Notes under the pieces: generated by a model
The model's input: the letters and a program-made list of their open reading frames with translations, nothing else
Database searches by the model: none
What the model was told of the DNA's origin: nothing
Shown here: one piece after another, positions 1 to 64,000 of the stretch
How positions within the stretch are numbered: the stretch's first letter is position 1
Layout of the letters: the number at the start of each line of letters is the position of its first letter
Made by a program: the position numbers and the translations under genes
Origin: Scenedesmus sp. PABB004
Lineage: Eukaryota
Assembly (NCBI GenBank): GCA_014905635.1
Contig: JABVCE010000029.1
Span: forward strand, 62,001 to 126,000
Direction: 5' to 3'
Length of the DNA stretch: 64,000 nucleotides

Positions 1-926
1 GGCGCCTCCTCCTCCTCCTCCTCCTCCTCCTCGTCGTCCTCCTCCTCCTCTTCCTGCTCCTCCCCCGCCTCCGCCACCACGGCGGCCTCCGGGATGTCCC
101 GCAGGCCGCCCTGCGCCGCGGCGCCGGCGTCGCCGCCGCCGCCGCCCGCGCCGCTGACGCGCGGCGCGGCCGGCGCGAGCGAGAGGTCGGGGCCCGTGTG
201 CACGGTGAGCCCGGAGAGCAGGTACACGAGCACCCCGCTGCTGGGCTCGACCGTGACCTCCAGCTGGTCGCGCTCCGCCTCCGTCAGGTACTGCACGCGC
301 TCGCACTCCAGCCGGCTGCGCGGCACGCCCGCGTCGCACAGGTCCACGGCGCGCCCCGCGCCCTCGTCCAGCCTGCGCGCGGCGCGGGGGCGCGCGTTGG
401 GCGCCGCTGCGCGGGCGCCGCCGCTGCGCCAGCCCGCGCCGCGCGTCGCCCAGCACGCAGCAGCGGCCCAGGCCGGCCCGGGACCAGCCCGCCCAAGGAG
501 CCCTAGACCCCAGCGCCGCGCACCAGTAGAAGAAGCGGTCATCGGTGTGGATGCCCCGCTGCGCCGGCGCGCCCGCCAGCACGCCCAGCGGCGCAGACGC
601 CGCGGCGTGCAGCGCCGCCGCCCCGCCGTCGCCGCTGCGGCGCGGCTTGGCGGCGCTGCCGGCGGCGGCGGCGCCCGGCTCGCCCGGCTCGCCGCAGTGC
701 GCGGCGGCGGCGGCGGTGGTGGCGGGGTCGTCGCTCGCCGCTACGTTCGCTGCGGAGCCTGCCACGTCGGCCGCGTCCACCGGCCCGGGCGCCGACATGC
801 TGCGCCGCGGCGTGGCGGGCGGCGCCGAGGCGCCTGCTGCGCCCCCGCCGTCCACGGCACCCTCCTGCTGCTGCTGCCCCTGCTGCTGCTCCGGCTGCTG
901 CTGCTGTTCCTGCTGCTGCCGCTGCC

Positions 927-969
<43 letters not shown>

Positions 970-1720
970 GTGCGGTGCCACCACCGCCGCCACGGCTGCC
1001 GCCTCTGCCGCCGCGAGCGCCGCGATCTCTGGCACGGCGCTGTAGGCGATGGGCGGCGCCGCCTGCTGCGGCGCGGCGGGCGCGCGCTGGCCCTTGGCCT
1101 GCTGCGCGAGCCAGTGGTCAAAGTAGGGGCGCAGGTTTGTGCCGTAGCGGTGCTTCGGGTCGGCGGCCTCGAGCCAGTGCTCGCACTGCAGGATGAGCGC
1201 GGTGCTGTTGGCGGCGAGGCCCTGCGCCGCGCGGGAGGCCGGCGCACGGGGGCGGGCGGCGGCGCCGCGTGTGAGCGGCCGGCCGGCGCGGCGCGGCGTC
1301 GCGGCGGGCGTCGCGCGGCGCGGCGCGGCGCGGCAGCCCTCGCAGCTGCCGCGAGCGCGCGCGCCTCACCTTGCCGACGCGCGCGGCCGCCTTTTGGCCG
1401 CGCACCCAGCGCCAGTAGAGGCTGATGGAGCGCGTGAAGCCCTCCTCCACCTCGTCAGCCTCCTCCGGCGGCGGCGCGGCGCCCGGGAGCGGCGGCGGCA
1501 CCGCCGGCGCGCCAGGCTGCTGCTGCTCCCGCGCCGCCGCCGGCGGCGCGGCGGCGCTGCGGGCTTGGGCGGCCGCCAGCGCCACGGCCGCGCTGCGCGC
1601 GAGGGCGGCGCAGCCAAAGCTCTGCGGCGGCGCCTCCGCCGCTGCCGCCGCGCCCGGCGCCGCCGCCGGCTGCAGCGGGGGCTCTGCCGCCGCGGGCGCG
1701 CGGCCCGCCGGCCCCGGCAT
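1..1720 (-). CDS. IQM-family (IQ-motif-containing) protein, 3' end runs off window; spliced
   Basis: Spliced exons give LQCEHWLEAADPKHRYGTNLRPYFDHW ... RFFYW|LDEG...PRSRLECERVQYLTEAERDQLEVTVE, matching the plant IQM motifs HWLEAIDPRHRYG and FFYWLD; poly-Q insert and acidic tract. Confidence 0.8.
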
Positions 1721-2236
1721 GTGCCCGGCGGGTGTGTGCCCCTGCGTGGCGCGTGTTGGCGCTGCCAGATTCGGGCCGGGGCGCGCTCGATGCGGTGAGG
1801 GGTGTGCCCTGCGCGCGGGAGCACTGTCTTCTGTCTCAAGTGTCACCGGAGGAGCGCGCGGCTGTGTGGGCGCCGGGGCGCGCCGCGCGCTTCAAGCGCG
1901 ATCAATGTCACTGCGCCTGTGACGCGCGCGCTGGCCTGCGGTTCCCTGTCCTCTGCCATCGGTCAGACACGCCGCTGCCCCACTGACCCGTGACCGCGCC
2001 GCCGTGCGTCGCTCCCCCGCCCCGACGAGCGCGCACGCCGCCGCTGCTGCCCGCGGCGCCGCTGCAGGGGACGCCGCCTGCTGCCCTGCGCGCACGCCTG
2101 CCCGCGGCTCGTCGGTGGCGGCACTGCCCACGCCCACGCCGCATCCGCGCGGCGGCGGCGCGGCGGGGAGGCCGCGCGGCGCCGCAGCAGCGGACGCGCC
2201 GCGCCGCGTGCGCGGGCCGCGCCGGGCGCCGCAGCG

Positions 2237-2852
2237 ATGTCCACGCGCGGGCGCAACACCAACCTCAACAGGGAGCTCGCCAACGACTGGCAGGGCTGGG
2301 TGCGCAAGTGGAAGCGGATCCCCGTGCCCTGCGAGGACGGCTCCGGTTGGGCCAACAAGCCGGGCCACGCGCCGCTCAAGCTGCTGCGCTGGGTGCAGAC
2401 GGGTGCGGCACGCGCCGGCGGGGCGCGGCGGCGCCGGCGCGCGGCGCGGCGGCGGCGCCCGGGCGCGCACGACGCCCGCCGCGCGCCGCCCGCCGCGACG
2501 CGCAGAGGAGCGCACGGGCAAGCCGGGCGCCAAGCGGCACCCTGACATCACACCGGTGGGAGCGGCGCGCCGCGGCCGCCGCGGCAGCGGCGCGCGGGCG
2601 GCGCGCCGAGCGACCCGGCCGCCCACGCCCGTCGCCCGTCGCCCGCGCCGCTGTTGCTGGCGCGCCCCGCCAGGTCACGGATGTGAGCCTCGTGCCGGGC
2701 GGCCGCATGGGCCCCGCTGTGCAGGGCGGCGACGCCCCCAAGGTCGCCGACCCCACCGCGGCGCCGCCGCTCATCCAGCCCAGCAGCCAGGCGGCGCCGT
2801 CGGACGGCGCCGCGCCGGCGCCCGCAGCAGCGGGCGGCACGGGCCCGCCGCC

Positions 2853-2896
<44 letters not shown>

Positions 2897-3417
2897 CGGC
2901 ACCGGCAGCGGCCGGCGCCGCGCCGCTGCGGGTGGACGTCGCGGCCGGCGCGGCGGGGCCACCCGGCGGCGTCACGCCCAGCAGCGTGGCGCCGCCGTCG
3001 CTGCTCGCCGCCAGTGGCGGCGCCGCCGGCGTCGCCGCGCCCAGCCCGTCGGGCCTGACCGTGAGCTTCAGCGCCCAGCCCTCCGGCAGCCAGCCGGCCG
3101 GCGTCACGGGCAGGACGGCGAGCGAGTACACGGGCGGCACCGACAGCGAGGCGCTCGGCCGGCTGCCCCACGGCGCGGCGTCCGACTTCACCGGCGGTGC
3201 GCCGCGCCGCCCCTCGCTGCACTGCACGCGCGCGGCGCCGCCCCTCGCTGCACTGCACGCGCGCGGCGGCCGCCCGAGCGCCGCGGCGCGCGCGCGTGCC
3301 CACACGCCGCCCGCGCCGCGCCGCCGCCCCGCAGGCACCGACTCGATGGACATCGATGCCCTGGGGCAGCACAGCCAGGGCGCGGCGTCGGCGCAGCGGC
3401 GCGGCGGCGTCACCGCG

Positions 3418-3450
<33 letters not shown>

Positions 3451-3600
3451 GCGGAGGAGGGGGAGGAGGAGGAGCTGGAGGGCGATGATGATGATGAGGA
3501 GGACGAGGACGGCGGCCAGCGGCACGGCGTTGCGGCGCCGCGCGGCTGGGCGGCGGCGGCGGACGGGCTCGAGGGCGGCGACGACGACATGCCGGAGTGA
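2237..3600 (+). CDS. BCL7/BDH-like small nuclear protein (putative SWI/SNF subunit) with low-complexity, acidic tail; 4 exons
   Basis: N-terminus GWVRKWKRIPVP...PLKLLRWVQ resembles the BCL7 N-terminal pattern VRKW-K-W-V...L-KW; GT-AG introns; Asp/Glu tail ending in TGA at 3600. Confidence 0.55.
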
Positions 3601-3757
3601 CGGGCGGCAGCGCGCGGGCGCGGCCGTTTGCACATTCAATTGAAACCTTCGCACGCCGCTCACGAGCGGCAGCAGCAGGCCGCCCACACGCTGCACGCAG
3701 GCAGGCCCGCGCGCGCTCGCCGCCGCGCCCGCTGACCGCCGCGCCCCCGAGGCGCGA

Positions 3758-6700
3758 TCACAGCGGCAGCACGCTCGGGCGCTTCACCGGCGCGCCCGCG
3801 AGGTACACGTCGCTCAGCGGCGCGGACGCGGGGGCGCCCGCGGCGGCGTCCTCCGTCAGCAGCTGGCGCCAGCGCGCCGCGTCGCCGGGCGGCAGCTCCT
3901 GGTCCAGGTCCTCCAGCCCCACCACGACCGTCGCGGACGGGCCGCCGCCGCGCGCGCCGCCCGGCGGCGGCATGCCGAGCAGGCCGCTCAGCAGGCCGCC
4001 CATGCCGCCGGCGCCGCCGCCGGCGCCGCCGCCGCCGCCCATGAGCGACCCGGCGACGCTGCTGATGAGGGGCTGCAGCGCGGGGTCGCTCGCGAGCTGG
4101 CCGGCCATCTGCAGCAGGCCGCCCATGCCGCCCGCGCCGCCGGGGCCGCCGCCGCCGCCGGGGCCGCCGGCGCCGCCCATCATCAGCTGCATCAGCCCGC
4201 CCAGGTCGCCGCCGGGCCCGCCGGCCGCGGCGCCGGCCGCCGGGCGCGGCCCCGCCGCGCCGGGCGCGCCGGGCGGGCCGCCCATCATGCCTCCCAGCAT
4301 CTGCATCAGGCCGGCCATGTCCGGCGCGCCCGCGGCGCCGCCGCCGCCGGGCGCCGCGCCCGGCGCGGGCGCGCGCGGCGGCGGCGCGGCGCGTGGCGGC
4401 GCGGCGCGCGGCGGCGCGGCGGCCGCGGCGCCGGCGGACGAGCCGGCGCCGCCCGCGGTGCTGCTGGCGCCGGCGTCGCCGGCGCCCGCCGCCTTGCGCT
4501 TGGCCGGCAGGCTGCCCGACTTCAGGCCCAGCCCCAGGCCGCGCGGCTGCCCCGCCGCGGCGCCGCCAGCGGGCGCCGTCGCCGCCGCTGTCGCCGCGGG
4601 GGCTGCTGCGGGGGCCGCCGCCGCCGCGGGCGCGCCGGGCGCGGCCGCGGCGGCCGCCGCGGCGCGCGCCGCGGCCGCCTGCGCCTGCCGCGCGGCCGCC
4701 TGCGCCTGCGCGCCCGCCTCGGCCGCGGCGCTCGCGGCCGCGGCGGCGGCGCCCGCGGCGTTTGCGGCCGCGCCGAGCACGCTGCCCAGGGGCGCGGCGT
4801 TGGGCAGCAGCACCTGCTGCACCGCGTGCGCGATGTCCAGGCCGTTGGCCTCGCGCCCCGCCGTCGCCTCGACCTCCTGCAGCCGCGCCTCGATGCCGCG
4901 CACGTTGGCGGTGATCGCCTGCGTCACCGCGCCGAGCACGCGGCCGACCGTCGCCGCGACCTGCCCGCTCGCCGCCGCGCTCGCGCTCGCGGCGGCCGCC
5001 TCAAACTGCCCGCTCGCGACCTGCTGCCGGTGCGCGCGCACCGCGCCCGCGACGTCGCTCGCGGCCTGCTGCAGCACGGGCGCGAGCGACGCGCTCAGCG
5101 CCGACGCGACCATCTCGGCCAGCGCCGCCCCGCTCGCGCCCGCGCCGCCCGCGCCCGCGCCCGCGCCGCCCGCGCCGGCTGCTGCGCCGGTGCTGGCGCC
5201 GGCACCGCGGCCGCTGGCGGCGGCGCGGGGGAGGCTGGCCTGGGGATACAGCGTGGGGAAGGCCGGCTCCAGGCCTGAGGGGCAGCGGGCAGGGGGGCGG
5301 GGAGCGTGTCGGCGGCGGCAGGGGAGGGCGGCGGCAAGGCAGCGGCGCGGCGGCGGCGCGGCGCGCACCGCTCGCGCCCTCGCGCAGCACGGCCGCGGCG
5401 TTGGCGGCGATGGCGACCGGGTTGCCCTGCACCGCGAGGCTGGCGGCCGACGCGGCGCGCGCGAGCTCCACCAGCAGCGCCGCGGCGGCCGCGAGCTGGC
5501 CGCTCAGGCCGTTGAGCGCCGCCTGCGTCGCGTGCGCGGCGGCGGCGCCCTGCTGCGCTGCGCCGGCGAGCTGCGACGCCGCGGCGCCGACCGCCGCCGC
5601 GAGCGGGCCGCCGAGGTAGGTCTGCGCGCGGGCGAGCAGCACCGACAGCGCCGCCAGCACCAGGCGCGCGTCCACGCTCGCGCCTGCGCGCGCGGCGGCC
5701 GCAGCAGCGGCGGCAGCACGGCGACAGTGTCAGCGCGTCTCCGAACAAGGAACGACGCAAGGGGGGAGACACCCGAGGGCGCTGGCGGCGGGCCGGCCGA
5801 CGGCGCCGAGCGGCGCCCGCCGGCCCGCGGGCGGGCCGCACCTTGGGACGCGACCGCGCCGCTGAGAAGGGCCTGCTGCTCCGCCGTGAGCGTCGCGCCG
5901 CCGAGGATGCTCTGCAACGCGTCCAGGAGCGCGCGCTGCAGCTGCTGCGCGCCTGCGCGACGGGGTGGGTGCGGCGGGCGCCTCGGCGCCGCGCCGCGCC
6001 GCCGCGTGGCCCGCGTGGCCCGCGCCCAGCTGCAGCGTGGCCCGCGCCCGCCGGAGCGTGGCCCGCGCGACCCGCACCCGCATCCGCCGGCGGCAGCCCC
6101 GGCGCCAGGGACGTCACGGGCATGACGGGAAACTCGCCCCCGGCCGACAGGCGGGCCAGCAGGTCGGCAATGCTCTGCAGCAGGTGCGCCGGCGGCGCGG
6201 CGCCGGGCGCGGCACCCGGCGCGGCGCCGGGCGCGGCGGTGGCGCCGCCCAGCGCGGAGAACACGCCCTGCAGCAGCTGCGGGGCGGGGCCGCGGCGGGC
6301 GCGCGTGAGGCGGGGGCGCGCGGCACGCAGGGAGGGGCGCGCGCCTGTGCGCGCCGCGCAAATCGTCGCAGCACACCCGGCTCAAGTCAGGCGGCAGCCC
6401 CGCGCCCTGCGGCTCCGCGCCCGCCGTGCCGGGCGCTGTGGGGCGGCGGCGGCGGCGGCGGCGTCACGGTGGGCTCGCGGCAGGCGAAGGCAGCAGCGGC
6501 AGGCGAAGGCAGCAGCGGCAGCGGCAGCGGCAGCGGCAGCGGCAGCAGCAGCAGCGGCGCCGGCGGGCGAGCGCGCACCCGGCGCGTCGGCCGGGCGCTC
6601 CACCAGGTGGATGGTGTTGCCATGCTCCACGCCTGCGGTCCGGGGCGGCGCCGGGCGTCGGCGGGCATGCATGCGGCGCGGCCCCGCCTGCGCCGCCCGG

Positions 6701-6971
6701 ACCGTTCCGCCGCACCCGCTTCTGCCAGCGTCGCGCCGTCCGCGATCACTCGTCCCCGAAAGATCAGGCGCTGGCGGTCCGCGGGCACGCCCAGCACGGA
6801 GGCGAGGAGCGCCTTGGCGTCGGCGCCGGTGGCCTGCGCGGCGGCGCGTGCGTGTGCGTCGGCGGGCCGCCGAGACCCGCGGGCCGCCGCCCCCGCCGCG
6901 TCCGCACTCACGCTGGGCTCTATCTCCACCTCGTGCACCGACTGGTCGAGCAGCTTGACCTTGAGCAACAT
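3758..6971 (-). CDS. BAG6: BAG6/CIP73-like protein with N-terminal ubiquitin-like domain
   Basis: MLLKVKLLDQSVHEVEI...VPADRQRLIFRGRVIADGATL...GVEHGNTIHLVER (UBL domain); C-terminal WRQLLTED...PLSDVYLAGAPVKR matches the BAG6 PLSDAYLSGMPAKRRK motif. Confidence 0.75.
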
Positions 6972-7155
6972 GCTGCCCGAGCGCCGCTGCCGCCGCCTGA
7001 GTGGGTCGCAGGCGCGCGATCGATTGCCGCGGCGCGGCTGGGCCTGTGCAGGGCCTGTGGTCTGCAGGGCCTTTGGACGCGGTGTGGCAGCGAGCGGCTG
7101 AGAGGCAACTGCCGTCACAACGCAACCGCGCGTGCCAAAACCGCGTGGCACTGGC

Positions 7156-8851
7156 TCAGCTGCACGCGACGTCGCCGCCGCCGCCGCCCGCCGCCGCCGC
7201 CGCGCCGCCGGCCTTGCGGCGCAGGGTGAGGCTGCCGGCCGAGTCCGAGGCGCGGCGCAGCACCGCGACCCAGGCAGAGGCCCAGCTGCCACTCGCCTCG
7301 CCCGCCAGCAGGCCGTCCAGCTCGGCGCCGGCGCCGGCGGGCGCCGAGGCCGGCGCGCCGCCCGCCGCCGCGCCGCCCGCCGCCTCGCCGCCCGCCGCGC
7401 CGCCGGCCGCGCCCGGCGCCGCCGCCGCGGCGGCGCCGCCCCCGGCCGCGCCGTCGGCTGCCGAGGCGGCGGCGCCGCCCGGCGAGTCCTGGTGCAGCAG
7501 CGCGAGCAGGCGCGCCAGGATGACATCTTGCCAGGCGGGGATGAGCAGCAGGCCCGCGCCGTGCGCGGCGGCGGGGTTGTACAGCACCTGGGGTTGAGGG
7601 GCGGCGCGCGGGCGCGCGGGCGCGCGGGCGCGTGGGTGCGCAGGCGCGGGGGTTGCGGCGCGGGCAGACGCGCCCGCCGGGGCCCGCGCGCCGCCGCCGG
7701 GGGCCCGCGCGCCACCACCGCCGCGCCCCACCTGCGCGCTCGTGTGGTCCTCGAGCCAGCGCCGCACGTGCAGCGTGGGGCAGAGGATGTCGGCGCCGCT
7801 GAGCACCACGAGCGTGCGGGGCGGGAGGTCCTCGGTCCAGAGGTTGATGCTCGTCCAAAAGAAGGAGCGGCAGAAGGAGCGCGCACAGTGAATCTCGCTG
7901 CTCAGCAGCAGGATCAGCCCGTCCGTGAGCAGCTGCGCGCGGCGGCGACGCCGGGTCGGGCCGCGGCCGGCCGTGCGCGCGGCGCGGCGCGGGCCGCAGC
8001 GCGCGGCGCGGCGGCGCGGGCCGCAGCGCGCGGCGCGGGCCGCAGCGCGCGGCGCGGGCCGCAGCGCGCGGCGCTGCGCGGCGCGTGCCTGGCCGCAGAG
8101 GTGTCGTGAGTAGAGGAAGAACTTGACCAGGCAGGGCTGGTACATGGACAAGCAGACCTGGCCAGGCCGAGGGCCGGCCGGGCGGGCGCGCGGGCGCGCA
8201 GGCGGGGCCGTGGGCACCCAGGCGCGCGGCGGCCGCGCGGCGCGGCGGCGGAGGAGCGCGCGCCCGGGTGCGCGGCGCCGCTGCTGCTCCCGCCGCGGCG
8301 CGCCGGGTCGTGCCGGGTCGCACCGGGTCAATGAGCGCGAGCGTGTGCACCGCGGACGGCCAGCGCTTGACGAAGCGCGCGGCGACGCAGGTGCCTGGCG
8401 GCGCGGCGGGTGGCGCGCGCGTCGGGCGGCGGCGGCGGCACGCGCGGCGCGCGGCGTGCGGCGGCGGGGCGGGGCGGGGCGGGGCGGGGCGCCCGCGCAC
8501 CGTAGCTGTGGCCGATGATCGCCGCGCTGGCCACACCGTGGCGGGACATGGCCTCCAGCGTGAGCTCGGCGCAGTCGTCGACGCTGGGAAAGGTCCTGCG
8601 CGCGGCGCCGCCGGTGCCGGCGGCAGCGGGGCGGCAGCGGCAGCGGCGGTTGAGGGCAGCCGCGCCGCGCGCGGGGCCGCCGCGTGCGGGGCCGCCGAGC
8701 GCCGCGGCGCCGCACCGCGTGAGGCGCATCGACACGTGCTTCCACGACGGCAGCAGCAGCGGGTGCGCGTCGGGCAGCGCGGCGAGCTTCCACACGAGCC
8801 CCACGTATGGCAGCAGCCCCGCGCCGACGCCGTGCAGCAGCACAAGCGGCA

Positions 8852-8929
<78 letters not shown>

Positions 8930-10084
8930 GCCGCGCGCCGCGCGGCCGCCGCCGCGCCGCCCGGCGGCGCAGGCCACGCGTGAAGTAGACGCCGCCGGCC
9001 GGCAGCGCGTGGCGGGTGAAGCCGTTGGCCGCGAGCATCGCCCAGCCGAGGAGCTCGAGGGCCTCCATGACGGCGTAGAAGACCAGCGGGCGGTACACGT
9101 GCGGCACGTCGTCCCTGGCGCGCCGCGGCGGCGGCACGCGGCGGCGGCGGGTGGGCGGCGGCGGCAGGGCGGGTGCGGCGGGGCGCGGCGCGCATGGGCG
9201 GGGCGCGCGGCGTTGCGGGGCGGGGCGCGGCGGGGCGCGGCGGCAGCTGTGATGAGCCCTGGGCCCTGAGGGTTTAGGGTTGCTGAACCCTAGGGTTCAT
9301 TCAGTCCCTCCGCCCCGCGCGCACCAGAGGTGGCTCATGAAGCGCAGGTCTGGGTTGTACCCGGGCGGCAGCGCCAGGCCGTGCATGCCCTCCAGGCGGC
9401 CCAGCAGCGCCTCGAGCTCCGGCAGCCGCCCCTCCGCCTCGACGTCCGCCCTGCGCCCGCGCGCGCGCGGGCGGCAGGCCGCGTGGGCGGCGGCCCGCGT
9501 GAGCGGCGGCGGCCCGCGGCAGCGGCGTCCCAGCGCTCACAGCGTCTTGTAGCAGATCGCGTACGCGAGCAGCTCCAGCACGTTGCGGCGGCAGATGGCC
9601 TGCGGGCGGGCGGGCGGGCGCGTGCGTGCGTGGGCGCTACTGGGCGGCCTCGCTGCGCCGCGCCAAACGTGCGCCACGCCGCGCCGAGCGTGCGCCGCGC
9701 CGCGCCGCGCGCCTCGAACGGCGCGTCCAGGAACCAGGCGGAGAGGTAGGCGCGCATGTCGTCCACGCGCTGCGCGTGCACGCACGCCAGGCAGCGTGGG
9801 CGCGGTGCGGGCGCTGGTCGCGGGGCGCGGGGCGCTGCTCGCGCGGGCGGCGCCGCACCTCCATGTGCGCCAGGAAGGACGGATAGACCTGGCGGGGGTC
9901 GTAGCCCGGCGGCGCGGCGAGGTCGGGCGCGTTGACGTGGGCCACCAGGTCCAGGAAGAAGTAGGCTGCAAAGGCCAGCTCCGCCGTCGCGACGCCGAGC
10001 AGCACCGCGCGGCCCCACCCCGCGGCCACGAGCGCAGCCACCGCGCCCGCCAGCGGCACCACCAGGCCCAGCACGGCGGCCATG
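7156..10084 (-). CDS. Alpha/beta-hydrolase with N-terminal membrane anchor; about 10 exons
   Basis: PLVLLHGVG oxyanion motif, IIGHSYG nucleophile elbow, LALIDP, LSGADILCP (Asp), AAHG (His); hydrophobic N-terminus. Confidence 0.85.
8853..8927. repeat. (GCC)n microsatellite encoding poly-Gly in the hydrolase
   Basis: About 25 uninterrupted GCC units. Confidence 0.9.
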
Positions 10085-10605
10085 CAGGCCGCCGCCGCGC
10101 GCGCGCGGGCGCCACGCATTGCTGGCGGCCTCGGCGCGGGCGGCAACCGCCGCTGCTGCCGCCGCGGGGACCGCGCGCGCTGCCGGCAGCCGGGCGGGGG
10201 CGGTGGGGTGCGGCTGATCCGGACGCGCGGCTGGAGGGGGCGAGCCCCACCGGGGCGTGGGCTGCGTCGCGGCAGCAGCGGCGGCGGCCGAGCGGGGACA
10301 GCAGCGCGTGCGCCGGCGATCGCAGGATGGTGCGTCCCTGCCGCCTTGGCCGGGCGGACGCCGCTGGAGTGCGTCGAGCGGCCGCGCCCCGCGGGGTGGA
10401 TGCCGCCTCGCCGCGCGTCTGCGACGAGCGTTGAGACCCGAGACTGCCGAGCGGCACGCGGCTCGCCCGGCCCACGTTGGCCATTCCCCTGCGCCTCCCG
10501 ACACCAACGACACGCGCGCCATGCATGCGTGAGCTCGGTGCCAGCCTCTCGAGCCTTGCGGGCTCGCTGCGCGCCCCGCCGCGCCGCCTGCTGCCAGCAT
10601 CGACC

Positions 10606-11813
10606 ATGGAGCGCAGCGAGTGGGCGCGGCAGGAGGTGGAGCAGCTCTGGGCGCTGTTGCGGAGCCTGCCGCTGCCCTGGCTCGGCGCAGAGCGGGGCGA
10701 TGGCGAGCCGGAGAAGCGTCACGCGCAGCAGCAGCAGCAGCAGCGGCTCTCCACCGCTATGCAGGCCGCGGCGGTGGTCGACGGCGTGGGCGTGTGGCGC
10801 ACGCGGCTGCTCGGCACGGCGTCGGTGCTGCAGTTTGGCGGCCTCGCGTCGGCGGCCGTCTCCGCGCTCTCGCCGCAGGTGCGCGGCGGCGCCCGCCCGG
10901 CCCGCTGCGCACGCGCGGGAGGGCCGGCGAGCGGCCGGGGCGGAGGGAGCGCCGGCGGCGCGCCGCCCGAGCCGGCGCGGCGACGACGCCCGCCGCGCGC
11001 GTGCTGCTGCGACTTCAGGGGCCGGGGTGCTGCGACTTCAACGGCCGCGAGCGCGTGGCCAACGTGCTCACCTCGCTCCCGTACGCGGCGATTGGCATTC
11101 ACGGCGTCCGCCGGCGCCGCACCGCCGCGGGCAAGCTGTGGGCGGCGAGCATGCTGGGCGTGTGCGGCGCGAGCATGACCTTCCACGTCAGCTCTGGCAA
11201 GTGGCGCGACCTCGGGCGCAAGCTCGACTACTGGTGCGCCGCGCCCGCGCCGCGCTGCGCGCCGTGCGCCGCGCTGGGCCCGCGCCCGCGCCCGCGCCGA
11301 CCCCGCGCGCGCGCCCGCGCCGACCCCGCGCGCCGCCGCAGGACCATCGCGGCGAGCAGCGGCGTGCTCACGCGCGCGCTGTACCCGCGCCTGCCCGCGC
11401 CCGTGACGGCGGCGAGCCTCGCGCTCACGCCGTTCCGGCCGTTCCACGTCGCCACGGCCAACGCGGTCGCGATGGAGGCCAAGTTCCTCGCGCGCGCGCT
11501 GCAGAGCCCCGACCTGCGCGGCGCGCAGAAGCTGCACAGCGCCGCGTGCGTCGCGGGCATGGCGCTGTTTGCAGTCGAGGACGCGAGCGTGCCGCACGTG
11601 CCGCTCGTGCACGCGACCTGGCACTGCCTCTCCGCGCTCGGCACCGCGTACGTCAACGCGCTGCTCGCCGACGCGGAGGAGCAGTTCCCGCAGCTCACGC
11701 TCGACGGCGGCCGCGCCGCCGCGCGGCGCGCGGGCGCGGGCGCGGGCGGCGCGGCGCCGCCGCGGCTCGACGTGTCGCCGCTCGACGCCGCGCCGGCGGG
11801 CGCGGCGCAGTGA
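10606..11813 (+). CDS. CREST-superfamily (ceramidase/PAQR-like) multi-pass membrane protein; 3 exons
   Basis: ERVANVLTSLPY, SxxxH (ASMTFH), LDY and HxxWH (VHATWH) motifs; start could be slightly upstream. Confidence 0.75.
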
Positions 11814-12529
11814 GCGCGGGGCGGCGCAGTCAGGGCGCAGTGGGGGCGGCGCGGCGCGGCCCCGCATCAGTCTCTCACCTGACTTTGGGAGTGCCGCAGC
11901 AGGGGCTGCAGCAGCCGGCCGCGCGCACCAGCGCGCGCCGCGGCCGGCAGCGGCGGCCGCGCCCTGTGGTGCGGCCGCCGCCGGGGCCCGGCGCGGCAGC
12001 GCGGGAACGCGGGCGGCGGCGTGTGCGAGCGAGTCTGGGGCTAGCAGCAGGTGAGGGGTGAAGAAGCCAAGGGCGTGACGGCTGGCTGCCGCGCGCGTGT
12101 CGTGTCGCGCGGCGGCGTGGTGTGTGCGGGCTCGGCACCATGGTGGGACCGGGGCGGGCGGGTGCGCTGCCGGCGGGCGCGCGTGTACATCATTCGTCAC
12201 TCTTGTTGTCGCTCTTGTTGTTGCTGTTGTTGTTGCTTGGCCCGCAGCCGCAGCACTCCAGCGCCGCGCAGCGGCGTCATGACGTGACCGGCACGCGCGG
12301 GCGGGCGGCGCGGCGGCCAGGATCGTGCCGCGCTGCGAAGGAGGTGCGGCTCGTTACTGAGGTAACGGCGGCGTCGCTCGTCAGGCCAGGGTGTCAAGCA
12401 GGCCAGCGCCGCCGTTCAGGTCGGCGCGGCGGGGGGCCGCAGCAACAGCAGCAGCAGCAGAAAGAAGAAGAAGAATTAAGAGGGGAAGGGTGGGCCTGGG
12501 GCAGGCCACGCCCGACGGACACCGCGCGC

Positions 12530-12985
12530 GCGCGCTCTCGATCACTCTCGCTCTCGCTCGCTCGCACTCACTCGCTCAGAGAGGTATCTCTCTCTCTCTC
12601 GCTCACGCTCTCTCTCGCCCGCGTGCTCGCACTCACTGAGTGCGTGGCACGCAGCGCTCTCGCACTCGCACTCGCACTCTCTCTTCTCTCTCTCGCTCGC
12701 TCTCTCTCTCTCTCGCGCGCTCTCGCTCTCTCTCGCTCTCGCTCTTTCGCTCTCTCTCGCTCTTGCGCACTCGTGCTCGCACTCACCGAGTGCGTGGCAC
12801 GCACACGTGCGCTCTCGGTCGCTCGGGTCGCTCGCTCGCTCAGCACTCAACGCTCGGTCGCTCAAGCACGCTCGGGTCGCTCGGGTCGCTCGCTCAGCAC
12901 TCGACGCTCGGTCGCTCAAGCTCGCTCGGGTCGCTCGGGTCGCTCGCTCAGCACACTCGACGCTCGGTCGCTCAAGCACTCTCTA
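12530..12985. repeat. CT/CTCG-rich microsatellite grading into a 54-56-bp minisatellite
   Basis: Unit cgctcggtcgctcaagc...gctcagcactcga recurs at 12851, 12905 and 12961; a ~32-bp unit recurs at ~12622 and ~12773. Confidence 0.9.
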
Positions 12986-13245
12986 GGGCGCGCGCGGTGC
13001 GCCGGGGGGTGGAGCCACACACAAACCAGCCGCCGTCCCATCCTCACAGCCCGCGGGCGGGCAATCGTCGGCCAAAAGGAAGAAAGTGCGGGCGGCACCA
13101 GGTGCCGCGCCGCGATCAACGGGGGATCACTCAGCCCTGCTCATGGTAACCACAGGCAGGCCCATCGCAGGCGGCCACGTCCCCTGCCAGCGGCCGCTGG
13201 CAGGGGCGGCTCGCCCGCGGGGCGCTCCTGCCGCCGCACCCGCGC

Positions 13246-14090
13246 CGCGGCCTGGCGCGGCGCGGGTGCGGCCTCATCACCGCCGGGGAGGTCTGGCTGC
13301 TCTCATGGCGCGCGAGCTGCGGGGCGCGGGCGGGCGAGGGCGGAGATTTTGTCAGCCGACGGGGTCGCGCGATGGCCGGCGCCAATCTTGCTGGCCGGCG
13401 CGCCCGCGGCGGGAGGCCACCGCGCGGGCGGCGCACTGGGCCGCTGGGAGTTAGGGTGTGCCCCCCGTGCGGCGGCCAGGCGCGCGCGCGGCCGGCGCGC
13501 CTCGCCGCGGCGCACCCTGTGATTCTCGCGCGGCCACGGCGCGCGCGGGTCTGTGGCGCTCGAGGGAGGTTTGTGTGATCACCGGGCGTCTCTCGACGAT
13601 GCGCGCGGGGCGCGGCTTGCCACCAGGCGCGTGATTGGGTGCGCTGAGGCGGGGGTGGCAGTCTTGGGGTGGCTTGTGGGGCTCGTTGTGGTGTGAGGGG
13701 CGCTTGGGTAGGCGGTCGGGGCCTGGGAATGATCATGGGCGGCCTGGGGGCTGCAAATATAGCGGCCAGCGATGGCGAATCGTCATTGTCACTTGGCGAA
13801 AAGTGCCAAATCGCCCAGGACTTTGGCCACAGGCATCACCCAAACTCCGCTGCCCACCGCAAGTGTCCGCCTGTGCGCTGGAACTCCAGGTGCGCGCGCC
13901 GGCGGGCTGGGCGGCGCGCCTGACCACGCTGCTGACCGTGCGCCGCCTGCACCCTGGCCGCCTCCCTCGCAGGGCCGGCGGCGCCGCCCTGCGCCCAGGC
14001 GAGTCGTAGGCGCGGCGCGGGGCACGCCCGACCGCGCGCCCGCTGCGCGCGGCGGCGCCACCCGGCGCCGGGTTTGCCCGCGCGCTGTGC
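13246..14090 (+). repeat. Long direct repeat, copy 1 (about 845 bp)
   Basis: Near-identical to 14806-15678; identical shadow ORFs appear twice in the ORF track. Confidence 0.95.
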
Positions 14091-14449
14091 CGGCCGCGCA
14101 GGCACGGCGTGCCGTGCGGCGCTGCAGACCCCGCCGCCAGTGCTGCCGCTGCCGCCGCGCAGGTCCGCAGCCGATCAGTGCTGCGTGAGATTGGACTGCT
14201 CCGGCGGCGCGCGGCTCATCGGCGGCTCCCGCGGTGCGCGCCGCGGCGCGGCACCGGCGGTGGCGGCGAGGCGTGCCTCGCCGGCGTGGGCGTGTGGCGC
14301 ACCCGTGGGCGTGTGACGCACCCGGCCGCTGGGGTCGGCCTCGGTGCTGCATGCGCAGCATGCGCGCTGTGAGCGCTTGGCTCGCTGCGCTGCAAGCCGA
14401 GCCAAGCACTCTGCTATGGCGTCGCCGCGCGACTTCCAAACACGAGAGA

Positions 14450-14695
14450 AAAACCTGGCGCGAGGCCGCTCCGAGAGCTGCAGCGCTGTGCGCGCGGCGC
14501 GTGGTGTGCGCGCGGAGTCGTTGTCCAGCAACTGCCAGCGCGTGTGGCCCCAGTGCAACGTCATCCACAGCGACTGGCGGGCGCATCCGGCTCGACCCCG
14601 AGCGCGCCAAGAAGCTGATGTTCAGCTGTGCCAACGAGCGGCTTGGCATCCGGAGCCGCGGCGAGGAGGCCTTCCAAGGCTGGCCCGAGGCCTGA
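14450..14695 (+). pseudogene. Frameshifted hAT transposase C-terminal dimerisation-domain remnant
   Basis: Across frames: ELQRCA / RRVV / SSNCQRVWPQCNVIHSDWR / RLDPERAKKLMFSCANERL, compared with the hAT consensus PELQ..A.RVLS..SSS.CERNWS....IHSK.RNRL...RA.KLV....N.RL. Confidence 0.7.
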
Positions 14696-14805
14696 GATGC
14701 AAGCAGCGGGCGCCTGCCGCCGCCCCGCTGAGCGGGGAGCGGCGGCGCGTGCTCGCGCGCACGCGGGCAGCGCGCGCCGCGCGGCTGCGCGTGCGCGTAC
14801 GCCTA

Positions 14806-15686
14806 CGCGGCCTGGCGCGGCACGGGTGCGGCCTCATCGCCGCCGGGGAGGTCTGGCTGCTCTCATGGCGCGCGAGCTGCGGGGCGCGGGCGGGCGAGGG
14901 CGGAGATTTTGTCAGCCGACGGGGTCGCGCGATGGCCGGCGCCAATCTTGCTGGCCGGCGCGCCCGCGGCGGGAGGCCACCGCGCGGGCGGCGCACTGGG
15001 CCGCTGGGAGTTAGGGTGTGCCCCCCGTGCGGCGGCCAGGCGCGCGCGCGGCCGGCGCGCCTCGCCGCGGCGCACCCTGTGATTCTCGCGCGGCCACGGC
15101 GCGCGCGGGTCTGTGGCGCTCGAGGGAGGTTTGTGTGATCACCGGGCTCGAGGGAGGTTGGTGTGATCACCGGGCGTCTCTCGACGATGCGCGCGGGGCG
15201 CGGCTTGCCACCAGGCGCGTGATTGGGTGCGCTGAGGCGGGGGTGGCAGTCTTGGGGTGGCTTGTGGGGCTCGTTGTGGTGTGAGGGGCGCTTGGGTAGG
15301 CGGTCGGGGCCTGGGAATGATCATGGGCGGCCTGGGGGCTGCAAATATAGCGGCCAGCGATGGCGAATCGTCATTGTCACTTGGCGAAAAGTGCCAAATC
15401 GCCCAGGACTTTGGCCACAGGCATCACCCAAACTCCGCTGCCCACCGCAAGTGTCCGCCTGTGCGCTGGAACTCCAGGTGCGCGCGCCGGCGGGCTGGGC
15501 GGCGCGCCTGACCACGCTGCTGACCGTGCGCCGCCTGCACCCTGGCCGCCTCCCTCGCAGGGCCGGCGGCGCCGCCCTGCGCCCAGGCGAGTCGTAGGCA
15601 CGGCGCGGGGCGCGCCCGACCGCGCGCCCGCTGCGCGCGGCGGCGCCACCCGGCGCCGGGTTTGCCCGCGCGCTGTGCTGACCCTG
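14806..15686 (+). mobile_element. Long direct repeat, copy 2; probable 3' subterminal region of a hAT element ending in ...TGACCCTG
   Basis: Matches copy 1 plus a 28-bp tandem duplication (15119-15174); directly follows the transposase remnant; ends in CCCTG (CAGGG on the minus strand, like hAT termini). Confidence 0.6.
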
Positions 15687-15687
15687 A

Positions 15688-16105
15688 TGCGCCGGCGATC
15701 GCAGGATGGTGCGTCCCTGCCGCCTTGGCCGGGCGGACGCCGCTGGAGTGCGTCGAGCGGCCGCGCCCCGCGGGGTGGATGCCGCCTCGCCGCGCGTCTG
15801 CGACGGGCGTTGAGACCCGAGACTGCCGAGCGGCACGCGGCTCGCCCGGCCCACGTTGGCCATTCCCCTGCGCCTCCCGACACCAACGACACGCGCGCCA
15901 TGCATGCGTGAGCTCGGTGCCAGCCTCTCGAGCCTTGCGGGCTCGCTGCGCGCCCCGCCGCGCCGCCTGCTGCCAGCATTGACCATGGAGCGCAGCGAGT
16001 GGGCGCGGCAGGAGGTGGAGCAGCTCTGGGCGCTGTTGCGGAGCCTGCCGCTGCCCTGGCTCGGCGCAGAGCGGGGCGATGGCGAGCCGGAGAAGCGTCA
16101 CGCGC
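15688..16105 (+). repeat. 418-bp duplicate of 10309-10726 (upstream region plus start of exon 1 of the CREST gene); truncated ORF MERSEW...ARLQT*
   Basis: Direct comparison; only 2 substitutions noticed. Confidence 0.95.
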
Positions 16106-16107
16106 GC

Positions 16108-16112
16108 TTACA
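16108..16112 (-). promoter_or_regulatory. TGTAA polyadenylation signal (TIC56 gene)
   Basis: Chlorophyte poly(A) signal about 195 nt after the stop codon. Confidence 0.55.
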
Positions 16113-16305
16113 AACATGAGAGAAAGCCCGGCACGCGTGATACGCGGCCTCCGAGAGCCCCAGCGCGGCCCCGCGCCGCCCCCCACCCGGCCACCCAGCA
16201 AGCTGCTGCCCCGCCCGCGGCGTGCCAGACGGCCGGCGCGCGCTGCTGCTGCAGCGCCGCCGGCCGCCGCCGCCGCCCCCGGCTCCGCCGCGCCGGCGCC
16301 GGCGC

Positions 16306-17392
16306 TCAGCGCATGCGCTCCACCTGCTGCGACTGCTGCTCCGGGTTGCGCGCCTCGCGCCGGCCCTCGCGGATGCGCTCCAGCGCGGGCTTGAGGCTGA
16401 ACGTACGCTTGACCCACGCACCAAACCGCACTGGCGCGGCGCGGCGCGGCACGGCGCGGGACGGCGCGGTGAGCCGGCGCGGCCGGCCGGCCGCGCGCGG
16501 CGCGGCGGCCGCGCCGCGCGGCCCCCGCGCGCGCGCCGCGGGCGCTCACTCACCCTCGGGCGTGCGGACCTGCGCCACGAGCAGCTTGACGTTGCGCATG
16601 GGCAGCCAGTCGATGAGGCCCTGGCCCCACACGAGCGTGTTCTCATCGATCACGCCCTGCACCCAGCAGTCCTTGAGCACGTGCAGCGGGCAGGGGCCGC
16701 GCGGCACGCTCATGCGGTCCCTGCGCGCAGAGACGGCTGCGCGTGAGCGCAGGGCCCCGCGCACTCGGCAGTGCTTGCCGCCGCTGCTGCGGCCGCCGCC
16801 ACTGCCGCTGCTGCGGCCGCCGCCACTGCCGCTGCTGCGGCGGCCGCCGCCGCTGGCCCGCCGCTGGTGCTGCCACCGCTGCTGCGCCGCCCGGCGCCCG
16901 CGCCGCCTGGCGCGTGTCGCTGGGGCCGCCAGCGGCGGCTCACCGGTAGTACCAGATGTTTTTGCGCAGCAGCATGCGCTGGTAGTTGATCATCTCGTAC
17001 TGGTACGGGCTGAGCTTGATGCTGCGCGCCTTGGGCTTGAGCTTCTGGCTCCACGGCCCCGCCGGCCGCGCCGAGTCGACGGGGTGGGGCTGGGAGAAGT
17101 CGTAGATGTCGTCCAGCTCCAGCAGCTCCTTCGCGAGCGCCGACTCGGCCGCGAGCCGCGACGCCCGCAGCTCCGCCGCCGCCGCGCGCGCGCCCGCCTT
17201 GTCGGTGGGGCCCAAGCTGAGCTCCGCCAGGCCGGGCACGATCTCCGCGATGCGGGCGTCCATGGCCGCCGCGGCGCGGCCGCTCTGCGAGACCGCCACC
17301 GGCGCGCGGGCCCGGACCTTGTGCACGCGCACCTTGCGCAGGGCCTCGCCCTCCCCGGCCGGGCCGCCCCCGGGCGCGGCGGGGTCGGCCAT
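16306..17392 (-). CDS. TIC56: TIC56-like chloroplast translocon subunit (GYF_2-type domain); 3 exons
   Basis: KNIWYYR|DRMSVPRGPCPLHVLKDCWVQGVIDENTLVWGQGLIDWLPMRNV...PE|VRFGAWVKRTF. Confidence 0.75.
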
Positions 17393-17926
17393 GCCGAATG
17401 CGGGCCCCGCGGGCGCGCCGCGCCGGACGGCGGGCGCCGATGCGCCGGCGGGCCGCGAGCAGGGCCCGGCGAGGGGCGTGCGCGGGTCGGGAGGACTGGG
17501 GGCGATGCGGGCGGGCGGCGGAATGCGTCGCTGGGGGCGCCCCGGCGCCCCAGGCGGTTCTCGGCCGAGAGCAGCAGCAGCAGACCCTGGTGTTAGTGCG
17601 AAACCTCGCCCGTCCGCGCTCATTCCCGGCGCTCGAGTCCAGAACCCGCAGATCCGGCGCTCCGAGGCCCAGCCGGCACCGCCGCAGCTCGCCGCGCGCA
17701 GCGCCGCCCGTCTTTGCCGCCCGCCGCCGTGCCGCGCGCCCAGGCAGCCAGCGCCCGAGGCAGCCACCCGCCGGAGCCCCTGCGTCAGGCTCGTGTCGCT
17801 CACGTCACGCACCGCCCGCGGGCCGGCGCCAGCGGCGGACGCAGCGGCAGCAGCAGCGGCAGCAGCGGACGCAGCCGCAGCAGCGGTCGCAGCGCGCGAG
17901 CAGCCGCAGCCTCCGCCCCCGCAGCC

Positions 17927-18472
17927 ATGGGCTGGAGCGAGGCGGTGCACGCCAACCGCAAGCGCGCCGAGCTGGCGCGCGCGCAGGAGGACCTGGGCCG
18001 GCGGCGGCGCGGCTACGAGCTCGAGGCCGCCCCCGACGCGGGCCTGCCGGCGCTCGCCGCGCTCGCGGGCGGCCTCGCCGGCGCGGCGTGGTGGCGCCGC
18101 GGCGGCCACACGCTCGCGGGCCGCGCCTGGCGCGACCTGCCCGGCGTGTCGGCGCTGCTGGCGCTGCTGGGCGGCGAGCCGCGGCGCCGCGCCGGAGCGC
18201 CGGCGCGCGGCGGCGGCGCCAAGCCCAAGGCCGGCAGCGGCCAGCAGCGCGCGGCGCTGCTCAAGGCGGCGGCGGCGCGGCAGGCGGCCGCGAGCGGCGC
18301 CGGCGCCCGGCCGCCGGCGGCGGCGGCGGTGCAGCAGGCGGCGGCGGCGCAGGCGCCCGCGGCGCAGCGGCAGCCCGCCGGCGCGGCCGCCGCCGGGGGC
18401 GGCGGCGGCGGCTGCGGCAGCGGCAGCGGCAGCGGCAAAGCCAAGAAGAAGAAGGCCAAGAAGAAGAAGTGA
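17927..18472 (+). CDS. Hypothetical single-exon protein with one hydrophobic segment and a Lys-rich C-terminus
   Basis: gccATGG start context, coding-like codon usage, LAALAGGLAGAAWW segment, ends KAKKKKAKKKK*; TGTAA at 18590. Confidence 0.6.
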   Translation: MGWSEAVHANRKRAELARAQEDLGRRRRGYELEAAPDAGLPALAALAGGLAGAAWWRRGGHTLAGRAWRDLPGVSALLALLGGEPRRRAGAPARGGGAKPKAGSGQQRAALLKAAAARQAAASGAGARPPAAAAVQQAAAAQAPAAQRQPAGAAAAGGGGGGCGSGSGSGKAKKKKAKKKK

Positions 18473-18589
18473 GCTGGCAGCTGTCTAGCCTAAACGACAG
18501 ATCTCGTCCCTGCTCTAGTGCAGGCAGCGCGGCGAACACGGGGCTGGCGCAAGGCGAGCGCGCAGTTGCGGACGCGCGGGGAGCAGCGC

Positions 18590-18594
18590 TGTAA
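18590..18594 (+). promoter_or_regulatory. TGTAA polyadenylation signal
   Basis: About 120 nt downstream of the stop at 18472. Confidence 0.5.
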
Positions 18595-18652
18595 CCTGCG
18601 CGGCTGCGCCGCCGCCGACGCGGCGCCCGCACGCCCGCGAGCCCGCTCCGCG

Positions 18653-21600
18653 TCACCGCGGCGGCGCCGCCGCCGCCGCCGCCGGGCGCAGCGCGGCAAG
18701 GTCGAGCTGCTCCAGGCTCGCGACGACCAGGTCGGCGTGCGGCGCGAGCGCCTCGGCCGGCAGCGAGTTGGTCACGCCCACAGCAAACGCGCCTGCGCGC
18801 CGCGCGGCGCGGCGGGGGAGGCGTGACGGCGCGCGCGTGGCGCCGGCGCCGGCGGCTGCCCCGTCCCGCGCGGCGGGGCCGTCCCGCCCGCGCGCACCAG
18901 CGCGCCGCGCGGCGACGAGGCCGTGCACAGCGTCCTCGACCACCACCGCGCGGCGCGGGTCGGCGCAGCCGAGGCGGCGCAGCACCTCCACCCAAACGTC
19001 CGGCGCGGGCTTGCCCGCCGCCACCTCAGCCGCGCTCACGACGTGCGCGGGGTCGAGCAGGCGCGCGAGGCCGCTGCTGCGCAGGTTGCGCGCAATCTTG
19101 GCGGGCGCGCCCGACGAGCCCACGCCCACGGGCAGGCCGAGCGCGCGTGCGGACGCGATGAGCGCGGCCGCACCTGCGGCGCGGGCGGCGCGGCGCGGCG
19201 CAGCGGCGGCTGGCGCGGCGCAGCGGCGGCCGGCGCGGCGCGCGGGGCGGGTGCGCCGTGCGCTGCGCTGCGCGCACCCGGCAGCTGGTCAATGCCGCCC
19301 GCGGTCAGCGCCTCGTAGTGCCGCTCCTTGGCGGCCGCCACGTCCGCCGCGATGGCCGCCGTGTCGGCCCAGTCGTCGCTGCGCCGGCGAGTGGCGGCGC
19401 GCGTGGCGCAGCGGCGCGCGGTCGCGGCAGCGGCGGCGGCGGCGGCACCTGCGGAGCGCAGAGCGGCGGCTGCGGCGGCGGCGGCGCACCGCCCCAGCGC
19501 GGCCTTGTAGTGGCGAATGCAGCTGATCACGTCCATGCCAAAGACAGGGGCAAAGTCAGCAGGGAACACATGCAGGATGTCCTGGCCTGCGCGGCGGAGT
19601 GGGCGGGGGTGGGCGGCGCGCGGGCGGGCGGGCGGGCGGGCACGCCGCTCGGTGCGGCCGCCCCGCGCCGCACCCCGCGCCGCACCCGTGACCTCCAAAA
19701 TCGCCCGCCGCAGCGCCTCACAGGAGGCTGCCTCGGTGTCCACCAGCACGCCGTCGCAGTCCAGCACCAGGTGCGTGAACCACGGCGATTCACTCCCGCG
19801 CGCCCGCTGCAGTTCCTGCTGCTCCTGCTGCTCCTGCTGCTCCTGCTGCCCCTGCTGCTCCTCCTCCGCGCCCGCTTGCAGCGCGAGCGCCGCGAGCGCC
19901 GCTGCCACCGCGCCCGGCGGCTCAGCGCCGCCGCCGCCGGCTCGCCCGTTTGCCGCCTGCTGGGCCTGCTCGTCGCCCGCGGCCTGCTGCTGCAGGTCCG
20001 GGAGGAAGTCGCCCGCCGCCTGCGCCCCGTCCCCGTCCGGCTGCTGCGTGCCGCCCGGCGGCGGCTGGCGCCGCTCCGCCAGCGTGGCTGGGAAGCGCAT
20101 GCCCGCCAGCGCTGCGGGCGGGCGCGGGCTGACCGTGTCGAGGCGGGAGAGGTGCAGCTGGAACCCAGGCGTCACCCACGCGCCCGCGCTGTTGGAGATG
20201 CCTGGGTGCGCCGCGCGGGCGCCGTGCTCGGCGGCGAGCGGCGAGCGCCGAGCGGCAGCGGCGGCGGCGGCGGCGGCCTGCCCCTCGGCGCGCACCCGCC
20301 CAGTTGAAGGAGCCCAGACGCGCGGAGCAGCCGCTGCAGTAGAGCTTGCCCGCCACCGCGCCCATGACCTGGTCGGCCATCCAGGCCATCGGCTCGGCAA
20401 ACAGCGACCCCTGCTCGCCGCCGCCGGGGCCGCCGGCGCCGCCGGGCCGCGCCGCCTCCGGCTGCGCTGCCTCTGGCGGCGGCGGCGGCGGCGGCGGCGC
20501 GCGCTCGCGCCGGAAGCGCCGCCGGCCCACGCCCTCCTGGGGCACGACGTTGCGCGCGCTCAGCAGCAGCGCGCGGCACTTGCGGCAGCGGTAGCGGACC
20601 AGCTGCGCGGCGAGGCGGGGCGGCGGCGGTGGCGCAGCGCGCGTTCGGGCTCGCCGCCGCGCGCCCACCGCCGCAAGCGGCCGCAGGGGCGCCGGCGGGG
20701 GCGCGGGCGCCGCCGCGCCGCGCCTGGGCGAGCCCCGCCTCGTCCGGGAGCTCCGCGAAGCTCGCCGGGTCGACCCAGCCCTCCTCCTCCCACTGCCGCG
20801 CGACCTGGCAGCGGGCCGCGGCGGGCGCCGGTCGCGGCGGCCGCGGCGGCCGCGGCGGCCGCGGCGGCCCGCGGCGGCCCGCGGCGGCCCGCGGCGCGCG
20901 GGCCGGCGGCCGCGCGCGCGGCTGTCGCTCCCGCCTTTCCCCTCCCCGGCCTGGTCACCTGGTCCAGCAGGAACTGCTTATAGCCAGGGTGGTCCTCGTC
21001 CAGCTGGCAGCCCATGTCGCCCCAGAGCTCCAGCTGCGCCAGGAAGCCGGCGTTTGGCGCCGCGCCCGGCGCGCGGCCGCGCAGCGCGTCGAGCGCGGCG
21101 GGCAGCGGCAGGCGCTTGGCCCGCATGATCGCGCCCACCACGATGGCGGCGCTGCGCGACGTGCCTGCGCGGGGGGCCCGCGGCGCGCGGAGCGGGTGTG
21201 GCGCAGCGCGCGCGGCGCGGCGCGGCGCGGCGTGGCGTGGCGCGGGCGCGGGCGCGCGCGCGCGCGGGCGCGAGGGCGCGAGCGCGCACGCGCACCCGCA
21301 TGGCAGTGCACCAGCACGCGCGCGCCGGCCTGGCGCAGCGCGCGCTCGAGCCACGTCACCGCGCCCGGGAGCTCGGCCAGGAGGTTGGCGGACTCGGCGT
21401 CCTCCAGCCGCACCTGCCAGTGGCAAACCCCCTCCGGCGGCTCCACGTCGTAGTTGACCACGCTCTGCAGCCGCCGCGCGGGCGGCGGCTCGGCACCCCG
21501 CGCCCGGCGGCAGCAGCGGCGGCCGCAGCGCGGCGCGGCGGCGCACCAGCACGTGCGTGAGCCCCAGCTCGCCCGCCTGCGCCAGCGCGGCCTGCGGCCC

Positions 21601-21716
21601 GATGTACAGGCCTGGCACCGGCGGGGCGGCGGGGCGTGAGGCCTGCAGGGCGCGGCGGGGCCGAGCAGCGGCGCGGTGCTGCCGCACCCACCCTTGGCCA
21701 CGGCGCAGGCCGCCAT
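18653..21716 (-). CDS. YVH1/DUSP12-like dual-specificity phosphatase fused to a C-terminal HAD (CbbY/beta-PGM-like) hydrolase; about 10 exons
   Basis: GLYIG, VLVHCHAG|TSRS, PNAGFLAQLELW, YRCRKCR, GKLYCSGCSARLGSFNW, WVTPGFQLHLSRLD; then LDCDGVLVDTE, GSS, GKPAPD, VEDAVHG. Confidence 0.85.
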
Positions 21717-23001
21717 GCCGCCTGGCGACCCAGGTCAAGCAGGTCGCTCAGTCGGAGCCTACGGGCGCGCGCCGACTGGACTGGCCGGCTGCTGCAGGAC
21801 CGCGGCGCCCTCCGCTGCCGCGCAGCGCTCGCCGCCGCTGCGGTCCCCCCAGGCAGCCCTCTGCGCGGCCTGGACGTTGGCAAGCCTGCAGTCAATTGGG
21901 GCTGAACTGCGCGCCGGGGTGAGCGCGGGCGATGCTGGCGCGCTCTGAGGGGCCGTGCGGAGGCGCCGCGTTACAACGCACGCGGGCGGCCCAGCGCCCG
22001 GACGCGACCACGGGCCCCCGCCCGCGCCAAGTCTACAGCTACGCACGCGCCCTCGCCACGAGCGGCGGCGGCCGCGCGGCCGACACGCCGCGCCGTGCAA
22101 GCTGCGGCGGCCACGCATCTGTACACGCGCAGCCCATCGCCCCTGCACAAGGTGCATCCCCCACAGCAGCAGCAGCCGCGGCGGGCGGGCCCGCCCGCCT
22201 GCGGGCGCCGCCGCCTTCCTGGCGCGCACGCGAGGCCGGCCGCCGCCGGCCGCCGCGCGCAGGCAACAATGCTGGGCCCTGGGAGGCGAGAGAGGAGAGT
22301 TCTAGGCGCGCTAAAGCAGCATAGTGCGCTTCCGCCGCCGCCCGCCCGCCCGCGCGCGCGCGCGCCGCCGCCGCTGCGCGCGGCAGCGGCGGGGGGCGCC
22401 GCGGCGGGCGGCGGCGCATCCCACCCCCGGCAGTGCGAGCGGGAGCAGCCCCGGAGCTGGAGCCCCAGCGCGCGCGGCCGCGCACGCCGTCACCGCTGCG
22501 TCGCCGTCGCTGTGCAGAGAAAACGCCGCCGGGCCGGGCAGGTCCACGCGGGCGACCCTCCAGCGCCGCCGCGCCGCGCACGCCACGCAGGCGTGAACGG
22601 CCCGCGGCCTGCGCCGCGGCTGGTGCGCGAGCACACTCACACGCGCCCCCTCGAGCACACCCCCCAGCAAACGCTGCTCGTGGCAAGCTGCTTGCCGCTG
22701 CTTGCCTGCCTGCCTCCTGCCTGCCTGCCTGCCGACCTGCCTGCACGGGCGGCGCCGCCGCCGCCGCTCACGGGCACGCCGCGCCAAGCCGCGCCGGCCG
22801 CTGCTCGACTGCCGCCGCCGCCGCCGCCGGCGCGGCCGGGCAGCAGGAGCTGGCGCCCGGCCGGCGCGCGCGCGCCGCGCCCGGCACGCCCGACGCGCCC
22901 GCGCGGGCGCGCACCGCCGTGGGCGGCGCACCGCCGCGCCGTGCGTCGCTCGCACGCGCCGCCGTGGCCGCCGCCGCGCGCCACGACGTGCGTCGCGGCG
23001 C

Positions 23002-26000
23002 TCACATGCGGTGCATCGACTGCACCTGGTACGAGGAGGAGCGGTAGATGGTGCCCTGCGGCGCGTAGGCGCCCGCGTGGTGGTAGCCCGCCAGGCTGGC
23101 GCCGCCGCCGCCGCAGTCGGCGGGCGACACGGTCATGCTGCGCACGCAGCTGCCGAGCGTGTCCACGCTGTGGTGGCCGCCCATCTTGGCCGCCGCCTGC
23201 TGCCGCGCCGCCTCCTCCGCCGCCGCCGCCTCCTGCTGCTGCTGCTGCACGGCCGAGAGCTGCTGCTGCAGGAGCTGCTGGTGCTGCTGCGTCGCGAGCT
23301 GCTGCTGCTGCAGCGCCGCCATGCCCGCTGCGCCGCCGCCGGCGCTGCCATGCCGGCCGCCGCCCGCCGCCGCGGCGGCCGCCTGCATCAGCATCTGCTG
23401 CTGCGCCGCCGCCGCGGCGGCCGCGCTCGCCTGCTGCTGCTGCGCCGCCAGCATCTGCTGCTGCGCCAGCAGCTCGCCGTTGCGCGCCGCCATGTAGCGC
23501 GCGGCCTCGTTCTGAAACTCGCCCATGCGCTCGCGCGGCAGGCTCGTCGCCGCCACGATCGCGCGCCCGTTGGTGCCCGTCGGCCGCGGCGCCGCGCTGC
23601 CGGGCGCGCCTGCGGCGCGGAGCGGCGCAGGGGCGGAGGCGCGCGCGCGTCGGCGCCGGCGAGGGGCGTGCGCGCGAGCGCCCGCCGCCGCCGCCTCCGG
23701 GGCTGCCGCTGCTGCTGCTGCTGCTGCCGCTGCTGCCCGCGCCACCCCGCCGCTGCGTCTCACCGCCGCCCTCGAGGTGCATGAACTGGCGCTTGAAGTT
23801 GTCCACCGCGCTGGGGTAGAGGAACGTCGGCAGCCGCCCACCGCTCAGGTAGTCCTGGAGCACCTGGGGGTGGGGGAACACACGCGGCACCGCGATGCGT
23901 GAGCGGCACGCCACCGCCGCTCGCCGCCGCGCGCGCCGCCCACCGGCCCCTGCCGCCCGCGCGCCCTCCTCGCCCCCCGCCCTGCCCGCCCCGCACCTGG
24001 GGGTGGTACTCCAGGATCTCCCTGTAGATGAGCTCCCGCACCTCCTCGATCGCGAGCTTGCGGCGCTCAAACTCAAACGCGAGCTTCGAAATCGCCTGAC
24101 GCATTGGTTCGAACGGGCGCGGCGGTGAGCGCGGCTGCGCGGGCGCGCCGGCGCCGCCGCCGCGCCGCCGCAGGCGCGTGCGCGGGCACACGGGCACGCG
24201 GGCGTCACCTGCGCGGAGGGCTCGCGCACGGGCGAGTGCAGGTTATGGAAGTAGGGGTCCGCCAGCGCCTCCTCCGCGCTCGGGCGGTCGCTCGGGTCAA
24301 ACGCGAGCAGCCGGCGCAGCAGCGCGAGCGCGCCGCGGTCTGCGCGGCGCGGCGCGGGCGGCGCGTGAGCCGCCGCGCCGCCGCCGCCGCCGCTGCGCGC
24401 CGCCGGCCTGGCGCGCGCCGCGGCCTCTGCTGCCCCTCGCCGCGCTGCGCTGCGCGCCGCTGCTGCCGCGCCGTGCGCCGCGCGCCGCTGCCGCCGCGCC
24501 GCGCGCCGCTGCCGCCGCGCCGCACCGGCGCGCGGGAAGAAGGCTGCCAGGTCGACGCCCGGCTTCTTGCGCATGTTGGCCAGGAAGCGCCGCGCCTTCT
24601 CGTTGCGCACCTGCGCGGGGCAGGGCAGCGCGCGGCGGGGCCGCGTAAGCGGCTGCCGGCGAATCGTCGCGCCGCGCCGCCCCGCGCGCCGCCGCCGGCC
24701 AGCGCGTCCGGCAGCCCCCGCCGCGCCCGCGGCGCGGCGCGGCGCTGCGCGTGCCTTTGCGATGACCTCCGCCGCGGGCGTGCCGAGCAGGTCGGTGATG
24801 AGCTCGAGCTGGTGCACCACGTTGCGGCCGGGGAAGAGCGGCTTGCCGAGCAGCACCTCGGCAAAGATGCAGCCCACGCTCCAGGTGTCGATCGCGGGGC
24901 TGTACTTTGCAAAGAAGCTCCCGCACAGCTCCGGCGCCCTGCGCGGCGATATCGCGCAACGATATCGCGCGGCGCGGCGCGGGGGCGCGCGCTGGGCGGG
25001 CGGCCGGCGGCGCGTGCCCCGCGCTGCACACACCGCCCCGGCGGCCCCCTGGCGCCTGGCCACTGCGGCTCCCTGCCGCGGCCCCTGCGGCGCGCACCTG
25101 TACCAGCGCGTCGCGACGTAGTCGGTCCAGAACACGGTGGTGGGCATGTCGTTGAACGCGGGGCGCGCGAGGCCAAAGTCGCAGATCTTGAGCTTGCAGT
25201 CGCTGTTGGCGAGGATGTTCTTGGGCTTCAGGTCGCGGTGAAACACCTTGGCTGCGGGGGCGCGCGCGTGTGTGCGTGGGCGCGGGCGGGGCAGCGCGGG
25301 CGAGGCGCGTGAGCGCCGCGCACGCGGCGCGCGGGCGTCGCGCGCGGCCGCCGCGGGCGGGAGTGCGCGGGCGCCGCGGGGCGCCGCGGTGTGCGCCGTG
25401 CCGCGCGCACCGCTGTGGATGTACTTGAGGCCGCGGAGCATCTGGTAGAGGAAGAACTGGTGGTGCTCGGGCGTGAGGTCGTCGTTGGCCTTGATGACCT
25501 GGGATGACGAAGCAGCGCAGCGGCGGGGTCGGCGGCGGCGGGGCCGGCGGCGGGGGCGGCGGCGCGCGCAGCGAGCGCGCCCGCCGCAGCGAGAACCGAG
25601 CTGCCACCCTGCCGCCGCCGCGCTGCCGCCGCGCTGCCGCCGCCGCTCCGCTGGTGCGCGCCTGGTGGAGGTCTGTCTCCATGAGCTCAAACACGACGTA
25701 GATGTCCTTGAAGTCCCGGGGGCTGGGCGGGAGCATGATGTGCTTGATCTCAACCACGTCTGTGGAGCAGGGCAGGGACAGGGACGCAGGGCGGGCGCAG
25801 GGCGGAGACGGCGCGGCGTGGGCGCGGCGCGGCAGCGGCAGCGGCAGCGGCGCCGGCGCTGGGAGCGGCGGCGGCGGCGGCGCGGGTAATGCGCGCGCGC
25901 GCGCGCACCCGGGTGCTTGAGCAGGCGCAGGAGCTTGATCTCGCGCAGGATGCGCGTCGCGTCGGAGACGTGCTCAAAGACGTTGTTGATCTTTTTGATC

Positions 26001-26849
26001 GCGACCTTCTCACCCGTGTAGTTGTCGATCGCGCTGCACACGACGCCGTAGCTGCCCTTGCCGATGATCTCGACCAGCTTGTACCTGCGGCGCGCGCGGC
26101 GGCGCGGCGCGGCGGCGGCGCGGCGGGTGGCGGGGTGGCGGTGAGGGGAAGGGGGCGGCGGGGAGGGGCGCACGGGAGGGGGCGCGCCGCGGCGGCGCGG
26201 CCGCGCAGAGCGCGCGCGGCCGCCGCTGCTCTCTGCTGCGCTGCGCTGCGCTGCGCGCGCGGCCGCCGCCGGCGCCGGTGCGCCGCCGGGCCCCGCGAGC
26301 CTCGCGGTCGGGGGGTCGCACGACCGTGGCTGGCGCGGCGGCGGGGGGCGCGGGGGCGCCCCGGCAGGCGCGGCCCCCTGGGAGCTGCAGCTGCTGCCGG
26401 CCTTTCCGCCGCGCCGGCGCCGCGTGGCGCGGCCCGGCGGCGTCCGGGGACCCTGGCGCGGCCCTGGCTGCCGGCCGGCGCGCCACCGCGGCCGCGGCGG
26501 GCCGCAGCTGCGCGCCAGGGCGGTGCCGTGGCCGGCATGCGGCCGCCCCCACCTGCTGGCCTCGCCATAGTCCGTGAAGAACTCGCGCTGGTCCATCCTG
26601 CTGCGCGACGAAGCCTGTGCGCGGCGCGGCGGCGCCGGCGCGAGGCGTGGGGCGCGGCGCCGGGGGGCTGGCAGCAGCGCACGGCTCGCGCTCGTGGGGG
26701 CGCACCTTGGGCCGCGCGCCGCGCTGCGCCGCCTCAAGCGGCTGCTCCGGCTGCGCCTGGGGCGCCTGGGGCGGCGCCGGCTGCGCAGGCGCCTCTGGCT
26801 GCTCGCGGGAAGGGCGCAACCACGCTGCTACGGCTTCAGCAATCGACAT
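23002..26849 (-). CDS. Group D (TDY) mitogen-activated protein kinase; about 12 exons
   Basis: [61 protein letters not shown]; start could instead be the Met at ~26596. Confidence 0.93.
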
Positions 26850-27729
26850 TTCCCTCCATGTTCAGCGTGTGCGCGGTGCTCTGAGGCGCAGCAGCTCACG
26901 GCCGCGGACGCAAGCGCGCGCCGCAGGGTGGGCGGGTGGAGCAGCGCGCTCGGCGTGACCCGCGTGGCGCGCCCAGGGCTCGGCGCGTGGCGGCGTGTGT
27001 CGCTGTCGCTGGCGTGGGACAGTGGGCGGCGACGACGCGGGGCGGCGGGCAAGAGCACGCGCGCACGAGCGGGTGCAGGCCGCGGCGCGGCGTCAGGGCG
27101 CAAGCCGCAAGCCCGCGCCGCGCCACGGCCCGGGGGACCTCTCTCGACGGCCCGCGGCGAGCACCAGCTCGCCTGCCCCGGCGCCGGCGCGGGCGGGGCA
27201 CGCGCCGCGCGTCGTGTGGCGCGCGAGTGAGCGCTGGCGCGGCGCGGCGCGCCGTGTGCGCGCCGTGTGCGCGGCGCGGCTCCGGCGTCGTGCGGCTGGC
27301 GGCGGCGGCGGGCCCGGACGAGTGTGGCGCCGCCAAGCGGCGGCTCGATCCGCGGCCTGCCAGGCTGGCGCGGGAGGCTGGAAAATGTGAGGCGTGCCGC
27401 GCTGACCGCTGCGGGCGGGCGCAGCACCAAACCCCGAGAGCGAGCCGCCGCACACCGCACCGCGCCAGCCGAGCGTCCCGTGGTCGTGGTTACTGCCCCG
27501 CCCGCCCCGCCGGCGCCACCCGCGCCCGCCCCGCCCGCCCTGGTCATCAGAGCCGTCATCCTGCACCCGGCCGCCCCCGTCCGCCCCCAGCCCGTCCCCA
27601 GCCCGCCCCCGTCCCGGCAGCCGCCCGGCTGCCGCACCGCGCCGCCTCCGCGGCGCAGCGGCGCCCGCCGCAGCTGCGGCGCCCGCCGCCGCGCCGCGCC
27701 GCCGCGGCTCGCGCGCCGCATGCTCGCGC

Positions 27730-28984
27730 TCAGAGGCGGCAGAGCGTGATGTGGCGCAGGATCTTGTCCTCGCTGCCGGCCTCGGGGTTGCTCAGCAGCA
27801 GCTGCACGTTGCGCGCCGTCTGGCGCTTGGCCGCGTAGGTGTACAGGACGTACATGCCGTCCCAGTTGCTGCGGCCGCGCGCGGAGGCAAGGGCGAGCGC
27901 GGGCGCGGGTGAGGAGCGGCCCGGGCGGCATGAGCCAGCCGCAGCGGGCCCCGCTGCCCGCGGCAGCTCCCCACCCCCGCCGCTGCTGCGCCTGGCGCCG
28001 CCGCCGCGCTGGGGGCGCGCGCGCAGGGGCCCGCCAGCCGCGGCCGCCGCCGCCAGGCCCCGCCGCCGCGGGCGCCCGCTCACCCCTTCATGGGGTAGGC
28101 CATGCGGCTGCGGTTGCGCACGAGCGCGTTGATGTGCTGGCAGTCCTCCTTGTTGAGGTACGCCTCAAACTTGGCCAGCTGCTCGTCCCTGTCGAGACAC
28201 GGCGGCGCGGGTGCGCGGCGCGAGTTGGCGGGGGCGGCGGCGAGCGAGCGCAGCCCGCGCTGCCCGGCCGGCCAGAGCCGTGCCGCGCGCGGGGCGGCTG
28301 CCACAAGCAGTCGCCGTCGCCGGGGCCGCCGCGGGGGTCGCGGTGCGCTGCGCGCACCTGTCCTGGTCGTTGATGGACGCGCGCAGCACGATCATGGTCT
28401 CGTACCAGTGGTAGCCGGGCGGCAGCTTCAGCATCTCCGGGTCGGGCACAAAGTTGGAGAGGTCCTCCGGCTTCAGCGGCTTGTACTCCTGGCGGTGCGG
28501 CTGGTACGCCGGCGCGGGCGCGGCCGCGACCTGCGGCGGCCGGCCAGCGAGCGGCGGCGGCGGCGGCGCCGGCGCGCGCGTGAGCTGCCGCCGCTGCGGC
28601 CAGGGCCGCTGTCGCGCTGCGTGCTCGTCCAGACGGCGCGGGCGGCGCACGCGGTGCGGCCCCGCCCGCGCGCCCGCCGCTGGCCCGCCGGGCAGCCACA
28701 CAGCATCGGCTGCGGCGCCCCCCCCCCGTGCCGCCCCCGCGCGCGCAGGGCGTGCGGCAATGCCGGACCGCCCGGACGACCTGCCCATGCGGCCGGGGCG
28801 CCCGCGCGGCGGGCAATGAGCGCCAATTGGGGCCGCCGCGGCGCGCCGGCCGCACCTCTGCTACCCGCGCCACCACGCCCGCGCGGCTGCTGCCCGCCGG
28901 CGCCCGGGCGACGACGCCGGTCGCGGCGCTGCGCCGGCCGACCGCCGCGCCAGCGGCCGCCGCGGGGGCGCGCGCTGCGAGCAT
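27730..28984 (-). CDS. PRPS6: Plastid 30S ribosomal protein S6; 4 exons
   Basis: Ala/Arg/Ser transit peptide; [30 protein letters not shown] (bS6 motifs). Confidence 0.85.
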
Positions 28985-29335
28985 CCTGCTGCCGGCTGCT
29001 CTCTCTCCGCGGCAAGCGACGACGCCCGGCGGCGCGAGCGACAGGCTGGCGGCGTCCGGCACGACTGGCGGCCGTGCGCGCGAGTTCGCGGCCAGCCCGG
29101 GCGTCCCGCGAGTTGAACCGCGGCCACTGCGCTGCTCTGCCTGTCGCGCGGCCTCCGCTCGCGCCCACACACCGCCACCCAGCCGGCGCTGCCAGCGGAG
29201 CGCGCGCGCCAGCCGCCCCGCGACAGCAGCAGCCGCCGCCCGCAGCAGCAGCAGCAGCCGCAGCCGCCGGGCGCCCGCGGCGGCGCATGGCCGCCCGCTG
29301 AGCGCGCCCCCTGGCGCACCGGCGCCGTCGCGGCC

Positions 29336-32300
29336 ATGGCCACCGAGGGCGGCGGCGGCGGGGCCGGCGCGGGCAAGCGCCGCGCGCGCGAGGAGCGGCG
29401 CCGCGCCGCGCTCAAGGCGCGTGCGCGCGCCGAGAAGCGCGCGGCGACGCGCAGCGCGCAGGAGGGCGCGGAGATCGCGGAGCTGGAGGTGGCCATCGCG
29501 GCGGGCGCGCCGCCGCCGGGCAGCAACCCGCTCGCCGCGCCGGCGGCCGCCGCCGGTGCCGGCGGCGGGGCGAGCGGCGGCTACGCCGGCGCGCGGTCGT
29601 TTGACGACCTCCCCCTCAGCGCCTACACCAAGGCCGCGCTGCGCGGCGCGGGCTACACGACGCTGACGGCCATCCAGCGCGCGGCGCTGCCGCACGCGCT
29701 CGCGGGGCGCGACGTGCTCGGCGCCGCCAAGACGGGCAGCGGCAAGACGCTGGCCTTCCTCATCCCGGTGCGCGCGCGGGGTGCGGCGGCGCGTGGGCCG
29801 TGGGCGTGTGCGGTGTGTGCGTGGGGCTGGGCGCGCACAGGGCCGCCGCGGCCGCCGCGCGCGGCCGGCCGCGCGAGCTCGCCCGCACGCTCGCCCGCCC
29901 CGCGCCGCGGGGGCGCCGCCGCCAGGTGGTGGAGAAGCTCTACCGCCTCAGCTGGACGCGGCTCGACGGCCTCGGCGCGCTCGTGCTCACGCCGACGCGC
30001 GAGCTGGCGCTGCAGATCTTCGCCGAGCTCGTCAAGGTGCGGCGGCGCGCTGCGTGCTGCGTGTGCCGTGTGCTGCGTGTACCGTGCGAGTGTGCGCGTG
30101 TGTGTGTGCGCGACGCCAGCCGCCGCCGGGGCGGTGATGATCCGCAACAAATGGGTAATTTGCGTCGGCCGCCTGGCCGACACACTGCCATCTGACGCCC
30201 GTGGCTGCGGCTGCTGCTGGCGCGCGCGTGTGCTGTGCTGTGCTGCGTGTGGCTGTGGCTGCGCGGTGCCGGCGAGGATGCGAACACCCGACGTGACCCA
30301 ACGCTGAGCGTCAAAATTTTAGCTTTGTTTTAATTCCTGAGCCGTCGCCGCCGCCTGTTCCGTGCACGTGGGCTCGCGCGTGCTGCGTGCTGCGTTGCGC
30401 GTGCGTGGCGTGTGTCGCGCGCGGCCGCCGATGATGCAAAAGTCCACAGAAATCCAACGCTGAGTTCATTCAGTGAGGAGCGGACAAATACGAGCTTTTT
30501 AAATCTGACGGCGCCGCTGTCGCTGCTGCTGCTGTTGTTTCTGCTGCTGCCGCCGCGTGGGCGCGGCGCCCCGCCGCGGCGCGCGCCGACGCCGCCCCGC
30601 CCTCGCCCACGTGCGCGCGCGCGCTTGCAGGTCGGGCGGCGCCACGACCTCTCCGCGGGGCTGCTCATCGGCGGCAAGGACGTCGCGGAGGAGGCGAGCC
30701 GCGTCAACGCGATGAACATCCTCGTCGCCACGCCCGGTGCGGCCGCGGCGCGCCGCCGACGCGCGCGTCTTGCACCGCACCGCACCGCCCGCCGCGCCGC
30801 GCGCACGCGCGCCCACCCCGCCGCGCCCACCTGGCCCTCCTCCTCCTGCTCCGCCCGCCCCTCCCTCCCCGCGGCCAGGCCGTCTGCTGCAGCACATGGA
30901 CGAGACGCCCGGGTTTGACCCCGCGGGGCTGCAGCTGCTGGTGCTCGACGAGGCCGACCGCATCCTCGACATGGGCTTTGCCGCGACGCTCGACGCAATC
31001 CTGGCCAACCTCCCGCGCGACGGCCGGCAGACGCTGCTCTTCAGCGCGACGCAGGCGCGTGCGGCCGCGCGCCGGCGCGTGTGTTTGTGGGTGTGCGAGC
31101 GCGCGCGCGAGGGGCCGCCGCACGCCGCCGCGTCCCGCGCCTCACGCTCACCCTGCCGCGTCGTGCGCCGCGCAGACCAAGAGTGTGCGCGACCTCGCGC
31201 GCCTCAGCCTGAGCGCGCCGGAGTTCCTCGCCGTGCACAGCGACGCGGCGGCGCCGACGCCGCTGAAGCTGCGCCAGGCGGCGATGGTCGTGGGCCTCGG
31301 CGAGAAGGTCGACGTGCTGTGGGGGTTCATAAAGACCCACCTGTCGGCCAAGACCATCATCTTCCTCTCAACCTGCAAGCAGGCGCGCCCGCCCGCGCGC
31401 CCTCGCGCCGCCACGCGCGCCGCCCGCTCGTCCCGCGCCCGCCCCGCGCCGCGCGCGGCGCCCCGCGCTCACAGCAGCCCCCGCCACCGCCCCGCTCCCT
31501 CGCCGCTCGCCGCCGCCCTTCAGGTCCGCTTCATGCACGAGGCCTTCCGCAAGCTCCGCCCCGGCACGCCGCTGCGCGCGCTGCACGGCGGCATGAAGCA
31601 GGGCAAGCGCATGGCCGTGTTCGACGCCTTCAATGCGCGCCCCCGCCCCGGCGCGCCCGCCGCGTCGGGCGGCGGCGTGCTGTTTGCGACGGACGTCGCC
31701 GCGCGGGGGCTGGACTTCCCAGACGTCGACTGGGTCGTGCAGGCGGACTGCCCCGAGGACGTGGCCGCCTACATCCACAGGCGCGGCGCCCGCGGCGGCG
31801 GCGGCACCCGCGGCGGCGGCACCCGCGGCGGCGCCCGCGGCGGGGGGTGCACTGCTCGCTGCGCAGCGCCCGGCACCTGACGCCGCCGCCGCCGCCGCCC
31901 GCCGCCGCCGCGGGCGGGGCGCAGGGTCGGCCGCACCGCGCGCTACACGTCGTCGGGGCGCGCGCTGCTGCTGCTGCTGCCGAGCGAGCGCGACGCGATG
32001 CTGGCGCAGCTCGCGGACGCCAAGGTCCCGGTGTCGATGCTGCGCCACAACCCGGCCAAGGTCACGCCGGTCGGTCCGTCCTTGAGCGCGCTGCTGTCCA
32101 AGAACGCCGAGCTCAAGGCCTTTGCGCAGGCCGCGCTCGTCGCGTACGCGCGGTCCGTGTTCCTGCAGCCCAACAAGGCCGTCTTCAACGCGGCGGCGCT
32201 GCCGCTGGACGACTACGCGCAGAGCCTCGGGCTGCTCGCCGCGCCGCAGCTCAAGTTCCTGCGCCGCGCAGGCGCGCGCGTGGTCGGCGAGGTCGTGCTC

Positions 32301-33696
32301 GGCCGCGGCGCGGCCGGCGGCGCCGGCGGGGATGCAGGCGCCGGCGGCGACGGCGACGGGGCGCCGCGCGGCGGCGCGGGCGCGCTGGGCAAGCGCGCGC
32401 GCGCGGCGCCGGCGGGGGGCGAGCGGGAGCGGGGGTCGGGCAGCGAGAGCGAGCAGGAGGGCGGCGCGCGGCCGCAGCAGCGGCGGCGGCGCGGCAGCAG
32501 CAGCAGCAGCAGCGGCAGCGACAGCAGCGACGAGGGCAGCGAGGGCAGAGACGGCGAGCCGGAGCCGCCGGCCGCGCGGGCGAGCCGGGCAGCCGCGGGG
32601 CAGAAGCGCAGGGCGCCCGAGGCGCCGGCGGCAGCAGCGGCTGCCGCGGCGGCCGGCGGCGGCGGCGGCGGCAGCGATGGCGACGATGACGATGACGATG
32701 ACGGCGACGGCTTCCTGAAGCTCAAGCAGCGGGACGTCTTTGACGTCGCGCCCGGCGGCGGCAGCGGCAGCGGCAGCGACGACGACGCGCCCGACGAGTG
32801 CCGCCGCGGCGAGCCGCCCGACGACGGCGCGGCGGCGGCCGCCGCGGCCGCGGCCGCCGCCGCCGCGGCGCGGCCGAAGAAGCGGAAGAGGCAGCGCATC
32901 AAGCTCGGCGCGGTGAGCGGGCAGCGCACCGTGTTTGACGACGACGGCCGGCAGCTCGACCCGCTGGAGCTGCTCGCCGCGACCGGCCTCGGGCCCGACG
33001 GCGGCGGCGGCGCCGCGCCCGGCGCGGCCGGCGCGTCGGCGGCCGACGCGGACGGCCTGCACGTCGTCGCGTCGGCGCCGGGCGAGCGCTTCGAGGCGGC
33101 CGCGGCGCTCATGCGCGCGCGCGACCGCGCGGACAAGGCCGCCCAGGCGGCCGCGCGGCGCGCGGCGCGGCTGGAGAAGAAGATCAAGCGCCGCGCCGCG
33201 GCGCAGGTGCGGGCCGGCGGCGGCTGCCGCGCGCGCAGCCTGATCCGCCGAGCGCACCGCGCGCGCCGCCGACCCTGCGCGCCGCGCGCCGACCCCGCGC
33301 GCACTGCGCGCCAACCCCGCGCCGCAGGCCGAGGGCGCACCCGTGGCGATGCTCGGCGGCGGCCCCGGCAGCGACAGCGACGGCGACGGCGACCGTGGCG
33401 GTGCCGCCAGCGGCAGCGAGGACGGCGCCGGCGCCGGCGGCAGCGACAGCGGCGCCGCCGCCGCCGCGGAGCCGGACGCGGCCTACTGGGGCATGGCGCG
33501 GCGCTCGGGCGGCGGCGGCGCGCCCGCGGAGCAGCCGCCGGCGGCCGCGCGGCGCTCGGCCGGCGGCGGCGCGCCCGCGAAGCAGCCGCTGGCGGCCGCG
33601 CGGCCCCGCAAGGCCGCGGCGGCCGCAGCGCCCGCGCCCTCGCTGGCGGAGCAGGAGGCGCAGGCGCTGGCGCTTCTGAGCTCCCGGCCGTGGTGA
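29336..33696 (+). CDS. DDX10: DEAD-box RNA helicase DDX10/Dbp4 (RH32); 8 exons
   Basis: Q motif, [63 protein letters not shown]-terminal [13 protein letters not shown]. Confidence 0.93.
30129..30200 (+). ncRNA. Intronic box C/D snoRNA, U16/snR87-like
   Basis: Box C GTGATGA at 30134, box D CTGA at 30192, terminal stem gggcg/cgccc; TGGGTAATTTGCG is complementary to conserved 18S CGCAAAUUACCCA; D' box is degenerate. Confidence 0.8.
30270..30344 (+). ncRNA. Intronic box C/D snoRNA, putative 25S rRNA guide
   Basis: Degenerate box C (AGGATGC), box D CTGA at 30337, stem cggc/gccg; GCTTTGTTTTAATT is complementary to LSU AAUUAAAACAAAGC. Confidence 0.7.
30426..30513 (+). ncRNA. Intronic box C/D snoRNA, U36a/snR47-like
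   Basis: Box C ATGATG at 30431, D' CTGA at 30460, C' GTGAGGA, box D CTGA at 30505, stem cgccg/cggcg; TACGAGCTTTTTAA is complementary to 18S UUAAAAAGCUCGUA. Confidence 0.85.
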
Positions 33697-33738
33697 GCGG
33701 CCCGAACGGTCGGGGAGCTCACCTCGAGCTCGTCGTCA

Positions 33739-33743
33739 TGTAA
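33739..33743 (+). promoter_or_regulatory. TGTAA polyadenylation signal (DDX10)
   Basis: 43 nt after the stop codon. Confidence 0.55.
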
Positions 33744-33883
33744 CGCCTCTTTGCGGTCTTTGCCGGCGCCCACCGCGCGTCCGCGCACTTCCCCGTGTTC
33801 CCACTATCACGTCGCGCCACGTCCGCGCCTCTCCGGCATCGCTGGCAGCGCGTTCGCGGCGGGGGCGCCTCGAGCTCACGGAG

Positions 33884-35808
33884 ATGGCGCCGCGGCGCGC
33901 GCCCGTGTTGCACGCCCTCACCGATCTCACGTCGAGCACCTGCAGCAGCTCCAGCAGCTCCTCGAGCGACGATGAGGCCAGGGGCGGCGCGCGGCGAGCG
34001 GCGGCGGCGCGCGACCGCGGCGTCAGCGGCGCGCGCTCGCGCTCGCCGGAGGAGCCGCCGCCCGACCTCGTGGCGCTCGTGACCGCTGGTGACGCCTGCC
34101 GCGGCGCGGCGCCCGACAAGCCGCCGGCGGGGACGCGCGGCGGCGGCGGCGGCGGCGACGCGCTGGCGAGCGCCACGCCGCGCCGGCTCAAGTGGGCCAC
34201 GCGCCTCGCCGACCGGTGAGCCGGCGGGGGGCCGTGGGCACGCCCTGAGGCCGCGTCGCTGCGCCACGCGCAGCTGCACCGCGCCACACGCCGCCGCGCC
34301 GCCGCGCCGCCGCGCCGCGCGCTGCGCCCGTGCCGCCGCGCAGCGCGACGGCGGCGGTGAACCTGGAGGCGCACTACGAGCTCGCCCCGGACGTGCTCTT
34401 CGACCTGCTCGCCGACCCGCACCAGCACGCGCGCATCTTCGACGCCATCATCTCGGCCGAGGCCGAGCTGCTCGAGGACGACGGCCCGCGGAGGACGTGG
34501 CGCCTCGACTACACCGCGCGCTGGGCCTTCTGGCGCGTGAACGGGGTGTGCGAGAACCGGTGCGGCGGCGCCGGCGGGCGGCTGTGCCAGCGGCGGCACG
34601 CGCGTGGGCGCGCGGCGCGCCTGCCGCGTCGGCAGAGCCGCCCGCCCGCCCCGCGCTGCCGCGTCGCGCGCCAGCCTGTTCATGTGGACCGACAGGAACG
34701 CCGGCACCGTCACGTTCCGCCTGAGGGAGCCGGGCTTCCTGCGCAGGCGCGGCGCGCAGCGCTTGCGGGGCCCGGGCCCGCTGCGGGCGCGCGGGCGCAA
34801 GCCTTCAAAACCGCGACGGCGCCGCCGCCGCCGCCGGCGCAGGTATGAGGGCACGTGGACCATCCAGCCGGCGTGCGGCACACCGATGCGCGAGTGCTTC
34901 GCCGCCGCGCTGTCGCCGGCGGGCAGCGCCTCGCCGCCGGGCGGCGGCGGCCAGCAGGCGCTGCTGGCGTCGCCGCTCGCGAGCGTGAGCGCCGGCGGCG
35001 GCGCGGCTGGGCCCGCGGCGCTGCCGCGGCTGCCCGGCGGCGTCGTGGCGGCCATCGCGCGTATGCAGGCGGAGTGGCGCGAGAGCGTGGGGCACAGCGC
35101 CGCCAACTTTGCAGCCCTCGGCGGCAGCCTCGCCGGCCGCGCCGGCGGCGGCCTGGCCAGCCCCAGCCGGGGCATCAGCGACCGCGCCGGCGACAGCCCC
35201 GGCCGCGAGCGCGGCGGCCTGCAGCTGCCGGCGGCGCCGCTGGCGCTGCCGGACGCGCTCGGTGCGGCGATCAGCGACCAGCTCGCCGGCCTGGCGGAGG
35301 GGCTGGGTGGCCTCACCGGCGCGGCGCGCGCGCGCCCGGGCGGCGGCGCGGCGCCGGCCGGCGCTGGCCACTGGCAGCGGCGGCTGCCGAGCGCGGCCAT
35401 CATCACCGCCGAGACGCTGACCAGGTGCGCGCGAGCGCTGCGTGCCCTGGTCCAGCCAGGCCTGCTGTCGGGGGCACCGCAGCACTCACCCGTCGCCGAC
35501 CATCGCCGCCGCCGCCGCCGCCAGCCCCAAGCTCACGCCGCCCATCCCCTCAACCAGGTGCGCGAGCGCTGCGCGCCCCGGCCACGGCCAGGCCTGCTGG
35601 CAGGCCGAGCAGCGCTGCTGGCAGCACCCCCTGGCAGGGGCGCCGCGGCCCTTACCACCGCGGCGCACACCCACCGCCGCCACTGCCGCGCGGCCGGCCG
35701 CAGGCGCTCAAGGCGCAGTCCAAGGGCCAGGTGGAGGACATGCTCGAGGGCCTCGTGCGCGCGGCGCTGGCCGCGCAGGCTGCGCAGCGGCGGCAGCCTG
35801 GCCCGTAG
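33884..35808 (+). CDS. START/SRPBCC (polyketide cyclase/lipid transport-like) protein; about 6 exons
   Basis: LAPDVLFDLLADP...ARWAFWRVNGVCENR|LFMWTDRNAGTVTFRLREPGFLRR|YEGTWTIQP...KGQVEDMLEGL; needs a 1-nt correction near 35548. Confidence 0.7.
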
Positions 35809-36362
35809 CTCCGCCGGTGAGCGCGCGCGCGTGCGGCCGGCGGTGCGGTGTGGTGGAGGCGGCGGGCTGCGCCGGAGGGCGGGCGCGGGCTCGCGGGGGA
35901 GTGCGCACGGCGACGACGAAGCCCTGGGCCGTGGCAACTGACGCTACGGGGGCGCCACGCGAGGCGAGGGGAGGAGGCGAGGCGGGGGCATCTCTGGCGG
36001 GCGCCCTCGCTGTCGGCCGGCCGGCGCGCCCCAACGCGGGCGGCGCGGTGGCGGCGGCGGCTGTTCGGCGGGGCTGGGCGTGGTGGTGGTGGTGGGGGCA
36101 TTGCGTGAGACGGTTGCTGGCGGCCCGTGAAGGCACCGCCGCCTGCGCTGCAAGAGGGCGCAAGCTTACGTTCGGCCGCGGCCGCGCTGCGAGCGCGCGG
36201 CGCCGCAGCGCCGTTGTGTGATCGTGTGCGTCGCGGTGCTCGCTGCCGTTGTCCGCCGCCCGGCGACTGACCGACTTGGTGTGCAGGTGTGCAGAGTTGC
36301 GCGGTGCACAGGGGCTCGTGGCGCGTGTCCCGGGTTCGTTCGTTGTGCGACGCCCAGCGCCC

Positions 36363-39300
36363 TCAGCGGCGGCGGCGGCTGAAAATGCTCAGCGGAGGCT
36401 CCCCGCCCGCGAGCTGGTCCCCGTCCCCCTCCTCGTCGCCCTCGCTCTCGCCGCTCCCGCCGCTCCCACCGCTCCCGCCGCCGCTCCCGCCGCCGCTCCC
36501 GCCGCCGCCGCTTGCTGCAGCAAAAATGCTGAACCTCCCAAACTGTCTCACGTCCAGTTTCTCCACGGACCACGCGGGCGGCAGGAAGCGCGGGCGGCAC
36601 GTCGCGACAAAGGCCGCGCGGAAGCGGCGCACGAGGGCGTGCAGCGCCTCCTCGCCCCCCGCAGCGAGCGCGGCGGCGACGACTTGGCGCCCATGCCACG
36701 CGTGCCCGAGTTCCGCCACCGCGCCCGCCCCGCCGCCGCCAGGAGCGGCGGCTGCGCCCGCCTCGCCCGGCCGGCCCTCGCCCCCGTCCGCGCTCGCACC
36801 GTCCGCCTCCTCGGCGGCGCGGTGCGGCCCCTCCTGCTGCCCCTCCTGCTGCGCCGCCAGGTGTTTGTGCATCTTGGCGAGCGTCTTGGCGCGGTGCCTC
36901 GCTGACAGGCCCGCCACAAGCGCGGCCTCGATGTCAGCGGGGCTCGCCGCGCCGCCGGCGCCCGGCTCCCTGCGCGCCAGGCGGCGGCACGGGCGGCGCA
37001 CTGCGTGAGCGCGCGGCGCTGCGCGCGCAGGGCGGGCTCCGACTCGTGCGCGCGGCGGCCCCCGCGCGCGAGCCGCCCCCCCCCCCCCCCACGCGCCTCA
37101 GCCGCCCGCACCTGCCCATGTGGCGGCTGATGACCTCCTCCAGCTGCGCCCGGCGCTCCACCGGGATGCGGCCCCCGAAGCGCAGCAGCGCGATCGCCGC
37201 CGCGCGCGCCTGGTGCGCCAGCACCGCGGCGCTCACGGGCGCGGGCGGGCCGCCGCGGTACGCCGACAGCGCCGCCGGCGCGTCGCCGCCGCCGTCGTCG
37301 CCATCGCCGTCGCCGCTGCCGCCGTCGCCGCCGGCGTGGCCGCTGCCGTGCTGCGCCTGCTCCGCGGCGGCCAGCGCGTCCAGGGGGCGCAGCGGCACGC
37401 CGTACTCGGCCGCCACGTCGCGCTTCACTGCCTCGGCCGCCTTGTGTGCCACCTGCGCGCGGGCGCGGCGCGTCAGGCACGCGCCGTGCGCACAGCTAGC
37501 AGCGGCGCGTGGAGCACGCGGGGCGCCCGGGCCCTGCGGCGGCGCGCCGTCCTCCCTCCCGGCGCGCCTGGTGGCAGTCGACGCAGAGGAGCACGATGTC
37601 GTGGGAGCGGTGGCTCTTGAGCTCCGGCGGGAAGCAGCGCCGGTAGCAGCTCGGCACCTGCGCCGCGGCGGCGGCGGCGGCGGCGCGGCGGCGGTGACGC
37701 GCCTAAACCCCGAGCGGCTGCAGCAGCACGTGCGCGCCGCCGCTGCCGTGCTGCGATGCCGCCCTGCCTCCCCCTGAACCTCAAAACCCTTAACCCCTAA
37801 ACCCTAAGCCCCGCGGCGCACCCACCACGCGGTAGCGCAGGTAGTGCTCCGCCTGCCCGCACACGACGCAGCGGTTGGCGCGGCAGGTGGAGTAGAAGCC
37901 ATCGAGTTCCACCTGGAGGTCAGGGGGAGGGGCAGGGCAGGTGGCAGGGCCTCGGCGATGGTGCGCAAGCGCTTGAGCGCGAGCGCGCGGCGGCGCAGCG
38001 GCGCAGGCAGCCCGCCCGCGGCGCGCGCACGTTTGCGTCCGCGTTCTTGTGCTCGAACAGCAGGCGGATCGTGGGCGGCTCGGCGGACGTGAGCTCGGCG
38101 AGGCCCTTGTCCAAGTACCACTGCAGCTTGCGCAGGTCGCAGAAGCAGAGCAGCTCGCCGCGGCGCGACAGCATGCGCGCGTTGTCATAGACCGCGCTCT
38201 TGGCGCTGAACTTGGCAATCAGCCGCGCGCGGTGCTCCGCGCTGCCGTGCCGCGGCCGCGCGGCGCCGGGCGCGCGGTCCCCCGCCGCGGCGCCGGCGCC
38301 GGCGCCGCCGTGCGCGCGCGTCTCGACGAGCGCGCCGCCGACGGCCAGCACCGGCCCCGCGGCCGCGCCGGCCTCGGACGGCGCACCGGGGCCGCCCGGC
38401 TGCGCCGGCGCCGCGCCGCCGCCGGCTTCCGCGCCGGCACCGGTGACGGCGGCGTCGCGCAGCAGCGCCACGAGGCGTGCCGCGTCGCGCCGCACCGCGG
38501 TCGAGACCGCCCAGCGCGGCGCGTGCGGCAGGTGCGCGACCGCGGCGTTCAGGCCCGCCACGTGCGCCGCCACGACCGCGAGCAGGGCCCTGGCGCTGGT
38601 GGGCGGGGCATCGGCGAGCTCCAGCAGCGCCGCGTCCGGCAGCACATACTGCAGGCCCTCGTCGTCTGGCGGGCGGCGGCGGGCGCGGCGAGTGGGCGCA
38701 CGCGGCGGGGTGGGCGCCGCGGCGGCGCCGGCGCCTGCGCGGAGCGCGGCTGCGCGCGCGCCGGCGGCCGCCCGGCAGCACGCGCACACCTGCGCGCGCC
38801 GCGGCGTCGCGCCACGCAACCAGCGCAGCGAGGCGGTGGCGCACCACCAGCGTGTGCAGCACGTCGCCGGGGCCGGTGCCAAGCCCCGCCGCCCCCGCCG
38901 CCGCTGCGGCCACGACGGGCGCGCCCCTGCCGCCGCCGCCGCCGCTGCCGCCAAGCGCTGCGGCTGCGCTCGCGGCCGCGCGGCGCTGCGCCGCCAGCTG
39001 GCCGTGGCGCCGCACGGCCGCGGCGAGGCTGTTGCTGACCGCTCGGGCCGCGGTGGGCTTTTCGTACAGCTTGGCGGTGAGAGCGTTCGATTTTTGCAGC
39101 GCGCTCACCAGCAGCGGCCCCGGCGCCGCCAGGTCCTGCGCGCAGGCCGCGGCGGGCCGGCGGCGGTCGCGCGTGGGCGCCTGGGGCGTCCGCGCGGCGC
39201 GCCCGCCCTCGCCCCTCGCAGGGGCCTCCCCCGCGCCGCCGCGCGCGCCCCGCTGGACTCACCCCGCTCGTGCTCGGCGAGCGCGCCTGCAGCTCCGCCA

Positions 39301-40431
39301 CGAGCTGGCCCGCGAGGTGGGGCAGCCAGTGCACGTCGGACCGCGCGTACGTTTGCAGCGCGCGCGGCAGCGGCCGGCGCGTCCAGTCGGCGGTCTGCAG
39401 CGCCTTGTCCTGCGCCACGCCGCAGTACCGCCGTAGCAGCCCCGCCAGGCTGCACTCCCGGCCGAGCACCTGGCGGCGCCGGCGCCGGCGGCGCGGCGGC
39501 ACGGCGGGGCGTCGGGGCGCGCCGCCGCGCAGCGGACGTGCGGGGCGGCCCTCGCGGGCTTGCGGCCGCGGCGCGCCGCGCGTGCGGCCGCGGCCGCAGC
39601 AGCCTTCCCCCGCACCGTGGCGGCCTTCTCCGTGTCAAAGGCGTTGACCAGGTACAGGTGCGCCGCGGCCTGCAGCCAGCGCACGTCGTTCGCGCCACCG
39701 TGCAGGAGCTTGAGCACGCCCGGGTCGGCCAGCAGCGGGCGCAGCGCGGGCAGGTGGTCCCTCAGCGCCAGGGCGTCGACCAGGTAGTCAACGGAGCCTG
39801 CGCGCGCCGGGGTTTAGCAAAGGGTGGCGTGGTGAGGGTTTAGGGGGCGTGGCGCGGGACGCCCCGGCGGCGGCGGCGGCCACGGCGGCGCCAGCCGCGC
39901 GGGCGGCGCGCGCGCGCCTGTCGAGAGCTGCAGCAGGCACAGCGTGCCGAGGTAGGAGCGATGGCCGCTGTGCTCCGTATCCAGCGCGACGCATCGCACG
40001 CCCGCCAGGTCGGCGAGCATGGCCACGAGGCCCGCGGGCGTGTCGACCCACACGAGCGGTGTCGCGTCCAGGTCCGGCGGCCGCGGCGGCAGGCCCGGCA
40101 GCGCCGCGAGGGCCGCCGCCGCGGTCGGCGCCGACGCGCCGGGCGGCGGCGGCGGCACGCCGGCGGCTGCGCCGCGCGGCGCCTCGTTGCGGACGCCAAA
40201 CGCCGGCACGCGCGGGTGCTCCAGCAGCGCGGCGATCTGCTCCGCAAACGGGTGCTGCTGCCCCGCGCCGCCGGCGGACGAGCCCGTCAGGTGCACGAAG
40301 GGCGTGTCGCTGTTGTCGGTCAGCCGGCCGCGGAGGCGGCGCTTGGGCAACCGCGCGCCGCGCCGGCGGCGGCGCAGCAGCAGCGCGCCGCCGGCCGCCC
40401 CCGCGAACGCGCCGGCGACGACGGGGAGCAT
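36363..40431 (-). CDS. RRP6L3: RRP6-like 3 (DEDDy 3'-5' exoribonuclease, HRDC, EXD2-like C-terminal Cys/His domain)
   Basis: DNSDTPF, ALDTEHSGHRSYLG, LHGGANDVRWLQ, ADWTRRPLP, YARSDVH, DEGLQYVLPD, CVVCG, SHRSHDIVLLCVDCH; hydrophobic N-terminus. Confidence 0.88.
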
Positions 40432-40812
40432 CTGTGAGGAACGACGTGAGGTGTCGGAAGTCAAAGGCGTGCTCTCACCCACCCATGCACGCGCCACGCC
40501 GCCGCAGCGGGCCGGCGACGCACGGGCATCTGCGCCGCCGCTCACCCGAGCGCGCAGGGAGCTGGCTGCCGCGGTCTCGATGCGGTGAACGGTGCTCCAC
40601 ACGCAAGCTGTTTCTGGCCCCGCAGGGCGGCGCGGCGGAGCGGGCGCGGCGCCGGCACTGCTGCCGCTCTGCGCTGCTGCTGCCGCTGCTGCTGCGCGTG
40701 CTGCACGTGCGCGAGTGCGCCCTCGAGCGGAGAGTGCGCTGGGTCTCTGGGGGTCACGACGAGCTGCCGCGGCACACGCGGCGTGACAACATCCGCCGTG
40801 CCGCGGTCAACC

Positions 40813-42759
40813 CTACAGCCGTGCAGGGCCGTCGCCCGCCAGCCCCGCTGCGAGCAGCGCGGGGTCGCCCAGCGCGCCGATCATGTCGCCCGCGAGCGTG
40901 GCGCGCCCGCGGGCCGCAAACGTCGCCGCCGCCGCGGCGCGCATCGTCAGGCAGCCGCCGTACGCCGCCAGCATCAGCGGCGGCACCCCGCCTCGCGGCG
41001 CCTGCTGCTGCTGCTGCTGCTGCTGCTGCCCCTGCTCCCGCCGCGCCGCGGCGTTGACCCAGGATATGAACGTCGCGGTCGTGCCTGCGGCCGCGGCGCG
41101 CGCGCGCGCGTGAGCCCAGCGCGGCGCCGCCCGCCAGCGCCCCGCCCCTTGTACAAACGGCCCGCCGCGCGCGCCCGCGCACCAGTCAGCACGTCGCCCT
41201 GCCCGCCGCAGCGCCGCGGCGAGCCGTCGGCGGTGACGAGCAGCACGCGGGCGCCGTCGCTGATCACGTCCACCGGCCCCTTGGACAGCACGGCCGGGCC
41301 GCCCAGCGCCGCCGCGAGCGCCTGCGTCTGCGCGCGGGGCGCGGGCCGGCGGCGGCGTCGGGCTGCTGCGCCGCCGCCGCCGCCGCCCGACCGCGCAGGC
41401 CTCGCCCTGGCCCCGCCGCACCTGCTGCTGCCAGTGCGCGCCGATGCGGCCCGGCAGCTCCAGGCCCACCGCCGCGGCGAGGCGGCCAAACTCAGCGATG
41501 TTGGGCGTCAGCAGGCAGTTGGCGTAGCCGCGCACGGCCTGCGCGCGGCGCGGCGCGGCCAGCGCGCGCGCGAGGGTCGCGGCGGCGCCCCCGGGCGGGC
41601 CTCTGCCCGAGAGAGCGCCCGCGCCCGCTGCGGCAGGAGTGCGGCGGGGCGCCGGCCGCGCCGTGCGCGCCTGGGGCCGCGCCGCGATGAAGTTGAGGCC
41701 GCTGCCGTCGATGACCAGCGGCAGCCCCAGCGCCCGCGCCGCCGCGACGGCCTGGAACATGCACTCGCCCACCTGCGGGCGCCGCGCGGGCGCCCGCGGG
41801 CGGGCTGGCGGCTCGCGCGGCGCCCGCCCGCGCGGCGGCAGCGGCCCCCGCGGCGGCTGCGCTGTGGAGCTCGGTCTGCTGCCAGCCGGCCGGCGGGGCA
41901 GCCGCGGCCGCGCCTGCGGGTCGTCGCCCAGGCCGGGGCCGATGACAAGCGCGCTGAGCCGCCCCAGCCACGACTCCAGGTCGGCTGCGAGCCGCGCGCG
42001 CGCCGCGCCGGCCAGCTCGGCGCCCAGCTGCGCGGCGGCGCGCGGCGCGGCCGTGAGCGCGCGGGCGCGCGCGCCCGCGCCGCCGCCGCCGCCGCGCCAC
42101 TGCCGCCGCGCCACCGCCGCCGCCGCGCACCCCGGCCACGTGCTCGCTGTCCAGCAGGCTCGGCAGCACAATGAGCTCCGGGGAATAGGCCTTGATCACA
42201 GGCGCGGCGCCGGGCGTGCAAAACACGTACGCCAGGTCAGCGCCCATCTGCATGCGAACGGCGGCGGCGCGGGGTGGCGCGGGATGCGGCGGGCCCGAGC
42301 GACGCGCGGCGGCGCACGCCGCGACGCCTGCCGCGCACCCGCAGCGCCGACATGGCGGCGAAGAAGGGCGCGCCGGTGTACTCGCGGCAGCCGCCCACCA
42401 CGCCGACCTTGCCGGCCTGGCCCTTGTAGCCCGCGCCTGCGCCGCGCCGCGCGGCGTCGCGTGCGCTCGTGGCGCTGGCGGCGCGAGAGCCCCGTCGCCC
42501 GGCTGCCCGGTGCGCGCGGCGCGCTGCGCTCACCGTCCAGGCCTGGAACCACGGCGCGCAGCGCGGCCACCAGCTCCTCGTGCGGCGCGCAGCTGGCCAG
42601 CGGCGCCATCGCTGCCGCCGCCGGCGCTGCTGCCGACGCCGCCGCGCGGCGCCCGCCGCCGAGCAGCAGCAGCCGCGCGGCCCCCGCCCCCGGAGCGCCT
42701 GAGATGCTGGCGGCGCCGTGAAGGCGCGGCGCGGCGCGGCGCGCGGCGGCCAGGGCCAT
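40813..42759 (-). CDS. NAXD: ATP-dependent (S)-NAD(P)H-hydrate dehydratase; about 8 exons
   Basis: [70 protein letters not shown]. Confidence 0.93.
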
Positions 42760-43160
42760 GCAGCGGACCCGGCGCCGAGCAGCAGCGCGCGGCGGGCTGC
42801 TCGGCGTCGGCGCGGCGGCGTGCGGCGCGGCGCAGCTGTGCGGTGACTCTGTGGCGGGCGCGGAACGGCCCGGGGGCGCCACACGCACGCTGCGACGCGG
42901 CGGTTTGCTCGGCCGACGACGCTCGCTCGCTCGCTCGCGGCGGCGCGATCACGAGCCCCGAGGTCTTCCGCCGCACTGTCGGTTGGCAAGCCCTGTCGTC
43001 GATCTCGGGACCGGAAGCCAGCACGCGGCCCCGCTGCAGCTCGCTTGGCGCCGGGCGGCCGCTGCTGCTGGCGCCAGCGCAGCGCAGCGGTCGGTGGCCC
43101 TCGCCTGCCGCACCCAGGCGATCATAGAGCAGCTCCCACCCTGCGGCGCACGGCAGGGCG

Positions 43161-43275
43161 ATGCGGCGCTGCGCCCGGGCGGCAGCGGCGCTGGCGCGCC
43201 GCGACTGCAGCAGCAGCGGAGCGGCAGCGCCGCCCGGCCCGGCAGCAGCTCGCGCGCTCGGCAGCCCGGCAGCGT

Positions 43276-43311
<36 letters not shown>

Positions 43312-45014
43312 CGGTGAAAGGCAGTGCCAGCCGGGCCGCGGCGCCCTCGCGCCCGCTGCACGCGTCCAGCGCGGCCTGGTCGGCGTCGGCGGCCGCCAGC
43401 GGCGACGTCGCCGCCGCCAGCGCGGCTGCCGGCGCGGCCGCCCCACGACCCGCCGACGCGGCGGCGCGGGCGCTTACGCGCGCGCTCGCGGACGCGCCCA
43501 GCCTCACGGCGCTGGCGGGCGTCGCGGCGGCCGCGCCGGCTGATGGCCTGAACGCGATCCACGTGGCCGCGGCGCTCGGCCGCGCGGCCCAGCTCGCGGC
43601 CGTCGAGGGGGCGGCGCCGCCGCCGGCGCTGCTGGCGCAGCTCGGCGCGGCGTGGGCGCGCGCGCTGCGGGGGTCGCCGGGCGCGGGCACGCGCGAGCTC
43701 ACGAGCGTGCTGCGCGCGTGCGCCAAGCTGCGGCTGGGCGGCGACGAGGCGCTGGGCGCCGCGAGCCTCGCCGCGCTCGTGGCGCGCGTGGCGGAGGCCA
43801 ACTCGCAGGACGTCGCCAACGCGGCGTGGGCGCTCGGCAGCCTCGCGGCGGGCGGCCGCGGCGCGCTGCCCGGCGCGAGCGCGCAGCAGGTCGCCGACGC
43901 GCTGGCGGCGCTCACGGCGCGCCTGGCGGCGCTGCCGGCGGCCGAGGTGTCGCTCCAGGCGGCCGCCAACACGCTCTGGGCGCACGCCAAGCTGGGGCTG
44001 CAGCCCGCGCCGGGCGACCTCGACGCGCTGCTCGCGGCCGCCGCGGCGCAGCCGCTGCGCGAGGCCGGCGCCGCGCAGGCGCTGTCCAGCACGCTGTGGG
44101 CGCTGAGCGAGCTCCACCTACTCGCGGCCGAGCGGGCGCCGCCGTCGCCGTCGCCGGCGCGGCCGCGGCGCGGCGCGGGCGGCGGCGGCGAGCAGCAGGC
44201 GCAGGCGGCGCGGCCGTCGCCGGTGGAGGCGGTGCTCGGCGACGCGGCGCTCGCACGCATCGGCGCCGCCGCGCCGCAGGCGGTCGCCAACTGCCTGCTC
44301 GCCCTGGGGCGGCTGAGCTCGGGCCCCGGCGCGCCGCTGCGCGTGCCGCGCGCGCAGGCGGCGGCGGCCGCGCTGCTGGCCGGGCCCACCGCGGCGGCGC
44401 CGCTGGCCGGCTGGAACGCTCGGGACGCCTGCAACTCGCTCTGGGCGGCCGCCAAGCTCGGCGTGAAGGATCCCCGCTTCCTCACAGCGGCGGGCGGCGC
44501 GGCGGGCGCAGGCTGGCTGCCCGGCGCGTCGGCCGCCGACGTCACGCAGGCCGCCTGGGCGTGCGCCAAGCTCAAGCACCGCGACGCGGCGCTCGTCGGT
44601 GCGCTCATGGCGCGCGCGCGGGCGCTGATGCACGCGCGGCCGCGCGCCGGCGCCGCCGGCGGCGCCGGCGCGCGCGGCGGCGCCGCCAGCCAGGCGGAAC
44701 GGACCTCGCTCGCCGCGACGCTCTGCTGGGCGGCGGCGGTGCTCGACCTGCCGGCCCTCGTGGGCGACGTCAAGGCGCTGCTGACCGCGAGCGGCGTGCG
44801 CGGCCAGGCCGAGCCGCTCGCCCTGGCGGACGCGCGCGCGCTGTGGAGGGTGCACAGCTGGCTGCTCCATCAGACCCACCGCCTCGGCGGCGCGGGGCTG
44901 GCCAAGCTGCTGAGCGAGCAGCAGCTCGCGGCGTGCGCGGCGGCGAGCCGGCACACGCACCGGCGCACCCCGCCGGCGGGGGCGGGCCCCGCCCGCCCCA
45001 GTGACGCGCTGTGA
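43161..45014 (+). CDS. Octotricopeptide-repeat (OPR)-like organellar RNA-binding protein, single exon
   Basis: Repeats SQDVANAAWALGSL, LQAAANTLWAHAKLG, AQALSSTLWALSEL, PQAVANCLLALGRL, ARDACNSLWAAAKLG, AADVTQAAWACAKL; transit-peptide-like N-terminus. Confidence 0.78.
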
Positions 45015-45267
45015 ACCGCGGCGTCCCTCTGAACCGCCCGCCGCTCACCGCTCTCCCCAGCTCTCAGCGAGCTCTGCACTCCATTCCGAGCACTGCAAGC
45101 TCTGCCTGCAACGGCGCAGCGCTCGCCGCGCGCACGGAAGCCGAGCGCCGCAGCGGCGGCGCAGTCCGCGCTCCGCAGTGCGAGCTCGGCGCCGTGCATC
45201 GCGCTGGTGTCTCGCGCCGCAAGCTTGCAGCCGCGGCAGGCGCGCGCCGCGGCGGCGACGGCGGCGA

Positions 45268-46113
45268 ATGCAGCGCCAGGCTGCGCCGCGCGGCGCGGCG
45301 CCGCGTGGCGCGGCAGCGGCCGTGACCAGGCGCGCTGCAACCCCGCACACGACGCGCATGGAGCGCGTGGCAGCCGGCGCTGCCGGCGGCGACCGCGATC
45401 CTCGCGCAGCGGGCAGCGCCGCCGGCAGCGGCGGCGACGCTGCTCGCGCAGCGGGCAGCGCGGTCCGTGGCGGCGGTGCGGGCACAGCAGCGGCGCCGTC
45501 GCCGCCGGGCGGCACCGCCGCCGACCGCGTCGCCAGCGCCCGGGTCGACCTCGGCGACCGCGTGGAGCAGGTGGCGGTGCCGCTGTCGCACGCCGACGCG
45601 CGGCTGGTCACGCTCTCACTGCGCTTCCCGCTCGGGCTCGTCCTCGAGCGCAGCGCCGATGGCGGCGCGGTGGTCGGCGAGCTCACGCCCGGCGGCGCCG
45701 CCGACGCCGCGGGCGTGCGGCTCGGCGACGCGCTGCGCGCCACGACGGCGATGGCGATGCAGATGACGTACCCGGCCGTCAACCTGCTCCTGGGAGGTGC
45801 GGTGACTCGCTGCATGCAGCCGGCCGAGCAGCTGCGGTGGGTGCGGTGGGCCGGCTGCATGCAGCGAGCGCGCTTCGCCGCATGCCGCGCAGGCGTGGGC
45901 CGGCCGCGGTTGGTCAAGATGCTGCTGCCCGCCGCGGCGGTGCCCTTCCCAAAGCTCCTCGACGCGGTGCGCTCCAACACGGCTGACGCCGGCGGGGACG
46001 GCACCGTCGCGCTCGTGCTGGAGCGCGTCGACGCCGACGCAGCGCGCGGCGGCGGCGAGCGCGAGCCCGCGCCCTCGAGCGATGGCGCGTTCGACCCCGA
46101 GATCTTTGAGTGA
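45268..46113 (+). CDS. PDZ-domain protein, probably plastid-targeted; intron 45797-45892
   Basis: LRFPLGLVLE...VVGELTPGGAADAAGVRLGDALRA...VALVLER; start codon uncertain. Confidence 0.65.
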   Translation: MQRQAAPRGAAPRGAAAAVTRRAATPHTTRMERVAAGAAGGDRDPRAAGSAAGSGGDAARAAGSAVRGGGAGTAAAPSPPGGTAADRVASARVDLGDRVEQVAVPLSHADARLVTLSLRFPLGLVLERSADGGAVVGELTPGGAADAAGVRLGDALRATTAMAMQMTYPAVNLLLGGAVTRCMQPAEQLRWVRWAGCMQRARFAACRAGVGRPRLVKMLLPAAAVPFPKLLDAVRSNTADAGGDGTVALVLERVDADAARGGGEREPAPSSDGAFDPEIFE

Positions 46114-46415
46114 GCGTGCGTGCTCACTCAAAGAGAGAGCGAGAGAGAGGCGAGAGAGTTGGCTGCCTCGGGCGACGAGCGACTGCGGCGGGCGCCGCGG
46201 CAGGGCTTTGCCGCCGACGCGCGGTTGAGGAGGCGGCCGGGTCAGTCGAGGTGCTTAAAAGGGCCGCCTCACGCCGCACAGCCCCGCGTCTGCGGGGGCC
46301 AGCGGGGGCGCGGAGCAGCAGCTCGGCCAAGCAGCAGCGCGCCGCCACCCGCCGCGCGCGCGCGCGTTCGATGGGTCGATAGCTCGCCGGGCGCGTGCGC
46401 CCGCCCGTGGCTTGC

Positions 46416-47729
46416 ATGATGCGGGACGCGGCCGAGCCCGCAGCGGCGGCGGGGGGCCGACGCAGGAGGACGGCGGCGGCGCCGCCGTGCCGGATCGGTC
46501 TCTTCTCGCTGCAGCTGCAGCCCCGAGACCTTGAGGTGGAGTTCTGGCGATCCTCCGGCGCACAGCGGTGCGGGCCGCAGGGGTCGGCGGCGGCGGCAGC
46601 AGCAGCGGCGGCGGCGCCCGACGCGCGGCTCCTCTGCTGCCCGCCGGGCCGCAGGGCCATGTTGCGCGCTGATGCCTTTGCGGTGTTTGGCACCGCCTGG
46701 CAGTCCGTGGCCGCCTGGCGGCACGTGTGGCGGAGCGTGCGGGCAGCGCCGCCCGAGCTCGCGGCGCTCTTCCGGCTGCACGAGGCCGTGCCGAGCGTCG
46801 CCGCGCTGACGTTCACCGTCGTCGCGTGCGCGGCGGCCACGCTGGGGCTCATGGTGGCGCGGCCGGCGGCGTACCGCCTCCTCCGCGACCGCGTGGCGCT
46901 CGCGAACCGCCTGCTGCGCCTGGCGCCGTTCCTCGCGCAGCACCTCGGCGGCTCCACCATGCCCGCGCTGGCGTATACGTGGGCGATCGGTGTGCGCGTC
47001 GCGCAGCACGCCGGCCGGCCGTGGCGCGCGCTCGCGATCAACCTGGTGCAGCCGACGATCTTTTTCCTGCAGCAGAGCTGCTGGCTGGTGCCGTGGCGGC
47101 TGACGGCGCCGCTGCAGGCGCTGGTGTTTGTGGTGTCGCTGGCGTGGTCGGCGCGGCTGCCCTGCCTCCTGCCGCTGCAGGCGCTGTCCGCGGCGGCGGC
47201 GGCGGCGGGCGGCGGCGGCGCGCGCGCGTGCGCGGGCGGCGTGGTGTTCCAGGAGCAGGCGGAGGCCGCGTGCCTGGCGGTGCGTTACGTCATGGCCATG
47301 GCCGGCACGGCCGCCGGCGACGCGTCCACCGCGGCCGCGCTGCAGGCGACACCGCTGTGCGAGGGCGCGGCGGCGGTGCAGCTGCTGCAGGTCTTTGCGG
47401 CCACGCTCATGCTGCTCGTCCTGCCCGCGGCGGTGAGCTACGGCCTCGAGCTCTCGCTCAAGCGGAGCTTCTTGGCGGCCGCGGGGCGGCGCGCGGAGGG
47501 GCCGCTGCCCGCGTGGCTGGCGGCTGGCGGCGGCGCTGGCGACGGCGCCGCCGCGGCCGAGCCTCGCCCGGCCGCGTGGGCCCACCGCGGCCCGCCAGCG
47601 GTGCTGCTGGTGCTGGTGGGCTTGTGGCTGCTGTGGACGGCGTGCGAGTTCACGGTGTGGGTGCTGCAGGGCGTGCCGTGCGAGGCGGCGCTGCTGGATG
47701 TGGCGCCGCCCGGGTGCGCCGCGGCCTAG
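46416..47729 (+). CDS. Uncharacterised multi-pass membrane protein, single exon
   Basis: Long ORF with coding-like codon usage and several hydrophobic segments. Confidence 0.6.
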   Translation: MMRDAAEPAAAAGGRRRRTAAAPPCRIGLFSLQLQPRDLEVEFWRSSGAQRCGPQGSAAAAAAAAAAPDARLLCCPPGRRAMLRADAFAVFGTAWQSVAAWRHVWRSVRAAPPELAALFRLHEAVPSVAALTFTVVACAAATLGLMVARPAAYRLLRDRVALANRLLRLAPFLAQHLGGSTMPALAYTWAIGVRVAQHAGRPWRALAINLVQPTIFFLQQSCWLVPWRLTAPLQALVFVVSLAWSARLPCLLPLQALSAAAAAAGGGGARACAGGVVFQEQAEAACLAVRYVMAMAGTAAGDASTAAALQATPLCEGAAAVQLLQVFAATLMLLVLPAAVSYGLELSLKRSFLAAAGRRAEGPLPAWLAAGGGAGDGAAAAEPRPAAWAHRGPPAVLLVLVGLWLLWTACEFTVWVLQGVPCEAALLDVAPPGCAAA

Positions 47730-48676
47730 CGGCCGGGTCAACGCTTTGAGGTCATCCGCACTGTCGGGGCGTGGCGCAGCTGCTGAAATGCTTGCCAACA
47801 CGCGGGCTTGAATGCTTGCAAGTGCACGTCGCAGCTCGCCCTTCCATAACTGGGACTTTTGAGCAACAGCCCGCACGGGCTGCGGGGGGTCTCGTGTCTG
47901 CTATTGCGCGCGCCGCCGCCGCCGTTGGGGTGAACGCTGTGTGGGTGTGTGGGTGTGGGTGTGGGCGGGCTCGGGCTTGGTCGGGACGCCCGCTGCCTGG
48001 TCGACCATGCTGCGGGCGCTGTGAGTGTGACTGCTGGGTGCCGGTGCACGTGCCGGCAGCGGGGGGCGGACGTGTGACTGTTGACGACCGACGCGCGTTA
48101 ACACCCTGAACGCGCAAGAAAGCTCCCAGACCAGCCGGGGCAAGTGCGGTGAGACAGATCCGAGCAGCTGGTGGAAGCCAAGGGCGCCGCCACGCCGCGC
48201 TGTGCTGGTGCGCTCTCACTCGGCAGCAGCAGCAACAAAACGCGCGACGACATCGCGCGACGCCGGCCGCCTGGAAGCCAGGCGGTGCGGCACAGGCGCC
48301 GGGCCAGCAGCGGCATGCATTTGCGCCGCCCGCGCGCGGCGCGCCGCCGGCGTGCACAACGCGCGCAGCCCGGGCGTGCCGGCGCGCGGGAGGCAGGGCA
48401 GTGCGCGCCAACGGGGCAGCTCGCTGCCGCTCTCTGCACGCCGCTCACGCTCGCAAGGGGAAAAAGCCAGGACGAGGGGCGGCGCGCCACGCGAGGGCGC
48501 AGCAATCGCTGGGCAGCGGCGCGCCTGAGTCGGTCACAAGCTGAGGGAGGTCCGGCGGCGACGCCGGCAGTGCACCTAGGCGTCTGGGCCGCCGCCGCGG
48601 CATTGCACAATTGTGCGGGCGGCGGCGGCGGCGGCCGGCGCTCGCACTGCAGGGCCGCGCGCCCCGGCCGCCGCGC

Positions 48677-51600
48677 TCAGCCGGCGGTGGGGAGGCTCTG
48701 CGCGGCGCGCGGCGCGAGCGAGGGCACCAGCGATTGGCTGCAGCCGCGGCCCGTGTACTCCAGGTGGCAGAAGCACTTGCCGCGCCAGCAGTAGCCGTTG
48801 GTGCACGCGTCGGGGCAGCCCAGCGTGGGGCACACCGACGCCGCGTTTGGGCAGACCACCTGGCCGCGCTTGAACTTGGTCGGCATGAGCTTGGCCAGGT
48901 CCAGCACCGCGCCTGCGCAGCGGCGGCGGCGGTGGCGGCGGAGCGGCGGCGTCAGCAGCGGCGCGCGGCGGCGGTGGCGCAGTGACGGCCGGCGCGCGGA
49001 GGCAGGGCGCGTGCCGGGCGCCCGCGCGCGGCAGGGAGGCCTCACCGTCGGCGGCGCACGGCAGGCGCGCCACGTCGGTTCGCCCGTCCTTCCCCGGCAG
49101 GCGCAGCAGCACCGCCAGCTTGCCGTCGGCGCCGCATGCGGCCTCCATGCAGAGCGCGCTGCCGTCGTCGCCGCTGCACGCCTCGCCGCCGCCGGGCTTG
49201 GCCGCGCACACGCGCTGCGGCGTGTGGAAGCAGCGCGACGCCGGCGACCCCACCGCGCCGCCGACGGCGGCCATGGTCGCCGCAAAGGCCTGCCGCCCCG
49301 CGCGGTCAAAGCTGCGCCCGTCCTGGCAGTACAGCAGCGGGTGCTCCGCGTCGGCGCGCGCCGTGCTGCACGCCGCGCCGGGGATGGCGGAGCACACGCC
49401 GATGCCGCGGCTGTCGTAGGTGCACACGTCCTTGCCCTCCTGCTCAGAGGAGCAGTAGTAGGTCTGGTGCTTGTGCCCCGCCGCGTACGCGGCGCAGCCG
49501 TCCAGCACAAACCCGCACCCCGCGCCGCGGCCCCACTCCAGCTCCTGCGCGCTCGACTTGTCCGTCACGTACCTGCAGCGGGGCGGGGCGGGGCGGGCGG
49601 GCGCGGGGGGGGGGGGGGGGGGGGGGCAGGGCGGAGCGGAGGTGGTGGGCGCGCGGCACGGGGCGAGGCCGCGCGCGGCGCGGCGCGGCGCGGCGCGGCG
49701 GGGCGGGGCGGGGGCGCACCAGCCGGTGTCGTCCAGGAAGTTGAGCGTGAACTGGCTGATGCGCTTGCGCTGGCTGTCCTCCGCCGACGCGGGCTGCATC
49801 AGCTCGTGCTGCGGCGCGGCGCGGCGCGGGCGGCGGCGGCGTGGGCGCCCGCCCGGCGCGCGACAGCGTCGGTCGACCGCGCGGCGGCGCAGCGGCGGCG
49901 GCGGCCGCCGCCTCTGGCAAACTCACGTTGATGTTGGCCTGGCGCCAGTGGCTGCCCTCGCTCAGCGCGTCGGCCGGCGCGCCGGGCAGGGTGGGGCAGC
50001 CGTAGTACTCGCGCGCAAAGGCCTGCAGCCGCGGCGTGACCAGGAACAGCACCTTGCGCGCCGCGGCCGCCACAAACGCGGCCGCCTCGGCCGACGCGCC
50101 GTACTCGGCCGGCGCCGCGTTGGACAGGGCGCCGCCGCCGCCGCCGCCGCCGTTCCCCGACAGCGCGCCGCTGCCGGCGGCGCTACTGCTGCTGCTGCTG
50201 CTGCTGCTGCTGGCGCCGCCGGCAGCACTGCTGCTGCCGCCGCTGCTGCTGCTGCTGCCGCTGCTGGCGCCGCCGGCAGCACTGCTGCTGCCGCCGGCAC
50301 TGCCATTGCCGCTGCCGGCGACCGCGCCGCCGGCGTGCGCGGCGTCGGCCGCAAACGCGCCGCCGAGGCCGGGCAGCGGCAGGCCGGGCAGCCCGAGCGG
50401 CAGCGGCAGCCCCGGCAGCGTGAACGCGGGCGCCGCGAGCTGGTGCTCCCGGACGACCTCGTCGTACTGCACGCCGCTGGCCGAGTCGTAGAGGAAGGGG
50501 TACATGCGGTCGCTAAACCCCTGCGGGGCGACGGTGAGCCGCGGCCGCGGCGGCGGGCGAGGGTCGGCGCGGGCGGCGCGGCGGGCATCCCTGCGGACGC
50601 GGGCGTCGCCCGGCGGCGCGGCGGCCGCGGACGCGGCGGCGCGGCGGCGGGCGCGCACCAGGCCGTGGATCATCTCGTGCACGAGCGCGGTGACCTGCTT
50701 GCCGCCCGACGGCTCCGCGAGGGCCCAGAACTTGGGGCAGAGGTTGATCGCGGCGACGTTGGGCCGGTAGGTGAAGGGCTCGAGGTGGCAGATGATGGTG
50801 TAGGCGATGATGTTGTCGCTGCAGCTCCCGCTGGCCAGCGCGGTCACATAGTAGACCTGGTCGGTGCCGTTGAACCCCGCGCCTGCGCGGGTCGAGGCGC
50901 GGCGGGCGTCAGTGGAGGAGGGCGGCGGCGGAGGGGGCGAGGGCGGGCGTGGGAGGGAGGGGCGCGGGCAAGCGCGGGGCGCGGCAGCGCGGCGGCGGCG
51001 GCGCACCCTTGAACACCGCGCTCGCATCGGCCTCGCCGCAGTACTGGTCGATTGACTCGCGCACCGCGCGGATGGGGCGCGAGCTCGGGATGCGCACCTG
51101 CGCGCCCCCGCGGCGCGGCCGCGGCGGCCGGGCGCTCGGGCGGCGGCGCTGCGCGCGTCCGCGCCCCCACGCGCCCCCACGCGCCCCCACGCGCCCGCAT
51201 CCGGCCGCGCGGGGCGCCGCGCCCACCTGCACGTGCGCCTGCAGCACCGCGATCGCGCCCGGCAGCAGCACCTGCTTCAGGTGCGCCGTCTGCGCCGCGT
51301 CCATGTAGCCCGCCTCCAGCTGGTACACGGGCGTGATGCGCATGCGCGCCGGCTCCGAGAGCGCGAGCAGCTTCTGCAGGCGCGTGAGCGGCTGGCCCGC
51401 CGCAGGCGCCCCCGCCGCCGTCGACAGCGTCACGCCTGCGCGCGCCGCCCGCTGCTGCGCGAGCCGCCGCGCCGAGCGCCGCGCCGCGTGGCCTTCGCCG
51501 AGCAGCTTGTTCAGCTGCTCCGTCTGGCGGTGCCGCACGGCGTTGAGGCCGCACGCGTGCTCGCCGTGGCCTGCGGGAGGGCGCGGGGAAGGGGGGCGCC

Positions 51601-51869
51601 CGCGACGCCGCTCGGCGCGGCCCGCCAGCACGCCGGGGACGCGCCCGCGCCCCCGCGCGGCGCCAGGCCGGCCCCTCAGCGCGCCGGCGCGCGCCCACGC
51701 GCGGGGGCGGGCGGCCAGCGCTGCGCAGCGCCTGCCAACCCGCCGGGGCCCGATCGCGCGCCGCCCCCTGGCCTGGCGCGCCGCGCGCACCTTGGGCGCC
51801 ACGATGCCCCGCCAGCGCCAGCAGCAGCGCCAGCAGCAGCGCGCCAGCAGCGGGAGCGCCGCGCGCCAT
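48677..51869 (-). CDS. Secreted leishmanolysin-like M8 metallopeptidase with C-terminal EGF-like domain
   Basis: Signal peptide, HACG propeptide, RPNVAAINLCP, HEMIHGL|GFS, AREYYGC, GSHW, ELMQP, LDDTGWY, WGRGAGCGF, CTNGYCWRGKCFCHLEYTGRGC. Confidence 0.9.
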
Positions 51870-52881
51870 GCCCCCCGCGGCGCCGCGGCGCCCGCCGCGC
51901 CGCCCGTGGCACGACAACGCGACGACGTCGACCTGAATCCGCGCGCCTGGGGCCGCCTGAGCGGGCGGCGCTAGAGGGAGGCGAGCTGCTGCTGCCCTCT
52001 CTTGACGGCTGGCGCGGCCGTCTACGTTTGCGGGCTACGCCGGCCAGCCGGACGGACGCGGAGAGTGCGGGCGCGAGGGGCGCGGGCGGGGCATCACCAC
52101 CGGCGCGCGCTTGTTACTTTCCTGGCTCGCAGCGCCTGCGACGTGGGCGGAACGCATGCACCTCGCCGATGCCGCCGGCCGGAGGGCCGCCGCCGCCGCC
52201 CGCCGCCGCCGGCCGCGCCGCCGCCGCGCGCTTCGCTCGGTGACGCCCGCGCCGCGCGCGAACGAAGCAACCACAACCCCTCCCCCGTCGCCGGCAGTCA
52301 CGCCAGAGTGAGGGCGTGAAGCAGCAGCTGGCTGCGCGCGCGAGGGAGAGAGCCGCTGCGCGTCGCCGGCCGGCGGCGTGCTGGCTGCGAACCACGCCGG
52401 CTGCAGCGCGCGGGCGCTCCCACGTCGTTCGTTACTGAGCAGCGCCGGTCAAAGTTGCAGTGAATCAATGCGGCCGGCAGCAGGGAGGCGATGATGAAAA
52501 ATCGAGCGGCGCTCACGGGAGCGCCGCCAACGCGCGCAGGTGCATGAAATGCGGCGGCCATGGCGGCCTGCCGGGTGCAGCGGCCGGGACAGCGCGGCCA
52601 GCTGCTCCACCGCAGAAGGAACGCCCCACAATAAGAACGCTGGTTTGCAAAACCATGTCAAACCAATTGGTTTGACCCGCCGCGCACGCGCGCGGCGGGC
52701 GGCAGCGGCGCCGCGCGCACCAGTGCGCGGCGTCCGCTCGTGCTTGCGCCCCCCCCCCCTCACTCTTCCCCTCTCGCGCCCGCATGGGCGCCAGCGCTCT
52801 GCAGCAATTGCTGCAGAGTGTGTGTTAACACACACACCGCGCGCGGCGCCCTGCACAGTGACAGTGACGCGCGCGGCGCGC

Positions 52882-53987
52882 TCACGCGTCAAAGCCGCGC
52901 TGGCCCTGCACGCGCACGGGCGCGTCGCGCGACGAGCGGGCCATCGCGCCGACCTCGTTGCCCCAGGCCATGGCGACGGGGCCGTCGCCCATACCGGTGA
53001 CGGCGGCGGAGTTGTGGGACACGTCCGTGAAGGCGACGCTGCCGCTGTTGACCACGGTGCCTGCGCGGCACGCGCAGATGGCGCACGGGTGGGCAGGGGC
53101 CGTGCCGCGCGGCGAGCGCGCGCGCGCGCGAGCGCGCGGCGCGGCCGGCCGCCCCCGCGCGGCGCGCACCCGGCCTGAAGGTGGCGCTGTTGGCCGCGAC
53201 GGCGGCGCCGTGCTCGGCGGTGTGGTGCGTGCCGGAGCCCGCGACCGCGCGCGCGCCGGTCTCGGTGGCGGCGATGACCTCGAGCCCGTGGTTTGCCGAG
53301 GCCTCGCCCTGGGTGTTGCCTGCGCGGCGCGGGCGGCGCTGCCGTCAGCCAGCGGCGGTGGCGGCGAGCGGGGCAGGGGCAGGGGCGCGGCGCGGCGCGG
53401 CGCGGCGCGGCGGCGCACCCGTCTTGATGGTCACGCCGCCGCCGGGCAGCGCGGCGGTGGAGGCGCTCGCGCGGGGCCGGGGACCAGGTCCCCCGACACC
53501 ACGGTGCGCCCTGCGGCCGGGCGGGCGGGCGGACGGGGTCGGTCGCACGCAGCGCGCGGCGCGGCGCAGCACACGGCGCGGCGGTTGTGCAGGCAGGGCG
53601 CCCCAGCGCCGCGCGCGCACCGGCGTTGTAGCGGATGCCTTTGGTCTGCGAGCCGGTGCCGGCCTCGGCCTTGTCGGCGATGGCGAAGATGCCGCTGGGC
53701 CGCTGCCCGCGCACGCTGGTGTAGGTCTCCTGGCGCAGCACGCGCGCGCCGCGCGCCGCGGCGACGCCTGCGCAGGCGGCGCGGGCGCGGCGGCGCGGCG
53801 CGTGGGCCGGCGGGCGCGCGTGCGCCGGCGGGCGCGCGGGGGCGCGGGTGCGGGCGCCGCGATGCGCAGGGCGTGCGGCGGCGGGCCAGAGCGGCCCCGC
53901 CAGGCGCCGGGCGCGTTTGACCGCGCCGTGGCGCTCACCCAGCAGCAGCAGGGCCAGCGTGGCGCAGGTGAAGGCGGAGCAGCGCAT
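52882..53987 (-). CDS. Small secreted Gly/Ala/Thr/Ser/Val-rich protein; 5 exons
   Basis: Signal peptide MRCSAFTCATLALLLLG; consistent GT-AG exon chain ending QRGFDA*. Confidence 0.65.
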
Positions 53988-54690
53988 GGTGGCGGCTCGG
54001 GCGTGGGCCGGCAGCGCCTGCGGGGCGGTCGGCAGGCGGCGCAGGCGGTCAGCGCCGCGGCGGCGAACAGCAGCGCCCGCGTGCGCGCTGCAGCGGCCGC
54101 TGCGTGGGACTCTGCGCTGATCAGCGGTGGGAGGGCGCTCGGGAGCGTGTGCCCACGCGCGCACCTGGGGCAGGGGGCTTGAGGGTGGGCAGCAGATCGG
54201 CGGAGAAGGACTCGACGTGGCTGTGCGGGCAGGATGCTGTGCGCGGGCAGCGCGCGGGCCCGCTTTTATGCTGAATGTCGCAGGCGGGACGCGCGTGACC
54301 GCCTGCTTTGGCGCGGGCCGCGTCCGGGACCTGGCCCCACTAGGCCGGCGCCTGCGCGCGGCGCAGGCAACGCGCGGCGGCGCCCGATCGGCCTGCCGTG
54401 GGGCCGCAGAGCGCGGCGCATGGCGATGGCATGGCGCTCCGCGCCCCGGCATGGCGAAAACGGGCGCGGCGGCCGGCCGATCGCGCGGGCGTTTGACCGC
54501 GGCAGCGTTTGACCGCCGCGCTCGCCCACGCCTGGGCGCCTGCGTGTCACAGCAGCGCCGAGCAGCCCCCTCCGCCCTCCCCCCTGCAGCGCACCAGCTG
54601 CCAGCGCAGCGCGCGCGCGGCCGGCAGCGGCGGCGGCCGGCTGCCGGGCGCCTCTGCCGGCCGCGCCGCGCCGCCGCGCCGCGCCCGCCG

Positions 54691-55321
54691 CTACGACCGC
54701 GCGCCGGCGGGGAGCCGGATCAGCGACAGCTCCGCGCAGCACGCGGGCACGCCCTCGCTGACCTCCTGCGCGTAGGTCGCGTAGCCGAGCTGCGCGAGGT
54801 GCGCGAGCACGAGCGCGAGCGCCGCGGGCGTGCGCGGCGCGTCGGCCGCCATCGCGCCGAGCCAGCGGTCCAGCCAGCGCTTGAAGCCGTCAGACTTAGA
54901 TCGCGACACGCTGTCGTTGCCGCTCACGCGCACGTGCAGCTCGACCGCGAGCTCGGCCGGCAGGGTCGCGTCGCCGGGGCGCCACTCGGCGAGCAGCGGA
55001 TACTCATGGCCCTCCACGTCAATCTTCAGCAGGTCCACGCGCGCGTGGCCGAGCGACGCGGTGACGTTGGCCCAGCTGCGGTGGCCCCGCGCCGGCGCGC
55101 CGACGCACCAGCGGTGGAACGCGTGCCGCGGGCCGCGCGACGCGCCCGCGTACGTACAGTCCAGTGTGTGAACCTCGCACGGGGTCTTTTCGAGCATCGC
55201 GTCCTCAAACTGCCACAGCCCTGAGCGGCGCGAGCGGGGCGGCGGCGCGGGCGCAGGGGGTTGGCCCGCGCCACGGCGAGGGTGCCCGCGCCGGCGGACC
55301 GCGCCGGCCGCGCAGCGCGCC

Positions 55322-55356
<35 letters not shown>

Positions 55357-55822
55357 TACCTTTGCTGCCGAAGCTGTAGATCACGCAGCCGGGCCGCGAC
55401 AGCGCGCCGCCGGGGGCCGACACGTCGCAGAGCAGCTTGGAGCCGTCCTTCGTGCCGCCGTAGCGCGTGAGCGGCCGGCCGGGCGGGCACGACACGGCGG
55501 GCGCAAAGAGCGCCCACGTCGCCGGCGTCATGCCGTCGCCCGGCAGCGGGCCTGCGACCGCAAAGTGGGGCACCAGCGACGCGAGCAGCCCGGCGCGCCA
55601 GGCCGACAGGTTGGCCGCCGCCGCCGCCGCCCAGGCCGCGGGCGGGTCACGGGGCACGCCCATCATGCGCACGTAGCCGCGCGGCGGCCGCGCCCCCGCC
55701 AGCGCCGAGTGGCCCGCGGCCGCGACCAGCAGCAGGCCCGCCGCCGCCGCTGCCAGCCGCTGCCAGCCGCCAGCCGCTGCCAGCCGCGACCAGCGCTGCC
55801 AGCCGCGCCGCGGCGGCTCCAT
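54691..55822 (-). CDS. METTL24-like (Methyltransf_22/FkbM-type) SAM methyltransferase, type II membrane anchor; 2 exons
   Basis: RYGGTKDGSKLLC, CVIYSFGS, FED, CEVHTLD, LGHARVDLLKIDVEGHEY, ELAVELH, CCAELSL. Confidence 0.82.
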
Positions 55823-56200
55823 GGGGCCCCTTCGCCCCCCGCGCGGCCGTGCGGCTCCAGCGCGCGGAAAGACTCCGAACTGACCGCTGGGAGCTCGCGT
55901 CGACGGCGGCGGCGGCGGCGGCGGTGGCGGCACCGACGCGACGCTGCTGCTGCCGCCCGACGCTGCGCGGGCCGGCGCGGGGCTGTGACTGGCGCGGTCG
56001 TGCTCGGAGTGGTGCCAAGATCGCCGACGGCTGCGCGGGGCGCTCGGATTGGCTGCTCAGCGATCGGCGGCGGGCGGTTGAGGCGCCGCGGTTGCACGCG
56101 GTTGAGGGCGCCGCGGTTGCAGGCGCCGCGCGCCCTCCCAGATTCCCAGAGCCCCCGCCCGCCTACGCGCCCAGCAATCCCCCGGCCGCCGCCGGGGGCG

Positions 56201-59200
56201 TCAGCGCCGCGACGGCGCGGCCGCCGCCTCGAGGCTCGCCGCGACCGCGGCCGGCTCCTTGCTCGGCACGTCGGCGAGGCCGAGCTGCTCGAGCAGGCGC
56301 TGCCAGCGCAGCGGCTCCTCGTCAAAGATGTACGTCATGGGCTGCACCAGCACGCCGCTGCCGCCGAGCTGCGCGCGCGCGCACGCAGCGGCGCGGCGGC
56401 GCGGCGCGGCGCGGCGCGGCGGCGCGGCGCGGCGCGGGCCGCGTCAGCGTCGTCGCGCGCGCTCTGCCGCCAGACGCTCAACCGCGCGCAGCGCCCCCGC
56501 GCAGCGGCGCCCACCGCGCAGCGCCCCGCACCTTCTGTATGGCCTTGACGCTGGGGTAGAGGTTTTTCTTGGCCACGCAGATGACGCAGGCGTAGAAGCC
56601 GTGCGTCGCCGCGGCGCCGCCGCTCGCGCCCGCGGCGAGGCTGTACACGGGCGAGATGGTGGGGCCCTGGGGGTGTGCGTGTGTGTGGGTGTGTGGGGGG
56701 GGGGGGGGGGAGGGTGTGAGGCGGGTCAGGGAGGGGTGGGCGAGGGAGGGGCAGGAGAGGGACTGCGTGCGCGGCGCTGTGCTGTGAGTGCGGGTGCTGC
56801 GCGTGGCGGTCCCCCACACCCACCCACTCACACACACACCCACACGCACCTGCAGGCCGCGCAGGCCCTCCTCGTTCATCAGCAGCGTCGCGACCTCCTC
56901 GGGGCTGCCGCCGCGCATGTTGGCGATCACTGCGCGCGGGGGGGGGGGGGGGGGGGGGGTGAGCGCGGGGGCGCCGCCGCCACGCACCCGGGCAGCCCGC
57001 CCGCGCGCGCGCGCCCGGCTCCGCTCAGAGCCCCCCCCCCCCCCCCCCCCTTCCCCCACACCCACCCACCCACACCCACCCACCCACCCACCCACCCACA
57101 CAGCCCCCTCCCTCCCTCCCTCACCCGAGTAGTACTGCTCCGCCTTGAGGTGCGCGTCGAGGCGCTCCAGCAGCTCGTGCAGCACCGGCAGCAGCTGCCC
57201 GGGGCGGTCGAGCAGCGCGCGCCGGTTGGCGACGAGCACGCCCTGGGAGTCGAGGATGCGGCCGCCCTCGATCTCACGCAGGTTGTTCTCCTTCAGCGTC
57301 ACGCCTGGCGCGTGGGGTTTAGAGAGGGTTCACAGGGTTTGAGTCAGTCAGAGGGCCGGGGCGGTTCAGGGGTTTTGGCGGCGGCGGTGCTGCGGGAGTC
57401 GCGCGGGGCGCGGGGCCGCGCGGGGCGCGGGGCCGCGCGGCGCCGCCGTGCGCTGCGTCCCCGTGCGAGCCCCGTCTCTGCCCCCTGAGCCCCGGCCCCC
57501 CTCTGCCCCGCGACCGCCGCCGCTATCCGCCGCCGCTGCCATTCAAACGCCGCCGTTGTCAGCCGCCGCCGCTGTCACCCGCCGCACCCGTTGAGACAAG
57601 GTCCAGGATGATGTCGGCGCAGCCCATCGCGGGCGCGGCCTCGAGCGCGCCGTCGGCGGTGAGCAGCGCGACGTGCTGGAAGCCGGCGCCGTCGAAGAAG
57701 CGCTTGGCGATCGCGTGGTAGCCTGGCCCCGGGGTTTAGGGGGGGTGTAGGGGGGTTACGTGTGTGTGTGGGGAGGGGGGTGACGGAGCGCGAGAGATGG
57801 AGCGCGGCAGCAGGAGGGCGGGGCGGAGGGAGGGAGGGAGAGGGAGCGAAAGAGAGAGAGAGAGAGGAGGCAGAGGTGCACGCGCGCCCCACGCAGCGCC
57901 CAGCGCGCACCCGTGACGACGCGCAGCGGCGTCTCCTCGGTCCAGCAGTCCATGTCGCGCAGCTGCTCCAGGCTGTCCACGCCCGCAAAGCGCCCGCCGC
58001 TGGGCACGCCGAGCGCGAGGTAGCAGTGCCCAAAGCCCAGCGCCTCGTGCACGACGACCAAGTCGCTGCGCGCAGGTGAGTGGGCGGGCGGGCACGCGGG
58101 TGGGTGGGCGCGTTGATTGGGGCGGGCGGCCGACTGCGCCCGCACGCGGCGGCGCGCCCGCGCTCGACATGCGCTGCCGCGCCTGCTCTCAAACCCATCT
58201 AAACCTCGGCCCCCGCGCCCGCGCCTAAACCGCCACAGCCCCGCCTAAACCGCCCGGGCCCCGCACCTGTCGCCGTCCCCGATCTCGCTGAACATGTCGT
58301 ACCCCACGATGCCGAGGTCGATGTCACCGAGGCGCAGCTTGCGCACGACGTCGCTCGCGCGCTGAAACCACACCTCCACGCCCGGGATCTGCGCGGCCGC
58401 GACCGCGGCGCGGGGGAGGAGGGGGTTGGGGGAGGGGGAGGAGGGAGGTTGGGAGAGGTATGGCAGCGGCGCGCGGGCGGCGAGCGAGCGAGCAAGGCGA
58501 GCGGGCGAGGTGGCGAGGGCGAGGTGGCGAGCGCAGGCGCGCCTGCGGGATCTTGGCGACGTACTGCCGCGGGTTGGGCTTGTACACCGACAGCGCGCAC
58601 TCCTGGGAGAGGGGGGGGGGAAGGGCGGCGTTGGGGCGGACCCCCCGGGGGTCGCGCTGCTGGCGGCGGCGGCGGGTGCGCTCGCCGAGCGCAGCCGCCC
58701 GTGATGGCGTGCGCGCTGCATTGGCCGCCGCGCGCGCCCCGCCGCCGGCACCGCCGCGCTGGTCGCAGCGCGGGCGCGGGCGCCGCCGCCGCTGCTGCGG
58801 GCGGGCACCCGCGGCCGCGGGCCGGCCGACGCTCGCGGCGGCGCACCTTGAGCAGCTGCATCGTGTCCTCCGCCATGCGGCCCTTGCTGGGCAGGCCCAG
58901 GCGGATGGAGTCCCGGGGGATGGGCTTGGGCAGCTTGGTGACTGCGCGGCGTGAGAGAGGGAGGCGCCGCGCTCGGTCGCGGCGCAGCTGCCGCGGCGGC
59001 CGCGGCGCGGCGCGGCGCGGCCGGCGCGCCCACCCGTGTGCACGTCATCGCGGCGGATGAGGCTGGCCGCCACCACGAGGCGCGCGGGGCCGCGCAGGGC
59101 CGCCTGGCGCGCGCTGGCGCCTCCCGCCCGGCCGCGCGGTGCTGCTGCCGCCCGCGCCGGCGCGCCCGCGCGGGGCGGCGCGGCCGCGGCCGCGCCGCGG

Positions 59201-59226
59201 GTCGCCTGCTGCTGCTTGAGCATCAT
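56201..59226 (-). CDS. HISN1: ATP phosphoribosyltransferase (long HisG), plastid-targeted
   Basis: [95 protein letters not shown]. Confidence 0.94.
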
Positions 59227-59545
59227 CTTGCGGCGCGGGGCAGCAATTCGGGCGCCCGCCGCCCGGCGGGTGAGCGATGAGGCCGGGACGGCGCTGCGGG
59301 GCGCGGCAATGCGTGGTGGGACGTGCCGCGGTCGGGAGAGATGGCGCGACGGTGCGGCGGGCCTGATGCGGCACGGCGGGCGGTGCTGTCACATGAAAAA
59401 GAACACAAAGCCGATGCCGCGACGCCACCGCGCGCCGTCGCGGCCCCACAGCCCTGGTGCACGCTCTCGCAGCCCTCCCAGGCCGCGCACGGGCCGCGCC
59501 GACCGCAGGACGCCCCGCCCCGCGCGCGGCGCGGCGCACGCGAGC

Positions 59546-62500
59546 ATGGCGGCGGACGAGCACGCCATACCGCTGGACGGAGACGAAATGCCGAGCGTGA
59601 GCGGCGCCGCGCGGGGCCCAGGGCGGCCGGGGCCGGCCGCGGCGCGCCATCAGCGGCGGGCGGCGCAGCAGGGGGGCGTGCGGCGCCGCGCAGGCGCCCC
59701 GCCGGCGCGGGAGGGCGGTCGTAGCGGCCGCGCCGTGCGCTGGGACCGCGCTGGCGCCCGCGCCGGCGCCGGCGCCGGCAGCAGCGGCGGCCGCCGCGCC
59801 TTGACGCCGCCGCCGTGCGCCGCCGCCGCCGCGCGCAGGCGCAGGGGCAGGAGCAGGAGCAGCAGCAGCAGGCCCAGCAGCAGCAGGGCGACGGCGGCGA
59901 GCCGCCGCCGGGGCCGCCGCCACCGGCACCGCGCCCGCACCCGCCGGGCGACGGCCGGGTGCTGGTGCTGTTCGACCTCAACGGCGTGCTCACCGACCAC
60001 ACGCCGGCGCGCATGGAGGGGCGCTACATGGTGCGCCGCCACATCGTGCGGCCCCACATCGAGGCGCTGCTGCGCCTGCTCCCGCACTTCCGGCTCGGCG
60101 TGTTCAGCAGCGCGACGCGGCGCACCGTCAACGCCGCCCTCGGCACCATGCACGCGCGCCTGCGCGACGCCGCGGCCGCGAGCGGCATCGGTGCGCGGCG
60201 CGCGGCGCGGGGCGGCACGCGGCGCGCCGCACAGCATGCGCGCGCGGGCGACCGCCGCGACTCGCGCCGCCGCCGCCGCCGCCGCCGCCGCTGCGCAGAC
60301 CCGGGCGTGGTGCCGCCGGTGCACGCCATCTTCACCGTCATATGCGACCGCAGTGCCTGCCAGCCCGACCCCTTTGTGCGCCGCGCCGCGCGTCCTGCAA
60401 GCTCGCGCCGCGCGTCCTGCGAGCGCGCGCCGTGCGTCCTGCGAGCGCTGCCCTGCTCACCCGCGCCCGCGCGCGCGGCCTCCCCCGCGCGCCTGCGCAG
60501 TGGCAGTCGCGCGCGGACGGCAAGGAGTGGGACACCATCAAGCCCCTCGCGCGGCAGGGCTTTGACCTGGAGCGCACCATCCTGGTGAGGCCCGCCGCCG
60601 CGTGCGCACGCGGCGAGGGGCGGCGGCCTGCGTTTCGAACCGCGCCGCCGCCGCTGCTGCGTGTGTGTGTGTGTGCGTGCGTGCGTGCGCGCAGGTGGAC
60701 AACGATCACTACAAGAGCGCCGCGGGGGAGGAGGAGAGCATGCTGCTGGTGCCGCACTGGGAGCAGGAGCCCGGTGCGCAGCAGGCCGCGGCGCCGCCCG
60801 CTGCGTGCGTGCGTGCGTGGGCCCTAGCTCGCTCGCGCCCGCCCGCTCACGCGCGCGCGCCATGCGTGCGCGCCGCCGCCGCAGTGTCGGACCGCGACCT
60901 CCCGCTGCTCGTGGGGCTGCTGCTGTCGATGGTCAAGAACTGCACCGGTGAGCAGCGGCGGCGGCGGGGCCGGGGCGCAGCGCCGGGTGCGGCGCCCCGC
61001 GCCCGCGGCGCGCGTGCTCACGCGCGGGCGCGCGCGCCGCCGCAGGCGACGTGCGCCCGCACCTGGAGCCGCTGCGGCAGCAGCTGCTGCTGCTGCGCGC
61101 GCACGAGCTCGAGCCGCAGCCGGCGCTGGACGAGGCCGCCCTGCGCGCGCTGTGCGAGGCGGCGGCGGCGGCCGGGGCGCGCCCGACGCGCCCGGCGCGC
61201 CCCCCGGCGCCGCGTGGGAGGCGCGGCGCGCGCAGGAGGCGTCGCAGGCGGCCAACGCGCGGCTGCGGGGCCAGGTGTTCTGGGGCGTGCGCGTCGAGGC
61301 CGCCGGCGCGGCTCCGCCGCACGTGCAGCGCCTCGTCGCCGCGCTGGGCAGGCACAGCGCGGGCGCCGGCGGCGACGCGGCCGCGCCGCCGGCCGGCGGC
61401 GACGTGGACGTGGCCGCGCTGCTGGGCGGCAACGCGGCGGCGGCCGCGGCGGCGTACCGGCAGCACCAGCTGCACGCGCTGCTCGGCGCGGCGTGGGGCG
61501 CGGCGTTCAGCGCGCCCGCCGCGTTCAGCGACGCGCAGGTGCGCCAGCTCCTGCGCGCGCGCGGCCTGCCCGCGGCGCACGCTGCCGCGGTGCTTGATGT
61601 GATGCTGCGCCGAGGGGAGCTCGCGCACTGGCACCCCGGCTTTGGCCACGATCAGCTGCTCGCGCTGCACGGCCAGGCCGCGCCGGCGCCCGCCGACGGC
61701 GCGGCGCCCGCCGACGGCGCGGCGCCCGCCGACGGCGCGGCGCACGCCGACGGCGCGGCGCCGGCGAGTGGCGCGCCCGTCGCGTGGCCCTGGCCCGCGC
61801 CGCAGGGCCACTGGCCGGCCGCGCCGGCGGCCGCCGGCGCTGGCGGCGACCCGGCGCCCGGCGAGGCGCGCTTTGCGTGGGAGGGCTCGCTGCTCGTGCC
61901 GCAGCTGAACGTGCGCCGGCTCAAGACGGTCGGCAAGGCCGCGGCGAGCGTCGCGGCCGCGGTCGCGCGCGGGCCTGACGCCGTGTCGGCGGCGCTCGCG
62001 GGCTTTGGCGCGGCGCCGGTCGAGGCGGGCGGCGCGTACCCGCGCATGGACGCGGTCGCGAAGGCCAACCCGGTGCTCGCGGACTGGCGCACGCTGATGC
62101 AGCTGGCCATCCGGGACCTGATGCTCAACACGCGCGGCGTCACGCGGGCCCAGGTCGCCGCGTTCGTCGGCGGCCTCGCGCCCGGCGTCGCGGCGCAGCT
62201 GCTCGGCGGCGCCGGCGCGACGCCCGAGGCGCAGGCGGCGCGGCTGCGCGAGCTGCTCGCCGCGCTGGCGGCGCAGGCGCAGCCGGCGCAGCCGGACAGC
62301 CTCGCGGCGACGGCGGCGGCGGTCGTGGCTACGCTGGGCCACCAGCAGCAGCAGGCCAAGCAGGCGCCCGCGCTGGGGCTGCTGGTGGAGCCGTGCCAGG
62401 CGCCGGTGGTGCAGGCCGGCGGGGGCCAGCAGCAGCGCGACCGGCCGGCGCCCGGCGGCCTCGACCCGGCGGCGGGCGACGCGGCGGCGGCGCTCTGCCG

Positions 62501-62848
62501 CTTCTGCGTCAGTGTCGTACCCAGCGCGGCCGCGGTGGAGCAGTCGCTCGCGGTGCTGGCCTCAGCGGCCGCCGCCGCGGCGGCGGCAGCGGCAGGCACC
62601 GCCGACGCTGGCGCGCTCTTGGAGGAGCTGCGGCGGCAGCTCGCAGAGCCGGTGCTGCCCGTGCTCGCGCCTGCCGAGCCGGACGGCGGCGCGGTGGCGC
62701 TCAACGTGCCGTGCGAGGCGCTGCCCTGGCTACAGAAGCAGCACGAGCAGGCGCTCGAGCGCAAGCGGCGGCGCGAGCAGCAGGCGGCGGAGCAGGCCGG
62801 CGCGGGCGAGCAGCAGGAGCCGCAGGAGTCGCAGCAGCAGGAGGGGGC

Positions 62849-62919
<71 letters not shown>

Positions 62920-64000
62920 GGCAGGATCAGCAGCAGTCGGTGGATCAGGGCAGCCGCAAGAAGCGGCGAGGCGGCGAGGCAGGCCTGCAGCAGCAGCAGC
63001 CGGAGCAGAACGCGGCAGCGGCCGCCGAGGCGGGCGGCAAGAAGCGCAAGCGCGCGGTGGCCGACCCGTCGGCTGACCATCTGGCGGAGTCGCTCCTGGG
63101 CGAGCTGTACGACGCTGACGAGGCGGCACGCGCGGCGGCGGGCGGCGCCGATGGCACCGGCGCCGACGGCGGCGAGCCGGGCTCCAGCGACGACGACGAC
63201 GATGGCGGCGACCGCGACGGCAATGACAGCAGCAGCGGCGACTTTGACGACGGGCGGCACGACAGCCAGCTGCAGCTTGGCGTGCACGGCATGGACGAGC
63301 TGTCCAGCAGCGACGACGGCAGCGACGATGACGACAAGGAGGAGGGCGGCTTTGACCCCGGCACCGACGACGACCGCGGCGGCGCCGAGCCCGCGGCCCC
63401 GGGCGCGGCATCACCGCCGGCCGCTGGTGCCACCTGCCGGGCGCGCAGCCGCTGCACGGCGAGCTCGCGGCCGCGGTCGCCGCGCTCGCGGCGGAGGGCG
63501 GCCGCGACGCCGGCGCCGCGGGCGCCGCGCCGACGGCGCTGCACGGCGAGATCCTGCGCTTCGCCGCCGCCGCCGCGCCGACGGCCGCGGAGCGCCTGGT
63601 GCTGGGCTGCGCGATGCAGCAGCTGCAGGCCGCCGCGCAGCAGCTCTGGCCCAGCGCCGAGGCCGTGCTCTTTGGCTCCCAGGTGAGACGGCGGCGCAGG
63701 CCCGGCCCAGCACACGGCGCTGGGTGCACAGCGCACAGCGTGGCTGCGCGCGCCCGCTGGCCGCACCCGCTGACCGCGCCGCCGCCGCGCCCGCAGGCGT
63801 CCGGGCTGGCGCTGCCGGCGAGCGACCTGGACGTGGTGCTGCTTGGCACGCCCTGCCCCAGCCCCGGCCGCGGCGCGGCGGAGGGCTTCTCCACCAAGCA
63901 GCGCGCCAAGATCCGCACCCTGCTGCTCGACCTGCGCAAGGCGCTGCGGCGGTGCGCCGCGCCGCGCGCTGCGCAGCCAGCGCCGCGGCTGCCCGCCCGC
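59546..64000 (+). CDS. NIF/FCP1-like HAD domain protein apparently fused to a TRF4/PAP2-like nucleotidyltransferase; runs off window; two apparent frameshifts
   Basis: VLVLFDLNGVL, VRPHIEALL, GVFSSA, IKPL, TIL|VDNDHYK; later LHGEILRF...LWPSAEAVLFGSQ|ASGLALPASDLDVVL. Confidence 0.7.
62851..62917 (+). repeat. (CAG)n poly-Gln tract
   Basis: About 22 CAG units in the coding frame. Confidence 0.9.

What the first reader, a model, noticed from the sequence alone, without database searches (positions are those of the whole stretch)
18653..21716. YVH1/DUSP12 fused to a HAD small-molecule phosphatase: two unrelated phosphatases in one protein
Seen: one stop-free exon (19686-20201) carries both the end of the YVH1 zinc domain (WVTPGFQLHLSRLD) and HAD motif I (LDCDGVLVDTE), so the fusion does not depend on my splice choice. 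Both catalytic motifs look intact. Established: Yvh1/DUSP12, a 60S maturation factor, normally ends right after the zinc domain.
Basis: partly seen in the sequence, partly recalled or inferred. Interest (0 to 1): 0.7.

Follow-up and report, generated by a model that had tools for sequence, protein, structure and literature searches.

The report
Conserved green-algal YVH1–HAD phosphatase fusion gene
This green-alga gene really does join the ribosome-assembly factor YVH1/DUSP12 to a second, unrelated HAD-type phosphatase in one reading frame, and the same fusion is predicted across green algae of the phylum Chlorophyta, so it is old and conserved but has not been studied.

Summary
On the minus strand an 11-exon, 660-aa gene (21716 to 18653) has one exon (20201-19686) that holds the end of the YVH1 zinc domain, a 116-aa Ala/Gln/Gly-rich linker and HAD motif I.

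Other evidence supports the fusion:
- The linker has coding-type codon-position composition in the right frame.
- The best relative (Scenedesmus, 655 aa) is 71-72% identical in both halves.
- 18 of 20 hits of one search and 13 of 20 of another carry DSPc plus HAD domains. They come from Chlorophyceae, Trebouxiophyceae, Ulvophyceae, Tetraselmis and Picocystis.
- Several hits are uninterrupted ORFs on short contigs.
- Both catalytic sites are conserved in 32 fused orthologues.

The gene is therefore one member of a phylum-wide, database-visible architecture. Five literature searches aimed at the fusion found no paper on it.

Open points: no RNA data could be obtained for this organism. Transcriptomes of three other green algae, one of them from the family of the nearest relative, contain complete YVH1-only ORFs, so shorter isoforms or secondary fissions are possible. 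The HAD substrate is unknown.

The parts
21692..21716 (-). Exon 1 with start codon (ATG 21716-21714); MAACAVAKG
   Evidence: The N-terminus is identical to Scenedesmus P0003 MAACAVAKG.
21547..21611 (-). Exon 2, start of the DSP domain (LYIGPQAAL...THVL)
21296..21464 (-). Exon 3, DSP domain up to the first half of the P-loop (VLVHCHAG; catalytic Cys codon 21305-21303)
   Evidence: DSPc, E 3.5e-5 on the raw frame. The Cys is invariant in 32 orthologues.
20959..21164 (-). Exon 4, second half of the P-loop (TSRS) and the rest of the DSP domain
   Evidence: DSPc, E 7.9e-7.
20724..20804 (-). Exon 5, inter-domain segment (ARQWEEEGWVDPASFAELP...). It is followed by the only GC-AG intron (20723-20603).
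   Evidence: The junction AQ|LVRY fits Scenedesmus and Tetradesmus.
20296..20602 (-). Exon 6, YVH1 zinc-binding domain (YRCRKC ... GKLYCSGCSARLGSFNWAG)
   Evidence: The query: 61% identical to P0003. CxxC pairs are conserved. P0003 matches yeast Yvh1 6n8m_Y at E 9.6e-31.
19686..20201 (-). Exon 7, the junction exon. It holds the end of the zinc domain (20201-20137), the linker (20136-19789) and the start of the HAD domain with motif I DCDGVLVDTE (19761-19732).
   Evidence: Other organisms have the same exon as an uninterrupted ORF (P0057, P0160, P0163).
19789..20136 (-). Linker of 116 aa, 78% A/G/Q/P/E/D. It contains a conserved tail PPAALAGMRFPA, a short motif DFLPDL (20010-19993) and a 9-nt tandem repeat (19814-19862) that encodes QQE repeats.
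   Evidence: The motifs are shared with P0003, P0057 and P0163.
19490..19586 (-). Exon 8, HAD cap region (QDILHVFPADFAPVFGMDV...)
19278..19378 (-). Exon 9, HAD cap region (DDWADT...KERHYEALTAGGIDQLPG)
18898..19173 (-). Exon 10, HAD core with motif II (VGSSG), motif III (GKPAPD) and motif IV (VVEDAVHGL..AG)
   Evidence: PF00702 46 bits (cut-off 26.4) and PF13419 34.4 bits (cut-off 23.8). TIGR01509 34.8 bits (cut-off 29.4). Invariant residues.
18653..18792 (-). Exon 11, end of the HAD domain and stop codon (TGA 18655-18653)

Best explanation
One nuclear gene of a very G+C-rich green alga, whose nearest relatives are Scenedesmus and Tetradesmus, encodes a 660-aa two-module protein.

The N-terminal 306 residues are a canonical YVH1/DUSP12: a dual-specificity phosphatase domain plus a Cys-rich zinc domain. 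By homology to yeast and human, this module binds the pre-60S subunit through the zinc domain and drives the Mrt4-to-P0 exchange at the ribosomal stalk.

The C-terminal ~230 residues are a complete, catalytically competent HAD-IA (variant 3, beta-phosphoglucomutase-like fold) phosphatase. Enzymes of this type act on small phosphorylated metabolites, most likely a sugar phosphate or a related compound.

The two modules are joined by a fast-evolving low-complexity linker. I read it as a flexible tether, so that the modules work side by side rather than as one active site.

The fusion arose early in Chlorophyta. The donor was a stand-alone HAD gene whose relatives remain separate in Chlorokybus and Galdieria.

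Shown: the gene structure, both domain assignments, the intact motifs, and conservation of the fused architecture. Inferred: the 60S role, a small-molecule substrate, independence of the two modules, and that the full-length mRNA is the main product in this organism.
For: Gene model with consistent splice sites and coding periodicity through the linker.

Domains:
- DSPc on exons 3-4; HAD_2 and Hydrolase above the curated cut-offs on exon 10.
- TIGR01509 HAD-IA-v3 above cut-off.
- The orthologue P0003 matches yeast Yvh1 on the pre-60S particle (6n8m_Y, E 9.6e-31, query 75-315) and HAD phosphatases such as 3e58 (E 2.7e-11).

Orthologues:
- The window model is 71% (N half) and 72% (HAD half) identical to Scenedesmus P0003, and 39-50% / 56-63% identical to 15 more distant fused proteins (17 orthologues).
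- 18 of 20 hits and 13 of 20 list PF00782 + PF13419 + PF00702.
- The named taxa span Chlorophyceae, Trebouxiophyceae, Ulvophyceae, Chlorodendrophyceae and Picocystophyceae.

The fusion does not rest on splice prediction. Uninterrupted fused ORFs lie on short contigs: 727 aa on 2577 nt, 568 aa on 2427 nt, 531 aa on 2261 nt, 685 aa on 2537 nt and 513 aa on 1747 nt. Single-exon ORFs spanning the junction also exist (P0057, P0160, P0163).

Conservation in 32 fused sequences:
- Invariant: the DSP Cys and acid Asp, the second pair of zinc-domain CxxC cysteines, the HAD nucleophile Asp, the motif II Ser-Ser, the motif III Lys and the motif IV Glu.
- Conserved in at least 90% of the sequences: the first pair of zinc-domain CxxC cysteines, the DSP P-loop Arg, the second motif I Asp and the motif IV Asp.

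Linker: length from the end of the zinc domain to motif I is 25-202 residues in the 22 of 33 sequences where my motif search found both ends. The ESM Atlas's own model of whole P0003 has pTM 0.41, which is weakly in line with no fixed inter-domain arrangement.

Yvh1 biology: the zinc domain is required, and phosphatase activity is dispensable, for 60S binding and Mrt4 release (PMC2753163, passages read).

Stand-alone HAD relatives: Galdieria P0060 (46% identity) and Chlorokybus P0087 (47%).
Against: No RNA or protein evidence was obtained for this organism. At 80% G+C an open frame proves nothing.

Complete YVH1-only ORFs that stop inside or just after the linker occur in three transcriptomes:
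- Flechtneria rotunda (Scenedesmaceae, the family of the closest fused relative): 3 transcripts.
- Tetraselmis astigmatica.
- Stichococcus sp. RCC1054: 2 isoforms that diverge within the linker.

The Dunaliella locus is annotated with three isoforms, one of them lacking the YVH1 part.

Stand-alone HAD copies nest among fused ones in the HAD tree (Tetrabaena x2, P0046, P0054).

A crude splice-site matrix built from only 10 introns finds GC-type donor-like sites in the linker (19946 and 19804, score 5.8) that score above the one true GC donor (4.1). An alternative intron therefore cannot be excluded.

No specific HAD equivalog model reaches its cut-off, so the substrate class is only a family-level guess.

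Most fused orthologues are automatic gene predictions.
Confidence: 0.72

Rival explanations
1. The locus makes both a full-length fusion and a YVH1-only protein, and perhaps a HAD-only protein. It would do so by alternative splicing, intron retention, polyadenylation or an internal start within the linker, so that the fusion is conditional. This overlaps with the best explanation rather than excluding it.
For: YVH1-only complete ORFs occur in three chlorophyte transcriptomes, two of them with different tails after a common point in the linker (Stichococcus P0065 and P0220).

Dunaliella is annotated with isoforms of 365, 384 and 508 aa from one locus.

Tetraselmis striata and Picocystis models carry .t2 labels.

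GC-type donor-like sites occur in the window's linker.

An in-frame ATG lies in the conserved tail (ALAGMRFPA).
Against: In the window the linker frame has no stop. No GT donor inside the linker reaches the scores of the true GT donors (5.8-11.0); the best GT-type candidates in exon 7 lie in the HAD-coding part. The Met in the tail is not conserved outside Scenedesmaceae-like sequences. The transcriptome ORFs could reflect lineage-specific nonsense mutations in CAG-rich linkers rather than regulation.
Confidence: 0.3
2. There are two separate genes or proteins. On this view the apparent fusion is an artefact of stop-codon poverty at 80% G+C and of gene predictors merging neighbours.
For: Stop-free frames of this length are expected by chance. 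No RNA evidence was obtained. YVH1-only transcripts occur in a close relative.
Against: YVH1 would have no stop codon. Its frame is open from 20559 to 19036, and a second frame is also open across the linker.

The linker has coding-type composition in frame.

The same junction is an uninterrupted ORF in several other organisms, including Q-rich, lower-GC linkers (P0057, P0003) and short contigs barely longer than the ORF.

Linker motifs (the PPAALAxxRxP tail and DFLPDL) are conserved.
Confidence: 0.06
3. The HAD module is not a metabolite phosphatase. It would act on a protein or on a ribosome-bound target, or serve as a non-catalytic binding or regulatory domain for YVH1.
For: The Yvh1 phosphatase domain itself has no firmly established substrate (abstract of PMC9731860, seen in the listing). 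Some HAD enzymes are protein phosphatases (recalled, not tested here). Fusion to a ribosome assembly factor suggests a shared site of action.
Against: All four HAD catalytic motifs are invariant or nearly so in 32 orthologues. That argues against a dead domain.

Sequence matches are to capped HAD-IA / HAD_2 enzymes that act on small molecules (sugar phosphatases, pyrophosphatase, pseudouridine-5'-phosphatase HDHD1A).

Close stand-alone relatives exist without any YVH1.
Confidence: 0.1

Closest known systems
Saccharomyces cerevisiae Yvh1 / human DUSP12 (hYVH1)
   Same: N-terminal dual-specificity phosphatase domain with an HCxxGxxRS loop, followed by a Cys-rich zinc-binding domain. The orthologue P0003 aligns to yeast Yvh1 in the pre-60S structures (6n8m_Y, E 9.6e-31). 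Role known from the literature: 60S binding through the zinc domain, and Mrt4 release (PMC2753163).
   Different: Yvh1 and DUSP12 end about a dozen residues after the zinc domain. Here the frame continues through a 116-aa linker into a ~230-aa HAD phosphatase.
Predicted chlorophyte orthologues, for example 'Dual specificity phosphatase 12' of Chlorella sorokiniana (P0013, 658 aa), 'HAD-like domain-containing protein' of Scenedesmus sp. NREL 46B-D3 (P0003, 655 aa) and CHLNCDRAFT_138334 of Chlorella variabilis (P0021)
   Same: Identical architecture of DSPc, zinc domain, variable linker and HAD_2. Identity to P0003 is 71-72% in both halves.
   Different: These are automatic predictions, and my searches found no experimental study of them. 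The window's copy differs only in extreme G+C content and in linker sequence.
HAD-IA variant 3 / beta-phosphoglucomutase-like small-molecule phosphatases (E. coli YniC/HxpB-type sugar phosphatases, Bacteroides BT2127 pyrophosphatase, human HDHD1A)
   Same: Motifs I-IV, and a match to the whole HAD_2 profile. TIGR01509 is above cut-off. PDB matches 3e58, 3qu2, 1te2 and 3l5k at E 1e-8 to 3e-11.
   Different: No equivalog model reaches its cut-off (best: TIGR02009 at 75 bits against 153). The specific substrate is therefore unknown, and none of these enzymes is fused to a YVH1.
Stand-alone orthologues of the HAD module: Galdieria sulphuraria 'beta-phosphoglucomutase' (P0060, 240 aa) and Chlorokybus atmophyticus P0087 (218 aa)
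   Same: 46-47% identity to the HAD half of P0003, including the family-specific stretch SCE.L..A....TG.D.PH.FP.D.
   Different: Not fused. Their function is also untested.

Membership tests
YVH1/DUSP12 subfamily of atypical dual-specificity phosphatases | DSP catalytic domain with the Cys-x5-Arg loop (HCxxGxSRS) and an upstream acid Asp | tested here: met
   DSPc hits on both exon frames. HCHAG|TSRS in the spliced model. In 32 orthologues Cys, Gly, Ser and Asp are invariant and Arg is conserved in at least 90%.
YVH1/DUSP12 subfamily of atypical dual-specificity phosphatases | C-terminal Cys-rich zinc-binding domain directly after the DSP domain | tested here: met
   Exon 6 and the start of exon 7 carry YRCRKC ... 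LYCSGC ... WVTPGFQLH. P0003 aligns to yeast Yvh1 residues 109-352. The window is 71% identical to P0003 over this half.
YVH1/DUSP12 subfamily of atypical dual-specificity phosphatases | Protein ends shortly after the zinc domain (two-domain architecture) | tested here: not met
   The frame continues into the linker and the HAD domain. This is the variant feature.
YVH1/DUSP12 subfamily of atypical dual-specificity phosphatases | Binds pre-60S and releases Mrt4 | not testable with these tools
   Known for yeast and human only (PMC2753163).
HAD superfamily, subfamily IA variant 3 (Pfam HAD_2 / TIGR01509) | Motif I DxDG(V/T), motif II Ser/Thr, motif III Lys, motif IV (E)D | tested here: met
   DCDGVLVDTE, VGSSG, GKPAPD and VVEDAVHGL are present in the model. 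All are invariant or at least 90% conserved in 32 orthologues.
HAD superfamily, subfamily IA variant 3 (Pfam HAD_2 / TIGR01509) | Score above the curated family cut-off | tested here: met
   On the window's exon-10 frame alone: PF00702 46.0 bits (cut-off 26.4) and PF13419 34.4 bits (cut-off 23.8); TIGR01509 34.8 bits (cut-off 29.4). For P0003: PF00702 77.1 and PF13419 69.1 bits.
Beta-phosphoglucomutase (TIGR01990) / PGMB-YqaB subfamily (TIGR02009) | Score above the equivalog or subfamily cut-off | tested here: not met
   P0003 scores 58.3 bits against a cut-off of 189.4, and 75.4 against 153.35. It should not be filed as a beta-PGM, whatever some source names say.
CbbY (xylulose-1,5-bisphosphate phosphatase) | Orthology to a characterised CbbY | not tested
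   The only link is a source name on a Tetrabaena stand-alone copy. No CbbY reference was compared.

The most novel reading that the evidence does not exclude
The phylum-wide fusion may be a Rosetta-stone link. It would show that the conserved but functionally unexplained phosphatase side of YVH1/DUSP12 belongs to carbohydrate-phosphate metabolism.

On this reading the DSP domain and the sugar-phosphatase-like HAD domain act on related phospho-sugar or phospho-glucan substrates, or sense them. That would couple the last steps of 60S maturation to carbon status.

It would tie in with the reported interaction of DUSP12 with glucokinase (Munoz-Alonso 2000, as cited and discussed in PMC2753163). 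It would also tie in with other atypical DSPs that act on glucans (recalled, not tested here).

Alternative processing in the linker (YVH1-only transcripts) could switch the coupling on and off.
Probability: 0.1. Interest if true: 0.7.

Novelty: new variant of a known kind. Interest (0 to 1): 0.4.

Why it matters
Yvh1/DUSP12 is a conserved 60S assembly factor whose phosphatase domain is dispensable for the known ribosome role, and no direct substrate of it has been firmly established. A second, unrelated phosphatase has stayed fused to it across much of the phylum Chlorophyta. That is a natural hint about which pathway YVH1 is connected to. It is easy to test, for example in Chlamydomonas or Chlorella, by deleting the HAD module, screening substrates and following 60S maturation.

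For genome annotation, the case shows that in an 80% G+C genome open frames carry no weight, and that comparative evidence is needed to accept or reject a fusion.

As an isolated gene it is not a discovery. The architecture is already visible in public protein sets.

Tried and rejected
RNA evidence: the look-up of sequencing runs for 18653-21716 listed no RNA holder. No whole genome is held for the window.

Docking of the two modules: one complex-prediction job (YVH1 part against HAD part of the Tetraselmis striata orthologue, with alignment A1) came back not folded and gave no verdict. Whether the modules touch is left open.

Earlier notes of this scan, searched by place, by words and by sequence, held nothing on this gene.

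Literature: five searches aimed at the fusion gave only listings with no paper describing a YVH1-HAD fusion:
- YVH1 / haloacid dehalogenase / Chlamydomonas
- DUSP12 / green algae / HAD
- dual specificity phosphatase / haloacid dehalogenase / fusion protein / Chlorophyta
- specificity protein phosphatase 12 plus algal genera
- phosphatome / Chlamydomonas / dual-specificity / HAD

The one Ostreococcus paper that mentions DUSP12 (PMC10540734, one passage read) says nothing about domain architecture. Subscription-only papers and supplements were not searched.

Rejected readings:
- A gene on the plus strand. Long plus-strand frames exist, but Pfam hits came only from minus-strand frames among those tested, and long frames are expected by chance.
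- A GT donor for intron 5. No in-phase GT donor fits, whereas a GC-AG intron (20723-20603) gives a junction that matches the orthologues.
- Filing the HAD module as beta-phosphoglucomutase or any other equivalog. All are below cut-off.

The tree of the HAD module (48 rows) has an unresolved backbone, with 14 of 45 inner branches open and long branches for Galdieria and others. It does not root the fusion event. It supports only local statements, such as the window grouping with Scenedesmus and Tetradesmus (99/100) and the Tetrabaena stand-alone copies lying inside the Volvocales group (100/98).

The splice-site matrix rests on 10 introns and is only indicative.
Full report
**What is in the sequence**

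The window is about 80% G+C throughout (0.72-0.85 in 2-kb steps). No whole genome is held for it.

On the minus strand, a start codon at 21716 opens a gene that I could model with 11 exons: 21716-21692, 21611-21547, 21464-21296, 21164-20959, 20804-20724, 20602-20296, 20201-19686, 19586-19490, 19378-19278, 19173-18898 and 18792-18653.
- The CDS is 1983 nt, or 660 aa, and ends at TGA 18655-18653.
- The ten introns are 80-154 nt long.
- Nine introns are GT-AG, mostly GTGCGC...CAG.
- Intron 5 (20723-20603) is GC-AG.

In frame it reads ISNSAGAWVTPGFQLHLSRLD, then 116 residues of linker, then SPWFTHLVLDCDGVLVDTEAASCEALRRAILEVT. The coordinates and both motifs are therefore confirmed.

**Is a stop-free exon meaningful here? 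No.**

Over all six frames of the window, stop codons occur at 0.0081 per codon.
- A run of 171 codons is stop-free by chance with P = 0.25, and the 126 codons between the two motifs with P = 0.36.
- 66% of all codon positions in the window lie in stop-free frames of at least 171 codons.
- A 1396-codon open frame lies next door.

What does carry weight is composition by codon position.
- The exons have G+C of about 0.66-0.87 at position 1, 0.39-0.65 at position 2 and 0.78-1.0 at position 3.
- The introns are 0.77-0.98 at all three positions.
- The linker (20136-19789) reads 0.92/0.55/0.91 in the frame set by its flanks. Every 90-nt window across it keeps position 2 at 0.30-0.67.

The linker thus looks like coding sequence in that frame and not like an intron.

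A second point is that YVH1 has nowhere to stop. Its frame is open from 20559 to 19036, a second frame is also open across the linker, and only the third frame has stops.

**Domains**

Pfam finds DSPc on the frames of exons 3 and 4. It finds Hydrolase and HAD_2 above their curated cut-offs on the frame of exon 10. NCBIfam places that fragment in HAD-IA variant 3, with TIGR01509 at 34.8 bits against a cut-off of 29.4.

The DSP loop is HCHAG|TSRS, split by intron 3. The HAD motifs are DCDGVLVDTE, VGSSG, GKPAPD and VVEDAVHGL..AG.

**Relatives**

*First search.* The zinc-domain exon was used as the query and longer proteins were allowed.
- It gave 7 hits among 1923 candidates.
- One hit, P0003 of Scenedesmus sp. 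NREL 46B-D3 (655 aa), carries PF00782, PF13419 and PF00702.
- P0003 has the same layout as the window, down to MAACAVAKG at the start and PWF..LVLDCDGVLVDTE after a Gln-rich linker.

*Second search.* P0003 was the query, and the search was limited to proteins of 360-1147 aa, so unfused forms could not appear.
- It gave 20 hits.
- 18 of them list all three Pfam families.
- The other two (Volvox africanus, Tetrabaena socialis) list only the HAD families, but still score on my YVH1 profile.

*Third search.* An environmental fused protein, P0040, was the query.
- It gave 20 hits, and 13 list all three families.
- The other seven were one DSPc-only fragment, one with HAD families only, one YVH1-only transcript, two HAD-FGGY kinase proteins and two without Pfam hits.

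*Exhaustive representative search.* The query was P0003. It found 27,753 proteins at E ≤ 0.001 and 144 at E ≤ 1e-30.

*Named organisms with the fused form* (names as given by the sources):
- Scenedesmus, Tetradesmus, Gonium, Pleodorina, Chlamydomonas incerta, C. eustigma, Chlamydomonas sp. UWO 241, Volvox reticuliferus, Edaphochlamys, Dunaliella.
- Micractinium, three Chlorella species, Parachlorella, Picochlorum.
- Ulva, Ostreobium, Bryopsis.
- Tetraselmis striata and Picocystis.

The taxonomy tool places Tetraselmis in Chlorodendrophyceae and Picocystis in Picocystophyceae. The class assignments of the other genera are from my own knowledge.

I built profile HMMs from the two halves of a 32-sequence alignment and ran them over 223 sequences: the 222 stored proteins, which include cluster duplicates and the raw window frame, plus the window model. 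Of these, 69 scored on both halves, 31 on HAD only and 122 on YVH1 only. The 32 alignment members match by construction.

**The window against its orthologues**

The spliced model is 71% identical to P0003 over the YVH1 half (214 of 303 residues) and 72% over the HAD half (169 of 235). Against Tetradesmus it is 68% and 74%. Against 15 more distant fused proteins it is 39-50% and 56-63%.

In a maximum-likelihood tree of the HAD module the window groups with Scenedesmus and Tetradesmus, with support 99/100.

In the alignment of 32 fused proteins the following columns are invariant:
- DSP domain: the catalytic Cys, the acid Asp, and the loop Gly and Ser.
- Zinc domain: two cysteines.
- HAD domain: the nucleophile Asp, the motif II Ser-Ser, the motif III Lys and the motif IV Glu.

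The second motif I Asp, the motif IV Asp, the DSP Arg and two further zinc-domain cysteines are conserved in at least 90% of the sequences. Both active sites have therefore been kept under selection in the fused state.

**Does the fusion depend on splice prediction? No.**

Several fused proteins are uninterrupted ORFs on contigs barely longer than the ORF:
- P0019, 727 aa on 2577 nt
- P0040, 568 aa on 2427 nt
- P0198, 597 aa on 2362 nt
- P0199, 568 aa on 2330 nt
- P0200, 542 aa on 2220 nt
- P0036, 531 aa on 2261 nt
- P0217, 685 aa on 2537 nt
- P0210, 513 aa on 1747 nt

For intron-rich algae such contigs are most simply read as assembled cDNA. That is an inference, because the sources do not say so.

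Fragments P0057, P0160 and P0163 are single-ORF calls that cover exactly the equivalent of exon 7. They run from ...GI(S/T)N... through the linker to ...LQVTG and into HAD motif I. The junction exon itself is therefore conserved.

**The linker**

The linker is 78% Ala, Gly, Gln, Pro, Glu and Asp. It contains a 9-nt tandem repeat (19814-19862, 5.4 copies) that encodes QQE repeats.

Among the 22 of 33 sequences in which my motif search found both ends, the distance from the end of the zinc domain to motif I ranges from 25 to 202 residues, with a median of 92.5. The other 11 sequences were missed by my pattern; they were not excluded for any biological reason.

Two short pieces are conserved:
- The tail PPAALAG(M/I)R.P directly after the zinc domain, seen in most orthologues.
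- Within the Scenedesmus-like group, a motif DFLPDL (window 20010-19993). It reads DFLPDL in P0057, DFLLDL in P0003 and DLLSDL in P0163.

The ESM Atlas's own model of whole P0003 has pTM 0.41 and mean pLDDT 0.67. That is weakly in line with two folded modules without a fixed mutual arrangement.

**What argues for caution**

In other chlorophytes, transcriptome-derived ORFs marked complete encode YVH1 alone:
- Three transcripts of Flechtneria rotunda, which belongs to Scenedesmaceae, the family of the window's nearest relatives. All end 45 residues into the linker (P0030, P0175, P0176).
- One transcript of Tetraselmis astigmatica, which ends right after the conserved tail (P0052).
- Two isoforms of Stichococcus sp. 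RCC1054, which share the sequence up to a point in the linker and then diverge. Neither reaches a HAD domain (P0065, P0220).

The Dunaliella locus is annotated with three isoforms of 365, 384 and 508 aa.

Stand-alone HAD copies sit among fused ones in the tree:
- two Tetrabaena copies inside the Volvocales group (100/98);
- P0054 with the Picochlorum group (100/100);
- P0046 next to a Chlorella-group member, with weak support.

These may be secondary fissions or duplications, alternative products, or partial gene calls. I cannot tell which.

In the window, a rough splice-site matrix from its own ten introns gives these results:
- No GT donor in the linker matches the true GT donors (5.8-11.0). 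The best GT candidates, at 19744 and 19768, lie in HAD-coding sequence.
- GC-type candidates at 19946 and 19804 score 5.8, above the one true GC donor (4.1).

**How it most likely works**

The N-terminal module has every sequence feature of Yvh1/DUSP12. Its orthologue aligns to yeast Yvh1 as seen on pre-60S particles (6n8m_Y, E 9.6e-31). In yeast and human cells the zinc domain binds the 60S subunit and is required to release Mrt4 so that P0 can load. The phosphatase activity is dispensable for this (PMC2753163, passages read). I infer the same role here.

The C-terminal module is a complete HAD-IA enzyme. The only model above cut-off is the broad TIGR01509. The best matches below cut-off are beta-phosphoglucomutase-family hydrolases, hexitol and sugar phosphatases and an inorganic diphosphatase. 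The solved relatives are of the same kinds.

I therefore take the HAD module to be a small-molecule phosphomonoesterase, probably for a sugar phosphate or similar metabolite. It is tethered to YVH1 by a disordered linker, so the fusion gives co-expression and co-location rather than a joint active site.

The closest stand-alone relatives are in Galdieria (46%) and Chlorokybus (47%), a red alga and a streptophyte. This fits a fusion event early in Chlorophyta. The tree is too poorly resolved to prove a single origin.

**A bolder reading**

Lo et al. note that DUSP12 interacts with and accelerates glucokinase, and they raise the idea of signalling between ribosome biogenesis and glycolysis (PMC2753163). 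The abstract of PMC9731860 (listing) states that no direct hYVH1 substrate is firmly established.

A sugar-phosphatase-like enzyme kept fused to YVH1 across much of a phylum could be a Rosetta-stone hint that YVH1 is wired to carbohydrate-phosphate metabolism. Nothing here tests this. I give it about 10%.

**Novelty**

The architecture is present in public protein sets under automatic names such as 'protein-tyrosine-phosphatase', 'Dual specificity phosphatase 12' and 'HAD-like domain-containing protein'.

Five full-text searches aimed at the fusion found no paper that describes it. These cover only the open-access library and bioRxiv, and I saw only listings, plus one passage of PMC10540734. 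Earlier notes of this scan hold nothing on it.

The window's gene is thus one more member of an undescribed but conserved variant of the YVH1 family.

**Verdict**

- Observation: confirmed.
- Interest: moderate, 0.4. The fusion is real, ancient and unstudied, and it touches an open question about YVH1. But it is a domain fusion of two known families, it is already visible in databases, and it lacks any transcript or functional evidence here.

Noticed in passing
window 17597-18472 (+) and 18653 (-): A plus-strand frame ending in a Lys-rich tail (...GKAKKKKAKKKK, stop after 18472) converges on the YVH1-HAD gene. The two stop codons lie only about 180 nt apart, so the 3' UTRs of the two genes probably overlap or abut.
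   Followed up: no
whole window; for example 22637-26827 (-): At about 80% G+C, stop-free frames of hundreds of codons occur in all six frames: 32 frames of at least 507 codons, and a 1396-codon frame next to this gene. Open frames alone cannot be used to call genes or fusions in this genome.
   Followed up: partly
window 20603-20723 (-): Intron 5 appears to be a GC-AG intron (donor GCGCGG). No in-phase GT donor fits, and the resulting junction AQ|LVRY agrees with Scenedesmus and Tetradesmus.
   Followed up: partly
window 19993-20010 (-); P0003, P0057, P0163: A short motif, DFLPDL, is conserved inside the otherwise unconserved linker of Scenedesmus-like sequences (DFLPDL, DFLLDL, DLLSDL). Volvocales linkers share a different acidic motif, EEQLPEP.LDL. 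These may be short linear motifs, for example an export or binding signal. Their function is unknown.
   Followed up: no
window 19814-19862: A 9-nt tandem repeat (TCCTGCTGC on the plus strand, 5.4 copies, 95% matches) encodes the QQE repeats of the linker. This suggests that linker length changes by slippage.
   Followed up: no
P0030, P0175, P0176 (Flechtneria rotunda); P0052 (Tetraselmis astigmatica); P0065, P0220 (Stichococcus sp. RCC1054): Transcriptome ORFs marked complete encode YVH1 alone and stop inside or just after the linker. The two Stichococcus isoforms diverge after a common point in the linker. This could be alternative processing or secondary fission.
   Followed up: partly
P0050, P0172, P0173 and P0027 (Tetrabaena socialis): Tetrabaena has three near-identical stand-alone copies of the HAD module (233-246 aa, two of them on one contig) besides a protein that carries both modules. 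In the tree the stand-alone copies fall inside the Volvocales fused group.
   Followed up: partly
P0207, P0208 (unnamed Logan proteins, 771 and 758 aa): These distant hits combine a HAD_2 domain with FGGY carbohydrate-kinase domains (PF00370, PF02782). That is a different HAD fusion, to a sugar kinase.
   Followed up: no

Follow-up and report, generated by a model that had tools for sequence, protein, structure and literature searches.

What fills the second intron of this helicase gene, and why is that intron so much longer than the introns on either side of it? Within the 64-kb stretch of DNA that was analysed (hereafter the window), the intron and its two bordering exons lie as follows.

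29926..30036, + strand: exon 2 of DDX10/DBP4, 37 codons, with motif Ia PTRELA and a Pfam DEAD match
30037..30630, + strand: intron 2, GT...AG, 594 nt, the putative host of three snoRNA genes
30631..30736, + strand: exon 3 of DDX10/DBP4, whose sole match among solved structures is human DDX10 (2PL3), residues 120-154

The intron boundaries can be read from the sequence, with GT at 30037 and AG at 30629-30630. Exons 1-4 aligned to residues 26-82, 84-117, 120-154 and 156-212 of the human DDX10 chain 2PL3 with neither gap nor overlap, the whole of exon 2 corresponding to residues 83-119 and the split codon to residue 155. Since exon 2 ends at residue 119 and exon 3 starts at residue 120, the junctions of intron 2 are exact. 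Among solved structures, human DDX10 was the top match for exon 2 (39.8 bits, runner-up 24.3) and for exon 4 (30881-31054; 71.8 bits, runner-up 54.6), and it matched exon 3 with 42.6 bits and no second match. Exon 1 taken alone scored slightly higher against Has1 than against DDX10 among these structures; the C-terminal exon has relatives in Tetradesmus obliquus, Raphidocelis subcapitata, Chlamydomonas and Chlorella, and its relatives were named DDX10/DBP4, with HAS1 appearing only at E 1e-6, and Pfam found DEAD and CTE_SPB4 domains in the host protein. Judged by these matches, the host is a DDX10/DBP4 orthologue, closer to that protein than to other DEAD-box helicases whose C-terminal extension is of the SPB4 type. 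In yeast, the orthologue Dbp4 works on duplexes between U14 snoRNA and rRNA.

The sequence-only reading had assigned this intron to DDX10 as its intron 2 and described it as about 600 nt long and far longer than its neighbours. The exon matches agree on the host, the intron comes second when counted from the likely start codon, and its 594 nt compare with 158 nt (29768-29925) and 142 nt (30737-30878) for the flanking introns. Intron 2 would be four times the length of its neighbours because three snoRNA genes lie inside it, and we consider it very probable, from the sequence features listed below, that a polycistronic cluster of three box C/D snoRNA genes is hosted by intron 2 of the DDX10/DBP4 gene in this chlorophycean. 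The predicted genes, sno1 to sno3, and their predicted guides are as follows.

30129..30200, + strand: sno1, a U16/snoZ101-like box C/D snoRNA, 72 nt; terminal stem 30129-30133/30196-30200, C box 30134-30140, D box 30192-30195
30152..30165, + strand: sno1 D' guide, 14 nt; 13 Watson-Crick pairs plus one G-U pair, or 14 Watson-Crick pairs
30164..30181, + strand: sno1 internal 7-bp hairpin over the D' box (GTCGGCC GCCT GGCCGAC), an inverted repeat present in both the MFE and the centroid fold
about 30270..30350, + strand: sno2, a box C/D snoRNA of about 80 nt belonging to no Rfam family; 3' end ambiguous (30344-30353)
30322..30335, + strand: sno2 D guide, a 14-nt perfect complement of LSU rRNA AAUUAAAACAAAGC, perfect in 11 of the 15 loci that contain this part of the LSU
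30426..30513, + strand: sno3, a SNORD36/U36 homologue (Rfam SNORD36), 88 nt; terminal stem 30426-30430/30509-30513, C box 30431-30437, D' box 30460-30463, C' box 30473-30479, D box 30505-30508
30444..30458, + strand: sno3 D' guide, complementary over 12-15 nt to 18S GUUGGAUUUCUG(UGG), which adjoins the target of the D guide on its 3' side
30489..30502, + strand: sno3 D guide, a 14-nt complement of 18S UUAAAAAGCUCGUA

The three low-GC islands all lie on the strand of the gene, as tandem units of about 150 nt each, and GC-rich spacers of 69 and 76 nt separate the snoRNA genes. The GC content of sno1, sno2 and sno3 was 0.625, 0.537 and 0.483, compared with 0.74-0.81 in the spacers and 0.79 in the window; the sno3 body contains the lowest and the sno2 body the third-lowest 60-nt GC window of the whole 64 kb. 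The description of these islands as AT-richer therefore stands, as does the claim that each contains C and D boxes and a terminal stem, some of the boxes being imperfect. Compared with the C-box consensus RUGAUGA, sno1 agrees at 7/7 letters (GUGAUGA; GTGATGA in the DNA), sno3 at 6/7 (AUGAUGC; ATGATGC) and sno2 at 5/7 (AGGAUGC, 30275-30281, with the core GAUG kept), and each has a CUGA D box (CTGA in the DNA; 30337-30340 in sno2). As for the internal boxes, sno3 has both D' (CTGA) and C' (GTGAGGA), sno2 has D' only (CTGA, 30304-30307), and sno1 has a degenerate D' and no recognisable C'. The MFE folds contain 5-bp terminal stems (GGGCG/CGCCC in sno1, CGGCG/CGCCG in sno2, where the stem is kept in an ambiguous register, and CGCCG/CGGCG in sno3), which are weak and unremarkable evidence because the flanks are so GC-rich. 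Fold energies compared with shuffles gave z-scores of -1.6, +0.4 and -1.2 for sno1, sno2 and sno3, none of them significant.

In the rRNA of other eukaryotes, four of the six guide positions found a box-register antisense partner of at least 10 nt, with position 5 facing the target. These four guides measure 12-15 nt and end 0-2 nt upstream of a D or D' box. The sequence-only reading had described 13-14-nt complements to conserved rRNA, one in each island; three of the four guides are these, each 14 nt long, and the fourth, of 12-15 nt, had been missed. GC content was 0.28-0.44 in the four guide regions with targets, and 0.64 and 0.73 in the two without, in a genome of 79% GC. For those two, the sno1 D guide and the sno2 D' guide, no conserved target was found in the rRNA loci of other eukaryotes, and by sequence both look inactive. 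An Rfam comparison, suggested along with the sequence-only reading, gave a score above threshold for sno3, a score below the cut-off for sno1 and no family for sno2.

The sno1 D' guide, AAUGGGUAAUUUGCGUC, is the snoZ101 consensus letter for letter, and 17 consecutive letters are identical. Its position 5 (T30161) stands opposite the first A of CGCAAAUUACCC in 18S rRNA, equivalent to Arabidopsis A440; this nucleotide is the first A of C-AAA-U and was placed by the Arabidopsis rows for C439, A441, A442 and U443. In yeast this site is 18S Am436. In Arabidopsis A440 has been measured as methylated (PMC8053127), which agrees with the D+5 placement proposed earlier for guide 1. Both the guide and the A440 target are shared with U16/snoZ101 (RF00358) and Arabidopsis SnoR15/U16. 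In contrast to the family, sno1 has CGGC rather than CUGA as its D' box (30166-30169, 2/4 letters, in the Rfam alignment register), this box lies inside the 7-bp hairpin, and between D' and D the body falls 18 nt short of the model. The score against snoZ101 was 26.1 bits, where the cut-off is 44; the search covered 851 nt and gave E 0.03. Since this is under the RF00358 gathering score, sno1 is named U16/snoZ101-like and not a family member by Rfam's rule.

Against SNORD36 (RF00049), sno3 scored 34.2 bits with a cut-off of 30, covering positions 1-77 of the 77 in the model, and by this measure it is a member of the SNORD36/U36 family, although its C box ends in C where that of SNORD36 ends in A. 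Position 5 of its D guide (T30500) stands opposite the first A after UU, yeast 18S Am619. This A corresponds to Arabidopsis A623 (placed by the U622 row and by Table 1; PMC8053127), which has been measured as methylated with U36 as its guide, and the earlier D+5 placement of guide 3 is thus upheld. The D guide ACGAGCUUUUUAA before CUGA and the A623 target are common to the U36 family (yeast snR47, Arabidopsis U36 and O. tauri Ot-CDsno3), and in a by-eye comparison Ot-CDsno3 also shares the C' box GUGAGGA and AUACGAGCUUUUUAA with sno3 (PMC7671301).

Where a single sno3 guide had been recognised before, the D guide is retained and a second 18S guide, at the D' box, is now added. Position 5 of this predicted D' guide (C30455) faces an 18S G located 15 nt 3' of the A623-equivalent, presumably human 18S Gm683. 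The corresponding Arabidopsis nucleotide, G638, is unmethylated (PMC8053127). The target is situated on the margin of a variable part of 18S, where only 14 of 86 rRNA loci of other eukaryotes pair over at least 10 nt and 38 of the 86 over at most 4 nt, and the prediction hinges on the alga's own 18S reading GUUGGAUUUCUGUGGAC after CUCGUA. In the SNORD36 family the D' consensus GAAUUUCUUcac pairs with LSU GUGAAGAAAUUC, whereas the sno3 D' guide pairs with 18S instead and does not address the A of this LSU segment; U36 variants from plants and from O. tauri likewise differ in the D' guide (PMC8053127, PMC7671301).

The second guide had been claimed to match conserved rRNA, which is confirmed, and its target can now be specified as an LSU uridine. 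Position 5 of the sno2 D guide (A30332) is opposite the second U of AAUUAAAACAAAGC, equivalent to Arabidopsis 25S U2143 (2123 in locus L027), and we take this uridine to adjoin the adenine methylated in yeast as m1A2142. Arabidopsis U2143 is unmethylated (PMC8053127). For O. tauri, the sno2 guide string does not occur among the supplementary entries, and the target table lists no U198x site in 25S (PMC7671301). Literature searches found no paper naming Um3624, Um3625, 28S-U3624, 28S-U3625, Um2141 or Um2143, and no Chlamydomonas RiboMeth-seq study. An Rfam search with sno2 alone returned a chance CRISPR-repeat (E 4.2) as its only match, and a scan of genome contigs with the sno2 guide plus D box gave more than 118 bacterial or archaeal chance matches and nothing informative.

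Within the cluster, sno2 is 71% identical to sno3 over 48 nt at a spacing of 156, identity between their spacers is 76% (spacing 152), and the two genes are collinear except for a 16-nt gap that removes the C' box. Judged by this alignment, sno2 is a shortened tandem paralogue of sno3. The two box-proximal letters of its D guide differ from those of sno3 and are included in the perfect LSU 14-mer.

When the four guides were shuffled, 0, 1, 5 and 2 of 5000 trials attained the conserved length seen in the real guide (1 of 5000 for the sno2 D guide, a value that overstates the surprise because the U36 guide from which it would descend has an 18S target similar to the LSU segment). Across both strands of the window, 3 of 224 CTGA sites were preceded in register by a conserved complement of at least 11 nt, and all three are in intron 2. 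In both of these controls a complement was counted as conserved if it occurred in at least 5 loci; without the conservation filter, non-rRNA flanks and simple repeats in the loci left the control uninformative. Segments with a conserved complement of at least 12 nt numbered about 21 in the window by our own grouping, four of them within the 386 nt of this cluster. The complements of sno1 D' and sno3 D supplied the pattern by which the 86 loci had been fetched, so that the presence of these two complements in all 86 is circular; the sno2 D and sno3 D' guides, which lay outside the fetch pattern, still match conserved LSU and 18S segments. In locus L027 the matched sites fell inside SSU_rRNA_eukarya and LSU_rRNA_eukarya. 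Viral contigs scanned for the 18S pattern gave no match.

The sequencing runs listed with this stretch comprise four metagenome DNA runs and no RNA run. Metagenome contigs of a close relative were available from two runs of one study, with one useful contig per run. The listed differences of this relative numbered 8 in 208 spacer nt versus 2 in 241 snoRNA nt (Fisher one-sided p = 0.03, from one relative only and with some events adjoining each other), and no box and no guide was changed. Other metagenome matches, around 30514-30569, were of low complexity and came from other organisms.

By analogy with plant and algal clusters, we infer that the three snoRNAs are co-expressed with the host mRNA, processed from its transcript and active in methylation. 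The host pre-mRNA would be transcribed and the intron or precursor cut, and trimming would then proceed back to the snoRNPs formed on each C/D kink-turn with Snu13, Nop56, Nop58 and fibrillarin. Each guide would pair with pre-rRNA, and fibrillarin would methylate the nucleotide opposite guide position 5: the A440-equivalent of 18S for sno1 D', the A623-equivalent of 18S for sno3 D, the 18S G 15 nt downstream for sno3 D', and the LSU U equivalent to Arabidopsis 25S U2143 for sno2 D. The two sno3 guides could clamp one continuous 18S stretch of about 29 nt. For its part, sno2 may have arisen as a tandem duplicate of a U36-type unit, followed by loss of the C' box and retargeting from 18S to LSU. 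We give roughly even chances to the joint reading in which sno2 is a newly retargeted guide near its origin, a U36-type copy directing a lineage-specific Um, with sno3 swapping its LSU guide for a second 18S guide. The switch in sno2 would then have required a 3-nt insertion and a few D-guide substitutions, and the lineage would carry a Um of its own at the U2143-equivalent and a Gm via sno3 D'.

A different account would accept sno1 and sno3 as genuine and treat sno2 as a decaying duplicate, or pseudo-snoRNA, whose match to the LSU follows from its descent. The segment UUAAAAAGC, targeted in 18S, and the segment UUAAAACAAAGC of the LSU are indeed alike, and sno2 is without the 16-nt segment bearing the C' box, has a C box of 5/7 letters and no Rfam family, and has a drifted D' guide, now at GC 0.64 and lacking a conserved target; in addition, the predicted site is unmethylated in Arabidopsis (PMC8053127), no U198x appears in the O. 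tauri 25S target table (PMC7671301), and the contig of the relative differs at 30345, in the putative 3' stem. However, the perfect 14-mer stands in exact D+5 register before an intact CUGA and includes the two letters unlike sno3, the relative is unchanged throughout 30276-30340, and the C-box core GAUG and the terminal stem are kept. The D guide is still at GC 0.28 in a 79% GC genome beside a drifted D' region, which argues for selection on the D guide. We therefore regard decay of sno2 as unlikely, though worth keeping in mind, and an active sno2 guide as the better account.

The origin of the transcripts can also be read in another way, with real snoRNAs made from their own intronic promoter or a separate non-coding transcript and not from DDX10 pre-mRNA. 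Plants and O. tauri do have independent polycistronic clusters, and 10 of the 12 O. tauri clusters are intergenic, but the two intronic ones are uncapped, as expected of host-transcript processing (PMC7671301). Together with the position of all three genes on the sense strand, wholly within a precisely bounded intron and separated by short GC-rich spacers (69 and 76 nt), this makes independent transcription quite improbable. It is scarcely credible that the islands are chance AT-rich patches or repeat remnants without RNA function: although flanks so rich in GC are expected to yield terminal stems by chance and no fold z-score was significant, sno3 matches Rfam above the gathering score, four rRNA complements stand in box register where 3 of the 224 CTGA sites of the window do so, all in intron 2, and guides and spacers contrast in both composition and polymorphism. 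A polycistronic host intron is thus the reading that we prefer.

On this preferred reading, three unannotated non-coding genes missed by an ORF view are added to the gene model, together with four rRNA positions at which 2'-O-methylation is predicted in a chlorophycean alga, two of which lack it in Arabidopsis. In compact form, sno2 and sno3 illustrate how a guide may acquire a new target once its gene has been duplicated in tandem. A ribosome-biogenesis helicase as host fits the known tendency of snoRNAs toward ribosome-biogenesis genes, in which 33% of the intronic snoRNAs of O. tauri are found (PMC7671301).

The predicted arrangement has close counterparts in plants and algae. Six Arabidopsis snoRNAs (SnoR19, SnoR22, U24, U36, SnoR44 and SnoR29) have both guides on sites 11-18 nt apart (PMC8053127), and the predicted sno3 sites are likewise 15 nt apart on one strand, so that each guide could give extra pairing for the other. 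The Arabidopsis U36 pair lies in 25S (A2221/G2237; PMC8053127), whereas the sno3 pair lies in 18S. In O. tauri, cluster 3 (Ot-CDsno36, 37 and 38) occupies intron 1 of the RNA helicase gene ostta04g00970 (PMC7671301, Table S3). As in intron 2 here, three C/D snoRNAs (81-90 nt there) share one intron of a DEAD-box-domain helicase gene in a green alga, and the middle snoRNA is without a conserved counterpart, as with sno2 (PMC7671301). The cluster 3 snoRNAs are not orthologous to sno1-3 because their guides differ (25S U142, an orphan and 25S A574), and the O. tauri U36 homologue sits in a gene other than the cluster 3 helicase (PMC7671301). The intronic snoRNA gene clusters reported from Chlamydomonas reinhardtii (Chen et al. 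2008, Genetics 179:21) have the same kind of organisation and belong to the same algal class. Clusters of C/D snoRNAs within introns are thus documented as the norm for green algae, in Chlamydomonas as well as in Ostreococcus, where one helicase intron has three of these genes; the cluster in intron 2 adds members to this established arrangement and leaves the understanding of snoRNA organisation unchanged.

Pfam placed DEAD domains in exons 1 and 2 of the + strand helicase gene and an SPB4-type C-terminal extension farther along. Searches against solved structures returned the N-terminal domain of human DDX10 (2PL3) as the best match for exon 2 (39.8 bits; next chain 24.3), exon 3 (42.6 bits; no next chain) and exon 4 (71.8 bits; next chain 54.6), and exon 1, taken alone, was marginally nearer Has1 than DDX10. 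Full-length relatives of the C-terminal exon were green-algal proteins whose source names are 'DEAD-box helicase 32' or DDX10/DBP4; the top-ranking named ones come from Tetradesmus obliquus, at 82% identity, and Raphidocelis subcapitata, at 70%, and HAS1 did not appear among them before E 1e-6. The exon matches and the named algal relatives identify the host as a chlorophycean DDX10/DBP4 orthologue, the gene that the sequence-only reading had proposed; the alga probably belongs close to the Sphaeropleales. Exons 1-4 align with 2PL3 residues 26-82, 83-119, 120-154 and 156-212, residue 155 being a split codon, and this alignment fixes the intron borders exactly. The introns, and the predicted box C/D snoRNA genes within intron 2, are as follows:

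29768-29925, + strand, intron 1 (158 nt)
30037-30630, + strand, intron 2 (594 nt)
30129-30200, + strand, sno1
~30270-30350, + strand, sno2
30426-30513, + strand, sno3
30737-30878, + strand, intron 3 (142 nt)

Intron 2 had been described as about 600 nt long and longer than its neighbours, which agrees with its 594 nt against 158 and 142 nt. Farther along, the DDX10 frame (…SATQ / TKSV…) is kept if exon 4 ends at 31054 (window 31049-31060); judged by sequence and ORF list, the following intron would then start with GC (GCGCGT), not GT, with GTGCGG 4 nt downstream, and may be a GC-AG intron.

The three islands were correctly read as AT-richer: in a window of 79% GC, the bodies of sno1, sno2 and sno3 have a GC content of 0.625, 0.537 and 0.483, against 0.74-0.81 in the intron 2 spacers, and among 60-nt windows across the 64 kb the lowest GC lies in the sno3 body and the third-lowest in the sno2 body. 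C and D boxes are present in each, as had been claimed, but they are not all perfect. sno1 has a perfect C box (GTGATGA) and D box (CTGA) with merely CGGC as D'; sno2 has AGGATGC as its C box, two CTGA and no C'; sno3 has ATGATGC (C), CTGA (D'), GTGAGGA (C') and CTGA (D). The expected terminal stems, 5 bp long, appear in all three MFE folds, though stems of this kind form easily where the flanks are GC-rich, and the fold energies of sno1-sno3 were no better than those of shuffled sequences. GC content is 0.28-0.44 in the four guide regions that have a target, and 0.64 and 0.73, near background, in the two that have none; this contrast is an internal control from composition. The second lowest-GC 60-nt stretch of the window is elsewhere, at 52614-52680 (GC 0.43), and contains nested palindromes (GGTTTGCAAAACC; CAAACCAATTGGTTTG), with a GATGATGA motif ~130 nt upstream near 52490; it had no Rfam match at gathering thresholds.

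At gathering thresholds, Rfam found one RNA in the whole window, SNORD36 at 30426-30514 (34.2 bits, cut-off 30, full model). A permissive scan of intron 2 added snoZ101 at 30126-30203 (26.1 bits, cut-off 44, E 0.03), and the sno1 guide AAUGGGUAAUUUGCGUC equals the snoZ101 consensus in every letter. sno2 matched no family in either scan. The Rfam check named in the sequence-only reading thus bears out sno3, leaving sno1 below its family cut-off and sno2 unmatched.

The guides were compared with 86 metagenome rDNA loci, belonging to organisms other than the alga, in which sequences complementary to the sno1 D' and sno3 D guides lie 155-185 nt apart. The presence of these two complements in all 86 loci is circular, being the fetch criterion; the non-circular part is their co-occurrence at 155-185 nt in 18S, together with the matches of the other two guides to conserved targets. 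One locus, L027, is a complete rDNA unit by Rfam (SSU 1601-3398, 5.8S, LSU 4085-7422), with both fetch sites within the SSU. Fifteen loci include the LSU part relevant to sno2: in 11, the sno2 D guide (30322-30335) complements LSU AAUUAAAACAAAGC perfectly over 14 nt (LSU position 2120-2133 in L027), and the remaining 4 read CAUAGC at this site. The sno3 D' guide pairs with 18S GUUGGAUUUCUG(UGG), immediately after the D-guide target ...CUCGUA; among the 86 loci this pairing reaches at least 10 nt in 14 and at least 12 nt in 8, with a single locus at 15 nt; in 38 it spans no more than 4 nt because the target sits where a variable region begins or ends. A 13-14-nt rRNA complement was found in every island, as had been claimed, and sno3 D' is a fourth guide that had been overlooked. 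No conserved target was found in the fetched loci for the sno1 D or sno2 D' guide (30172-30191 and 30284-30303, both GC-rich); these second guides could be dead or serve non-rRNA targets (snRNA, tRNA, mRNA).

Registers were set from rows of the Arabidopsis RiboMeth-seq table, where 18S reads C439-A440-A441-A442-U443 and U622-A623, and both A440 (guides SnoR15/U16) and A623 (guide U36) are methylated (PMC8053127). With CGGC taken as the sno1 D' box, following the Rfam alignment, these rows give Arabidopsis 18S A440 as the predicted target of sno1 D' and A623 as that of sno3 D, so that the earlier D+5 placement of both guides falls on measured sites. The predicted sno3 D' target is the G 15 nt beyond A623, G638, which is unmethylated in Arabidopsis. 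With human A668 as the U36 target, this G would correspond to human Gm683, an existing 18S site that has a guide. Of the 15 loci that include this LSU part, 6 have the canonical U36 LSU target 78-79 nt 3' of the sno2 target U, and the exact motif is missing from the other 9. This spacing and the Arabidopsis 25S rows (U2138 U2139 A2140 A2141 U2142 U2143 A2144 ... C2148 ... G2152) place the predicted sno2 target at 25S U2143, unmethylated in Arabidopsis and without a predicted guide. In yeast, A440 and A623 correspond to Am436 and Am619, and the position of U2143 would lie next to the adenine methylated as m1A2142.

Chance matches were assessed by shuffling, counting only complements that begin within guide positions 1-3 and occur in at least 5 loci. 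The observed length was reached in 0 of 5000 shuffles for sno1 D', 5 of 5000 for sno3 D', 2 of 5000 for sno3 D and 1 of 5000 for sno2 D, the last overstating the surprise because that guide derives from a U36 guide and the two targets are alike. When all 127,952 20-mers from the two strands of the window were scanned, conserved complements of at least 12 nt fell into about 21 separate segments, as grouped by the analyst, 4 of them in intron 2. Only 3 of the 224 CTGA sites in the window are preceded by a 20-mer with a complement of at least 11 nt, namely sno2 D, sno3 D' and sno3 D.

A close relative was represented by two contigs, of 467 and 404 nt, one from each of two freshwater metagenome runs in a single study; they span 30083-30531 with 7 listed substitutions and 3 indels. 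Boxes and guides are all unchanged. Eight differences fall within the spacers, 208 nt in all (the 8-nt deletion at 30262, and 30113, 30202, 30366, 30394, 30395, 30403 and 30407), and two within the snoRNAs, 241 nt in all (30142, immediately 3' of the C box of sno1, and 30345, in the 3' flank of sno2); the one-sided Fisher p of 0.03 is weak support because there is a single relative and the events partly adjoin. The (GCT)n / GC-rich intron tail at 30514-30569 matched a very large number of metagenome contigs of unrelated organisms, the summed depth rising to ~11,000, and this pile-up was rejected as a sign of conservation, being a low-complexity artefact.

Intron 2 is built of three tandem units. 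At a spacing of 156, sno2 and sno3, taken with their 5' flanks, share 71% identity over 48 nt; the spacers upstream of them share 76% at a spacing of 152, and the spacer preceding sno1 is related to both. Aligned to sno3, sno2 lacks the 16 nt carrying the C' box, and its D guide has a 3-nt insertion and a few other differences from that of sno3. Apparent retargeting of the sno2/sno3 pair is the one mildly novel element. Another tandem duplication in the window, at 13246-15445, consists of two recurring blocks, each 300 nt or longer (spacings 1560 and 1588 nt, 99-100% identity), including a low-GC 60-mer at 13752-13811 and 15340-15399; it is either a very recent event or an assembly artefact.

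The best reading of intron 2 is a polycistronic box C/D cluster that would be processed out of the host pre-mRNA, and we infer expression, processing and methylation for sno1-sno3. One continuous 18S strand could pair with both sno3 guides, the 5' guide taking the 3' segment and the 3' guide the 5' segment, an arrangement like that of Arabidopsis snoRNAs using both guides on sites 11-18 nt apart (PMC8053127). Intronic C/D clusters are already known in green algae. In Ostreococcus tauri, 72 snoRNAs are intronic, a third of which lie within ribosome-biogenesis genes, and two of the 12 clusters are in introns; its cluster 3, like intron 2 here, holds three C/D snoRNAs in an intron (intron 1) of an RNA helicase gene (PMC7671301), but their targets differ from those predicted for sno1-sno3. 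In a plant snoRNA survey most land-plant families had no identifiable algal homologues, which makes the presence of U36 and of a U16-type guide in a chlorophycean alga a modest addition.

Follow-up and report, generated by a model that had tools for sequence, protein, structure and literature searches.

The window, a stretch of 64,000 nucleotides, ends within a gene. On the + strand, positions 59546-64000 hold the opening ~1,200 codons of one nuclear gene from a very GC-rich green alga; the gene is cut at the window end, 64000, inside a transferase domain. It starts at the ATG at 59546 (+ strand), and its N-terminus, MAADEHAIPLDGDE, resembles by eye the N-termini of two related proteins, P0002 and P0004. 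Coding periodicity (third-position GC) is evident throughout the gene. Every element named by an earlier sequence-only reading is on the + strand where that reading put it: the NIF-like domain with DLNGVL, the poly-Q tract, the basic and acidic tracts, and the start of a Pol-beta domain. The features are:

59546..59596, + strand, exon 1 with the start codon, MAADEHAIPLDGDEMPS (sequence; periodicity in frame mod3=2)
59839..60190, + strand, exon 2, 5' end uncertain, with NIF motifs I and II (tblastn with P0002 and P0001)
59971-59991, + strand, NIF motif I, FDLNGVL, with D-L-N-G-V at 59974-59988 (sequence)
60097-60117, + strand, NIF motif II, GVFSSAT (sequence)
60299..60375, + strand, exon 3, NIF domain, ..HAIFTVICDRSACQPDPF (GT..AG borders, stop-free splice, alignment to P0002)
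60501..60584, + strand, exon 4, with the NIF motif III lysine (tblastn, splicing in silico, motif coordinates)
60528-60548, + strand, NIF motif III, WDTIKPL (sequence)
60695..60773, + strand, exon 5, with NIF motif IV and LLVPHWE (tblastn, splicing in silico, motif coordinates)
60695-60706, + strand, NIF motif IV, VDND (sequence)
60885..60947, + strand, exon 6, C-terminal helix of the NIF domain, SDRDLPLLVGLLLSMVKNCT (tblastn, splicing in silico)
61046..61200, + strand, exon 7, first part, in frame mod3=1, NIF end and variable linker (tblastn, third-position GC, splicing)
61180..61210, + strand, frame change 1, mod3=1 to 0 (third-position GC periodicity; C6 run at 61200-61205)
61209..63400, + strand, middle region in frame mod3=0, 2.2 kb open (open frame, strong coding periodicity)
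61263-62594, + strand, conserved part of the middle region (HMMER)
61686-61739, + strand, APADGA repeats (sequence)
62850-62918, + strand, poly-Q, 23 Q (sequence)
62949-62969, + strand, basic patch GSRKKRR (sequence)
63036-63053, + strand, basic patch GKKRKR (sequence)
63189-63335, + strand, acidic tracts, with D-runs at 63189-63203 and 63324-63335 (sequence)
63390..63440, + strand, frame change 2, mod3=0 to 2 (third-position GC periodicity; near the C4 run at 63397-63400)
63431..63682, + strand, transferase exon A, LHGEILRF..APTAAE..LWP..LFGSQ, start of the Trf4-like palm (weak Pfam; collinear relatives)
63668-63682, + strand, LFGSQ (sequence)
63683..63796, + strand, intron of 114 nt, GTGAGA..CAG, splitting the hG[GS]/DxD signature (sequence; GC flat at all codon positions)
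63797..64000, + strand, transferase exon B, which leaves the window (tblastn with P0001, 59% identity)

The NIF domain is predicted to be encoded by six exons with five internal introns of 98-125 nt, each with GT..AG borders. Splicing these in silico yields a stop-free product that is 65% identical to the Scenedesmus model P0002 over 191 residues. Upstream, the exon 1 donor is GTGAGC at 59597, and intron 1 has 18 in-frame AG acceptor candidates. Downstream, the motif GDVRPHL (61048-61065) closes the NIF domain; the same motif opens the partial model P0007, which continues from there into the middle region and the transferase. Homology of relatives to the window by tblastn (E 5e-32 with P0002 and 8e-27 with P0001 for the NIF exon; 2e-12 with P0001 for the transferase exon) excludes chance resemblance.

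As the sequence-only reading had noted, neither a stop nor an ATG-initiated restart lies between the NIF and transferase parts. The frame 60828-63686 is open for 952 codons, with its first Met only at ~61596. The middle region matched no Pfam family, and structure prediction gave no usable model for it. HMMER matched it with residues 19-462 of an alignment to P0007 (E 9e-13) and also with P0009 (E 9e-4), both of which span the NIF end, the middle region, and the transferase start, collinear with the window. The linker comprises ~150 residues in intron-poor, picoalga-like forms versus ~750 in the window copy, where its helical part is partly conserved and it also holds poly-Q, acidic tracts, and basic patches resembling an NLS. 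Basic patches are also present in the linkers of the short forms.

The fusion of a NIF domain to a Trf4-like transferase is real and conserved, and the two are encoded by one gene, as had been proposed. Five metagenome loci (L005, L007, L009, L022, and L027) each contain one stop-to-stop ORF, 910-1022 codons long, that encodes the NIF domain, the palm of the transferase, PAP_assoc, and a hybrid-binding domain of RNase H1 type. Pfam, applied to four of these ORFs, detected NIF (31.9-36.1 bits; cutoff 21.8) along with MTPAP-like_central, NTP_transf_2, PAP_assoc, and Cauli_VI, each exceeding its cutoff. A transferase lies downstream on the same strand in 15 of the 32 metagenome loci found with the NIF pattern. 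P0032, an MMETSP transcript ORF of 820 aa labelled 'type:complete', includes NIF and three transferase families; it shares a 90% cluster with Picochlorum sp. BPE23 KAI8109669.1. The same domain order recurs in predicted genes of Chlamydomonas eustigma (P0042), Tetraselmis striata (P0043), Chlorella sp. A99 (P0005), Micractinium (P0004), and Hariotina (P0001). In the precomputed annotation, 19 of 27 profile matches have both Pfam families. Together these proteins are a chlorophyte-wide family of multidomain terminal nucleotidyltransferases, uncharacterised so far; a literature search found no paper describing the NIF-transferase architecture.

Could two adjacent genes have been misread as one, through GC-rich open frames and merged gene models? 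At 80% GC, chance alone produces long open stretches in each of the six frames. Moreover, the Picochlorum model P0052 (1435 aa) appears to be merged with a decarboxylase neighbour, and the Scenedesmus model P0002 ends after the NIF part. However, both domains lie in single uninterrupted ORFs at the five intron-poor loci and in the complete transcript-derived ORF; P0007 and P0009 share a conserved, collinear middle region with the window; and the middle frame lacks a Met before ~61596. At the family level the two-gene reading is already contradicted, and it is extremely unlikely.

The two frame changes required by the sequence-only reading are both visible in third-position GC periodicity. For the first, every frame-restoring GT-AG intron would delete conserved residues, and the GC-AG candidates are only weak. 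For the second, the sole plausible GT-AG pair is 63282-63448 (167 nt). This intron was rejected: it would remove a periodicity-strong acidic stretch, and it cuts the conserved LQLG[VIM][HT]. Because neither change is bridged by a good intron, the window copy could be a pseudogene within a real family, with both changes genuine single-base lesions. Two changes within 2.3 kb would fit this idea, as would the lack of a residue-sparing GT-AG pair at the first and the loss of coding-like sequence entailed by the only good pair at the second. Nonetheless, all three frames remain open, and their third-position GC periodicity stays strong as far as each switch, the catalytic and structural motifs are all intact, and both flanks of each switch are collinear with homologues. 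The switches also fall at short C runs where the linker is poorly conserved, typical sites of assembly indels in 80% GC DNA. A pseudogene is therefore improbable; most likely, both changes are single-base assembly indels at C runs, real lesions being less likely.

The transferase begins in exon A. By itself this ORF piece gives weak Pfam matches, below cutoffs, to NTP_transf_2 (19.6 bits) and MTPAP-like_central (18.3 bits); it is collinear with P0007, P0009, P0004, and alignment A2. The window contains the Pol-beta signature (hG[GS], then D-x-D), split by a predicted intron: LFGSQ ends exon A, and ASGLALPASDLD (63797-63832) in exon B carries the two metal-binding Asp residues. The string given in the sequence-only reading, FGS-x-A-x-G-L-x-L-P-x-S-D-L-D, is thus correct after splicing but is not contiguous, since the 114-nt intron interrupts it. 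The family motif FGSQAxGLALPGxDLD was matched in 20 of 33 proteins scanned. The window ends before the third catalytic Asp (VDIS[LMFI]G) and PAP_assoc (above cutoff), both of which are seen in relatives. There, PAP_assoc follows the transferase and is itself followed by a conserved C-terminal motif, AVEAQW..GQ[HYF]. Short forms have, after the transferase, an additional RNase H1-type hybrid-binding domain that matches RNase H1 structures 6vrd and 3bsu; no such domain was detected in those forms with long linkers that are nearest to the window copy.

The earlier assignment to TRF4 agrees with the family profile A2, built on relatives rather than on the window fragment, for which the best PDB match is yeast Trf4 (3nyb_A, E 9e-30). 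Next come URT1 (6.5e-12), GLD-2 (8.7e-11), and Cid1 (~1e-7), with CutA and TUT7 also behind Trf4. P0038 bears the name 'non-canonical poly(A) RNA polymerase PAPD5/7' in one source. By these profile comparisons, the transferase family is closer to Trf4 than to the uridylyltransferases or GLD-2. The closest known enzyme is the TRAMP poly(A) polymerase, yeast Trf4 (Pap2) or metazoan TENT4 (PAPD5/7), with the Trf4 structure as best solved relative. Shared features are hG[GS]..D-x-D in the window and the third Asp and PAP_assoc in algal relatives, and the algal NLS-like basic patches fit a nuclear enzyme. In Trf4/TENT4 proteins, no HAD/NIF domain, hybrid-binding domain, or RRM is known.

What does the NIF domain contribute? 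Single window exons score 11.6-15.3 bits against Pfam NIF (PF03031; cutoff 21.8), with exon 2 alone at 15.3, whereas P0002 scores 36.4 bits and relatives overall 22.3-47.7. In an ESM Atlas search, 30 of 30 feature matches were NIF clusters. The best sequence match to solved NIF members is marginal (UBLCP1, E 0.037). An AF2 model of the NIF domain of L005, a relative and not the window copy, has a pLDDT of 83.1; its best listed Foldseek matches are CTDNEP1 (E 2e-8), Scp1/2/3, TIM50, UBLCP1, and Fcp1. The NIF domain is thus predicted to adopt a capless Rossmann-like HAD fold of the FCP/SCP type.

The algal domain shares Pfam NIF (above cutoff in relatives), predicted fold, and motifs II-IV with the FCP/SCP family (Scp1-3/CTDSP, CTDNEP1, UBLCP1, Fcp1, and non-catalytic TIM50). 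It differs in being fused to an RNA enzyme and in motif I, which is D-x-N-G-[VT] instead of D-x-D-x-[TV]; the window has D-L-N-G-V where the canonical motif would be. This DxN variant, which the sequence-only reading had pointed out as DLNGVL, is real and invariant: Asn occupies Asp+2 in 26 of 26 aligned sequences, aligning with the second Asp of UBLCP1 DIDYT. D-x-N was seen in 23 of 33 proteins checked, and the remaining 10 are without that N-terminal part. Residues S63, K117, and D132 (alignment A3) are invariant, and the window has the motif II Ser/Thr, the motif III Lys, and the motif IV acidic pair. Judging from the alignments, the domain retains its nucleophile Asp, Ser/Thr, Lys, and metal-binding Asp but always has Asn in place of the acid/base Asp+2. 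In Scp1 the Asp+2 residue is Asp98, which assists catalysis (PMC7281111). The Asn speaks against efficient hydrolysis of phosphomonoesters in general.

The D-x-N-G subtype of NIF also occurs in other settings. It is inserted in an ABC_ATPase/MRB1590-like protein, and in P0046 it adjoins an AAA_33 kinase-like region (26.3 bits; cutoff 27). In one lineage (L027-type proteins), an RRM is inserted inside the NIF domain. These contexts point to RNA or nucleotides at least as much as to Pol II.

The sequence-only reading had proposed an enzyme that heals and tails: the NIF domain would remove a 3'-phosphate or other blocking phosphate from RNA, and the transferase would tail the freed 3'-OH. End-healing phosphatases tied to RNA or DNA end chemistry include T4 Pnk/PNKP and the HD domain of the CCA-adding enzyme; the latter, in bacteria, is a precedent for joining phosphatase and transferase, and capless HAD domains can act on macromolecular ends. 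Like Pnk/PNKP, the algal protein would join a phosphatase-type domain and a 3'-OH-requiring enzyme in one polypeptide, but the likeness is in concept only: the HAD superfamily is shared, the algal NIF belongs to a different HAD subfamily, and the D-x-D-G-T of HAD polynucleotide 3'-phosphatases is absent, motif I having Asn at +2. The HD domain of the CCA-adding enzyme has an unrelated fold. In favour of healing, and more specific to the algal proteins, are the physical fusion, across all lineages seen, of NIF to an enzyme acting on RNA 3' ends, the RRM in L027-type proteins, the AAA_33-like neighbour in P0046, which recalls polynucleotide kinase-phosphatases, and matches, all below threshold (13.3-21.5 bits; cutoff 27.5), to HAD_SAK_2, the HAD domain of RNA-repair proteins. 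Nevertheless, by Pfam, ESM Atlas, and Foldseek alike the domain groups with TIM50 and the FCP/SCP phosphatases, which are directed at proteins; the Foldseek matches listed for the L005 model include no polynucleotide 3'-phosphatase; and Asn in place of the Scp1 Asp98 equivalent in all members should slow phosphomonoester hydrolysis. The proposed removal of RNA 3'-phosphates thus finds no direct support in sequence or predicted fold, and healing followed by tailing is unlikely.

A different reaction would tolerate the Asn. HAD enzymes with a residue other than Asp at +2 handle good leaving groups, so the NIF domain might act on a phosphoanhydride or small molecule (pyrophosphate, a nucleotide, or an RNA 5'-polyphosphate), whose leaving group needs no acid catalyst. 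Alongside the invariant Asn, conservation extends to the nucleophile Asp, the Lys, the Ser, and the metal-binding Asp, which suggests that the pocket is under selection. In addition, the partners of this NIF subtype all use nucleotides: the transferase, the ABC-type ATPase, and the kinase-like region. The predicted fold, however, has no cap to enclose a small substrate, and its structural neighbours are capless protein phosphatases, making such an activity very unlikely.

The explanation that we favour, at slightly better than even confidence, is a single fused gene for a nuclear Trf4-like tailing enzyme with NIF as a phosphate-recognising targeting module. The transferase would add 3' tails in the nucleus, where oligoadenylation would mark RNAs for decay or processing. 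The NIF module would be a targeting or regulatory domain aimed at a phosphoprotein, for which the Pol II CTD is the obvious candidate; because of the Asn at Asp+2, it would turn over slowly or not at all. On this explanation NIF is probably not an RNA 3'-phosphatase, and a module directed to a phosphoprotein, possibly the Pol II CTD, fits better than healing and tailing. Of the two couplings suggested by the sequence-only reading, Pol II CTD binding is the more plausible candidate; coupling to 3'-phosphate removal is not supported. A nuclear, co-transcriptional role is hinted at by the basic patches of the linker, the hybrid-binding domain, and a yeast precedent, in which the CID of Nrd1 connects Trf4 with recognition of the Pol II CTD (PMC4186968). 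In yeast, as described there, the CTD link lies in a separate protein, unlike in the algal protein as proposed.

A bolder version, for which we see a real but rather small chance, would unite in one polypeptide a phospho-CTD 'reader', derived from an SCP-type phosphatase frozen by the Asp-to-Asn change, with Trf4-type tailing and, in compact forms, the RNase H1-type domain binding RNA:DNA hybrids, all serving co-transcriptional surveillance. Such an enzyme would find stalled or R-loop-forming Pol II and tail the nascent RNA for decay. One protein would then do the job of yeast Nrd1-Nab3-Sen1 plus TRAMP.

Chlorophyte class-II RNA nucleotidyltransferases have been sorted into 13 groups, including TRF4, MUT68, and PAP2-PAP11 (PMC5727444). 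Like the window gene, Chlamydomonas MUT68 and the other members of these groups are green-algal non-canonical transferases. The main text of that paper mentions no phosphatase domain, the word 'phosphatase' occurring 0 times, and from this text the NIF-transferase family could be assigned to none of the 13 groups. MUT68 itself is described as a uridylating enzyme and is compared with HESO1 (PMC12026948).

A single plus-strand gene runs from an ATG at 59546 to the end of the window at 64000, and is defined by three independent lines of evidence: homology, splice sites, and codon periodicity. Because the G+C content is 72-85% throughout the window, open frames, found in all six frames, carry no weight alone. 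The homology comes from tblastn of relatives' proteins against the window, with E-values down to 5e-32. Exon matches from this search, and features read from the sequence, are as follows.

Exons and motifs of the NIF-transferase gene
59950-60192, + strand, NIF-domain exon match (tblastn of relatives)
59971-59991, + strand, motif I, F-D-L-N-G-V-L (sequence)
Downstream of motif I, + strand, NIF motifs II (GVFSSAT), III (WDTIKPL), and IV (VDND) (sequence)
60299-60372, + strand, NIF-domain exon match (tblastn of relatives)
60501-60587, + strand, NIF-domain exon match (tblastn of relatives)
60695-60776, + strand, NIF-domain exon match (tblastn of relatives)
60885-60950, + strand, NIF-domain exon match (tblastn of relatives)
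61046 onward, + strand, NIF-domain exon match (tblastn of relatives)
About 61209-63400, + strand, middle region, one open exon with APADGA repeats, 23 Gln, GSRKKRR, GKKRKR, and Asp runs
63794-63946, + strand, transferase exon match (tblastn of relatives)

All five internal NIF introns are of the GT..AG type, 98-125 nt long, and the spliced NIF product has no stop and is 65% identical to the Scenedesmus protein P0002 across 191 residues. GC3 is 0.9-1.0, with GC2 far lower, in exactly the coding frames; the codon periodicity is flat within introns. A short first exon begins at ATG 59546 and encodes a peptide like the N-termini of relatives. The 5' border of the second exon, at the intron 1 acceptor, is provisional. 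The transferase signature consists of LFGSQ, a 114-nt intron, and then ASGLALPASDLD. Microsatellite-like (TG)n and (TGCG)n runs lie inside introns of the gene, at 60655-60690 and 60805-60820.

With the first NIF exon as query, six matches were found among longer proteins, three of which also carry transferase families in a Pfam scan.

Proteins with both NIF and transferase families (Pfam)
P0004, Micractinium, 1922 aa
P0005, Chlorella sp. A99, 1481 aa
P0001, Hariotina, 998 aa

Adjacent genes can be joined by error in gene models; evidence free of models was therefore sought by running two NIF peptide patterns over metagenome contigs. This yielded 32 loci, 15 with a Trf4-like transferase downstream on the same strand. 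For about 10 of the other 17, too little sequence follows the NIF match, and the remainder have other architectures: an ABC-type ATPase (L011, L016); a stand-alone 309-codon ORF (L031, L032); and ambiguous layouts (L006, L008, and L023). In five loci (L005, L007, L009, L022, L027) a single stop-to-stop ORF of 910-1022 codons spans both domains. Pfam scans of four of these ORFs found NIF, MTPAP-like_central, NTP_transf_2, PAP_assoc, and Cauli_VI (the RNase H1 N-terminal hybrid-binding domain), all above cutoff.

A profile of the four ORFs matches 27 proteins at E <= 1e-10. By precomputed annotation, transferase families are present in 25 of these, and in 19 they occur together with NIF. NIF motifs are nonetheless present in the six transferase-bearing matches that lack a precomputed NIF call, two of which (P0043, from Tetraselmis striata, and P0044) score at or above the NIF cutoff in a separate Pfam scan. 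The P0032 sequence, an MMETSP transcript ORF marked complete, contains NIF and the three transferase families; its 90% cluster also includes Picochlorum sp. BPE23 KAI8109669.1. Organisms with a named member are Picochlorum, Chlorella, Micractinium, Hariotina, Scenedesmus, Chlamydomonas eustigma (called 'FCP1 homology domain-containing protein' in UniRef), and Tetraselmis striata.

The sequence-only reading had placed both domains in one gene and proposed a chlorophyte search for NIF with NTP_transf_2/PAP_assoc, a combination that does occur above cutoff in relatives. Judged from the single ORFs, the P0032 transcript ORF, and two partial models (P0007 and P0009) collinear with the window across the middle region, the one-gene claim is borne out: the NIF-transferase fusion is genuine, and its conservation extends from forms with few introns and short linkers to core chlorophytes with long ones. 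Two separate genes can be rejected for the family, since relatives and the P0032 transcript hold both domains within one ORF, and are very improbable in the window. The window encodes a long-linker form, an ordinary member of the family. For annotation, this shows that merged NIF-transferase models are correct and that split ones, such as the 434-aa Scenedesmus model, are truncated. Two Picochlorum models, P0052 (1435 aa) and P0070 (1147 aa), exceed the 820-aa form that has transcript support; P0052, named after an adjoining indolepyruvate decarboxylase, looks like a merged model.

The two frame changes that the sequence-only reading found necessary are confirmed by GC3 periodicity, near 61180-61210 and near 63400. 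Each coincides with a C run in the variable linker (C6 at 61200, C4 at 63397), and both are probably assembly indels. Unusual splicing is an unlikely explanation. For the first change there are 96 in-frame GT/GC-AG pairs, and among the pairs listed all have GC donors of poor form. Sixteen GT-AG pairs were rejected, as each deletes conserved residues or uses an out-of-frame reading; no such pair brings the frame back without loss of residues conserved in P0001, P0002, and P0007, which leaves only the poor GC-AG pairs. For the second change there are eight GT-AG pairs, of which the sole plausible one (63282-63448, 167 nt) was rejected: the stretch removed has strong coding periodicity (GC3 0.93, GC2 0.40), and the intron would start inside LQLGVH, whose counterparts are LQLGMH (Hariotina) and LQLGIT (P0007, P0009). 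Real lesions are less probable still. As a gauge of assembly quality, 36 other window ORFs were scanned with Pfam, and their domain matches were too few and too short for frameshift counting.

A HMMER (phmmer) search of 1.84 billion representatives with the middle region returned three matches. The true relatives are P0007 and P0009, which run from the NIF end (GDVRPHL) through the middle region to PSRLHAELLQFASAAAP...LFGSQ; the third, P0008, was discounted as low-complexity, Q-rich similarity. A word-index search with P0007 found only itself and P0009, with low-complexity words dominating the matches. Pfam found no family in the middle region beyond noise (E up to 10), and the ESM Atlas gave no usable match. 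Structure prediction of this region, also proposed earlier, produced no usable fold (AF2 from a three-sequence alignment, mean pLDDT 34). Winged-helix-like segments at 61524-61622 and 62133-62177 were a by-eye impression without support from AF2, Pfam, or the ESM Atlas, and were dropped. A 10-sequence global alignment (A4) was set aside because it wrongly paired the window middle with the NIF parts of full-length proteins. An 18-nt tandem repeat at 61686-61739 encodes three APADGA units absent at the corresponding place in P0007 and P0009.

In a PDB profile search the transferase is nearest to yeast Trf4 (3nyb_A, E 9e-30), with URT1, GLD-2, CutA, Cid1, and TUT7 far behind; one source labels a family member PAPD5/7-like. 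In the short forms, the same type of search matches the C-terminal domain to RNase H1 hybrid-binding domains. In a low-GC (43%) lineage, an RRM_1 domain is inserted within the NIF domain, between motifs II and III (L027:9944-12673, P0027-P0031, and P0033). Close to the very C-terminus, short-linker through long-linker forms (L005, L007, L009, and L027 ORFs, P0004, P0005, P0035-P0041) share a short conserved motif, AVEAQW..(R/K)GQ[HYF], which matched no family in the Pfam scans run.

By sequence, the NIF domain is too diverged from solved structures for a confident match (best E 0.037, UBLCP1). An AlphaFold2 model of the L005 domain from a 26-sequence alignment has pLDDT 83, and Foldseek relates it to CTDNEP1, Scp1/2/3, TIM50, UBLCP1, and Fcp1, with KdsC-type HAD enzymes next and much weaker. 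All 30 ESM Atlas feature matches are NIF clusters. The nucleophile Asp, motif II Ser, motif III Lys, and motif IV Asp are invariant in the 26 aligned sequences. So is the Asn at Asp+2, which makes the DxN variant motif noticed earlier real; a motif scan of family proteins found Asp there in no member.

Asp+2 is usually described as the general acid/base of HAD phosphatases. The family has Asn where, according to one report, Scp1 has Asp98, which aids the nucleophilic step (PMC7281111). This substitution speaks against the domain hydrolysing any phosphomonoester efficiently, whether pSer or RNA 3'-phosphate. The sequence-only reading had envisaged that RNA 3'-phosphate removal, or else Pol II CTD binding, could be coupled to tailing; the first proposal gains nothing from the Asn, because both substrates are disfavoured.

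These proteins show a phosphate-pocket domain, from the protein-phosphatase branch of the HAD superfamily, and a Trf4-type tailing enzyme on one polypeptide, with RNA-binding or hybrid-binding modules added in some lineages. The linker has basic patches at conserved positions, so the enzyme presumably works in the nucleus. It may add short tails that, like those made by Trf4, route RNAs into decay or processing. Ranked first of four readings, though tentatively, is that the NIF module would bind a phosphoprotein or slowly dephosphorylate it, the Pol II CTD being the obvious target. Three considerations favour it: family and fold; the hybrid-binding domain, which suggests that the protein acts at the DNA template; and the situation in yeast, where Trf4 is linked to CTD recognition through the Nrd1 CID (PMC4186968).

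However, other partners of the D-x-N-G subtype point to RNA or nucleotide chemistry, as does the inserted RRM. The subtype (LILFDLNGVLVH) is inserted between the P-loop and MRB1590_C domains of an ABC_ATPase-class protein (L011:1862-4597, L016:5891-8629, P0045; Pfam ABC_N, ABC_ATPase, NIF, MRB1590_C), which is a second, unrelated fusion partner. Moreover, P0046 (630 aa; cluster mate P0069) has a D-L-N-G-T NIF domain at residues 402-566, preceded by an AAA_33 kinase-like match just below threshold (26.3 versus 27 bits), a layout that recalls kinase-phosphatase end-healing enzymes. Action on RNA ends is improbable, and action on PPi or nucleotides is the least probable reading. A purely structural module with no phospho-ligand is somewhat likelier than RNA-end action, and still doubtful.

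Public databases already contain the architecture, in entries for proteins called hypothetical or 'FCP1 homology domain-containing'. Full-text literature searches found no description of NIF (FCP1-homology) joined to a terminal nucleotidyltransferase, and nothing on Asn at Asp+2 in the NIF/FCP-SCP family. The word 'phosphatase' is absent from the main text of a survey of chlorophyte class-II transferases, whose supplementary table may list members as PAP or TRF4 (PMC5727444). Both kinds of domain are known; the novelty is a Trf4-type enzyme with an unprecedented accessory domain.

Non-canonical RNA tailing enzymes usually reach their targets through separate adaptor proteins, whereas throughout this algal phylum one polypeptide unites a Trf4-like enzyme with a phosphate-recognising domain that belongs to the Pol II CTD phosphatase family. 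A NIF module that reads or removes phosphate on Pol II or another protein would directly link transcription state to RNA decay in the green lineage; one that acts on RNA ends would be the first RNA-directed FCP/SCP family member. Either way, the family is a natural experiment on the role of an Asp+2-to-Asn HAD domain, tractable in Picochlorum, Chlorella, and Chlamydomonas relatives.

On the minus strand at 56481-59222, HisG is matched twice below threshold (16 and 18.5 bits against 25.5), at profile positions 1-26 and 114-156, which suggests a putative multi-exon gene for ATP phosphoribosyltransferase, divergent in transcription and located at about 56.5-59.2 kb. A 5' end of the NIF-transferase gene near 59.3-59.5 kb would fit this arrangement. 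Pfam matches elsewhere in the window are as follows.

Other Pfam matches
16549-16989, - strand, GYF_2, 40.8 bits
31881-33740, + strand, SPB4-like rRNA helicase C-terminal extension, 44 bits
40816-42195, - strand, Carb_kinase / NAD(P)H-hydrate dehydratase, 29.5 bits
54694-55380, - strand, FkbM-type methyltransferase, 25.6 bits
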